From Nitrospirota bacterium (GTDB taxonomy: Bacteria; Nitrospirota; JACRHJ01): a stretch of 44,493 nt of DNA. Shown piece after piece: positions 1 through 44,493 of this stretch. How positions within the stretch are numbered: the first letter of the stretch is position 1; each line of letters begins with the position of its first letter. Both the position numbers and the translations under genes were made by a program. Location: NCBI GenBank assembly GCA_963845245.1, contig CAWJRJ010000003.1, positions 1-44,493 of the forward strand, written 5' to 3'. Under the pieces are notes generated by a model. It was not told the origin of the DNA. It did no database searches and was given only the letters and a program-made list of their open reading frames with translations.

Positions 1-1332
1 CCACGTCTTCATGGCCGACTTCGCAGAGCACATAGGCGAGGCACCGCCGGCGGAGTCGTACCTCAACATGCAGAACATCATAGACGCCGCCATCAGGAGC
101 GGCTCGAACGCCGTGCACCCTGGCTGGGGGTTCCTTGCCGAGAACGCATCCTTTGCGCGTATGGTGATGGATGCCGGGCTCATCTGGATAGGCCCGCCAC
201 CCGCCGTAATAGACGAGATGGGCGACAAGATCCGGGCCAAGGAGCTTGCCATCAAGGCAAAGGTCCCGGTTATCCCGGGCATTTCGAACGTAACGAACAT
301 CAAGCAGATTAAAAAATGGATGAAGGACGACGATGTCGCCTACCCCATTATGATAAAGGCCGCGGCAGGCGGCGGCGGCAAGGGCATGGTCAAGGTATCG
401 GAAGACGCCGAACTCGACCGGGCGTTTGAGCAGGCCCGCTCGGAGGCCAAGAAGTCCTTCGGGGACGACACCATACTGGTCGAAAAATACATCGAACGCG
501 GCAGGCACATAGAGGTGCAGATAGTCGCGGACGAGCACGGGAACGTGGTGCACCTATACGAGAGGGAGTGCACCATCCAGAGGCGGAACCAGAAAATAAT
601 CGAAGAGGCCCCCTCACCCTCGCTTACTGAGAAACTCAGGTCGGATATCTGCTCAACGGCCGTGAACCTCATGCGCGAGATAGGATACACCACGGCTGGC
701 ACTGTAGAGTTCATATTCGATTCGGCCTCAAAGAAGTTCTACTTCCTGGAGGTGAACACCCGCCTTCAGGTGGAGCACGGCATAACCGAGCTTATAACCG
801 GCCTCGACATCGTCGGCATAATGATGGACACCGCAGTCGGCAAAGAAGCTGCCGTTTAAGCAGGCGGACATAAAACCGAACCGCTGGGCGCTTGAGGTGC
901 GGCTGAACGCGGAGGACCCGAAGAGCTTCAGCCCGTCCTTCGGTACGGTCACGCGCCTTCAGGTGCCGCAGGGTCCGGGCGTCAGGATAAACTCCGGGGT
1001 GTACGAGGGCGTTGATATACCGCCCTATTACGACTCGCTGTTCATGCTCCTGATGACGGCCGGGCCGGACCGGGCCGACGCCATCAGGGTAATGGACCGG
1101 GCACTCTCCCGCGACCTGCAGGGTCGAAGGGGTCAAGTCGCTTGCTCCGCTCCTTCTGAGCATAATAAGACACCCGTTATTCAAGAAGGGCGAGTTCTCC
1201 ACACGCTTCATCGAGGAACAGATGGACGAACTCGTCTCGATGTTCCAGGAGAAGGGCGCCGAGGACGAGGTCTTAAAGATTGCGAAATATGTCGCCGAGA
1301 TATCCGCGCTCGGCCCGCAAAGCTGGATGTAA
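1..1332 (+). CDS. Biotin carboxylase subunit (pyruvate/acetyl-CoA carboxylase A-type); 5' truncated by the window, split by indels at about 845 and 1117
   Basis: Motifs HPGWGFLAEN, MGDKIRAK, KAAAGGGGKGM, RHIEVQ, ERECTIQRRNQK, FLEVNTRLQVEH in 11..859; RLNAEDP and YYDSL in the 897..1355 frame; third frame ends ...LGPQSWM at TAA 1330-1332. Confidence 0.88.
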
Positions 1333-1347
1333 GGGAGAACGGTACGG

Positions 1348-3411
1348 ATGGCTGAACTTGTTATTATAAAACCGGGAATGACGCCCCGCGAGATAGTAAA
1401 GAAGGTCATGGCATCGGAGGGTGTGATGTTCACATCCGTCGGTATGCGCGACGCGGGCCAGTCCGACTTCAAGAACCGCCACCGCATCTACGACCTTGCC
1501 ACACTTGCCCCTCACTATGAAAAGATGGGGCTTTTCAGCGCGGAATGCCACGGCGGCGCGAGGTGGCACGTCGGCATAATGAACAGGCGCGAAAGCCCGT
1601 TCGAGGAGATAGAGCTTCTGCGCAGGCTTATGCCGAACGTCCTGACCCAGACGCTGATACAGGGAGACGAACCTCTGGGGTTACAGGCCATACCCAAAAA
1701 ATGTCATAGAATACGCCGTCGAGCGCGTCGACATCGACGTATGGCGTTGCTTCTCGTTCTTAAACGACGTCCGCAACATGCGCGCCGTGGCCGAGACCGT
1801 CATGAAGAGGGGCAGGCTGTTCGAGCCTTCCATCTCATACACGCAGGCGGACTGGACCACCACTGAATATTACCTCGGTGTCGTGAAGGACATCGTCGAC
1901 CTGTGCGGCGGCACCGACGAGATAGTGCTCTGCATAAAGGACATGGCGGGCGTAGGCAGCGTCAACCGCATCGGCACGGTAATCGACGCGATAAAGCAGA
2001 AATACCCGGGGCTTGTGATACAGTACCACAGGCACATAACGGACGGACTGGTAATGCCGGCTTTCCTCGCGGCCGCAAAGGCGGGCGCAAAGATATTCGA
2101 CGTGGAGGAAGACTCGCTCGTGCGTTTCTACGGCCACCCGCCGGTGCTAAGCGTGCAGTCCTATTTCGAGGAATCTGGCATCCCGGTACACCTCGACAGG
2201 GCTGAGGCCGAGGCCGCCGTCCAGAAGGTGCGCGAGTGGATAGGCCAGTACGAATGGGCCGAGTCGCCTTTCAAGGGATACGACCACACCGTAACGCTCC
2301 ACAGGATGCCGGGCGGCGCGTTCCCGAGCTCTTTCGAGCAGGCCCACAAGGGCGAGTTCCTGCACCAGATGCCTGCCATCCTGAAGGTCATGTCGCTCTA
2401 CAACAGGATGATACACTATTTCGACGTCACTCCCGGCTCGCAGATAACCTGGGTCACATGCAGCGGCATAGTGAACAGGTACGCAAAGGAAAAGGGCGAT
2501 GCCGGGGTGCGGCACATCACAGAGCTGCTCACAAAGTTCGTCGAGGAAAAGAACTGCGACTTCTCGGAGATGGAAAAGGCCGAGGAGGATGAGCTCCTCG
2601 AACTCTTCAGGAACGCGCCAGGAGACTTCAAGTCTCTGCTGATGGGCAACTACGGCAGGCTGCCGATGGGCTGGCCGCCGCACTGGGTATACAGGAGCGC
2701 CTTCGGGGACGACTGCCTGAAGATGATAAAAGACCGCAAGGAGACCTCGCCGCTTGAGAGCCTTGAGGACGAGGACCTGGACAAGGCCCGCGCCGCCCTT
2801 GCGGAGAAGCTTGGCAGGCAGCCGTCGGAGGAAGAGTTCATAATATACCTGATGCACCCCAAAGAGGCACTCGGGATGTTCGAGTTCAGGGAGAAGTACG
2901 GCGAGGCCCCGATGGTGCTCCCTACCGACGTCTGGCGAGCAGGGACTCAAAAACCCCGGCGACAAGGTGGATTTCGAGCTGTGGGGCAAACCATACTCCA
3001 TCGAACTTGTGTCCATCGGCTCGGAGCACGAGGGGATAATACACGTCGTCATGCGGGTGAACAACAAGACCCGCGTATACGCCGTCGAGACCCCGAGGGT
3101 GAAGAAGGCAGAGATCCGGATGGCCAGGAAGCCGAACGAGGTGGGCGCCGGGATAAGCGGCAACATCTGGCGGATAGGCAATCCTGAACGCGGCCCGGTG
3201 AAGGAAGGCGATATCGTCCACAAGGGCGAGGAGATCGCGAACCTTGAGGCGATGAAGATGGAGAACGCGATACTCGCGCCGATGGACGGCCAGATAACCG
3301 AGGTATGCGTGCGCTTAAACGAGAGCGTGCAGGAGGGTCAGCTTGCTGTTCCTGATAGGGCCAGTCACGAAAGATTCACACGAGATAACACCGAGCCAGC
3401 CCCACCTGTAA
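1348..3411 (+). CDS. Carboxyltransferase plus biotin-carrier subunit (pyruvate carboxylase B / oxaloacetate decarboxylase alpha-like), split by indels at about 1660, 2940 and 3345
   Basis: RDAGQS, CIKDMAG, HRH, MPGG and VTPGSQ carboxyltransferase motifs and C-terminal EAMKME biotinylation motif across ORFs 1348..1866, 1778..3187 and 2967..3461; corrected frame ends at TAA 3409-3411. Confidence 0.85.
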
Positions 3412-3421
3412 GCGCTGCCGC

Positions 3422-4054
3422 CTATGGCAGCACCTCAAAGCTTGACGACGAGCTTGAATAGCGTAACAGTCGTCCTGTCTCTATATCAAAATACCACCCA
3501 TGTAGCTGCAGTGAACCGGACTCCATCCTGGAGCGGATCCACGGGAAAGTCAGCAGGTTTTCAAGCGACACAAGTATTGCGGCCTGCTCGCATGCACGGG
3601 CCTGCATAGCCGGGTTCTTGTCCGGTAGTTCACGCAGCACCTGCTCCCGTGCCCGTTCGACTATTTGCATCCACTTGGCGATAAAGCCGGTGGCTCCTGC
3701 GTCGCACAGGCCTCCCATAAGGGCGCCTATCCCGCCGCACTGCGCATGCCCCAGGACTATGATGTGTTCGACCTCCAGGGTGAGCACGGCGTATTCCAGG
3801 GCCGCACTCACGCCGTGATACCCGTCACTCTCGTCATGCGGCGGTACAAGGTTGGCAACGTTGCGCACGACAAAAAGCTCGCCCGGGTCGCAGCCGAACA
3901 GGACTGCCGGGTCTATGCGCGAATCGCTGCAGCCGATTATAAGCGTATTCGGGTTCTGTCCTTTCTTGAGGACTGCAAACAGGCCCTGTTCCTCGGCAAA
4001 GTAATCAGCCTGAAACTTCTTGAAGCCTTTAATGAATTTGGCAATGTCGTTCAT
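3422..4054 (-). CDS. Beta-class carbonic anhydrase
   Basis: CSDSR, GELFVVRNVAN, HAQCGG zinc ligands, LHGWYFDI; likely start MNDIAKF at 4054 (ORF open to 4114). Confidence 0.95.
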   Translation of the reverse strand: MNDIAKFIKGFKKFQADYFAEEQGLFAVLKKGQNPNTLIIGCSDSRIDPAVLFGCDPGELFVVRNVANLVPPHDESDGYHGVSAALEYAVLTLEVEHIIVLGHAQCGGIGALMGGLCDAGATGFIAKWMQIVERAREQVLRELPDKNPAMQARACEQAAILVSLENLLTFPWIRSRMESGSLQLHGWYFDIETGRLLRYSSSSSSFEVLP

Positions 4055-4180
4055 GGCGGTATCGTTTCCCTGCCAGTGGTTATTGATGCCCGGTAATACT
4101 ACGTTATAGCCCATTATTAGTCAAGCATGACCATACCACTTTTCATAATTTCTCACTGACAAGTTAATGTTGTATCGTAT

Positions 4181-4219
4181 GCAAAAGGAGGGCGGCATTT
4201 CTGCCGCCCTCTTTTTTGC
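4181..4219. terminator. Intrinsic terminator (bidirectional-looking) after the large adhesin gene
   Basis: GAGGGCGGCA-TTTC-TGCCGCCCTC stem flanked by A-run and T-run. Confidence 0.85.
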
Positions 4220-4237
4220 CTCATTGCTTGCCGTTTT

Positions 4238-7200
4238 CTACTGGAAACCAGGACAGAACAACGTGTTGTCGATGTTAAGCACGTTGATGGCCTCCCCAAG
4301 TGAAATCGGCGAAGAACACGTCCCGCAGTACGCGCAGGAATAGAAATCCACGACACTAGCGGTAGTCGTGAAGGGATAGGCCAGCTTACCCAACTCAGCC
4401 TCGCGCGAGTTGAGCAGTGCCGAAGCGGCCTGTCTGGTGAGCGCGAGCAAACCGCCTCCCTTCAGGCCGAGTGCTCCCGACATAGTCAATGTCAGCAGTT
4501 TGGGCGCACCTGTGGTCACTGTATAGCAAGGCAGGCTGGCCTGGATGATCTCCAACTTATCCGCCTTCGTGGCATCCGACGGGAAGGTAATGCCGTAGAA
4601 CGCCGTCACAAATAGTTCGTTCGGGCTGTATGGCGCCGGCCAATTTTTCGTATGGTTCTTCCAGTACCCGGGAGAGCAGCCTTGTCCAGGCACGCTGTCG
4701 TTAAACGTGACTGTCACGTTATCTCCGGGGTTAACCGTAAATGCAGCACCATTTGCAATAGTGACGGTACTCGATGTACCGTCGGAATGGACGGCAGTAA
4801 CGCTCACGGAGTCGAGTTCCCAGCCGATAGGCACTACCTCGGTCACGTGGTACGTACCCGGGGACAGGCAACCACTATCAAACGATCCGCCGCAGGATAT
4901 ATCTTTCGATGAAACACCATTGAGCGAAGGGCTGAAGTTGAACGTGAATGTCCCTGAACCGGATGTGCAGGACTTCTTGACGACAACCCTGCCGGACAGA
5001 GTATTCGTGAAGGTTACTGTCTTATCGTCGCCTGCATTGAGCGTGACGCAGGCATTGCCTGTCTGCTGGGCTGTCGTATCGTTATCGGAACCGCTTACCG
5101 CCGTCAGCTTCCAACAGCCTGATAGGACATCCTCTGTTACGCAGTAAGTCCCGGGCGCCAGGTCAGTAAAATCCTGCTTCCCCCCGTTTTGGAGAGAGAA
5201 CGTGGCGGGGGTTAGGCCCGGAGAGCTGAACCCGAAACTCGACTTAGTCGGATCCGGGTTTGGGAGAGTTGCCTTAACCACGTGGAACGACGCCAGCTTG
5301 CTGTCCGTAAACGTCACGACCACGTTTTCACCCGGCTGCAGATTGACCGTCGCAGTCGCAGTCGGTATGTTTGACGTGCTGTCAGCCGTGCAGTCTTCCG
5401 TGAACCCTATATTATTCAGGGTCCAGTGCGCGGGCACCGTCTCAATCACCGTGTATTTGCCTGCAGGCAGGCAGCCGAGGCCGAAATCCGTCGCGGCGGC
5501 CCCGCCAACCACTGGCTGGGAGTTAACGATGATATTTCCATTCGGGTCCTTAACCGTGAAATTGAATGACTCACCGGTTGGGGTGGAAACCTTAGCCACC
5601 TTGATGGTGCCCTTCTTGGAGTTCGTCATGGTCAGGACATTATTATCTCCAGCTTTCGGAGTGATGGTGACGGCATGGCTGGTTATGTCTAGCGGAGTCC
5701 CGTCCAGCGCCGCACTGTCCAACGACCAGCAGGACGGCAGGGTCTCCGTTATCGTGTATGTGTGGCCGGCCGTCAGGGTAATGGTGTCCGATGTCTGGCC
5801 GCAGGTCAGGCTCGGCGTGGCCACGTCCGTGTTGGTCGTGGTGTCGTGCACCGTCATGATGAACGCGGGAGTGCCCGCGTTGCAGCTAGTGCCACAGTCT
5901 TTCTTTATCTTCAGTGTCGCCAGCTGAATGTCGGTGAACGTCACCACCACGTTTTCACCCGGCTGCAGGTTGACCGTCGCAGTCGCCGTCGGTACGTCTG
6001 ACGTGCTGTCGGTCGTGCAGTCTTCCGTGAACCCTATATTGCTTAGGGTCCATAGCGCGGGCAACGTCTCGATTACCGTGTATTTGCCTGCAGGCAGGCA
6101 GCCGAGGCCGAAATCCGTCGCTACGGCCCCGCCAACCACGGGCTGAGAGTTGACTATGATATTTCCATTCGGGTCCTTGACCGTGAAATTGAAGGACGCT
6201 CCGGTCGGGGTGGAAACCTTAGCCACCTTGATGGTGCCCTTCTTGGAGTTCGTCATGGTCAGGACGTTATCATCTCCAGCTTTCGGAGTGATGGTGACGG
6301 CATGGCTGGTTATGTCTAGCGGAGTACCGTCCAGCGTCGCAGTGTCCAGCGACCAGCAGTCCGGCACGGTCTCCGTTATGGTGTACGTGTGGCCGGCCGT
6401 CAGAGTAATGGCATCAGAAGTCTGACCACAAGTCAGGCTAGGCGTTGCCACGTTCGTGTTGGCCGTGGTGTCGTGCACCGTCATAATGAACTCGGTAGAG
6501 CCCGTGTTGCAGCTCGTGCCGCAGTCCTTCTTTATCTTCAGTGTCGGCGGCTTCTGGTTGGTATAGTTAAACTCGAGCGAGGCCCCTGGGACCAGCGTGA
6601 AGCATGCGGTCTTCCCTTCATCCGAAAGGGTGACGGGGAGGCTTGACGGCGTAACGTCAAGGTTGACGAACTGCCAGCCGGACGGCACGGATGTCTCCGA
6701 GACGCAGTAATTGCCAGGGAGCAGGTTGTCAAAATCCTTCAGGTTCGAGTTCGCCCCGCACAGACTGAACGGCGTCTTGTCGTTGTTCGGATTGGTCAAT
6801 TCGAAGTCGAAAGCCTGGGAGGTGCAACCACCGGACGGAAGTGTGTCCTTACGGACGGTTATCGAGCCCAGTTGCTGGTTTTTGAACACACAGGTAACGT
6901 CACCAGCTGAGGCGAAAATCACATCGGCAGTCGCGTTCACCTGGTCGGCATTTACTGTAGCATTGTTGCCCGACGTGGTGAAGCAGGTGACGTTGACGAA
7001 GGCCCAGCCCCTGGGCGGGTCTTTCGGGAGGTCCGCCAGGTGCTCCGTTGCCGTATAAGTACCGGCGACAAGGTTACTGAACGTAGTCTGGTTTGAGAAC
7101 CCCTGTGATGGCGGGTCGTGGAGCGTGAACACTGTGCCGTTCACGTCGAAATTGAAGTCCTGCGTGTTATCCACAGGCTTCGCGCTCTTGATTATAGTAA

Positions 7201-8254
7201 GTGCGCTACAGGTGTCAAATGGCCCCATTACGAAGTCCGTCATGTTTGAGCCTATCGATGCGGATTCATGCGAGTGGACCTGCATCGTCTTGAAACAATG
7301 GCTAAAACCAAGGGCATCGACGTCTATACCGACCTCGGCGAATTCGCCCTGGGCCAGGCTGTCCAAGAGGCTCTTGGTGCCATCGCAGGTGCTCTGGTCG
7401 ACAACCCAGCTGTTGTAGTCCCCAAGCGGTGTTGGGTGTGTGGGTATGGTGCTGAAATTACCAAACGCGAGGATCCTTGTGTCCGTAGCCGGGTCTATAC
7501 CCTGGTCAACGAATATCTTGGCCGTATCGTCCCATTTCTGGACAGTTATGTCGGTAATCCTGCCGCCCTGGGTAAAGTCGAATGACACCAGGAGGTCGCC
7601 GCTGGTTCTTTTGCCGGAAAATGGATTCGCCGTGGAATCTGGCGTGACGCAATACGCCTGCTGAGGTGTGAGGCCGGCGCCATTCATCACGGGCTCTATA
7701 AGCCCCTCGTTGAACTCGAAATCGAAATGGGAATCGCCGTTATTTCCGAGGCGCTCTACGCCGCAGTATATTATGAGATTGCCGTTTACAGGGTCGGTTA
7801 TCCCATACGCATAAGCGTCCATTATATCCTGTTTGGAGTTCGCGTTGCCGAACTTCCAGTGCCAGTCAATGTCAGGCAACTGTCCAAGCTTGTTGCCAGC
7901 GGCAAAAACCGTATCGTTATGAGAATTTGTCTGGTCCTCCATGAAGACTGCGACAACCGGCGTAATACCTCTTGCCTTCAGGAAGGCGTCTCCGGCAGCC
8001 GACACCCTTCCCGAGTCCCTTGAGGAGTAATCAAATAGAGTCGACCAGTCAGGCACTTCGGGATTGCCGCAGATTGTTGTGCCGTGGTCATACCCCTGTA
8101 CCATCTGGGTTATATTGCAGGGAAACAGCGGGCCCTGTGGCCCCAACTGGAAACCGGTTTTCAGGTCAAAACCGGCGGCATACACCGTAGTTGACATTGC
8201 CAATAATAAGGCAAGCAAAAAAGCCGGACTAAGAAATCGCATTTTTCTCTTCAT
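4238..8254 (-). CDS. Large secreted adhesin-like protein (1338 aa) with eight SpaA/CnaB-like prealbumin-fold repeats and a C-terminal GCSPGYWKNH domain
   Basis: Uninterrupted ORF; signal peptide MKRKMRFLSPAFLLALLLAMSTTVYA; RBS GAGGTG; about 105-aa repeats with K...YxxxE...(F/M/Y)xN/D pattern; Thr/Cys rich. Confidence 0.85.
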   Translation of the reverse strand: MKRKMRFLSPAFLLALLLAMSTTVYAAGFDLKTGFQLGPQGPLFPCNITQMVQGYDHGTTICGNPEVPDWSTLFDYSSRDSGRVSAAGDAFLKARGITPVVAVFMEDQTNSHNDTVFAAGNKLGQLPDIDWHWKFGNANSKQDIMDAYAYGITDPVNGNLIIYCGVERLGNNGDSHFDFEFNEGLIEPVMNGAGLTPQQAYCVTPDSTANPFSGKRTSGDLLVSFDFTQGGRITDITVQKWDDTAKIFVDQGIDPATDTRILAFGNFSTIPTHPTPLGDYNSWVVDQSTCDGTKSLLDSLAQGEFAEVGIDVDALGFSHCFKTMQVHSHESASIGSNMTDFVMGPFDTCSALTIIKSAKPVDNTQDFNFDVNGTVFTLHDPPSQGFSNQTTFSNLVAGTYTATEHLADLPKDPPRGWAFVNVTCFTTSGNNATVNADQVNATADVIFASAGDVTCVFKNQQLGSITVRKDTLPSGGCTSQAFDFELTNPNNDKTPFSLCGANSNLKDFDNLLPGNYCVSETSVPSGWQFVNLDVTPSSLPVTLSDEGKTACFTLVPGASLEFNYTNQKPPTLKIKKDCGTSCNTGSTEFIMTVHDTTANTNVATPSLTCGQTSDAITLTAGHTYTITETVPDCWSLDTATLDGTPLDITSHAVTITPKAGDDNVLTMTNSKKGTIKVAKVSTPTGASFNFTVKDPNGNIIVNSQPVVGGAVATDFGLGCLPAGKYTVIETLPALWTLSNIGFTEDCTTDSTSDVPTATATVNLQPGENVVVTFTDIQLATLKIKKDCGTSCNAGTPAFIMTVHDTTTNTDVATPSLTCGQTSDTITLTAGHTYTITETLPSCWSLDSAALDGTPLDITSHAVTITPKAGDNNVLTMTNSKKGTIKVAKVSTPTGESFNFTVKDPNGNIIVNSQPVVGGAAATDFGLGCLPAGKYTVIETVPAHWTLNNIGFTEDCTADSTSNIPTATATVNLQPGENVVVTFTDSKLASFHVVKATLPNPDPTKSSFGFSSPGLTPATFSLQNGGKQDFTDLAPGTYCVTEDVLSGCWKLTAVSGSDNDTTAQQTGNACVTLNAGDDKTVTFTNTLSGRVVVKKSCTSGSGTFTFNFSPSLNGVSSKDISCGGSFDSGCLSPGTYHVTEVVPIGWELDSVSVTAVHSDGTSSTVTIANGAAFTVNPGDNVTVTFNDSVPGQGCSPGYWKNHTKNWPAPYSPNELFVTAFYGITFPSDATKADKLEIIQASLPCYTVTTGAPKLLTLTMSGALGLKGGGLLALTRQAASALLNSREAELGKLAYPFTTTASVVDFYSCAYCGTCSSPISLGEAINVLNIDNTLFCPGFQ
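5292..6545 (-). repeat. Intragenic tandem duplication of a 627-bp (209-aa) two-domain unit
   Basis: TTTATCTTCAGTGTCG at 5904 and 6531 (offset 627); protein segment TLKIKKDCGTSCN...QPGENVVVTFTD occurs twice, nearly identical. Confidence 0.93.
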
Positions 8255-8362
8255 AATTCACCTCTAAGCGCCATATAAAAGCCAATGCCCAGGTAAGACC
8301 GTGCCAAAATATGGATTTCCTGACAGACCTCCTTTCTGAAAAAAAGAGTCAATGAGGGTGAA

Positions 8363-8446
8363 TTCTTCGACAGCCTGGCAATATTCTTGATTGAAGACCC
8401 TAGGCTTTCCGCCCCCTCCTCAAGAAAGATTTGGCTTCATCTGGAA
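8363..8446 (-). ncRNA. GEMM / c-di-GMP-I riboswitch aptamer, gene-proximal copy, variant or degenerate
   Basis: Minus strand AGAUGAAG-CC-AAA-UCUUUC-UUGA-GGAGGGG-GCGG-AAA-GCCUAGGGUCUUC...GAAUAUUGCCAGGCUGUCGAA; same scaffold as the distal copy 154 nt upstream. Confidence 0.75.
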
Positions 8447-8488
8447 TGATTAAACGGGTATTTCATAAGACTTGGGGACAGTGGAAAT

Positions 8489-8533
8489 AAAAAATGCCGA
8501 GCTGCGAAAGAATGTCTCCTTCGGCAGCCCGGC
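8489..8533 (-). terminator. Riboswitch expression-platform terminator overlapping the 3' side of the distal aptamer
   Basis: Minus strand GCCGGGCUGCCGAAGGA...UCUUUCGCAGCUCGGC followed by AUUUUUU; left arm is the aptamer P3/P1 3' strand. Confidence 0.82.
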
Positions 8534-8599
8534 TATCTTCTTGGTTGAAGACCCTTGGCTTTCCGCCCCCCCCTCACGGAAGGTTTGGCTTTGTCGGAA
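8517..8599 (-). ncRNA. GEMM / c-di-GMP-I riboswitch aptamer, distal copy
   Basis: Minus strand CCGACAAAG-CC-AAA-CCUUCC-GUGA-GGGGGGG-GCGG-AAA-GCCAAGGGUCUUC...GAAGAUAGCCGGGCUGCCGAA; GNRA loop, G20, A47 and C92 equivalents (Vc2 numbering) all present. Confidence 0.92.
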
Positions 8600-8619
8600 T
8601 TGCTGGAAGTGTTATGGGT

Positions 8620-8649
8620 TAGTTAAACAGGGAAATGTTACTTTGTCAA
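8620..8649 (-). promoter_or_regulatory. Possible sigma70 promoter for the riboswitch-adhesin transcript
   Basis: Perfect TTGACA (+ strand TGTCAA 8644-8649); -10 is weak (TTAACT at 17-bp spacing). Confidence 0.45.
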
Positions 8650-8691
8650 GATTAAGCATATACTAAATACAATTTCTCCCCGCCTTTTAAT

Positions 8692-8723
8692 ACAAAGGGG
8701 CTACGGCCCAAGCCGCAGCCCCT
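8692..8723 (-). terminator. Terminator hairpin after the Gly-rich protein gene
   Basis: Minus strand AGGGGCTGCGGC-TTGG-GCCGTAGCCCCT followed by TTGTATT. Confidence 0.7.
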
Positions 8724-8757
8724 ACCATCCGCCTTATTTAAAAGATGTCAAGCAGGG

Positions 8758-10089
8758 TTATCTGCCCCTGCCGTGGCCGCCGCCACCAAACGAGCGGCCG
8801 CCTCCTCCACCGAAACCTCTGCTGAAGCCGCCGCCGAATGAGTGGCCACCTCCGCCACTGAAGCCTCTGTTGAAACTACCTCCTCCGAATGACCTCACAG
8901 AGCTTCCGCCAAAGCCTCGGTTGAAGCCTCCGCCGAACGACCTCACGGAGCCGCTGTTGAATGAACGGTTACCCCCGTTGAATGACCTTATTGAGTTGCC
9001 GCCAATCGACCTGACTCCCTGGAATGAACGGGAAGAGCCGTTAAACGACCTGCCTTGGCCGCCGGAGAAGCCCCATGACCTGCCGGACCCGACAACCGAA
9101 TTGCTGTCGCGCCTGGTCATCACCCCGCCCCTCTGGACGAAGGTGTTAGCACTGCGGTTGAAGCTCCTGCCCACTATATTGGATGCGCTCGACCTGTTAA
9201 ACGAGCCGCCTCTTGCAAAGTCATGCATGCCCGCGGTCCTCGATATGGGTGCAAACGACCTTGCGCCGGCAGGCCTGTACGAAGTCTCGGAGCGTGGGTG
9301 CATCGATACCGGGTCTATGGACACGGTCCTGTTCGAGAAGCGGTCGGTCACGTGGTTGCTTATCATACCGTGGTTGTGCCAGTCGTGCCCGAATTCGTCC
9401 CTGTGGCCGAAGTGGTGGTGATCGCGGTCGAAGTGGCCGAAGTCGTCGAAGTCAGCAAAGAACGCGAAGTCGTTAAGTACGAAGTACCCGGGGTAGAAGA
9501 AGCCGTCGCACCAGAACGGGAACGGGTCCCATGCGTAAAGATAAAGATAGTCCGGTGGAGGCTCATAGTACGTGATTACTGGCGGGCCTTGGTCTGCGTA
9601 GTAGTTGTCCAACGCTGTCTGGTCATCGTATGCCGGGGCCTCGGAATAAACCTGCTGGTCTTCATTGTTGTATTCCGTTATCTTGGCTCCCGGAGCACCC
9701 GGTGTGACGGAAAGCCCGGCCTCTGCGTTAAGCGCCAGGAAAGCGCTGTACGCGTCTGCCTTGTTCATCGCAAGCCTGCCCGAACTTGCGGATGTGTCTA
9801 TTGACGTCTGGAGTTGTGCTATGATGTCAGGAGTTACCGGGAAGTCAGAGATCCAGCCGCTATCCGGTGCTATGCCTACTTTAACAAGCGCGTTTTCGGC
9901 GTCCGCTTCGGTTGTCGCAGGCCCAACCTTCAGGGATTGTGCCAGTTTCACCGCATAATCACCTTCTCTTACGAGCATCTGGCCTATCGGAGGTGTGCTC
10001 TTTGAGATGTCCGCTGCGTATGCCGTACCTGCCGCTAGAGGCACCATAAGGAGCAGACCGGCAATTACTGCCAGATATATCCTTTTCAT
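8758..10089 (-). CDS. Secreted protein with acidic/aromatic middle segment and long Gly/Ser/Phe/Arg low-complexity C-terminal tail
   Basis: Signal peptide ending AYA-A; RBS GGAGGAG; repeated RSFNGG/RSFGGG/RGFGGG units in the last 130 or so aa. Confidence 0.85.
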   Translation of the reverse strand: MKRIYLAVIAGLLLMVPLAAGTAYAADISKSTPPIGQMLVREGDYAVKLAQSLKVGPATTEADAENALVKVGIAPDSGWISDFPVTPDIIAQLQTSIDTSASSGRLAMNKADAYSAFLALNAEAGLSVTPGAPGAKITEYNNEDQQVYSEAPAYDDQTALDNYYADQGPPVITYYEPPPDYLYLYAWDPFPFWCDGFFYPGYFVLNDFAFFADFDDFGHFDRDHHHFGHRDEFGHDWHNHGMISNHVTDRFSNRTVSIDPVSMHPRSETSYRPAGARSFAPISRTAGMHDFARGGSFNRSSASNIVGRSFNRSANTFVQRGGVMTRRDSNSVVGSGRSWGFSGGQGRSFNGSSRSFQGVRSIGGNSIRSFNGGNRSFNSGSVRSFGGGFNRGFGGSSVRSFGGGSFNRGFSGGGGHSFGGGFSRGFGGGGGRSFGGGGHGRGR

Positions 10090-10196
10090 GGTTGCCTTCT
10101 TTCTCCTCCCTTCGGAAAATAAAGGCTATACTTATAGTATAGGATATAAGGGTCGTTATCACAATAGACAAGACCCTTTTTTACTCTTATAATGAT

Positions 10197-10224
10197 AGAC
10201 GTATCGCAGGGGTCAATGGTTACA
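10197..10224 (-). promoter_or_regulatory. ECF-type promoter for the Gly-rich secreted protein
   Basis: Minus strand TGTAAC-N17-CGTCT (TGTAACCATTGACCCCTGCGATACGTCT). Confidence 0.75.
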
Positions 10225-10234
10225 GAAAAAAAAA

Positions 10235-10262
10235 TGTAACGAATTTACAACTGTATACGTCT
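10235..10262 (+). promoter_or_regulatory. ECF-type autoregulatory promoter for the sigma factor operon
   Basis: TGTAAC-N17-CGTCT (TGTAACGAATTTACAACTGTATACGTCT). Confidence 0.75.
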
Positions 10263-10342
10263 TAATTAATGAAAGGGAAGAGATTGCGGTATCTTCCCGG
10301 TATTAATGGCACTTTGGCCGGGCGGACGCTGTCAATTATAAT

Positions 10343-10924
10343 ATGGGCGATTATTCCGAAGGTGTGGCGGACGAGCGTTTAGTTGAGCTGGTACGTGAAG
10401 GCGACGAGAATGCGTTTACCGCCTTGGTGCAAAGATACAAACGGAAGGTTTTGACGACGGCCTCCCGGTTTGTACTGGACAGCTACGAGCTGGACGATGT
10501 GGCCCAGGAGATATTTATAAAGGTTTACAAGAACATAGACAGCTACAGGGGCGACGCGCCGTTCGGGCACTGGCTTATGAGGATAGCGGTTAGGACGTGT
10601 TATGACCTCTTGAGGAGCCGGCGGCGGGAGAAGGGAAATGTCCCGCTAGAGGATGTGGACTTCGCACTTTCCGGCCCGTCTGTCGTGGACAGCCTGAGCG
10701 CGCTCCAGGCAAAAGACATGCTGGACAAGGCGCTGGCGAAGTTAAAGCCGGAAGACCGGCTGATCCTGACGCTTATCGAGTTGGAGGGGCTTACCTCAAA
10801 GGAAGCGGCAGGGCTTACAGGGTGGAGTGAGGCAAATGTGAAGGTGAGGTCATTCAGGGCCAGACAGGCGCTTAAAAAGCTCTTGGGTGTGAAAGATGAG
10901 GGAACAAATGAAGGATACTCTTGA
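10343..10924 (+). CDS. ECF RNA polymerase sigma factor
   Basis: GDENAFTALVQRY, DDVAQEIFIK, FGHWLMRIA (region 2); region 4 HTH ending NVKVRSFRARQAL. Confidence 0.95.
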   Translation: MGDYSEGVADERLVELVREGDENAFTALVQRYKRKVLTTASRFVLDSYELDDVAQEIFIKVYKNIDSYRGDAPFGHWLMRIAVRTCYDLLRSRRREKGNVPLEDVDFALSGPSVVDSLSALQAKDMLDKALAKLKPEDRLILTLIELEGLTSKEAAGLTGWSEANVKVRSFRARQALKKLLGVKDEGTNEGYS

Positions 10925-11198
10925 CGTACTTTTTGAAAAGGCGCGGTCGGTGGAGCCGGACGTATCCCGGACTGAGTTCGGGTTCGAGACAAGGCTGCTG
11001 GCGCGTATGCGCTCCAAAAGGGAGAGGCAAGTCCCTGTATTCAAATGGGTGTGGCGGCTGGTTCCTATATTCACGGCCATAACCATAAGCCTCGGGACGT
11101 GGTACTACTATATACCGGACAACACAGTCGATTTCGGGACCGCGGTAACCGCCCAGATGGAAGACCCGATTGCTGCGATCTACATGAACGGAGAGTAA
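10896..11198 (+). CDS. Putative single-TM anti-sigma factor
   Basis: Overlaps sigma gene end; FETRLLARM helix followed by one TM segment. Confidence 0.75.
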   Translation: MREQMKDTLDVLFEKARSVEPDVSRTEFGFETRLLARMRSKRERQVPVFKWVWRLVPIFTAITISLGTWYYYIPDNTVDFGTAVTAQMEDPIAAIYMNGE

Positions 11199-11200
11199 TA

Positions 11201-11590
11201 ATGAATAAATGGAAGGCAATAATCGGTGTCGTGCTGGTGTTTATCCTTGGAGCGCTGTCCGGGGCTATATTGTCGCACGGCGTTTGCAGGCACAAGGTGG
11301 ACGCCCTGCTTTACGGCGGTCACGGTGCCCGGAGCGCGGCAATCGTCGAACGGATGTCCTGCAGGCTCAAGCTCGACCGCGACCAGCGCACAAAACTCGA
11401 AGCGATAATGAAAGACACCCACAATGAGATTCTCGAAGCCAGGCGCCCGCTAGAGCCGAAGATAGACGAGATACTCGCCCGGACGGAGACAAGGGTGCGG
11501 GAGATACTCCGCCCTGACCAGATGGACGCATTCAACAAGTTTACTGCGGAGAAGAAGGCCAGGATCGAGAGGGAGAGGCGCGGACAGTAG
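11201..11590 (+). CDS. Periplasmic Spy/CpxP-like (heavy-metal sensor type) helical protein
   Basis: N-terminal hydrophobic anchor MNKWKAIIGVVLVFILG; LKLDRDQ and ILRPDQ LTxxQ-like motifs; starts 2 nt after the anti-sigma stop. Confidence 0.78.
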   Translation: MNKWKAIIGVVLVFILGALSGAILSHGVCRHKVDALLYGGHGARSAAIVERMSCRLKLDRDQRTKLEAIMKDTHNEILEARRPLEPKIDEILARTETRVREILRPDQMDAFNKFTAEKKARIERERRGQ

Positions 11591-11621
11591 AAACATACGG
11601 TGATGACGGTAGCCTTGTTAC

Positions 11622-11635
11622 TTGATTTAACTCAA
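11622..11635 (+). promoter_or_regulatory. FNR/Crp-family-like operator upstream of hemerythrin
   Basis: TTGAT-TTAA-CTCAA, 9/10 match to TTGAT-N4-ATCAA. Confidence 0.5.
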
Positions 11636-11683
11636 ATTGCGCCCTCCCGCCCTTGATGACGACATGGCTGGATCCCAGCCGCA

Positions 11684-11712
11684 TTGACAAGACCACACAT
11701 ATATTCTATCTT
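11684..11712 (+). promoter_or_regulatory. sigma70 promoter for hemerythrin
   Basis: TTGACA-N17-TATCTT. Confidence 0.6.
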
Positions 11713-11796
11713 TTTATTATACAGTTCAGTCAGTAGTTTTTGGCGGCGTTCGACCTGCTGGCTGCTTATATCCCTTGTTTATCATGGCGGTGCTTT

Positions 11797-12219
11797 ATGA
11801 CAGGTTGGAATGACGGTCTCGTTACAGGCGTTACCGAGATAGACGACCAGCACAAGGCTATATTCGCCCTCTGCGACGAGCTCATAAGCGCAAAAAAGAG
11901 AGAAGAGGGCCCGGATATGGTTATGAACGCCGTCACATTCCTTGCATATTATGTAATGCGGCATTTCGAAGCCGAAGAGAGGCTGCAGAGAGAGACCAAC
12001 TATCCCTGGCGCAAGGCCCACAAGGAAAAACACCAGCGGTTCCTGGCCGAGGTCGCCGAACTGAAGCTGCGGATGGATGCGGACGGCCCGACACCAGAAC
12101 TGGCCGGGAAGGTCAGGGCGCTTGTGGTGAACTGGCTCATGGACCATATAGAAAAAGAAGACAAGGCGTTCGTAGACTATATAGGCGAGACCGGTCAGGC
12201 TACAAGAAAAGCTGGCTGA
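11797..12219 (+). CDS. Bacteriohemerythrin
   Basis: W..GV.EIDDQH, HFEAEE, HKEKH, WLMDHIEKED di-iron ligand motifs. Confidence 0.95.
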   Translation: MTGWNDGLVTGVTEIDDQHKAIFALCDELISAKKREEGPDMVMNAVTFLAYYVMRHFEAEERLQRETNYPWRKAHKEKHQRFLAEVAELKLRMDADGPTPELAGKVRALVVNWLMDHIEKEDKAFVDYIGETGQATRKAG

Positions 12220-12242
12220 ATTTCACATTAATTATTCAATAT

Positions 12243-12273
12243 AAAAAACCCGGATGGTCTGTGCCATCCGGGT
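12243..12273 (-). terminator. Intrinsic terminator between convergent genes
   Basis: ACCCGGATGG-TCTGTG-CCATCCGGGT with A-run on the left (U-tract on minus strand). Confidence 0.85.
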
Positions 12274-12297
12274 AACAAATTCCGCTATAGTAACTTA

Positions 12298-12957
12298 CTA
12301 GTCCCTGTGTCTATGATCGCCCGAGTCTCCTCTATCCGAGTCTCCTCTATCCCGGTGGTCCTGCTCCCTTGACCGTTCGTGTGGTTGTCTAACATTCTCT
12401 TGTGATCGCTCATGTTTCTGAACCTCAGGCATCTGATGATATTGCTTTTCCCTCTGATGTCTTAGATCCTGTCTCTGCTGGTGTTGCTGAGGCTGATAGC
12501 CTTGGACGCCCCAGGTCTTTTGCCTTTCCCAATGCCGGTTATCTCGCCAGCGCTTCCAGTTCTGTTGAAAATGGCGATTCGGGATCCGTTCATAGTTCCA
12601 ACGGTGCCCACGCCAGTTATGGTCTCTGTAGTATCCTCTCCAGCCCGGGTCCACATCAAAATAAAAAGTTGGGACATTGTTATAATATCCCCAGCCCCGG
12701 TCATAGTAATGTGAGCGATACCATCGTCCGTCCCATAGACGCCACCACCAGCCATCCCAGAAATAGAGGTCAACATCAACATCTGGGTCAACGTAGACAT
12801 CTGGAGTATCAGGCAACACTATCACATCAGGTGGAGCAGGAAATACGATAGGCGGCGGCAGAGGTATACCGATGTTTATATCCACCCTCGCCATCGATGG
12901 AACAGGCGCTGCGACTGCCAACGCCAAAAGCAATGTTCCCAACAACAATTTCTTCAT
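12298..12957 (-). CDS. Secreted Trp/Tyr/Arg-rich hypothetical protein; paralog of 15762..16688
   Basis: Signal peptide, VDINIGIPLPPP, FWDGWWWRLWDGRWYRSHYYDRGW, charged tail; RBS AGGAGG. Confidence 0.85.
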   Translation of the reverse strand: MKKLLLGTLLLALAVAAPVPSMARVDINIGIPLPPPIVFPAPPDVIVLPDTPDVYVDPDVDVDLYFWDGWWWRLWDGRWYRSHYYDRGWGYYNNVPTFYFDVDPGWRGYYRDHNWRGHRWNYERIPNRHFQQNWKRWRDNRHWERQKTWGVQGYQPQQHQQRQDLRHQREKQYHQMPEVQKHERSQENVRQPHERSREQDHRDRGDSDRGDSGDHRHRD

Positions 12958-13074
12958 TTTGTTCCCTCCTTTTTTGGCATATATTTATATTATGAACCAT
13001 AAGCAAGCTAGGCAGCGGTAACACCTTGTTTGCAGACAGACGAAGAAGCATGTCAACGCGTCTTCGCCATGCCT

Positions 13075-13248
13075 TTAATGCCTGTCTCCGTTATGGTCAC
13101 GGTCATAGTCATGGTCGTGCATCTGACCATTATCATGGTACCGATCTCTGTCGCCCTCACGTCTATCATGCCCCCACTCCCAAAAACATCCCGAAAGCGT
13201 TGTCGATGCGACCAAGGCGGCAAACAATAAAAGCAGCATACGTTTCAT
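13075..13248 (-). CDS. Small His/Asp/Arg-rich lipoprotein (57 aa)
   Basis: MKRMLLLLFAALVASTTLSG-C lipobox; RBS GGGGAGGG. Confidence 0.75.
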   Translation of the reverse strand: MKRMLLLLFAALVASTTLSGCFWEWGHDRREGDRDRYHDNGQMHDHDYDRDHNGDRH

Positions 13249-13401
13249 ATAGCCCTCCCCAACACGTCCAGGTATGGTTATAACCCTAAGACGGTTTAGC
13301 AACACTTTTTGCCTACAATAAAGTGTAAAAACAATTCTATATTCTGTCAAATTGCCAAAATCTACAACCAGTGCATGTGGTCATTAAGATCTCTTTCCCC
13401 C

Positions 13402-13623
13402 TCAGCCCTTTTTACTTCCCATGACCACCAATACGATGCCGCCCACGATCGCAATAGCGCCAACGATCGGAGTCAGAGGAATCGTCTTTTCCTTATCAGC
13501 GGTCATGTGGATGGGCCCTATATCGACAACGTTCTCTCTGGACGTATAGGTTATGCCCTGATACGCAAAGGACGCAACCCCTATAATGATGAGGAGCAGG
13601 CCTATCACTACGGATGATTTCAT
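13402..13623 (-). CDS. DUF3185-like small membrane protein
   Basis: Two TM segments flanking YQGITYTSRENVVDIGPIH...KTIPL. Confidence 0.8.
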   Translation of the reverse strand: MKSSVVIGLLLIIIGVASFAYQGITYTSRENVVDIGPIHMTADKEKTIPLTPIVGAIAIVGGIVLVVMGSKKG

Positions 13624-13673
13624 ATTGTTTCTCTTTCACCTGATAATCTTTTCATTTTCGTCCTCATTGATTA

Positions 13674-14198
13674 TTATTGTTTCTTCATCATCCTTTTTGC
13701 CGGTTTTTTTTCACCCATCTTCATGGACATCATCTTCTGCATTTTTTTAAACTGTTCGTCCGTCAACATAGTCCGCATCTCTTTCATGTCTTTTAACATT
13801 TCCAGATGATGGGCAGTTTTTATATCCGCAATCTTTTTAACTTCGGCGCTGGCCTTTTCCAGGTCGAAATCTTTTACTTCCATGATTTCCATGAGGTCTA
13901 TCCCTGCAATCTTAATGTCAGCTCTGAACTGGGCCTGTTTTTTTTGCATATCGCGGTGTATAGGCTTCATTTTCGCGAGCTGGTCATCGGTAAGCCCCAT
14001 CTTGTCCGCGTGTTCGATGCACATTCCCATCATATCGCCCATCTTGTCCATATCACCCATTTCCATCATCTGTCCATGTCCTTCCCTGTGCTCATTCATG
14101 GACATATCCTTCATCTGGGAGAATGCGGACACAGGCACGCTGAACGTCAACATAGCGGCCGTGGCCACCATAAGGGCTACAGAATATATTGTTTTCAC
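13674..14198 (-). CDS. Met-rich Spy/CpxP-family periplasmic chaperone
   Basis: GTG start with RBS AAAGGAGGA; signal peptide; GLTDDQ and MLTDEQ motifs; appears fused to OmpA in the ORF track only through an indel. Confidence 0.85.
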   Translation of the reverse strand: MKTIYSVALMVATAAMLTFSVPVSAFSQMKDMSMNEHREGHGQMMEMGDMDKMGDMMGMCIEHADKMGLTDDQLAKMKPIHRDMQKKQAQFRADIKIAGIDLMEIMEVKDFDLEKASAEVKKIADIKTAHHLEMLKDMKEMRTMLTDEQFKKMQKMMSMKMGEKKPAKRMMKKQ

Positions 14199-14279
14199 GG
14201 CACGTCCTCCTTTTATTGTTGTTGATGTAGCACAAAATATCGAATCGAGCAGAATGCGATACCATGAGCCTGTAGTAAG

Positions 14280-14305
14280 AGAGGGCCGGCTAACGCCGGC
14301 CCTCA
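14280..14305 (-). terminator. Hairpin between ompA-like and spy-like genes
   Basis: GAGGGCCGGC-TAAC-GCCGGCCCTC perfect 10-bp stem. Confidence 0.65.
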
Positions 14306-14335
14306 TTGTTTCGTCCCTGATTTCCATGTTACTTT

Positions 14336-15737
14336 TTAATCTGGCTCGCAGATCATCTGGACGGCGTAGCGGTTCCCTGCCCTGACCCTCAACCGTCTCG
14401 TTGGAGTTTATCGGCCTTTCCTTGCCGTATCCCTCGGCCCTAAGCCTGTTGGCCGGAACACCGTACTTTTCTACAAGGACCTTCTTGACGTTCTCCGCAC
14501 GCTTCATGGTAAGGTCCATGTTTAGCTGAGCGGTGCCAGATGCGTCGGCGTATCCTTCTACCGTCCCGACAAAGTCGGGGTGGGCTTTCATGTAGTCGGC
14601 AATCTCTTTAAAGGCGTCCGCGTACTTTTCCGGATCGACTTTGGAGCTGCCAACCGCAAAATCTACTTTGAGCACGATGCATTTCTGCGCCAAAGGAGGC
14701 GGAGGCGCGTCCTCGCCGGAGGAACAGTATACGCGTACAGCGCGGCGGTTTATCTGCCTGCCCTCCGCAGTCAGGTTCGTCGCAATCGGCTTGACCTTGC
14801 CATAGCCAACCGTCTTGAGTCTGGCGGAGTCTATGCCGAAGTTGTCCACGAGGTACTTCTTCACGCTGTCTGCGCGCCTCAATGAGAGGCCCAGGTTGTA
14901 ATCTTCCGAACCGACCGCGTCAGTGCCGCCCTCTATCGTGCCGTGGAACGTCGGGTTCGCCTTCAGGAAGTCGGCCACCCTCTGTATGTCGTCGTGGTAC
15001 TCGGGCTTGATGTCATCCTTGTCGAAATCAAACTCCACCTTCAGGTCTATGCAGACATTTTCCTGCTTCTTGGGCGCAGGCGGTGGTGGCGGAGCAGGAG
15101 CTTCGGCCTTCTCCACTGGCGGCGGCGGCGGTACAGCGGCAGGCTCTGACGCCTGCGCCTGTCTGCCGCCGAATAATACCGTAAACCCTACGGTGCCCAT
15201 CAGGTCGTTGTGGCCGCCGTCGGTCGTTATGACGTGCCTCAAATCACCGCGCAGGGCAAAGTTGTCTACGATGAAATACTCAAACCCGCCTCCGTAGTTG
15301 AGCGCGAAGGCCGTGCCCGACGGGTCTTTACCATGCCCATTAGTCCTGTAGTTAAAAGTCATGCCGCCAACGCCGGCCGCAAGGAATGGCTGGAATTTAC
15401 CCAGGTAGGTGAAGTGGTATAACCCGTCCAGGTGGTAGAAGTATGTGTCGACGTCCACGCTGTCACCATGCCTGGTGCCGGAGTCGATGAAAGCGGAGCT
15501 GAGTTCCATTCCCCAGTTATCGGTAATGTCGTAGCCAAGCGCTCCCCCATAGACCATGGAAGTCTTCAGGTGCTGGTCACCCTCGAACAGGCATCCGCCA
15601 ATATACGGACTGATAGTGATCGCACCGGCCCTGTTTTCCGCAAGAGCGTTGGTGCACAATGCAAACGACAGGATAAACGACACACCCGCTATCAACATCC
15701 CTAATTTTCTCAAGATAAAGCCTCCCTTCGATGTCAA
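14336..15737 (-). CDS. OmpA/OprF-like protein: beta-barrel, Pro linker and two tandem OmpA C-terminal peptidoglycan-binding domains; indel near 14385
   Basis: Barrel strands (YHLDGLYHF, PFLAAGVG, FALRGDLRH); FDFDKD..GTDAVG..YNLGLSLRRADSV and second FAVGSS..GYADASG..NMDLTMKRAENV; corrected end ...NRYAVQMICEPD stop at 14336. Confidence 0.9.
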
Positions 15738-15761
15738 TTTGTGTTGCTGTTTACTTTCTAT

Positions 15762-16688
15762 TTAACGCCCGCCCCCGTGTCCTTTATCACCCGAGTCCCC
15801 TCTACCGCCCGAGTCCCCTCTATCGGAGCCCCCTGCCGCTTATCATGACCGCCCGAGTCCCCTTTATCGGAGCCTCCCTGCTGCTTATTTTGACCGCCCG
15901 GCTGTGAACGCTCCTGCGTTTTTTGCTCCTTCATCTGATTGCGGTCCGCGTTTCTGCTTTATCTGTTTGCGGTCCTGTGATTTCTGCTGCTTTATCTGTT
16001 TGCGGTCCTGTGATTTCTGCTGCTTTATCTGATTGCTGTCCTGCGATTTCTGATCCTTTATCTGACCATGCGACTCAGTATCCGTTTGCGATTTTCCTTT
16101 CTTCATCTGCTCGAGCGGCTGCTGGACTTTCTCCTGAGGCTGTTTTAGCTTCTGAACTTCAGGCCTCTGTTGATACTGCTGCTCCCTCTGTTTTCTTAGT
16201 TCCTGTATCTTTTGTTTTGGCTGAGGTTGATAGCCCTGTACACCCCAGGTTCCTTGCCTTTCCCAATGCCGATCGTTTTGCCAGGTCCTCCAGTTCCGCT
16301 GAAGCTGATTGTAAGGGACCGGTTGATAGTTCCATGCGTGCCCGTACCAGTTACGGTCTCTGTAGTACCCCATCCAACCTGGGTCTATATCAAAATAAAA
16401 AGTTGGGACATTGCTGTAATATCCCCAGCCCCGGTCATAATAATGTGAGCGGTACCAGCGGCCATTCCAGAAACGCCACCAAAAACCATTCCAGAAATAG
16501 AGGTCCGGATCAATGTCAGGGGCAACGTAAACATACGTATCAGGTATCACTATCACATTAGGTGGAGCAGGAAACATGATGGGAGGCGGCAGACCAATAC
16601 TGATGCTTACATCTGCCCTTGCCATCGTTGGAACAGGAACTACAATTGCCAGCGCCAAAAGCAATGTTCCCCAAAATAACTTCTTCAT
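15762..16688 (-). CDS. Secreted Trp/Tyr-rich hypothetical protein with repetitive tail; paralog of 12298..12957 (ORF track ends 15885, probable indels extend it to 15762)
   Basis: Near-identical N-terminal half to the paralog; downstream sequence encodes GDSGG/DRGDSG repeats like the paralog tail, ending GHGGGR stop. Confidence 0.8.
15950..16065 (-). repeat. 33-bp tandem repeat (QIKQQKSQDRK, 3-4 copies)
   Basis: TTTATCTGTTTGCGGTCCTGTGATTTCTGCTGC repeated with degenerate copies. Confidence 0.85.
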
Positions 16689-16718
16689 TTTGTTACCTCC
16701 TTTTGTTAGCCAATTCCT

Positions 16719-16868
16719 CTATATTGGTTTCTGTCCTCTGATGACTCTAACCAGGACAACCACGATGGCGATTACCAGAAGGATGTGGATGAAACCGCCC
16801 ATGGTGTAGGAAGTTACTATTCCCAGGAGCCACAATATGATCAGAATAACAGCGATAGTCCATATCAT
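16719..16868 (-). CDS. lmo0937-family (DUF5670) small membrane protein
   Basis: MIWTIAVILIILWLLGIVTSYTMGGFIHILLVIAIVVVLVRVIRG signature. Confidence 0.9.
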   Translation of the reverse strand: MIWTIAVILIILWLLGIVTSYTMGGFIHILLVIAIVVVLVRVIRGQKPI

Positions 16869-17025
16869 GCCAATTTTCCTTTCTTTTATTGGCCCACACC
16901 ATGGAGCCGGAAACAGACAAGGCCGCAATAAGCGGCCTTGTCTGTCGGCATACGGTTAAGCAGGTCAACGTGTTTTCGCCAAGAGGTTGATGCCTATCTC
17001 AATCGTGGCCGCAGTCGTGTTTCTC

Positions 17026-17388
17026 TTAGTGTTTACCTTTCTGCTTGCCCCACCCCTTGTGCTTGCCCCTGTCCTCGTGGCGCGGGCTCCATTTCCCCTC
17101 CTGCTGGTAGAAATGCCTGCCATCGTCCCTGTACACGTGACGCTTTGAATAATGCGGTTTGTGCTTGGTGTCGTAGTAGAACCACATGTTCCTGTGGTCG
17201 TCCCAGAACCAGTAGTCACGCTCGCGTCGGGGCTCAATAACTATATCGGGCGGAGGCGGAGGCAGCATAAAGACCGGGGCGGGCGGAGGCGGAGGCATAG
17301 GCACACCGACATGTACATCGACTGAACCCGCGTATGATACGGCGCAGGAACCCAATACTATTCCTAATGCAAGGGCTATCCTTCTCAT
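17026..17388 (-). CDS. Secreted Pro-rich hypothetical protein with basic His/Gly tail
   Basis: Signal peptide, VDVHVGVPMPPPPP, Trp/Tyr-rich core, GKHKGWGK tail; RBS GAGGTG. Confidence 0.8.
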   Translation of the reverse strand: MRRIALALGIVLGSCAVSYAGSVDVHVGVPMPPPPPAPVFMLPPPPPDIVIEPRRERDYWFWDDHRNMWFYYDTKHKPHYSKRHVYRDDGRHFYQQEGKWSPRHEDRGKHKGWGKQKGKH

Positions 17389-17402
17389 GGCTTCACCTCT
17401 CG

Positions 17403-17717
17403 CTACTTAACGCTAATGTTGTTTTTAACATCCACCACGCCCTTGACATTGCGCGCGATTTCGCCAGCCTTCTCTTTTTCCTGGACGGTATTGACAAATC
17501 CACTCAGCTGTACGACGCCCTTGAAGGTTTCAACGCTTATCGCGCGGGCCTTGGTGACAGGGTCTGCTACCAGGTCGGCCTTGACCTTTGTAGTAATGAC
17601 CGAGTCGTCGACATATCCGCCGGTGCTCTCCTTGGTACGCGTGCCGGCACAGCCCGCGAAGGCCAATATCAGGGTGATGCACATCAGATACTTCATAACA
17701 TTTTTCATCTGTGTCAT
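17403..17717 (-). CDS. BON-domain lipoprotein (OsmY-like)
   Basis: Lipobox FAG-C; DDSVITTKVKA, ISVETFKGVVQLSGFV, VKGVVDVKN. Confidence 0.95.
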   Translation of the reverse strand: MTQMKNVMKYLMCITLILAFAGCAGTRTKESTGGYVDDSVITTKVKADLVADPVTKARAISVETFKGVVQLSGFVNTVQEKEKAGEIARNVKGVVDVKNNISVK

Positions 17718-18017
17718 AACAAAACCTCCAATAACATTAGAATGGTTAGCGACATTGCTAACCTGACAATTCGCTCAAATCAACATGAACGAAGGGAAAC
17801 CAGAACGCAAAGCTTTGTTGCGTCAGGAATCATAATAATCTCGTCGTACTGGAAATCTTAAGACTTTGGTGCGATAGGAACCGTTAGGCGCTGTTGCGGA
17901 AGGGACCGATATGCGCCGTTACGTGAGGACCGTTAACGTTTTGCGGAAAACCGTAATAGACGTTTACGCCGGGTGAAATTATATAAATACCCGCCTAGTA
18001 ATCATCCTTGTCGTTTT

Positions 18018-18045
18018 AGTATAGCAGAGCATTCCTGAGAGTCAA
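18018..18045 (-). promoter_or_regulatory. Candidate sigma70 promoter (extended -10) facing the BON gene cluster
   Basis: Minus strand TTGACT-N16-TATACT with TGn immediately before the -10. Confidence 0.5.
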
Positions 18046-18119
18046 ATCGTGAGCGTCAAATTATGGACTGCCGCATTTCAGACCGTCAATATTATGACAA
18101 TTGCATCTATTCTTGTTTT

Positions 18120-18332
18120 TCAGGCACCCGGCCACGTCAGATCTTTGTGGTCGCTGGCTTTGTGACCGCATTTGCACACATTGTCATCTGAACTGCTTGA
18201 CTCAAAATCAGAACATGCACATATTTTACATGGGCTGGTCTCCAATAGCGGCGTCTTGTCTTCTTCAAGATGTATCTCATCTTCAAGCGGCGCCTCATCA
18301 TCAAGCGGCATCTCGTCTTTAAGACGTGTCAT
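18120..18332 (-). CDS. Small acidic protein with 6-aa repeats and a Cys/His metal-binding motif
   Basis: RBS TAGGAGG; L(K/D/E)(D/E)ExP repeats; CKICAC...CKCGHKASDH. Confidence 0.72.
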   Translation of the reverse strand: MTRLKDEMPLDDEAPLEDEIHLEEDKTPLLETSPCKICACSDFESSSSDDNVCKCGHKASDHKDLTWPGA

Positions 18333-18408
18333 AATAGCCTCCTATGCTTTTGGATTAATTATTCTTTGCACCCTACTCCGCATCCCAACTCAAGTATTTC
18401 GTGACAAC

Positions 18409-19371
18409 TCACTTAAGACTCATTCCGATCGACCTCTGGAGCGTAACCTGGTTAAAATGCTCTTTTGTCTTGAATGTGATGTAGTCCTTCTTGTCCAGTT
18501 CGAAAAGTTGTTTACTGTAGTGGCTCGTAAGGTCATACCACCTGACGGCGCTCATGCTGAAACGTTTTTCTCTGGGATAGGACAACATGTCCATAAATGA
18601 CTGGATCGCTAAATAGTACCTGACGGCGTTCCGCTCAAGCGCGCCGCGAGGCCCGCCTATATAGACTGGTTTACCGTATCTGTCTGCTCCGGTCACGGTG
18701 AACCCCACCTTGTCCCGGCCTAGTGTCCCAAAATAGGCCTTTTGCGCAAGGCGAAGTGCAACCATGTCGCTGTAAGCATAGCTGACGTGGACAAATGTCC
18801 TTCCCACACCAATGGGCAAGGCCTCGAACCTCATGATGTGGTCCTTTGTGCCGAAAGGGCCTGTTTCAGCACTGAGGGTTATATCAAGATACCCCTGCTT
18901 CTGGTCGACTTTCCGGTAACTGTAAATGACTTGGCGCGCGTCTTTTGGAGATTGATAAAATTTGCGGCCGATATAAAAGGTCAGTTGCCACGCGCCCGGC
19001 AGTTCACGGTAGGTACACGCCTTGATATTAGGAGGGATGGATACGATATCGCACCAGTTTGCCGGAACCTTCAGTACGTCTACAACGCTGCTGAAGGGAT
19101 AATCGAACACGCCGTATACATCCACATACACTCTGTCGTCTCGCTCAAGAGACTCCAGAAACAGTGGCAGGCCGAAGCTGTTTTTTTCCAGTTTGGCCTT
19201 GTTACTGCAATAGGTGTCGGACAGGAGGTCTTTGCCTTGCCGTGGCTTTTCGACATACAAGGCGGAACCGGCCGAAGCTGAACCGGCTGAAAAGAGGATC
19301 ACGGCCGCGGCCGCAAGCAGTACACGTTTCAGAAGGTTTCTGATATTATGTATTTGATTCACATGGTTCAC
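18409..19371 (-). CDS. Conserved exported hypothetical protein downstream of cls
   Basis: 320-aa ORF with signal peptide LLAAAAVILFSAGSASA; NWCDI..NIKAC; YIGGPRGALERN. Confidence 0.75.
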   Translation of the reverse strand: MNHVNQIHNIRNLLKRVLLAAAAVILFSAGSASAGSALYVEKPRQGKDLLSDTYCSNKAKLEKNSFGLPLFLESLERDDRVYVDVYGVFDYPFSSVVDVLKVPANWCDIVSIPPNIKACTYRELPGAWQLTFYIGRKFYQSPKDARQVIYSYRKVDQKQGYLDITLSAETGPFGTKDHIMRFEALPIGVGRTFVHVSYAYSDMVALRLAQKAYFGTLGRDKVGFTVTGADRYGKPVYIGGPRGALERNAVRYYLAIQSFMDMLSYPREKRFSMSAVRWYDLTSHYSKQLFELDKKDYITFKTKEHFNQVTLQRSIGMSLK

Positions 19372-19404
19372 TTTTACCGTAATAAACCCATATTCAACGA
19401 TTTT

Positions 19405-20796
19405 TTACATCCAATGGGAAAATAGATGCCCAAACCACTCCATAGTCCTTGGTAGCAAGGGTCTTTTTTTCCACTCTTCCCATTTAACCTGGTCGGACTC
19501 CGCAATGTCCCTTGCAAACATCTTCTCCATTTCAGCGGCGAACTCGCGATTCAGGATAACCGCATTTACCTCATCATCGCTTTCAAAGCTCCAGTAGTCC
19601 AGATTGGTAGAGCCGACCGTAGACCAGACGCCGTCGATTACCGCGGTTTTCGCATGCAACACAGCGTTACGGTATTCATATACCTTCACCCCCGCTTTCA
19701 AAAGCTCTGAATAATTATACCGCTGTGCCTGTAAGGCCAGCAATATATCGCTGTTTGAGGGAACAATCATCTTTACGTCTACGCCGCGTCTGGCAGCCGC
19801 GGTCAATGCATCCAATATCTGGTCGTCGGGGATAACATAGGCATTCGTCAGATGAATCGAATGCTCCGCAAAAGTGATGGCTGACACGTAGACGATAAAA
19901 GTGAGCCTGTTGTTCTGTCCAGGCGTGCTGCCGACCACCCGCACCAGCGCATTACCCTCTTCTTTCAGAACAGGGAAATAATCAGGTTCAGAGAGCTTCG
20001 GCCCCACCTGCTTCTGCCAGGTATCAAAAAATAGTTTTTGAAATTCAGCCACCGCAGGGCCTTCAATCTGAACATCGGTGTCACGCACGGGCAATGGCGT
20101 TTTTGGGGCTTTTCTCCTGCCGGAAAGACTGCTCGAGTATACCGAACTTATATTGATACCCCCTGCAATAGCGACTTTGCCGTCTATGATCAAAATCTTG
20201 CGGTGGTCAGGATGCGCCAGGAGCCAGTGCCCGTGGACCTTGAACGGATTTATCGGATTGAATTCGACCACCTGAACTCCCCCGTCCCGCAGGCGCTGAA
20301 AAAAGGCATCGGTGGTACTGAAACTGCCGATGCTGTCAAAAATGAGATTTACCTGAACACCTTCAGCCTGTTTTTGTAACAACAGGTCGGAAAATTTACG
20401 GCCCACTTCATCATCATCAAGGATATAGGTCTCAAGGTTGATATTGTATTTCGCATTCTGTATCGCTTTGAACATTGCGGCATATGTAGCCTGGCCATCA
20501 ACGAGCAGACTGACTTTGTTCCCCTTTGTCAAAGGGCTTTCTGTGACCGATTCCATCACGGCAGTGTGGCGTTCCAGAACGTCCGTCGGGTCGACTGAAC
20601 TCTTCAGCCTTTCCATTATAGCCTTACTTCTCTGAGGCGTTAGCAACCCTTTGGCCGAAGCGATCTGAGGAGGTTCCTTGGTATCTGGAACCTCGGCAAT
20701 CTTTTCGGACACGTTCGGCAAGGTCGCACATCCATTGCCGAGACTCAAGACGGAAGCGAACAGAAAGAACAAGAAAAAAGGCTTGATGATTTTCAT
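19405..20796 (-). CDS. cls: Cardiolipin synthase (phospholipase D family) with lipoprotein-like signal
   Basis: Two HKD motifs HRKILIIDG and HAKTAVIDG, GSTNLD; N-terminal GNG-C. Confidence 0.92.
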   Translation of the reverse strand: MKIIKPFFLFFLFASVLSLGNGCATLPNVSEKIAEVPDTKEPPQIASAKGLLTPQRSKAIMERLKSSVDPTDVLERHTAVMESVTESPLTKGNKVSLLVDGQATYAAMFKAIQNAKYNINLETYILDDDEVGRKFSDLLLQKQAEGVQVNLIFDSIGSFSTTDAFFQRLRDGGVQVVEFNPINPFKVHGHWLLAHPDHRKILIIDGKVAIAGGINISSVYSSSLSGRRKAPKTPLPVRDTDVQIEGPAVAEFQKLFFDTWQKQVGPKLSEPDYFPVLKEEGNALVRVVGSTPGQNNRLTFIVYVSAITFAEHSIHLTNAYVIPDDQILDALTAAARRGVDVKMIVPSNSDILLALQAQRYNYSELLKAGVKVYEYRNAVLHAKTAVIDGVWSTVGSTNLDYWSFESDDEVNAVILNREFAAEMEKMFARDIAESDQVKWEEWKKRPLLPRTMEWFGHLFSHWM

Positions 20797-20841
20797 ATCA
20801 CGGTTTGTTCTTCTCTAATTTTGATCTACGATGCGGCGACA

Positions 20842-20877
20842 CAAAAAAAGCTGCCGGAGCATAATTGCCCCGGCAGC
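20842..20877 (-). terminator. Intrinsic terminator after SYLF gene
   Basis: Minus strand GCTGCCGGGGC-AATTAT-GCTCCGGCAGC followed by T7. Confidence 0.85.
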
Positions 20878-20888
20878 CTGATACCTAT

Positions 20889-21584
20889 TTAATCATGCAT
20901 ACTCGGCCTTTCAATCATCGCACAGATTTTTTTGCCTCTCGCCGTCTCCGGCACGCCTTTGACAAGTATGTCAGTAGAGCTCACCGGCATTCCGTAATAG
21001 GCTGCGTTCGACTCACCTTTCGATGCCACGATCGCGCCTTCGACCGTCAGGCCGCCATATACGCCCTGGGTCCTTGAGAACAGGATAAACGCGGCCGCAG
21101 GCAACGGTGACGCCTGACCGCCGGTTCCAACACCGACAGGGCCTGCCGCGATGGACGCATCAGCGCCGATGTTGAACTGTGGCGACAGCATCGCGTTGAC
21201 TGCCTGGTCGGTCATCGCGAGGATTACCAACTGTGCCTTCTCGGCTCCCGCCTGGAGTCCGAAGGTGAAGGAACCCATGCCGTAAAATGCTGGCCCCCTG
21301 CATTCACCGGTCTTCTTGTCCATGGCGAAATAGACGCCGCTCCCACCGGAGCCGCCAAAGATCAACCCGGCCTTGACAAGGCTCGGTACAATAAGTACAC
21401 CCTTAGCCTTGGGCAGGGCATCGCGGAACCATCCCATCTCCGGGGCACGCTGGAAGTCTTTGAGTACCAGCTGTGCCTGGTCGACCAGCACCTGCTGCTC
21501 ATTCGGCTCCGCCGCAAATGCCTGGAGTGACGTACCGACGGTAAATACCGCTATACCTAAAAAAACCATTAACAACCTTTTCAT
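20889..21584 (-). CDS. Lipid-binding SYLF (Ysc84-like) domain protein, exported
   Basis: KAGLIFGGSGGSG, SFTFGLQAG, GADASIAAGPVG, FSRTQGVYGG, NAAYYG. Confidence 0.92.
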   Translation of the reverse strand: MKRLLMVFLGIAVFTVGTSLQAFAAEPNEQQVLVDQAQLVLKDFQRAPEMGWFRDALPKAKGVLIVPSLVKAGLIFGGSGGSGVYFAMDKKTGECRGPAFYGMGSFTFGLQAGAEKAQLVILAMTDQAVNAMLSPQFNIGADASIAAGPVGVGTGGQASPLPAAAFILFSRTQGVYGGLTVEGAIVASKGESNAAYYGMPVSSTDILVKGVPETARGKKICAMIERPSMHD

Positions 21585-21902
21585 GTCCTACCTCCTTAAC
21601 ATAAATCCCCATCAAGAAGCACTACCCATGTATAAAGTATATCACTTGACTAATTTACGCGCGAATCAGGTATCAGGTGCTTCATCCTCCTAATTAACGA
21701 TAATCAGTTCGAATTATTTTCATTTATGCAAAAAAGAGGCATCATTATTTTGCAATAATGCAAACCATTACCCCGTCTAACCGCCCATGCTACCCGACTG
21801 CGGACCAGCAGCGAAATACAATAAAAATCTGAGCGCATGAAAACTCAAATATTTCAACAATATTGAATTTGAAAATATATTAAACGACGAGTATTACAAA
21901 CC

Positions 21903-21919
21903 TGGCATGCTCCTTGCTA
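21903..21919 (+). promoter_or_regulatory. sigma54 (-24/-12) promoter
   Basis: TGGCATGCTCCTTGCTA = GG-N10-GC, about 65 nt upstream of the 21983 start. Confidence 0.8.
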
Positions 21920-21982
21920 CATATAATAGACAAGAGGGAAATAAAGCAGCAATCATCCAAACTCCAGAAAGGGAGGGACGCC

Positions 21983-22309
21983 ATGAAGACCAGGGACAAC
22001 ATAGCAAAAAAGGCAGGGTTGGCAGGAGCGGTCATCGGTCTGGTACTCTTTGCGGTAGTCGGTATTCTTTACGGCTCGCTCATAGGCGGCACGATGGGCC
22101 TGGGGATAGTCAATTCTGTGCTCGGCGTGGCGGCGGGCACCACCCTTCTCTCAAGGATGGTCGTTGCAGCCTCTATGCTCGCGGGTGTAGTAGTATCGGG
22201 CATAATGCTGGTAACGATATGTTCAACCGTCGGATGGCTGGCGGGCTACATTGTAGGCGCGGCTGTGGAACCCAAAGCTGGCAAACTAGCAACCCAGAAG
22301 ACACATTAA
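21983..22309 (+). CDS. Small Gly-zipper-rich membrane protein
   Basis: RBS GGGAGGG; 108 aa, hydrophobic with repeated GxxxG. Confidence 0.8.
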   Translation: MKTRDNIAKKAGLAGAVIGLVLFAVVGILYGSLIGGTMGLGIVNSVLGVAAGTTLLSRMVVAASMLAGVVVSGIMLVTICSTVGWLAGYIVGAAVEPKAGKLATQKTH

Positions 22310-22356
22310 CACGGTTAAGCTAATCCGTTAGGCCCCGCCACAGGCGGGGAGATACA

Positions 22357-22388
22357 AACCCTCATCCTTCCACAGGTTGGGGGTTTTT
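22357..22388 (+). terminator. Probable terminator after the Gly-zipper gene
   Basis: AAACCCTCATCCT...AGGTTGGGGGTTT stem followed by T-run. Confidence 0.6.
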
Positions 22389-22468
22389 ACGTAAAACGCC
22401 ATTCCCTCATTCTCAATCCCGGATGCTACAATATACGTATATCCATACCAAGCAACAGGAGGGGATTA

Positions 22469-22806
22469 ATGTCTGCACTCGATGAAATGAACACTGAATC
22501 CTTGAAGCAGCCCACACTAAGCATAATCATACCCACGCTAAACGAGGCAAAGAATCTTCCCGCCGTAATCAAGAGGATAAGGGGGGCAGCTTGTACTGGG
22601 GGCTTGCACTCATAAGGAAATGCGCCGTGACATCGTCGAGGCGCTTCATTGAGGGAGGCATATACCATGTCCTAGCAAGAGACGTCCGCATAAGGTGGCT
22701 CGACTTGATCGGACTTGATACCGAACATTTTGCCAAAGCATACAGGGACAACAACCGCCTGCGCGGACGAGTCAAGGATGGGAACAGAAGACTTACTCGA
22801 CTATAA
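22469..22806 (+). pseudogene. Internally deleted family-2 glycosyltransferase (TIGR04283-like) remnant
   Basis: RBS AGGAGG plus N-terminal LSIIIPTLNEAKNLPAVI (22469-22615) joined out of frame to C-terminal VTSSRRFIEGG...WLDLIG...FAKAY; catalytic core missing. Confidence 0.68.
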
Positions 22807-23272
22807 TGTTTTTGTCCGCCTCCCAATATCCGTGCAGATTGCAGCGCTGGTTTGCGACTAACGTAACCTTGCCCTCGGGCGCGGCCTCCTTACTGACAAC
22901 TACGGTAAAAGTGGCCTTTGGTTTCAGGGACCCCGCAGACTGGAAATCCACCCGCCCGGCTGGCTCGTTTCCAATGCTTAACTGAATAAACTCTATCCAG
23001 TGCGTGGGACCCATGGGGTGCAGCTTTTCTCCAACACTCACCTCTACAGTGAAGGGCTCGCCCGCCTTGATCTTTTCTGGTGCGGTTATAAATGGAGAAT
23101 GTGTTGTTTCCAGCGGGGTCTTGTTTGCAGGGTCTTTCACTCGGTTTATTGTCTGGAACAGCGCTGGGTCAACCTTTGTGGGGAAGAATTTGTCAGCAGC
23201 CAAAGCTTTGCCTGCAAAACCAGCTACGACTGCACCCAAAGTTGCGGTCTTCAGAAATGCCCTTCTGTCCAT
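22793..23272 (-). CDS. Tat-exported superoxide reductase-like (class II SORL / desulfoferrodoxin Fe-binding domain) protein
   Basis: MDRRAFLK twin-arginine signal; H(SP), HPM..HWI, CNLHGYW iron ligands. Confidence 0.9.
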   Translation of the reverse strand: MDRRAFLKTATLGAVVAGFAGKALAADKFFPTKVDPALFQTINRVKDPANKTPLETTHSPFITAPEKIKAGEPFTVEVSVGEKLHPMGPTHWIEFIQLSIGNEPAGRVDFQSAGSLKPKATFTVVVSKEAAPEGKVTLVANQRCNLHGYWEADKNIIVE

Positions 23273-23436
23273 TTGTCCTCCTTTGATTTTTTTAAATTAA
23301 AGTATATATAGCCGGGCCAGAATGTCAAATCGTCGATAACTTTCGCCATTTTAATTTATTCTTTACATAATTCTGCTAAACTATCTTGCATAGCTTTATT
23401 AAGAGCGTCATTCTTGTCCAATAACATGGGTAAAAT

Positions 23437-24249
23437 ATGCCGTTATTCCGTTTTAAAGCACCTTTGTCCCTTTTCTTCCTGTTCCTCCTCACCGCCTGTT
23501 CGCATACGGACCATGCCCAGTGCGGAACCGACGTCCACTCTACAATGACCCAGGTCTCTACAATACAGGCATTGCTAAAGGGCGATTACGACGGCCACGA
23601 GACATTCGGGGAACTATCGAAGCACGGCGATTTCGGCATCGGCACCTTCGAGGCCGTGGACGGAGAGATGGTCGAGCTTGACGGAAGGTTCTACCAGGCG
23701 AAAGCGGACGGGACGGTTGTGAACGTCCAGGCGAACATGAAGACGCCGTTTGCGGAGGTGAGTTTTTTCCACGCCCGCAGCAAGACCAGACTTGACGGTT
23801 TGGTATCAAACCTCGGCGAACTCTTGGCCATGCTCAACGGGCTTATGACAAGCCCGAACCACCCATACGCCATCAAGGTGTCCGGGACATTTGACTTTAT
23901 AACGGTGCGCAGTGTCCCTAGGCAAACGAAACCCTACCAGCCCCTTACTGAGGTGGTGAAGCACCAGTCAGTCTTCAGGTTCGATAAAATCAAGGGGACG
24001 CTGGTGGGCTACTGGCTTCCGGAAAGCATGGACAACCTGAACATGCCAGGTTACCACCTGCATTTCATCTCATCTGATGGCAACCACGGAGGGCATCTTT
24101 TGGATTGCAGCCTGTCCAAGGCCGATATGGAGGTCGACTGCATTGGCGGGGTAGACCTCATAATCCCGCTGAACGTGGCATTACAGAACAAACACCACGA
24201 AGAAACACTTAAAAAAGAGCTGGATCTGGTAGAGAAAGCAGGCCATTAA
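23437..24249 (+). CDS. budA: Alpha-acetolactate decarboxylase with lipoprotein signal
   Basis: QVSTIQALLKGDYDG, HGDFGIGTF..DGEM, TPFA, GYHLHF, GGHLLD; lipobox LTA-C. Confidence 0.93.
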   Translation: MPLFRFKAPLSLFFLFLLTACSHTDHAQCGTDVHSTMTQVSTIQALLKGDYDGHETFGELSKHGDFGIGTFEAVDGEMVELDGRFYQAKADGTVVNVQANMKTPFAEVSFFHARSKTRLDGLVSNLGELLAMLNGLMTSPNHPYAIKVSGTFDFITVRSVPRQTKPYQPLTEVVKHQSVFRFDKIKGTLVGYWLPESMDNLNMPGYHLHFISSDGNHGGHLLDCSLSKADMEVDCIGGVDLIIPLNVALQNKHHEETLKKELDLVEKAGH

Positions 24250-24299
24250 TCCCTGCTCCTTCCATCTTTAACAAAGCTGAGAATGGCCACATAAAAGTC

Positions 24300-24337
24300 A
24301 AAAAGCCGGGAAGGTTTTCACCTTTCCCGGCTTTTTC
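24300..24337. terminator. Bidirectional intrinsic terminator
   Basis: AAAAAGCCGGGAAGGT-TTTC-ACCTTTCCCGGCTTTTTT between convergent genes. Confidence 0.9.
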
Positions 24338-24365
24338 TTATAATAACAAATTACAGGTTTAACGC

Positions 24366-25166
24366 TTAAGGTGCAGGTGTGCTAGAAGTCATATGCATGG
24401 CTGACAGCGAAATCTGCAATGTCACCGGTACCGGGTTGCTCCTGTCCGGGACCCCGTTGACCACAGGTATCATCGCTGCACTTTCCGGATTGATCCAGGT
24501 CTTTGCGGCACCGCTATTCATATAGCCCTGCATAACGCCGCTGTTCCAGCCGCCCATACGGCCTCCCACAATTCCGGAGAGATTACCGAATCCGCCTCCC
24601 CAGCCAGGCATCATTCCGCCGCCTATTCCAGAATAAGTTCCGAATCCGCCCGTCGTTCCGCCGCCTATGCCACCGCCGCCGGGACCCATCATGGCTGGTA
24701 CCCTCATTCCACTGCCCAGACTGCCCTTCATCATTGAGCCCCTGAGGGTCATCGGGCCGCTGAACTCGACTACGTCTCCGGTCCCGGTATAGGTTGCCGT
24801 CGCCACGTTGAACGTTACGTCGCCGTTCAGCCTGATTACACCACCCATCTGCACGTTGTCCTGGTATCTGTTGGTAGTAACAGCCGATGCTGTACCGCCG
24901 AACCCGATCCACATCCCGGTATCGCCAAACGAAATCATCCCTTTGGTCATGACGCCGGATACGTTGTCGAAGACATACGACATATTGTTAGTCTTTGCCA
25001 GGTTCTTTTCCACCATCCTCAGGTTATTGGACGACAAACCCGAGCCGGAAACCCTTACCGAAGCGCTCTTCACCGTGCCCTGATAATTGTACATTGCGGC
25101 ATTCGATATTGACGGGCTCGCAACTGCAATCACCAAAGGCATTACTAACATCCAAAACCACTTCAT
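24366..25166 (-). CDS. Secreted hypothetical protein with Gly/Met-rich low-complexity insert
   Basis: Signal peptide ending SNA-A; RBS GGAGG; GGGMMPGWGGG-type repeats. Confidence 0.8.
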   Translation of the reverse strand: MKWFWMLVMPLVIAVASPSISNAAMYNYQGTVKSASVRVSGSGLSSNNLRMVEKNLAKTNNMSYVFDNVSGVMTKGMISFGDTGMWIGFGGTASAVTTNRYQDNVQMGGVIRLNGDVTFNVATATYTGTGDVVEFSGPMTLRGSMMKGSLGSGMRVPAMMGPGGGGIGGGTTGGFGTYSGIGGGMMPGWGGGFGNLSGIVGGRMGGWNSGVMQGYMNSGAAKTWINPESAAMIPVVNGVPDRSNPVPVTLQISLSAMHMTSSTPAP

Positions 25167-25451
25167 AATATTTCAACCTCCAGTTTCTAAAAGAAAAAAC
25201 AACATCGACACGATGGCCTACAAATCAGCCGACAACATAGTCGCTATTGTTAAATTCATTGGCTCCTCCATACAGGGTTAGTATTTCTTTATCAAGTGTA
25301 CTTCTTATTATTCATAAGTCAAATTAAAAACCATTAAAAAACAAATAGTTGCAAATGTAAACGATTTACCAGACAATAGTTCACTGGTGAACATGATGCT
25401 TTTTGACCCCCATTCATTGCGAATGTATCAAACATCTGCAAGCCATCCTGC

Positions 25452-25481
25452 TTGACATATGCATCCCAATAATGCTATTTT
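25452..25481 (+). promoter_or_regulatory. sigma70 promoter for the ttcA operon
   Basis: TTGACA-N18-TATTTT with extended TGn. Confidence 0.55.
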
Positions 25482-25513
25482 GAAAGACCTTTTTTTTAAA
25501 AAACCGGGGTCTC

Positions 25514-26256
25514 ATGGGCCTTGAAAGAAACCTGCTGAGGAAGGCCGGACGGGCCATCGGCGACTACAGCCTGATCGAGGCGGGCGACCGCGTCATGGTG
25601 GCCCTTTCGGGCGGCAAGGACTCTTGGGCGCTCCTTCACGTGCTGGAGAAACTAAGGCGCAAGGCGCCGGTAGTTTCAGTCTGAAGGCCGTTACGGTGCA
25701 TTCGGGCTTCCCTGGCTTCAACTCGGACATAATTGAAGAACGCCTGAAGGCGCTCGGATTCGACTACCATATAGAGCGTTCAAACATAAACAGGGTGATT
25801 ACCGAGACCCTGGGGCCGGAGGAGGAAGGGTACTGTTCCTTTTGCGCAAGGCTAAGGCGGGGCGTACTCTACACGCTAGCAGGCAGGTTCGGCTGCAACA
25901 AGATAGCCCTCGGCCACCATGCCGACGACCTTATCGAGACGCTGCTGATGAGCGCGCTCTACAACGGCGAAATCCGTTCAATGCCTCCAAAGCTCCTGGC
26001 TGAAGACGGCAAGAACATAGTAATAAGGCCGCTCTGTTATGTATATGAGGAAGAGACGGCGGCCTTTGCAGATGAAATGGCTTTCCCGCTCATTGGCTGC
26101 GGCTGCCCGGTCTGCGGCGGTTCCGCTCACAAAAGGTACAAGATAAAGTCGCTCCTGGCGGGCCTTGAGGACGAGGACCCGGGCATAAAGGACAATCTGC
26201 TGGCGGCGCTCGGAAATATTAAACCAAAGTATCTATTGGATAAAAGGTTTTACTAG
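25514..26256 (+). CDS. ttcA: tRNA 2-thiocytidine(32) synthetase; indel near 25672
   Basis: [37 protein letters not shown] (PP-loop) from ATG 25514; [27 protein letters not shown] in the 25624..26256 frame. Confidence 0.9.
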
Positions 26257-26287
26257 CCTATTATCTTTTTGAGTTGAGTTCTTTGGC

Positions 26288-26314
26288 TCCACCCTTTCTT
26301 TCAAGAAAGGTGGA
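26288..26314. repeat. Intergenic palindrome (REP-like hairpin)
   Basis: TCCACCCTTTCT-TTCA-AGAAAGGTGGA. Confidence 0.45.
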
Positions 26315-26324
26315 AAGGTTCAAT

Positions 26325-26774
26325 ATGCGTGCAGTTGTCCAGCGGGTCAAAAAAGCGGCGGTGGAGGTTTCCGGTGAGAAGGTCTCCGAGACCGGCCCAG
26401 GCCTGCTAGTCCTCCTGGGCGTCTCTAAGGAAGATACCGAGGAAGACTCCGACTACCTCCTTAAGAAGATAGTGGAACTCCGGATATTTTCGGACCCGGA
26501 AGGCAAGTTCAACCTCTGCCTCACTGACGTTGGCGGAGAGCTGATGGCGGTCTCACAGTTCACCATCATGGGGGACGCCCGTAAGGGCAGGAGACCGTCT
26601 TTCACCGAGGCGGCCAAGGGCGAGAAGGCTCTGGAACTCTACGAATATTTTGTGTTCAAGGCAAAGGATATGGGTCTGACGGTTGGCGAGGGAAGGTTCG
26701 GGGCGATGATGGATGTCAGCCTGATAAACGACGGGCCGGTTACGATGCTGCTTGACAGCAGGAGGCTCTTTTGA
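26325..26774 (+). CDS. dtd: D-aminoacyl-tRNA deacylase
   Basis: MRAVVQRV, SQFT, KGRRPSF, NDGPVT. Confidence 0.97.
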   Translation: MRAVVQRVKKAAVEVSGEKVSETGPGLLVLLGVSKEDTEEDSDYLLKKIVELRIFSDPEGKFNLCLTDVGGELMAVSQFTIMGDARKGRRPSFTEAAKGEKALELYEYFVFKAKDMGLTVGEGRFGAMMDVSLINDGPVTMLLDSRRLF

Positions 26775-27499
26775 CCACTCTCCACTCAGCAAAGGACAGG
26801 CTGATAATTGCTCTGGACGTGGACAGCGCAAAGGCCGCAAAAGAGGCGGTACATGTGCTACGGGGCCGTGTCGGGGCTTTCAAGATAGGTTTCGAGCTTT
26901 TCGTCTCGGAAGGGCCGTCGATCGTAGAGATGGTACGGAACGAGGGTGGGAATGTATTCCTGGACTTGAAGTTCCACGACATCCCGAACACCGTGGCTAA
27001 GGCCACGAAGGCGGCAGTCAGGATGGGGGCGGCTTTTTTCGACGTGCATGCCTCCGGTGGGCGCGCGATGATGGAAAAGGCGGCAAAGGCGGCTGAGGAA
27101 GAGGCTGCCTTACTGGGTATAAACCAGCCTATATCGCTTGCCGTGACGGTCTTGACCAGCCTGACTGCGGACGACCTACGGGTCGACCTTAACATCGGAA
27201 AGACGCCCGAGGAACAGGTGGTATCCCTTGCCATGCTGGCCAGGGAATGCGGGATGCGCGGTGTGGTATCCTCCCCCAAAGAGGCCGCTGCCATCAGGGC
27301 GGCGGCTGGGAAGGATTTCATAATAGTGACTCCCGGTGTGCGGCCCGCATGGGCGGCCACGGACGACCAGAAGAGGTTTACGACCCCGCTTGAGGCTGTG
27401 AACGCGGGGGCGGACTACCTGGTCATCGGCAGGCCAATACTAAAAGCGGGCGACCCGGCGGAAGCGGCGGCGAGAATAATTGAGGAACTCGGTGGCTAA
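26771..27499 (+). CDS. pyrF: Orotidine-5'-phosphate decarboxylase
   Basis: IIALD, FLDLKFHDIPNTV, VTVLTS, TPGVRP, DDQKR, VIGRPI. Confidence 0.97.
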   Translation: MTTLHSAKDRLIIALDVDSAKAAKEAVHVLRGRVGAFKIGFELFVSEGPSIVEMVRNEGGNVFLDLKFHDIPNTVAKATKAAVRMGAAFFDVHASGGRAMMEKAAKAAEEEAALLGINQPISLAVTVLTSLTADDLRVDLNIGKTPEEQVVSLAMLARECGMRGVVSSPKEAAAIRAAAGKDFIIVTPGVRPAWAATDDQKRFTTPLEAVNAGADYLVIGRPILKAGDPAEAAARIIEELGG

Positions 27500-27882
27500 A
27501 AATATACTCATAGTCGAAGACGAGGAGAGCGTCAGGCACGCCTTGTCAAAGATCCTAGAAAACTACGGCTATGTCGTGAAATGCGCCGCCGATGCCGAAG
27601 CCGGAATAACAGATATTCGATGCGGCTGTCGGCGCTGTCGGCATGGACATAGTCCTTACCGACCTGAGCCTGCCGGGGATGTCTGGATGGGAGCTTGCCG
27701 ATGCAATAAAGGGACGGAACCCGGGTATTCCGGTCATACTCCTATCTGGCTGGGATATAGACCCGGAAGACGCGAAGATACACAAAAACGTGGAAATGAT
27801 ACTTTCAAAACCTGTAAAAATCAAAGATATGCTGGCGGCTATAACGGAGTTGGCCGCCCCGCAGACGGAGGATAAAGGATGA
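27492..27882 (+). CDS. Single-domain response regulator receiver; indel near 27620
   Basis: KNILIVEDEESVR from GTG 27492; DIVLTDLSLPGMSG, ILLSG and KP in the second frame. Confidence 0.85.
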
Positions 27883-28463
27883 ACTCGGAAGAAGAGATAC
27901 TGAATATTTTCAGACAGCGTGGGGCGCTCCTGGAGGGCCATTTCCTGCTGTCTTCTGGCCTGCATAGTCCCAAGTACCTGCAATGCGCGCTGGTGCTCCA
28001 GCATCCTGACCTCGCGACCGAGATGTGCTTCAAGCTAGGGGCGCAGTTCCGCGGCGAGAAGTTCGACCTCGTGATCGCGCCCGCGCTCGGCGGCATAATC
28101 GTCGCCCAGGAGGTCGCAAAGGCCATGGGCGTCCGGGCGATGTTCGCCGAGAGGGTGGACGGCAAACTTACCCTGCGCAGGGGTTTTTCCATCAGCGAGG
28201 GAGAGAAGGCCCTTGTGGTGGAGGACGTTATTACCACCGGCGGCTCCACACGGGAGACGATGCGGGTCGTCACAGAGGCGGGCGGCATAGTTGCCGCAGT
28301 CGGCTCCATAATCGACAGGAGCGGCGGCACGGCCGACTTCGGCGTCCCGTACAAGGCCCTCGTCACCCTTGCGATAGACACTTATCAGCCTACGGACTGC
28401 CCCATGTGCGCCAAGGGCATACCAGCTGTCAAACCCGGAAGCCGAAACATCAACAAGGTCTGA
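27879..28463 (+). CDS. pyrE: Orotate phosphoribosyltransferase
   Basis: GHFLLSSGLHS..Y, VVEDVITTGGS PRPP motif. Confidence 0.96.
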   Translation: MNSEEEILNIFRQRGALLEGHFLLSSGLHSPKYLQCALVLQHPDLATEMCFKLGAQFRGEKFDLVIAPALGGIIVAQEVAKAMGVRAMFAERVDGKLTLRRGFSISEGEKALVVEDVITTGGSTRETMRVVTEAGGIVAAVGSIIDRSGGTADFGVPYKALVTLAIDTYQPTDCPMCAKGIPAVKPGSRNINKV

Positions 28464-29960
28464 TGTCCGCACTCCCCTCAAAAGAGGATTTCCTTTTAGG
28501 CATCGAAAACGGGTTGATATACCCCGTTTATGCCGAGATACCCGCGCCGGGCTTCGACCCGGCGCTTGCCTTCCAGCAGCTTGAAAAAAACGAGTATTCC
28601 TTCCTGTTCGAATCGGCCAGGCCTGACGCAAAGATAGGCCGGTACTCCTTCTTCGGGTCCAACCCTTACATGGTTTTCAGGTCCAAGGGCAGCAATGTGG
28701 ACATCATCCGGGACGGGAAACGCGCCACCCTGGCCCGCAACCCGCTTGAGAAGCTCCGCGAGCTGATGGTGAACTACAAGGTGGAACGCGCTACCCGGCC
28801 TGCCCCCCTTCACCGGCGGATGCGTCGGCATGCTCTCATACGACTTCGTCCACAACTTCGAGAAACTCCCCCGGCTGGCCAAGGACGACCTCGCCATCCC
28901 CGAGGCGTATTTCATGTTCATCGATACCCTGGCCGCATACGACCACACAGAGGAAAAGCTGTGGCTGATCGCCAACCCCGGCGCGGCGGACAGGAAGCTC
29001 GGCTACGTCCTGCCTGAGGCTCACGAATGGGCCGATGCATATGACCGGGCGGTCGGCAAGCTGGACGCCATGTCCAAGGCCATTTTCAAAAAGCCAGAAA
29101 CCAGTCTGAAAACAAAAGTAAACCGCTCAGCGGCATAAAGGCCGAACCTCTCATCCCCAAAGAGGCCTACGAGCAGATGGTGGTGCGGGCCAAGGAGTAC
29201 ATCGCGGCGGGCGACATCTTCCAGGCGAACCTCTCCCAGCGGCTTTCCGCCGACGTCACGGGCATCGACCCGTGGGACATATACTCGGTCCTCCGGCAGG
29301 TGAACCCCTCCCCTTTCGCCTCGTTCATGGACTTCCCGGACCTGAAGATCGCAAGCTCGTCGCCGGAGACGGCTGGTGCGGGTACTGGACGGCGTGGTGG
29401 ATACCCGCCCGATCGCGGGCACGAGGCCGCGCGGCAAGGATATAAACGGCGACGAGGCGATGCGTTCCGAGCTTCTCCTGAATAAAAAAGAACGGGCCGA
29501 GCATATAATGCTTATCGACCTTGAGCGAAACGACCTCGGGCGCGTCTGCGACTACGGCAGCGTCCGGGTGGACGAGCTTATGGTCACGGAGGACTACTCG
29601 CACGTCATACATATCGTCTCGAACGTCACCGGCAACCTTGCAGAAGGCAAGGACGCCTTCGACGTGATACGCGCCACATTCCCCGGCGGCACCATCACCG
29701 GCGTGCCGAAGGTGCGCTGCATGGAGATAATAGACGAGCTTGAGCCTGTCGCGCGCGGGCCGTATACCGGCTCCATCGGGTACATCAGCTACACCGGCGA
29801 CATGGACCTGAACATCGTTATCCGCACCTTCGTGATAAAGGACAACCGGGCATATGTGCAGGTCGGCGCGGGGATAGTGGCCGATTCCGACCCAGAGCGG
29901 GAATACTACGAGACACTGCACAAGGCCGAGGCACTTATAAAGACGCTGGAGAAGTTGTAA
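28463..29960 (+). CDS. pabB: Chorismate-binding enzyme, aminodeoxychorismate synthase component I / anthranilate synthase I family; several indels (about 28790, 29140-29160, 29370)
   Basis: FLFESA..GRYSF, YDF, EYIAAGDIFQANLSQR, NPSPF, SSPE, PIAGTRPRG, KERAEHIMLIDLERNDLGR, FPGGTITGVPK, GAGIVADS; adjacent to a PabC-like gene. Confidence 0.75.
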
Positions 29961-29966
29961 AACAGG

Positions 29967-30194
29967 GTGAAACAAGTTATTAATATTGTCTTCTTTGGAC
30001 TCGCAGGCGCATTAGCCGGACTTCTCATAGGCTTCGCCCTCAACTTCGTCTGGTCGTTCGGCTGGATAATGTACTGGGGCGGTGAGAGCCGAGGACACCT
30101 GTGCGACGTGAAGCGTACCGGCGAGAAACTGATACTTTTCATTCCTGCAATAATTACATGCGCGGTTTTTATATGGCGTTGGGGGAGAAAATGA
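29967..30194 (+). CDS. Small two-TM membrane protein
   Basis: 75-aa hydrophobic ORF filling the gap; stop overlaps next start (ATGA). Confidence 0.6.
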   Translation: MKQVINIVFFGLAGALAGLLIGFALNFVWSFGWIMYWGGESRGHLCDVKRTGEKLILFIPAIITCAVFIWRWGRK

Positions 30195-31057
30195 AAATCT
30201 ACATCGACGGTAAGTTCTACCCGAAAGAAGAGGCGAAGGTATCGGTATTCGACCACGGCTACCTCTACGGCGACGGGATATACGAGACGCTGCGGGCGTA
30301 CAACGGCAAGGTATTCGAGATAGAGAAGCATATCAAGCGGCTGTTCCAGTCCGCCTCGAAGATGGCGCTGAAGCTACCGATGGACGAAAACGGCTTCCAC
30401 AAGGCGATAAACGCCTCGGTGAAAGAGAACGACCTTCAGGAGGCTTACATCAGGGTGAGCGTGTCGCGCGGTGTGGGCGAGATCGGCCTCGACCCCGACC
30501 TCTGCCCGGAGCCTACGACGGTAATAATAGCCAAGCAGTTCAACGGCTACCCGCCAGAGATGTTCGAGAAGGGCATAAAGGTGTCGGTGGTGAATACCCG
30601 CCGCAACCACCCGGAATGCCTCGACCCGTCCATAAAGTCCACAAACTGCCTGAACACCATATTCGCCAAGATGGAGGCCAAGCGCGCCGGGGCGTACGAG
30701 GGCATACTGCTCAACCACTCGAATATGGTGGCCGAGGGCACGGTATCAAATATTTTTATCGTAAAAGCAGGCAACATCCTGACCCCGCCGCTCATGGCTG
30801 GTATACTTGAGGGAGTCACGCGCGACCTTGTGCTGAAGCTTGCCAAGGATACGGGCATCACGCTCTACGAGGAGCTTTTCACCGAGGTGCAGCTCTGGCA
30901 GGCGGACGAGGCCTTCATCACCAACACCACGATGGAGGTGATGCCGGTGACACGGGTTGACGACCATGTCATCGCCGGTGGCGCGCCCGGGGCGGTCACG
31001 AAGAAGCTCATGGCCGCATACAGGCAGGAGGTCATCCGATGTTTGGGAACGCCATAG
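30191..31057 (+). CDS. Class IV PLP enzyme (IlvE/PabC/D-AAT family), probably aminodeoxychorismate lyase
   Basis: DHGYLYGDGIYET, H..RL, KSTNCL (PLP Lys), EGTVSNIF, LEGVTR, ADEAFITNT. Confidence 0.9.
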   Translation: MKIYIDGKFYPKEEAKVSVFDHGYLYGDGIYETLRAYNGKVFEIEKHIKRLFQSASKMALKLPMDENGFHKAINASVKENDLQEAYIRVSVSRGVGEIGLDPDLCPEPTTVIIAKQFNGYPPEMFEKGIKVSVVNTRRNHPECLDPSIKSTNCLNTIFAKMEAKRAGAYEGILLNHSNMVAEGTVSNIFIVKAGNILTPPLMAGILEGVTRDLVLKLAKDTGITLYEELFTEVQLWQADEAFITNTTMEVMPVTRVDDHVIAGGAPGAVTKKLMAAYRQEVIRCLGTP

Positions 31058-31740
31058 AACTTGCCCAGGTCATAGAGCATACCAACCTGAAACCGACGGC
31101 GACCCCGGCCGACATCCAGGCCCTCTGCGACGAGGCGAGGCATTACTCCTTCCACGCGGTGGTGGTGAACCCGTGGTACGTGCCGATGGCCGTCGAGCTG
31201 CTAAAGGACGACGACGTAAAGGTCTGCACCGTAATCGACTTCCCGCTCGGCGCAAGCACCACGGCCAGCAAGGTGATGGAGGCGGTGGAGGCGGTACGCA
31301 CCGGCGCGGCAGAACTCGACGTCGTTATGAACATCGGCCTTTTCAAGGCGCAGGACTACGAGGCCTCGGCCACACAGTTGAAGGACTTCATCCTCCTCAC
31401 CCCGGGAGTCGTGCACAAGGTCATAATCGAGGCATGCTACCTTACCGACGCGGAAAAGGCCGGGGCCAGCCGCCTCGTCGCCGAGGTAGGGGCCGATTTC
31501 GTAAAGACATCCACCGGCTTCGGGCCGGGTGGTGCAACCGCGCATGACGTAAAGATAATGAAAGACGCCGCCATAGGCAAGGCCGCAGTCAAGGCGGCGG
31601 GCGGGATAAAGACCCTGGATACCCTGATCGAGATGGTGGAGGCCGGGGCGACACGCATCGGCACATCGTCCGGCGTCGCCATAGTCGAGGAGTTCATCCT
31701 CAGGAACAATAACATTGCCGGTGAAGAATACGATGTCTGA
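31039..31740 (+). CDS. deoC: Deoxyribose-phosphate aldolase
   Basis: EHTNLKP, FPLG, ELDVVMN, KVIIE, FVKTSTGF, VKAAGGI, RIGTSS. Confidence 0.95.
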   Translation: MFGNAIELAQVIEHTNLKPTATPADIQALCDEARHYSFHAVVVNPWYVPMAVELLKDDDVKVCTVIDFPLGASTTASKVMEAVEAVRTGAAELDVVMNIGLFKAQDYEASATQLKDFILLTPGVVHKVIIEACYLTDAEKAGASRLVAEVGADFVKTSTGFGPGGATAHDVKIMKDAAIGKAAVKAAGGIKTLDTLIEMVEAGATRIGTSSGVAIVEEFILRNNNIAGEEYDV

Positions 31741-32039
31741 CGAATTCAAGAAGTTCCTAAAGGAATTCCCTGAACCGGGCAGGGCCTACCTTGAGCTTTT
31801 CAAGTCTGTGATGGCCCGCCCCGCGCTCGACGCCAAGACGAAGCAGCTAATCTTGATAGGAGTAATGACCTCCCAGAACTATCCTCAAGGGGTCAGGGCG
31901 CATGTCCCTCAGGCCCTGGCCGCCGGGGCAACACGCGAGGAAATAATGGAGGCGGTACTCACTCCCCTGCCCGTCTCGGGGATAAACGGCGATCCTCGAA
32001 TGCCTGCCTGTCGTACTTGAGCTAACCGCGCAAGATTAG
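31733..32039 (+). CDS. Carboxymuconolactone decarboxylase (CMD/AhpD-like) family protein; indel near 31990
   Basis: ALDAKTKQLI, H..QALAAGATREEI.EA. Confidence 0.8.
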
Positions 32040-32141
32040 CTCCGATTACATAACATTTTATGTTATACTATTTTTAAAGCCGGAACTACCGGGGCGGCCG
32101 GCCGGTATTGGTGATATTTCATAATTCGAAAGGAAATAACG

Positions 32142-32361
32142 ATGAAAGACAGAGTTGAAAGCGTACTCGCAAAGATCCGTCCACACCTCGTGGCCGACGG
32201 CGGCAGCGTTGAGCTGGTGGCAATAGAGGGAACCGTGGTAAAGGTCCGGCTTCTAGGCGCCTGCGGCACATGCCCGATGTCCCAGATGACGCTCAAAGAA
32301 CGGCGTGGAGAGGGCAATAAAGGCCGAAATACCCGAGATAACCGAAGTCGTGGCCGTATAA
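32142..32361 (+). CDS. NifU/NfuA C-terminal domain Fe-S carrier; indel near 32298
   Basis: IRPHLVADGGSVEL, LLGACGTCPMSQMTLK, continuing NGVERAIKAEIPEITEVVAV stop in the shifted frame. Confidence 0.92.
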
Positions 32362-32398
32362 GGTCCTGCGGTCTTGCCATATTAAGAAAGGGGGGCTT

Positions 32399-33190
32399 AT
32401 GCAGGTCATTGCCAATAACCTTCTCTTCAAGAACAAGGCGTTTATAAATGCCGCCCGGTCAGGCGACAAGGCGGTAATGAGCGCCATGGCCAGCGAGCTT
32501 AAAGCGGCAGGCGCGGACATCATAAACGTCAACCTGAGCCTTGACGGTGACGGCGACGAAAAGTACATGGCGGCCGCAGTCGAGGCGGTGCAGCGGACCG
32601 GCCTCCCGCTCTTTATAGACAGCCGCAACCCGAAGGCGCACCTTGCGGCGGTAAAGACGGCTACCGTGCCTCTGACCCTCAACTACGTCTCCATGGAGGA
32701 ATCGCGTGCCGCGGACATGGACGAGATACTGGGCATTGCGGCCGAGTACAAGACCGACGTGGTCCTGTACGCCATGTGGAAGAACACGCCCTACAACTTC
32801 GACGCCCGGCTGACGATCATAAACGAGCTGCTTGAGAAGGCGAACGGGGCGGGCATAAAGAACGACAGGATAGTAGTGGACCCGGTGATCCTGCACCTGG
32901 CAGGCGGCGTGGGTCAGGAGCATGCGGTAGCGGTGCAGGAGACGCTTTACGAGCTAAGGGAGCTTGTGGAGCCGCCGCTTCGGACGACCTGCTGGCTTTC
33001 CAATATCTCGGCAGGTGCGCCAAAGGAACTGAGGCCCTCTATAAACGACACCTTCCTTGCGATGCTCTCGGGGCTTGGGCTCTGGTCCGCCTCGCTTGAC
33101 GTCCTGAACAAGGAGACGATGCGTACGGTACGGCTCATCCGCGCCATCAACAACAAGGCCGTATACAGCATCTCGGACGCAACTCTATGA
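32399..33190 (+). CDS. Pterin-binding TIM-barrel protein (methyltetrahydrofolate:corrinoid methyltransferase AcsE/MetH-like domain)
   Basis: AGADIINVN, LFIDS, LNYVS, IVVDPVIL, LSNISAG..R..IN..FLAM. Confidence 0.82.
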   Translation: MQVIANNLLFKNKAFINAARSGDKAVMSAMASELKAAGADIINVNLSLDGDGDEKYMAAAVEAVQRTGLPLFIDSRNPKAHLAAVKTATVPLTLNYVSMEESRAADMDEILGIAAEYKTDVVLYAMWKNTPYNFDARLTIINELLEKANGAGIKNDRIVVDPVILHLAGGVGQEHAVAVQETLYELRELVEPPLRTTCWLSNISAGAPKELRPSINDTFLAMLSGLGLWSASLDVLNKETMRTVRLIRAINNKAVYSISDATL

Positions 33191-33948
33191 CCCTCGACTT
33201 AGGCCTTGAAGGACGTACTGCTATCATATCCGGCTCGACAAGGGGCGTGGGCTTCGCGGTAGCGGAAGCCTTGGCCCGAGCCGGAGCAAAAGTCGCCATC
33301 AACTACCTCAAAAACGAGCAGAAGGCCCAGACCGCGCTTGACAGGCTAAACTCCGTCGGCGGCAGTGCAATTGCCGTCAAGGCAGACGCCAGCTCTGCGG
33401 AAGGCGCGTTGAAGCTCGTGTCCGAGGCATCCGCAGCCTTCGGCAAAATAGATATCCTGGTAAACAACGCCCACGGAAACATAATGCGCTCCCCTTTATG
33501 AGATTCGAGCTGGGAGGAACACCAGTCACACATTGACGGCATCCTGAGAAGCGCCTTTTTCCTTGCCCGTGCCGTCATGCCCGGCATGAAGGAACGCGGA
33601 TTTGGGAGGATAGTGAACATCGGCAACAATATGGTCATGCAGCCCATACGGGGTTACAGCGCACTCACAAGCTCAATGGCCGCGCTGCAGGGATTTACCC
33701 GCAACCTGGCCGCAGAGGCCGGGCACTGGGGGATTACCGTCAACATGGTTTCACCCGGCTTTGTGATGACAGGCGATGCGCCGAACACGACGGAAACGGT
33801 ACTGGCGGCAATAACGGAAGCCACTCCGCTTAAGAGGCTGGCCACTCCTGAAGACATTGCCGGCGCTGTACTTTTCTTCTGCTCCGACTTATCAAGGTTC
33901 GTCACCGGCGCCAACCTGTCCGTGGACGGCGGCAAGGTGATGGGCTGA
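33187..33948 (+). CDS. SDR (FabG-like) oxidoreductase; indel near 33495
   Basis: SGSTRGVG, DILVNNA, GRIVNI, ITVNMVSPG, TPLKRLATPEDIA, VDGG. Confidence 0.88.
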
Positions 33949-33961
33949 CTGGGGGTCTTTT

Positions 33962-34970
33962 ATGCATGACGCCATGCTCTGGGAACCTCTTGAAGATAAC
34001 AAGGTCCATTGCTACCTGTGCAGGCACAACTGCCGCATAAACGACGGCAGGCGCGGCATCTGCCAGGTCCGCGAGAACATGGGCGGCAGACTTTACACGC
34101 TCGTTTATGACCGTATAATCGCACGCAACGTCGACCCTATAGAGAAAAAACCACTCTTCCATTTCCTGCCGGGCAGCTTTTCATACTCCATCGCGACCCC
34201 TGGCTGCAACTTCCGGTGCATGTTCTGCCAGAACGCCGACATAGCTCAGATGCCCCGGGATTCCAAGGTCATCATGGGCCAGCCGGCAAAGCCGCAAGAC
34301 ATCGTAACGGACGCCGAGGGGAGCGGCTGCAGGAGCATCTCCTACACATACACCGAACCGACGATATTCTTCGAGCTTGCGTACGACACGGCTATTATTG
34401 CGCATGAGCGCGGGCTCAAGAACGTATTCGTGACCAACGGGTATATAACCAAGGAGGCCCTCGCAAAGATACGGCCTGTCCTTGACGCCGCAAACATCGA
34501 CCTAAAGGGCTTCAACCCCGAGTTTTATAAGAAGGTATGCGGGGCCGAGCTTGAAAAGGTGCTCGATTCCATAAAAGCCTATTACGAATCAGGCATATGG
34601 ATAGAACTCACGACGCTTGTTATCCCGAACCAGAACGACAGCCCTGATGAACTGAGAGGGATAGCCCGTTTCATTGCCTCCCTCGATAAGAACATCCCCT
34701 GGCACGTCACCCGGTTCCACCCGACATACAAGCTTAAAGACGAGCCGATAACCCCGATCGAGACCCTGACGACAGCCAGGATGATCGGGCTGGAGGAAGG
34801 CCTTAAATACGTGTACGAGGGAAATGTGCCCGGAAGCGGTGACTGAGAATACTATATGCCCGCAATGCGGCGACACGTTGATTAAACGTTACGGAAACAT
34901 GACGCTGGCCAATTTTACCGTAAACGGCGCATGCGCAAACTGCGGTGAGAAGGTCGCGGGCGTATTTTAG
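33962..34970 (+). CDS. amrS: AmmeMemoRadiSam system radical SAM enzyme; indel near 34840
   Basis: C..C.H.C..G.C.VR, DPIEKKPLFHF, CNFRCMFCQN, YTYTEP, VTNG; C-terminal ENTICPQCG...CANCG in shifted frame ending at TAG 34970. Confidence 0.92.
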
Positions 34971-35005
34971 GAGTGTTATAATTAAAACAGGCATGGAGGT
35001 CGAAA

Positions 35006-35200
35006 ATGGCTAAGGTACCTTTTGTTGACAAAACTGCGTGCATAAGCTGCGGCCTTTGCACCGAACTGGCGCCCAGCACTTTCAAGCTGGACGCGGACGA
35101 CCTGGCGGAGGTTTACAACCCCACCGGCGACCCGGAGAGCGCTATACAGGAGGCCATCGACAGTTGTCCGTCAGAGGCCATTTCCTGGAAGGAGGACTGA
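35006..35200 (+). CDS. Monocluster [4Fe-4S] ferredoxin
   Basis: CISCGLC...CP; RBS GGAGG. Confidence 0.93.
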   Translation: MAKVPFVDKTACISCGLCTELAPSTFKLDADDLAEVYNPTGDPESAIQEAIDSCPSEAISWKED

Positions 35201-35201
35201 T

Positions 35202-35399
35202 ATGATAAAGGTGAAAACGTTCGGCCAGGTGCTCAAGATATTCGAGACCCAGAAGGAGCTTCACGGCCTTGACGAAGAAGTGAATATTTTCATCAAGGAA
35301 AACAAGATAAAAAATGTCATCTCGGTAAGCGACGCCATCCTGACAGAGTCGGGCGGGGCAACCCAGGGCGTCATAAGGGTACTGACGTACGAAGAGTGA
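35202..35399 (+). CDS. Small hypothetical protein (65 aa)
   Basis: RBS AGGAGG; tightly packed in operon. Confidence 0.75.
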   Translation: MIKVKTFGQVLKIFETQKELHGLDEEVNIFIKENKIKNVISVSDAILTESGGATQGVIRVLTYEE

Positions 35400-37141
35400 T
35401 TATGGCACACGGGCTTGTAAACTGGCGTGATTGGAGTAGTGAGGCGTTTGACGAGGCCGACCGCGACGGGAAACTGGTGCTACTGGATATCTCGGCGGTA
35501 TGGTGCCACTGGTGCCATGTGATGGACGAGACGTCCTACTCGGACCAGAAGGTCGCAGAGTTTATAAACCGGAAGTTCGTGCCTGTACGGGTGGATACGG
35601 ACAGGATGCCCGACGTGAACGAGCGCTACAACATGGGAGGCTGGCCCACGACGGCAATACTTACACCGAACGGCGAAGTATTGGTGGGAGCAACCTACGT
35701 CCCACCCGAAAAACTAATGGAGACACTTGAACAGCTTGCGGGGTTCTACGACGAGAACCGCGCCGCGGTGAAGGAGAAGGCCGCGGAACTCTCCCAAAAG
35801 AAGGCGGCAGAACTGCTTGCAGAGATACCCGTCGAACAGATATCGGCGGGAATAATATCCTGCGTGCTTGGCGAGATGGACAGCCATTACGACCCTGTGC
35901 ACGGCGGTTTCGACGACGCCCCGAAATTCCCGGCCCCTGAATCCATCGAACTGCTGCTCACCGCATACTGCGATACCGGCAAAAAACAATACCTCGACAT
36001 GGCCGAGACCACCCTTTCCGGGATGTCGGACTACGGGATGTTCGACCATGAGATGGGTGGGTTCTTCAGATACTCGGTAACCAAGGACTGGACCATCCCG
36101 CATTTTGAGAAGATGCTCGACGTCAATGCCGGACTATTGCTAAACCTGCTCGACTTATACAGGTTGACCGGCAGCAGCCGTTATGAGGTCACCGCAAGGA
36201 AGACAATAGATTACCTGAACAATTGGCTCTGGACCGACGAGGGCTGGTTCTACGGCAGCCAGGATGCCGACGAGAAATATTACAAGCTGTCTTTTGCGGA
36301 AAGGGAAAAACTAAGCCCGCCCTATGTGGACAAGACGCTCTTCACCAACTTGAACGCCAGGATGTCCTTTGCGTACCTCGCCGCATGGGAAGTCCTTCAT
36401 GATGAGAGTTTGAAAGATCAGGCCCTTAAAAACCTTGACGTCACGCTCTCCCGCATGAAATGTGAAGGCGGCGGATTTTACCATTACCATGACGGCAAAC
36501 CGCACAGGCCCGGGCTTTTGACAGACCAGTCGGCAATGCTACGGACACTCCTCTATGCATACCAGTTGACGTCAGACAGCAGGTGGCTGGACGAGGCGAT
36601 GTCAGTGTTGAAGTTCATGGAAAAGACCTTATGGGACAACAAAAAAGGCGGGTTCTTCGACCTGCCACACGACCCGAGGGCCGTTGCGGCGCTCGCGTAC
36701 AGGGCAAAACCGATGCCTGAGAACTCCGAGACGGCAAGGTCCCTCGTTACATTGTCCATTTTGACGGGAGACAACGATTACGCAGCCATGGCCGCCAAAT
36801 GCCTCGCGCCATATTCCAGCTCGCACTGCGATTACAGCTACCTTGCATCTGGTTACGCCCTTGCCGTGGACTTCCTGCTAAAGGAAAACATCGCACTGAC
36901 ATTCGTCGGGGATGTCGGAAGCGAGTCGATGAATTCACTTGCGGCAGCGGCTGGAGAGGTGTTCGTGCCGCGAAGGGTGATGCGTTTAATGGACTTTGCC
37001 GCCCAGAGTGACAAGATACAAAAGCTGGGGTACCACAATAGCGGGAAACCGGCGGTCTATATCTGCCGGGGCACGGTCTGCACGGCGAAGATAGAAGACC
37101 CCGCAAAGCTCAAGGAAGAACTGTCAAAGAACACAGCCTGA
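35396..37141 (+). CDS. DUF255 thioredoxin-domain protein (YyaL/SSP411 family)
   Basis: WCHWCHVM, RVDTDRMPD, GGWPTT, GGFDDAPKFP, GGFFRYS..W..PHFEKML, YICRGTVC. Confidence 0.92.
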   Translation: MIMAHGLVNWRDWSSEAFDEADRDGKLVLLDISAVWCHWCHVMDETSYSDQKVAEFINRKFVPVRVDTDRMPDVNERYNMGGWPTTAILTPNGEVLVGATYVPPEKLMETLEQLAGFYDENRAAVKEKAAELSQKKAAELLAEIPVEQISAGIISCVLGEMDSHYDPVHGGFDDAPKFPAPESIELLLTAYCDTGKKQYLDMAETTLSGMSDYGMFDHEMGGFFRYSVTKDWTIPHFEKMLDVNAGLLLNLLDLYRLTGSSRYEVTARKTIDYLNNWLWTDEGWFYGSQDADEKYYKLSFAEREKLSPPYVDKTLFTNLNARMSFAYLAAWEVLHDESLKDQALKNLDVTLSRMKCEGGGFYHYHDGKPHRPGLLTDQSAMLRTLLYAYQLTSDSRWLDEAMSVLKFMEKTLWDNKKGGFFDLPHDPRAVAALAYRAKPMPENSETARSLVTLSILTGDNDYAAMAAKCLAPYSSSHCDYSYLASGYALAVDFLLKENIALTFVGDVGSESMNSLAAAAGEVFVPRRVMRLMDFAAQSDKIQKLGYHNSGKPAVYICRGTVCTAKIEDPAKLKEELSKNTA

Positions 37142-37148
37142 CTTCGTC

Positions 37149-38147
37149 CTATTCTATTCCCCTTAAAAATTCAGCATTCACTTCCGGCACCGACGGGTTT
37201 ATCCGCATGCCGGTCCCAAGCTCGAACCCTGCGTCCCTGGTAATCCTCGGGATGATGGCCATGTACCAGTGCAGGTGCCGGGAGTTCGACTCCGAAGGTG
37301 CAGAACTTCTTATGGAGTAATTGAAGTCTGGGTTGCCTATACCTTTGTAGAGCTTGTAAAGCACTGTTTTGAGCACTACGGCAAGGTCGTCAAGCTCTTC
37401 CCGTGTGGCATCCACGAAACAGCTGACGTGACGCTTCGGGAATATCCAGGTATGAAACGGAGAAAGAGACGCATATGGTATGAAGGCCGCAAAATGTTCA
37501 GATTCGAATACCACGCGCCCACCATCCGTCATCTCCTCTTCAAGCGTGCGGCAGAGCAGGCAGGCGCCGTTGTCCATATAGAAACGCATCGCCTCGTCGG
37601 CGCGATACTTTATCTGCACCGGCGTTATCGGCATCCCCACTATCTGCGAATGGGGGTGTTCCAGCGAGGTCCCGGCAGCCGAGCCGTAGTTCTTGAATAA
37701 TATCACCTGCTCAACCCTTGGGTCATCATGAAAGGCACGATACCGTTGCTGATAGGTATAGATAAGGTTCCTCACGTTCTCCAAAGGCATCAACGCAGTG
37801 CACATGTCATGCCTGGGCGTCTCCACTATTACATCGTGCAGGCCCACCCCGTTCATGCTTATCCTTAAGCCATCGGTCTTCCAGGAGAGCTCCCCTTCCG
37901 GGGAAAGGGCTGAGAACTTGTTCGGCACGCACCGGACGAGCCAGGAACCGTTGGCGGGGTCTGGGATGCGGAAGGTCTCAGGCGGTGTCATCGCCTCGTT
38001 GCCTGCGCACAGAGGGCAGTTGGCCGAGTGCTCCGGGAAGACCTTCGTCTCCACCTTCGGCCCATTGAGGTCGCTAGGCCTCTTTGCCCTTTCGGGCGCC
38101 ATTATGACGAACTCCCCGGTAACCCTGTTCTTCCTTATCTCAGGCAT
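37149..38147 (-). CDS. galT: Galactose-1-phosphate uridylyltransferase (GalT/HIT family)
   Basis: ERAKRP, CPLCAGNE, NKFSAL, GTSLEHPHSQ, AGFELGTG. Confidence 0.93.
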   Translation of the reverse strand: MPEIRKNRVTGEFVIMAPERAKRPSDLNGPKVETKVFPEHSANCPLCAGNEAMTPPETFRIPDPANGSWLVRCVPNKFSALSPEGELSWKTDGLRISMNGVGLHDVIVETPRHDMCTALMPLENVRNLIYTYQQRYRAFHDDPRVEQVILFKNYGSAAGTSLEHPHSQIVGMPITPVQIKYRADEAMRFYMDNGACLLCRTLEEEMTDGGRVVFESEHFAAFIPYASLSPFHTWIFPKRHVSCFVDATREELDDLAVVLKTVLYKLYKGIGNPDFNYSIRSSAPSESNSRHLHWYMAIIPRITRDAGFELGTGMRINPSVPEVNAEFLRGIE

Positions 38148-38163
38148 CGTTTACCCCTTTAGT

Positions 38164-38514
38164 TTATTCACCGGCAATGAAATCGAGGCTCTTGTTCTGC
38201 TTGATAGCAAAGCTGCACGTGTCCTTAAGCTTTCCAACGAAACCGGTGCACTTGGCCTTGACCTCTGCGGACATGAGTTTCTCTCCGGCAAGATAGGCCT
38301 CAAGCTTTACGATATCCTGCATCAGGTCAGGCAGGTCATCCGGCATGAATATGATATCTTCCTTGTCGTTTTTCAGCTTGCCCAGGTACGGGTAGGTCTC
38401 CTCGGTAACGAGCTTCCTGAAAAGAAGCTCGTGTACTGCGTTGTCAAAGTGAAGCTCTTTGGAGAACTTGAAATCGTCGTCAAATACCACCGCATCGAAA
38501 CCCATATCATCCAT
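38164..38514 (-). CDS. Hypothetical protein
   Basis: 116-aa ORF with RBS AAGGAG in operon context. Confidence 0.7.
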   Translation of the reverse strand: MDDMGFDAVVFDDDFKFSKELHFDNAVHELLFRKLVTEETYPYLGKLKNDKEDIIFMPDDLPDLMQDIVKLEAYLAGEKLMSAEVKAKCTGFVGKLKDTCSFAIKQNKSLDFIAGE

Positions 38515-38526
38515 CTCCTTTGGTTC

Positions 38527-39645
38527 TTACATCGTCCTTTTAAACGTAATGACCGCGAGTGTCATCATGACCGCGGTAAATAATAGCAGAAAAGTGAGGT
38601 CGCCGTAAATAACAGAAATATGGCTGCCCTTGAAAAGCAACGATTTCAGGGCGTGGACGGCATAATATTCCGGGTTTACCTTCGCAAACGCCCGTAGCCA
38701 GCCTGGGAAGCTCTCGATCGGGTATACCGCCCCCGACGGGAAGAAGAATATCACGTTCATAAACCCGGAGAACACGCCGACTATCCTGGGGTGGTTCGCC
38801 CGCCCAAGCATCAGGAACATCATCGAGAGCAGCCCGAGCGTAGTCAGCGAGAGCACGGCAAAGACACCCGGCGCTGCTGAGGAACGTCCTGGTTACCGGA
38901 AGGCCCGTTATGAGCGCGCTTGCCGTCAGCACCATCAGCGCCATGCAAAGTGTGATAATAAAACCAGACACGATAAGCCCGACCACAATATCCGCCTTGG
39001 TGATGGGCGTCATGAGTATCGCCTCGTCTACGCCCAGGAAGCGGTCCATGACGAGGTTGAACACGCCCGTTATCATCGTGCCCATGAATATCGCCATCAC
39101 GACGACGCCCGGCACGAGCGTCTGGTCGTAGTCCACAAGGCGGTAAAGTTCCACCCTGCGGGTATTGACCTGAGACCTGTCCGGCCTTATGGCGACAAAC
39201 GGCACGTTCACCGATGCCACAGCCTGCGCTACCGCGTCATTAAGCGTGCCTGATGATATCTGGTCTGTGTTGTCCACGAACAGCCCGACCTCCGGCCCGG
39301 TCTTCGCCTCGACGCGGCGGGTGAAGTCCGGCGGCACGATCAGCGCGCCCTTGAACCTGCCGTCCCTGACGCCCTCGACTGCCTCGCCCTGGTCGGACAG
39401 CCAGACGCAGCTTCACCGTCTTTGGGCCTATCGATACGCGCCTTTATCGCCTCCGTCACACGCCTGCCGTACTCGCCTGAGTCCTGTTCACCACGGCCAG
39501 CGGCAGGCCCTTCAGCTTGCCCTGAAAGGAGTTGCCCAGTATTACAAGGTACGCGAGCGGCATGACCACCGCCATCACCATTATGACCGGGTTTCGCATG
39601 AACTTGCGGATGTCCCGCTCTATGACTGCTACGCGCGCGCATCAT
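38527..39645 (-). CDS. ABC-2 type exporter permease; multiple indels
   Basis: Fragments IVPPDFTRR, LVPGVVVMAIF, FFPSGAVYPIESFPGWL, VNPEYYAV. Confidence 0.85.
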
Positions 39646-39649
39646 ATGC

Positions 39650-40656
39650 TCACCCCCCAAGCTTTCTGGGGACGCCCGCGCCCAGGAACAGGCTCACCTT
39701 CTTCGACTCCTCCTCGCGGATGGAGCGGCCTGTGTGGTGTATGAACACGTCCTCAAGCGAGAGGTTATGGATCCCGACGGAGCGCACCTTCACGCCCATG
39801 TCTCCGGCAAGCTTCATCAAAAGCGGGGCGTCGTCCCCGCCGTTGTCCACGTAGCACCGAAGCTCGCCGTCCTCAAGCGTCGCCTTGTGCACGTACGGTT
39901 CCTTCTCTGCCGCCGCACGCACGCCTCTCCGCGTCTCCGTCTATTGTCATTACCACGATGTCGCTGCCCGGCAGCCCCGCCTTCAGCTCGTCCGGCGTAC
40001 CCTTCACGATTATGTTGCCGTAGTCGATGATGGCCACCTTGCTGCAGAGCGACTCCGCCTCGTCCATGTAGTGCGTCGTGAGGAATACGGTCAGGTCGTA
40101 GTCGCGCATGAAGTCCTGGAGCATGTCCCATACGACGCGGCGGCTCTGCGGGTCCAGCCCGGAAGTCGGCTCGTCCAGGAACAGTATGGACGGCCTGTGC
40201 ACCAGCACGCGCGCGATGTCGAGCCTGCGCCTCATGCCGCCGGAGTACGTCGCGACCAGGTCGTCCGCCTTCTTCGTCAGGTCCACCCGCTCAAGCAGTT
40301 CCTCGATCCTCTTCAGGCGTATCTTCTTCGGCACCTCGTAGAACTTGCCGTAGATGTCCATGTTCTCGCGGGCGGTCAGGTCCAGGTCGGAGGACATCGC
40401 CTGCGGCACGACGCCTATGGAGCGGCGCACCATGACCGGGCTCCTTTATTATGTCGTACCCGCCTACCTTCGCGGTGCCGGAGGTCGGCTTCAGCACCGT
40501 CGTCAGCATCCTGATGAGCGTACTCTTGCCCGCGCCGTTCGGCCCCAGGAAGCCGAAGAACTCGCCCTTCCCCACCTCTATGCTCACGCCGTTGACGGCA
40601 TTCAGGGTGCCGAATGACTTTTTTATGTCCTGTGTTGTGACTGCGTAATCCGACAT
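39650..40656 (-). CDS. ABC exporter ATP-binding subunit (DrrA/CcmA-like); indels near 40440 and 39930
   Basis: GPNGAGKST, YSGGMRRR, FLDEPTSGLD, TTHYM, SLEDVFIHHTG. Confidence 0.92.
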
Positions 40657-40671
40657 GGTTTTCTTTCTAAA

Positions 40672-40718
40672 TCCCCTCGCCCTTGCGGGAGAGGGTGGCG
40701 TGTAGCCCGGTGAGGGGA
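40672..40718. repeat. REP-like intergenic palindromic element
   Basis: TCCCCTCGCCC-TTGC-GGGAGAGGG...GGTGAGGGGA, the CCCTCTCCC/GGGAGAGGG/GGTGAGGG type of extragenic palindrome. Confidence 0.65.
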
Positions 40719-40719
40719 A

Positions 40720-41413
40720 CTATACCCTGCACTCCCTGACTATAGCATCCACGTGTATCTGCGTGGTGTTCAATACCGGCACCCCGTATTCGGACTTGTC
40801 GAGTATCAGCGGCAGTTCGGTGCAGCCGAGGATTATCGAGTCTATCCCGTCCTTCTCCACCATCCTGCCGATAATGTCCATCAGCTCCTGCCTCGTGGAC
40901 TCCTTGATTATACCCAGCTCGATCTCGGTAAACAGCCGCTTGTGGATGAGGTCAATGTCCGCCTCGTCCGGCACGGAAAGCGGAGGCCTTCGCGCGAGAA
41001 GACCTTCTGGTAGAAGTCCGCGCGCATCGTAAACCCCGTCCCCAGAAGGCCCGGCTTTTTGAATCCCAGCGCCTTAGCCTTGCGGCAGGTCTCTTCCAGT
41101 ATGCTGACAAGCGGCAGCGGCGAACGCGATCCTGCACCTCGTCGAAAACCACATGCGGCGTATTCGAGGCAATCGCCGCGAACTCCGCACCCGCGCGTTT
41201 CAATTCTCCACCTTATCCAGCAGCCAGTCCGCGAGCCCGCCCAGCCGACCTGGCTCGAACATAGTCATCAGCTCGCCCATGTTGGCGCTGTATAGTATTA
41301 TCTCCGGGTAATTGCAGTCCGCCGCCGTTGTTCTTGAAGGCGTCGATTATCCCCTTGTAGTATATGGCAGTCGATTCCGGGCCAAGCCCGGCCACCAGGC
41401 CTATCTTCTTCAC
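40720..41413 (-). CDS. Aspartate/glutamate racemase family protein; multiple indels
   Basis: KKIGLVAGLGPESTAIYY, GAEFAAIASNTPH, ILGCTELPL. Confidence 0.88.
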
Positions 41414-41414
41414 T

Positions 41415-41751
41415 CTAGTCCTCCGGCAGGCTCAAAACCTCGTCCCCTTGCTGGTATTCGTATTTGCCGGTATCGGGGTTGAAGTCATAGAGATAGTAGT
41501 TGTCCAGTGTCTTTCCGTTGGTGTCGGATACGAAGCCGTTAGGCGATTTGTCGCGCACATAGGCCGTGTCGCCGTTGATGAATGTTATCCGTCCGCCGCC
41601 GTCCTTATCAGTATTGTAATATAGCCGCTCAGGCCCTTATCACTCCAGTATACGGTGCCCTTGTCGCCCTTCAGCTTGATGGTTATCGCAGCCGATGCCG
41701 CCGACGCCGGGTAAGCAGGACTGTCAACAATGCGACAATAAGCTTTTTCAT
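41415..41751 (-). CDS. Small secreted hypothetical protein; indels
   Basis: RBS GAGGTG, MKKLIVALLTVLL signal; reading resumes in shifted frames to ...EVLSLPED stop at 41415. Confidence 0.55.
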
Positions 41752-41761
41752 GGTCAGCACC

Positions 41762-42268
41762 TCACTCCCAGTAATATATCGCCTCGTCCGCCGCCCTCAT
41801 GCCTTCGTATGGATGACGCCCCGGCAGGACGTCGTTCTGGAATACCCGCCATGCAGTCTTCCCGATGGGCAGGACGACCCTTTTGTTTATCCCGAATACC
41901 CTCCAGCCGTCCTTGTGCCGAAGCTCAAGCTGGGCGCTGCTTATCGAGTTATGCCTGTAGGTGATCCGCAGTTGCGCGTCGGTCGACAGCATCATCCTGA
42001 CAAGCCCGAACGCCTCCATGCATATCTCCTCGCAGGTCTTGTCGTCGCCCGCCTCCCATACGCCGTCGTAATATGCCCCGGCGAACGGGTATATCCGCCG
42101 TCTTCTCGCAGACCAGCTTTATGTCGAAGCCGCTGTCGTGCTTCTTGGGGACGACGAGGGTTATCCGGCTGCCGGACCGTTGCGCTCCAGCTTCGCCCGA
42201 AGGCGCGGGCGCGCCAGCACCGTCCTCTTTGCATGTTCCTCAAACAGTCCAAGAAGCGAATCCGGCAT
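41762..42268 (-). CDS. Hypothetical protein; indels
   Basis: ATG 42268 (MPDSLLGLFEEH) joined via shifts to ORF 41762..42019; fills the gap in a co-directional run. Confidence 0.5.
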
Positions 42269-42279
42269 GGTTCAGCCTC

Positions 42280-42867
42280 TTAATGGAAGAACGGTATCCT
42301 GAACAACAGGAAAAACCCGTTAATGCACATCACAGACCCGGCAGTAGCGGCGAACAGCGATACTATGAACACCGGCAGCGAGGTCGCGATGATGGAGATG
42401 GATGCCAGTACGATAGCTATCTGGAGCAGGACCTCGGCGTAGTCGAAATAGGGGTCCTTGGACATGTTGACGTCGCGCTGGGCCTCCAGCTTTTTTGCCG
42501 ATGCCTCGATGTCCTTCTTCTCCGCGTTGAACCTCGCCTCATCATCGGCAACGGATTTCAGCTCCTTCTCGTATGCCGCGACGGTCTCCGGCTTCATCGC
42601 GGCCTTCCTGTCCATATATTGCAGCTCAAGCGCCTCTTTCTGCACCTTGTACATATGCTCGCGCATCGCCTTCGCCTGGTAGAACGCCCACTGGTCCGAC
42701 GCCTGCTGCTGCGACAGCATCATCTCCTTCGTGGCGTTGTTACCACCCAAAGAGGTAATGGCTAGCATCACGGCAAATATCGCCGTCACAAGGGCGATAC
42801 GCTTACTGAAATGGTCTTTTGCTTTTTCTCTGAGCTCTTCCGGCTCAGGCAGTTCTACTTCTGGCAT
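42280..42867 (-). CDS. DUF4337 family membrane protein
   Basis: IALVTAIFAV, ASDQWAFYQAK, FDYAEVLLQIAIVLASI. Confidence 0.9.
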   Translation of the reverse strand: MPEVELPEPEELREKAKDHFSKRIALVTAIFAVMLAITSLGGNNATKEMMLSQQQASDQWAFYQAKAMREHMYKVQKEALELQYMDRKAAMKPETVAAYEKELKSVADDEARFNAEKKDIEASAKKLEAQRDVNMSKDPYFDYAEVLLQIAIVLASISIIATSLPVFIVSLFAATAGSVMCINGFFLLFRIPFFH

Positions 42868-42881
42868 TGCTTACTCCCCCT

Positions 42882-43142
42882 TTACTTCACCATCAGTTTC
42901 GCTATATAAAGTATCGCCGCCAGCGCGGCAATCCACCTTATATACCGCATGATGAAGAGGAGGAACTTGTCGCCATACCACACCGACAACCCCGAAACAA
43001 TAAACGCGGCGGTAACACCTAACTCCATCGGGGCGTCCCAGAACAGCACCCACGAGCCGCCTATCATGGCCCCGATACCGAAACCTATGACGAACCGCAT
43101 GATCAGGACCGCAACATCGACCTTTTCTTCTTGCAAAATCAC
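42882..43142 (-). CDS. Small multi-TM membrane protein
   Basis: Hydrophobic 86-aa ORF overlapping upstream stop; RBS GGGGAG. Confidence 0.65.
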   Translation of the reverse strand: MILQEEKVDVAVLIMRFVIGFGIGAMIGGSWVLFWDAPMELGVTAAFIVSGLSVWYGDKFLLFIMRYIRWIAALAAILYIAKLMVK

Positions 43143-44047
43143 TCCCCTGTATTCCCGCCATCAGGCGTATCCGCTGTCTCGATATCGGCATTATTCACGG
43201 CCTCAGCCGCAGGCTCAGCCGGTGCGACATTATATTCCGCCGCCGTCAGCATCAGCGAGGTCTTGTGGTGCTGCACCATCGACATCTTCATCGGGTGTTC
43301 CTTGTTCTTGAAATCCATCGCGACAGTGACTGTAGTATCTCCGTCCACGGAGACGAAAAATCCGCGATCCCTGGCGAACAGGCAGTCGTATTCGTACACG
43401 AAAGATGCGCTCTCGATGCTCTTGCTGTCCTTCTGCTTCTGCTTCTGCTTCTCCGTCTTCAGTTTGCAGGTGACGTGATAGGCGACGCAGTCCATCCCCT
43501 CAACAGTCTTTAGCCCTGTAAAGGTATAGACGGCCTTGCCCTTTAGGTTAGGCACCAACCCGGAGCCGGATACCACGAAATCCTGGGTAGTGGCATTGAT
43601 GGTGTCCAACGGTCCCTGCGGGAGCGGAAACATCATATCGAACTGGGGCTGCATGTCACCGCCTGCGGAGTAATACCCACGTGACATGTTTCCGTCCGCA
43701 TCCATGGGCATCTCGATTGATTTGGCTGCCACTTGCATCTGTTCCGGGGGCATCTCGCGGCCCGCAACAGTCATCTGGGTCGGGCGCATATCATACTTCA
43801 CAACCGCTCCGTTCCCATTGCAGTTGATAACTAAGGGGCCTTCGGCCTTTACGACGGTGTTGCCCACTTCCTGCGGGACGTCTTTGCCGTCCATCTCCAT
43901 GGTCATTTCCTGCGAGTAGTCGTAGGAATACCGCGCGCCCTGCGGCAACTGCCACTTAAGCGCGAGGGAGTCTTCTGCGAAAACGTCCGGAGCAAAGGCA
44001 AGCACCGCCGCAAAAAAAGCCGCAACCCAAAGGACTCGTCTCATCAA
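43139..44047 (-). CDS. Secreted hypothetical beta-rich protein
   Basis: Signal peptide ending VFA-E; RBS AGGAGG; 302-aa clean ORF. Confidence 0.8.
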   Translation of the reverse strand: MMRRVLWVAAFFAAVLAFAPDVFAEDSLALKWQLPQGARYSYDYSQEMTMEMDGKDVPQEVGNTVVKAEGPLVINCNGNGAVVKYDMRPTQMTVAGREMPPEQMQVAAKSIEMPMDADGNMSRGYYSAGGDMQPQFDMMFPLPQGPLDTINATTQDFVVSGSGLVPNLKGKAVYTFTGLKTVEGMDCVAYHVTCKLKTEKQKQKQKDSKSIESASFVYEYDCLFARDRGFFVSVDGDTTVTVAMDFKNKEHPMKMSMVQHHKTSLMLTAAEYNVAPAEPAAEAVNNADIETADTPDGGNTGE

Positions 44048-44056
44048 GCCTCCTGT

Positions 44057-44493
44057 TTATTGTGGTGGTATCTCCACCAGCACGCTCATGCCCGGCTTCA
44101 GTATCCCCTCCGGGTCATCCACCTTTATCCTCGTGCGAAACGTCCGTATGTCCTGCCGCCCGCGCGTGACATCGCGCTCCACGGCGAACTCGCCCTCGCG
44201 GCCAATGTCATAAACGGTGCCGTTTATCACCTTGCCCGGCACGCCCTCAAGCCGGATGAACGCCTTCTGGCCGACCTTCACGATATCCACGTACCTCTGC
44301 TCCAGGTCGAAACGCACCCAGACGGACTTCGGGTCGATCAGCGTCATGATGCTCGTGCCGGGGTTGACGACCTCGCCCTCCTCAAGGGAACGGTACTCAA
44401 CCACGCCGTCCACCGGCGAGTATATGTCCGCATAGCCGAGGCGCGACTTCTGAAGAGCCGTGTTCTGGGAGGCTGCTCCCACCTGGGCTCTAA
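44057..44493 (-). CDS. HlyD/RND periplasmic adaptor subunit, 5' truncated by the window
   Basis: IYSPVDGVV, GEVVNPG, VWVRFD, VKVGQ, LKPGMSV. Confidence 0.9.
   Translation of the reverse strand, partial: RAQVGAASQNTALQKSRLGYADIYSPVDGVVEYRSLEEGEVVNPGTSIMTLIDPKSVWVRFDLEQRYVDIVKVGQKAFIRLEGVPGKVINGTVYDIGREGEFAVERDVTRGRQDIRTFRTRIKVDDPEGILKPGMSVLVEIPPQ

Follow-up and report, generated by a model that had tools for sequence, protein, structure and literature searches.

The leader of an adhesin-like gene in a Nitrospirota genome carries two GEMM-I (c-di-GMP-I) aptamers with different binding pockets. The distal aptamer has the canonical G20/C92 pocket and overlaps a strong intrinsic terminator; the proximal aptamer has U at position 92, a state that recurs in structurally constrained aptamers of other bacteria. 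We tentatively read the leader, with somewhat less than even confidence, as a two-checkpoint c-di-GMP ON switch, whose second, U92-containing sensor would be of lower affinity and possibly promiscuous.

The tandem aptamers and their expression platforms

The DNA analysed, here called the window, is the whole 44.5-kb stretch (44,493 nucleotides). A cmscan search of the window against Rfam returned exactly two riboswitch matches, both on the minus strand, and pocket and loop positions were read against the cmscan alignment and the sequence. The features of the locus, in the order of transcription, are as follows.

8696 to 8723, minus strand: terminator of the upstream gene (8758-10089), called by the terminator scan, 12-bp stem with 9 G-C pairs
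8621 to 8649, minus strand: candidate sigma-70 promoter, TTGACA at 8649-8644, 17-nt spacer, TTAACT at 8626-8621 (by eye, low confidence)
8519 to 8598, minus strand: distal GEMM-I aptamer, canonical pocket (RF03167 67.7 bits, E 5e-14; RF01051 63.5 bits; nhmmer E 1.4e-14)
8484 to 8533, minus strand: distal intrinsic terminator, 16-bp hairpin at 8533-8496 followed by AUUUUUUAUUU (RNAfold -27.0 kcal/mol)
8366 to 8445, minus strand: proximal GEMM-I aptamer, variant pocket (RF01051 41.6 bits against a gathering score of 35, E 6.8e-5; nhmmer E 1.1e-12)
8339 to 8371, minus strand: proximal terminator-like element, 7-bp hairpin at 8371-8348 followed by U7 at 8345-8339 (RNAfold -4.7 kcal/mol)
4238 to 8254, minus strand: regulated gene for a 1338-aa secreted, adhesin-like repeat protein (Pfam SpaA_4 6.1e-25, SpaA 5.8e-16, SdrD_B 2.4e-8)

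The two aptamers occupy positions 8598-8519 and 8445-8366, with a G20-to-G20 spacing of 154 nt (8589 and 8435). An earlier note on this DNA had called two c-di-GMP-I scaffolds at this spacing, together with the pocket, loop and P3 positions of both copies that are given below; every coordinate proved right, and both copies passed the Infernal check against Rfam that the note had proposed. The host assembly is a metagenome-assembled genome of 2.88 Mb in 37 contigs, with 90% completeness and 5.2% contamination. Infernal found only five GEMM-I matches in all of it, and an nhmmer profile recovered the identical five. With two of these five being neighbours here, the tandem is not due to chance. 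The remaining three aptamers are all G20/C92, A20 is absent from the whole Infernal and nhmmer set of five, and the four aptamers other than the proximal copy score 50-63.5 bits on RF01051.

In the distal copy, G20 is at 8589, C92 is at 8524, A47 is kept after the closing pair, and the interhelical pair C44-G83 is kept as well, its C lying in GGC and its G in the AG bulge. The P1b loop is GUGA (8577-8574). This copy scores 63.5 bits on RF01051 (gathering score 35) and 67.7 bits on RF03167, the c-di-GMP-I-GGC variant (gathering score 59), of which Weinberg 2017 is reportedly the defining paper. We took the hallmark of RF03167, inferred from two consensus lines, to be G instead of A directly after the P1b closing pair (position 47). 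Assignment of the distal copy to this variant was rejected, as its position 47 is A. RF03167 was also the best-scoring model for 13 of 39 U92 aptamers described in the next section, although position 47 is A there, too. A best match to RF03167 thus reflects a short G+C-rich scaffold and not a variant pocket, and the distal copy should be filed under canonical c-di-GMP-I.

The distal terminator hairpin is followed by U6 and is also present in the minimum free energy (MFE) structure of the whole leader. The 3' part of the distal aptamer (8533-8517) serves as the 5' arm of this hairpin, in which C92 pairs with G8505. Because the 3' half of the aptamer doubles as the 5' arm of the terminator, the ON-switch reading, which the earlier note had drawn from this overlap, is sound. 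The distal copy is, as predicted from this architecture, a canonical terminator-type ON switch.

The proximal copy has G20 at 8435 and U at 8370, the position of the C92 of RF01051. It keeps A47 (in the AAA after GGCGG) and the C44-G83 pair (C within GGC, G within the UG bulge). The P1b (P2) loop is UUGA (8423-8420) and therefore not a GNRA tetraloop, P3 contains a C8396·U8383 mismatch in place of the C-G pair of the distal copy, and the 5' strand of P1 has one extra A, with P1 retained. All three substitutions in P1b preserve pairing. Both copies share a swapped C21-G46 pair, which is also found in A20 aptamers of phylum relatives. The two aptamers are identical at 67 of 79 positions (85%), and their adjoining flanks are unalignable. 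Four of the 12 substitutions fall on conserved consensus positions by eye, which is not clearly below chance. The proximal copy is 84% identical to an aptamer of the phylum relative G048 and 86% identical to the U92 aptamer of genome G423, and several of the bases specific to it are also present in aptamers from other genomes. It is the lowest-scoring GEMM-I aptamer among all those examined (41.6 bits versus at least 48.6 bits for 39 natural U92 aptamers).

The hairpin downstream of the proximal copy, with seven pairs and an 8-nt loop, overlaps the 3' strand of P1, and U92 pairs there with A8349. The terminator scan did not call this hairpin and its U7, and in the whole-leader MFE structure the 3' strand of proximal P1b pairs with the spacer instead. 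Given this competing pairing, the missing scan call, and a hairpin stability of only -4.7 kcal/mol, the second checkpoint looks much weaker than the first. A strong Shine-Dalgarno-like GAAAGGAGG (8336-8328, minus strand) directly follows the proximal U7 and is complementary to the 5' strand of proximal P1b in the MFE structure; by eye, no start codon that it could serve lies within range. A mini-ORF of seven codons is located at 8274-8251 (minus strand), with its stop overlapping the adhesin ATG.

The protein encoded downstream contains SpaA_4, SpaA, and SdrD_B prealbumin-fold repeats, and its N-terminus resembles a signal peptide by eye, so the term "adhesin leader", used in the earlier note, is fair. 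On the other side, the terminator at 8723-8696 is the 5' limit of the leader transcription unit. The candidate promoter lies ca. 15-20 nt upstream of the distal aptamer; a consensus promoter scan called none at its threshold, and the candidate -10 hexamer matches the consensus at three of six positions only.

A DNA search with the leader in 100 relatives yielded only matches to the aptamer core, all in other families, and none in 11 same-family genomes. A pattern scan of metagenomes for the leader gave two unrelated single C92 aptamers only. No ortholog of the adhesin N-terminus was detected among 30 relatives at E<=1e-10.

U92 in other GEMM-I aptamers

A P2-to-P1 pattern allowing either pyrimidine at position 92 matched 27 places in a phylum sample of 401 genomes (three of the 27 look spurious by eye); position 92 was C in 26 of them and U in one, the locus described here. 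A U-specific pattern, applied to one genome per species of bacteria and archaea, returned 65 loci, of which 39 were judged true by eye. The pattern is narrow, and the Rfam check covered 40 of the 65 loci, namely these 39 plus one control (L069); all 39 passed, at 48.6-76.2 bits. The earlier note had proposed to look for the same tandem and U92 in related genomes: the leader was not found in the 11 same-family genomes, U92 occurred at this locus only in the phylum sample, and 39 Rfam-passing aptamers with U92 were found elsewhere.

Thirty-five of these aptamers are G20/U92 and four are A20/U92. Their hosts are spread over many phyla; among them are members of Rubrobacteraceae, Rokubacteria, Chloroflexia, Bdellovibrionales, Myxococcota, Geobacteraceae, Desulfuromonadales, Planctomycetia, and Acidimicrobiales, and one isolate, Marinobacterium mangrovicola. 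Compensatory changes were observed in nine of 15 predicted pairs, which indicates that natural U92 aptamers are constrained RNAs. The P1b loop starts with G in 36 of 37 distinct natural U92 aptamers and with U in the remaining one. We conclude from the sequences that U92 occurs naturally in GEMM-I, that it is common, and that it is under structural constraint. Smith et al. (2010) reportedly describe C92U as a common natural variant in which the pair with G adopts an alternative geometry.

C92 and U92 paralogs coexist in the same genomes and are often near-identical. Among 27 RF01051 hits in five genomes (G413, G402, G415, and G420 of Rubrobacteraceae, and G405; loci L164-L190), 12 were U92 and 15 were C92; these genomes were picked for carrying U92, and the 12 of 27 is thus biased upward. 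Further aptamers were found within 400 nt at three of the 39 U92 loci (L077, L094, and L116). Position 92, taught as an invariant C, is U in a large constrained natural set, often beside C92 paralogs in the same genome.

The four A20/U92 aptamers (L077:390-481, L094:390-481, L115:397-483 on the minus strand, and L116:397-485 on the minus strand) come from Anaerolineae, Planctomycetia, and Chloroflexia assemblies, and their pocket is that of the engineered G20A/C92U mutant. At L077 and L094, a G20/C92 aptamer is located ca. 170 nt downstream, and the aptamer at L116 is the first of three abutting ones. The closest well-formed G20/U92 relative of the tandem is L160:1501-1584 on the minus strand (G423:C9:18194-18277), which matches the distal aptamer at 91% of 78 aligned bases. 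This relative is followed, by eye, by a strong terminator and precedes a gene whose secreted product includes a transglutaminase-like stretch.

The ligand of the proximal aptamer

In class I aptamers, one guanine of c-di-GMP is read by the Hoogsteen edge of G20, and the second is paired with C92 (PMC6140456, PMC5888326); G20 and C92 are less conserved than A47 (PMC9049102). In the Vc2 C92U mutant, the c-di-GMP response in vivo is much reduced but not abolished (bioRxiv 10.1101/617340). The earlier note had stated that engineered C92U favours adenine at the second site, and this is borne out by PMC12032345 (citing Shanahan), where C92U lets Vc2, a class I aptamer, bind 3',3'-cGAMP; the double mutant G20A/C92U binds c-di-AMP (PMC7288161, PMC9049102). 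No assay of a natural G20/U92 aptamer was found in the accessible literature; the supplements of Wang 2016 (PMC5041473, 52 screened aptamers) may include U92 sequences.

Under the two-checkpoint reading, transcription would probably start near 8615, and polymerase would first reach the canonical c-di-GMP aptamer. Bound ligand would hold the 5' arm of the terminator and allow read-through; without ligand at the distal aptamer, the strong terminator would form. Polymerase would then reach a second aptamer of the same fold, in which the Watson-Crick reader is U, not C. We infer that a G·U wobble would let this copy retain c-di-GMP binding at reduced strength; 3',3'-cGAMP may be accepted as well. 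The hairpin and U7 stop that it would gate are much weaker. As a predicted net effect, high c-di-GMP would induce the adhesin more strictly and more steeply, with control exerted mostly at the first switch. A lower-affinity c-di-GMP checkpoint is the simplest reading, since U92 is common and constrained, the response of Vc2 C92U is partial, and the Hypr pattern described below occurs in only four of 35 other U92 hosts. Should U92 affect affinity alone, such tandems would provide graded thresholds for one and the same signal.

Ser348 together with the GGDEF motif is the hallmark of Hypr GGDEF cyclases (PMC6456294), and GacB of M. xanthus has a GAF-GGDEF architecture (bioRxiv 10.1101/600031). 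The Hypr signature was found in two of 16 scored GGDEF domains of the host genome, and both belong to GAF-GGDEF proteins:

G000:C18:209965-210438 (L138:583-1995): S348 GAF-GGDEF gene 1 (Ser348 and GGDEF)
G000:C24:58337-58855 (L144:925-2070): S348 GAF-GGDEF gene 2 (Ser348 and GGDEF)

The two proteins are candidate cGAMP-making enzymes in a genome without an A20 riboswitch. By hand count, they have Leu or Asp at the canonical cross-dimer Arg position. An S/T348 GGDEF pattern, which is strict and was applied to hosts that are mostly incomplete assemblies, was present in four of 35 other U92-host genomes and absent from 31. A D348 control pattern returned 1, 3, 10, 0, and 18 cyclases in five U92 hosts, i.e., it worked in four of the five. 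One of the four S/T348-positive hosts, G423, has one ordinary A20 aptamer in addition to two S348 GGDEF matches. A general link between U92 and Hypr cyclases was rejected on the basis of these counts (four of 35 hosts, with the control working in four of five).

The earlier note had offered a choice between a two-input gate and a decaying duplicate. Both are retained here as alternatives, but the choice omits what we regard as the likeliest reading, the lower-affinity c-di-GMP checkpoint. If the proximal copy were a decaying or negligible duplicate, with no useful fold, binding or termination, the distal switch would regulate the adhesin gene alone, a possibility that we take seriously but consider rather unlikely. 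It is consistent with the lowest score of every GEMM-I aptamer examined, the C·U mismatch in P3, the extra A in P1, and a UUGA loop where 36 of 37 natural U92 aptamers keep GNRA. The proximal hairpin is also far less stable than the distal one (-4.7 versus -27.0 kcal/mol), and the MFE structure contains a competing spacer pairing. The leader was not found in the 11 same-family genomes or the 100 relatives searched, nor the gene in 30 relatives. However, the proximal copy still passes the curated Rfam cut-off, its pocket and tertiary-contact bases are intact save for position 92, and the three P1b changes keep pairing. An identity of 85% confined to the aptamer, with dissimilar flanks, is not expected of a whole duplicate drifting neutrally, and the proximal copy resembles aptamers from other genomes (84-86%) about as closely as it does its distal neighbour. 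A hairpin followed by U7 is also located exactly where an expression platform is expected, with U92 paired with A8349 there. An error in the assembly or consensus at 8370, the true base being C92, is highly improbable: the genome is admittedly a metagenome-assembled one in 37 contigs (90% completeness, 5.2% contamination), but the 12 other differences between the copies argue against a collapsed repeat, the Watson-Crick pair with A8349 involves the U itself, and U92 is common in nature.

A two-input AND gate would have the distal aptamer read c-di-GMP and the proximal G20/U92 pocket prefer 3',3'-cGAMP, its G being recognised by G20 and its A by U92 through pairing, so that the adhesin would be made only when both are present. 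The engineered C92U change does enable 3',3'-cGAMP binding by a class I aptamer (PMC12032345), the host encodes two Hypr-signature GAF-GGDEF proteins among 16 GGDEF domains scored, and, with no A20 among the five GEMM-I aptamers, U92 would be the sole candidate RNA reader for cGAMP. The coexistence of U92 and C92 paralogs (12 and 15 of 27, in genomes selected for U92) recalls that of G20 and A20 aptamers in Geobacter. On the other hand, U can wobble-pair with G, which makes discrimination against c-di-GMP doubtful, and Vc2 C92U still responds to c-di-GMP (bioRxiv 10.1101/617340). The S/T348 pattern is present in just four of 35 other U92 hosts, one of which (G423) already has an ordinary A20 aptamer, and no gate combining c-di-GMP-I with c-AMP-GMP appears in the accessible part of the tandem review (PMC9481103, Table 2). 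We therefore consider the AND gate improbable. In its widest form, G20/U92 would be a natural second route to a mixed A/G dinucleotide, the mirror of A20, the leader would be a gate for c-di-GMP and 3',3'-cGAMP, and the many U92 aptamers that coexist with C92 ones in other phyla would represent a specificity subclass that has so far been overlooked; this proposal is distinctly improbable. If U92 does shift preference to cGAMP, the annotation "c-di-GMP-I" would need a second specificity rule besides A20.

Comparison with known GEMM-I systems

Tandems of c-di-GMP-I switches are common: the review by Sherlock et al. (2022, PMC9481103) counts 347 doublets and 12 triplets and cites a triple arrangement in B. 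thuringiensis. The leader described here is like those tandems in having two class I aptamers, both complete, of which the first is equipped with a terminator, and a surface or adhesion gene downstream, for which a sharper, more digital response is expected. It is unlike them in that its two pockets differ (C92 versus U92) and its second platform is weak; the pocket bases of the published tandems are not broken down in the accessible part of the review. Tandem c-di-GMP switches before adhesin genes represent a known way of sharpening attachment decisions, and the element itself is in this respect ordinary.

The proximal copy has the same fold as the Vc2 C92U mutant and the same G20/A47/U92 pocket (PDB 3MUR, 3UD3, and 3UD4; PMC10671752). 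Unlike that mutant, it is natural, its short P3 lacks a tetraloop receptor, its C21-G46 pair is swapped, its loop is UUGA, and it belongs to a predicted ON switch.

The GEMM-Ib switches of Geobacter, which respond to 3',3'-cGAMP (A20/C92; tandem pairs before omcAHG), share with the present leader the scaffold lineage, terminator-type ON logic, and tandem arrangement, and their hosts have Hypr GGDEF cyclases (PMC6456294), as the present genome does by signature. A20, which defines GEMM-Ib, is found in neither copy: unlike in Geobacter, both are G20, and reading of adenine would need position 92.

In Desulfobacca acetoxidans, a cluster of c-di-GMP-I and c-AMP-GMP variants likewise places near-identical GEMM-I aptamers with different pocket bases side by side (PMC9481103). 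The variant base in that cluster is at position 20, unlike here, and the gate partners are AdoCbl riboswitches, not a second GEMM-I. Another GEMM-I-like pair, with its members ca. 200 nt apart, is present in the phylum relative G048 (C10:510207-510323 and 510410-510534).
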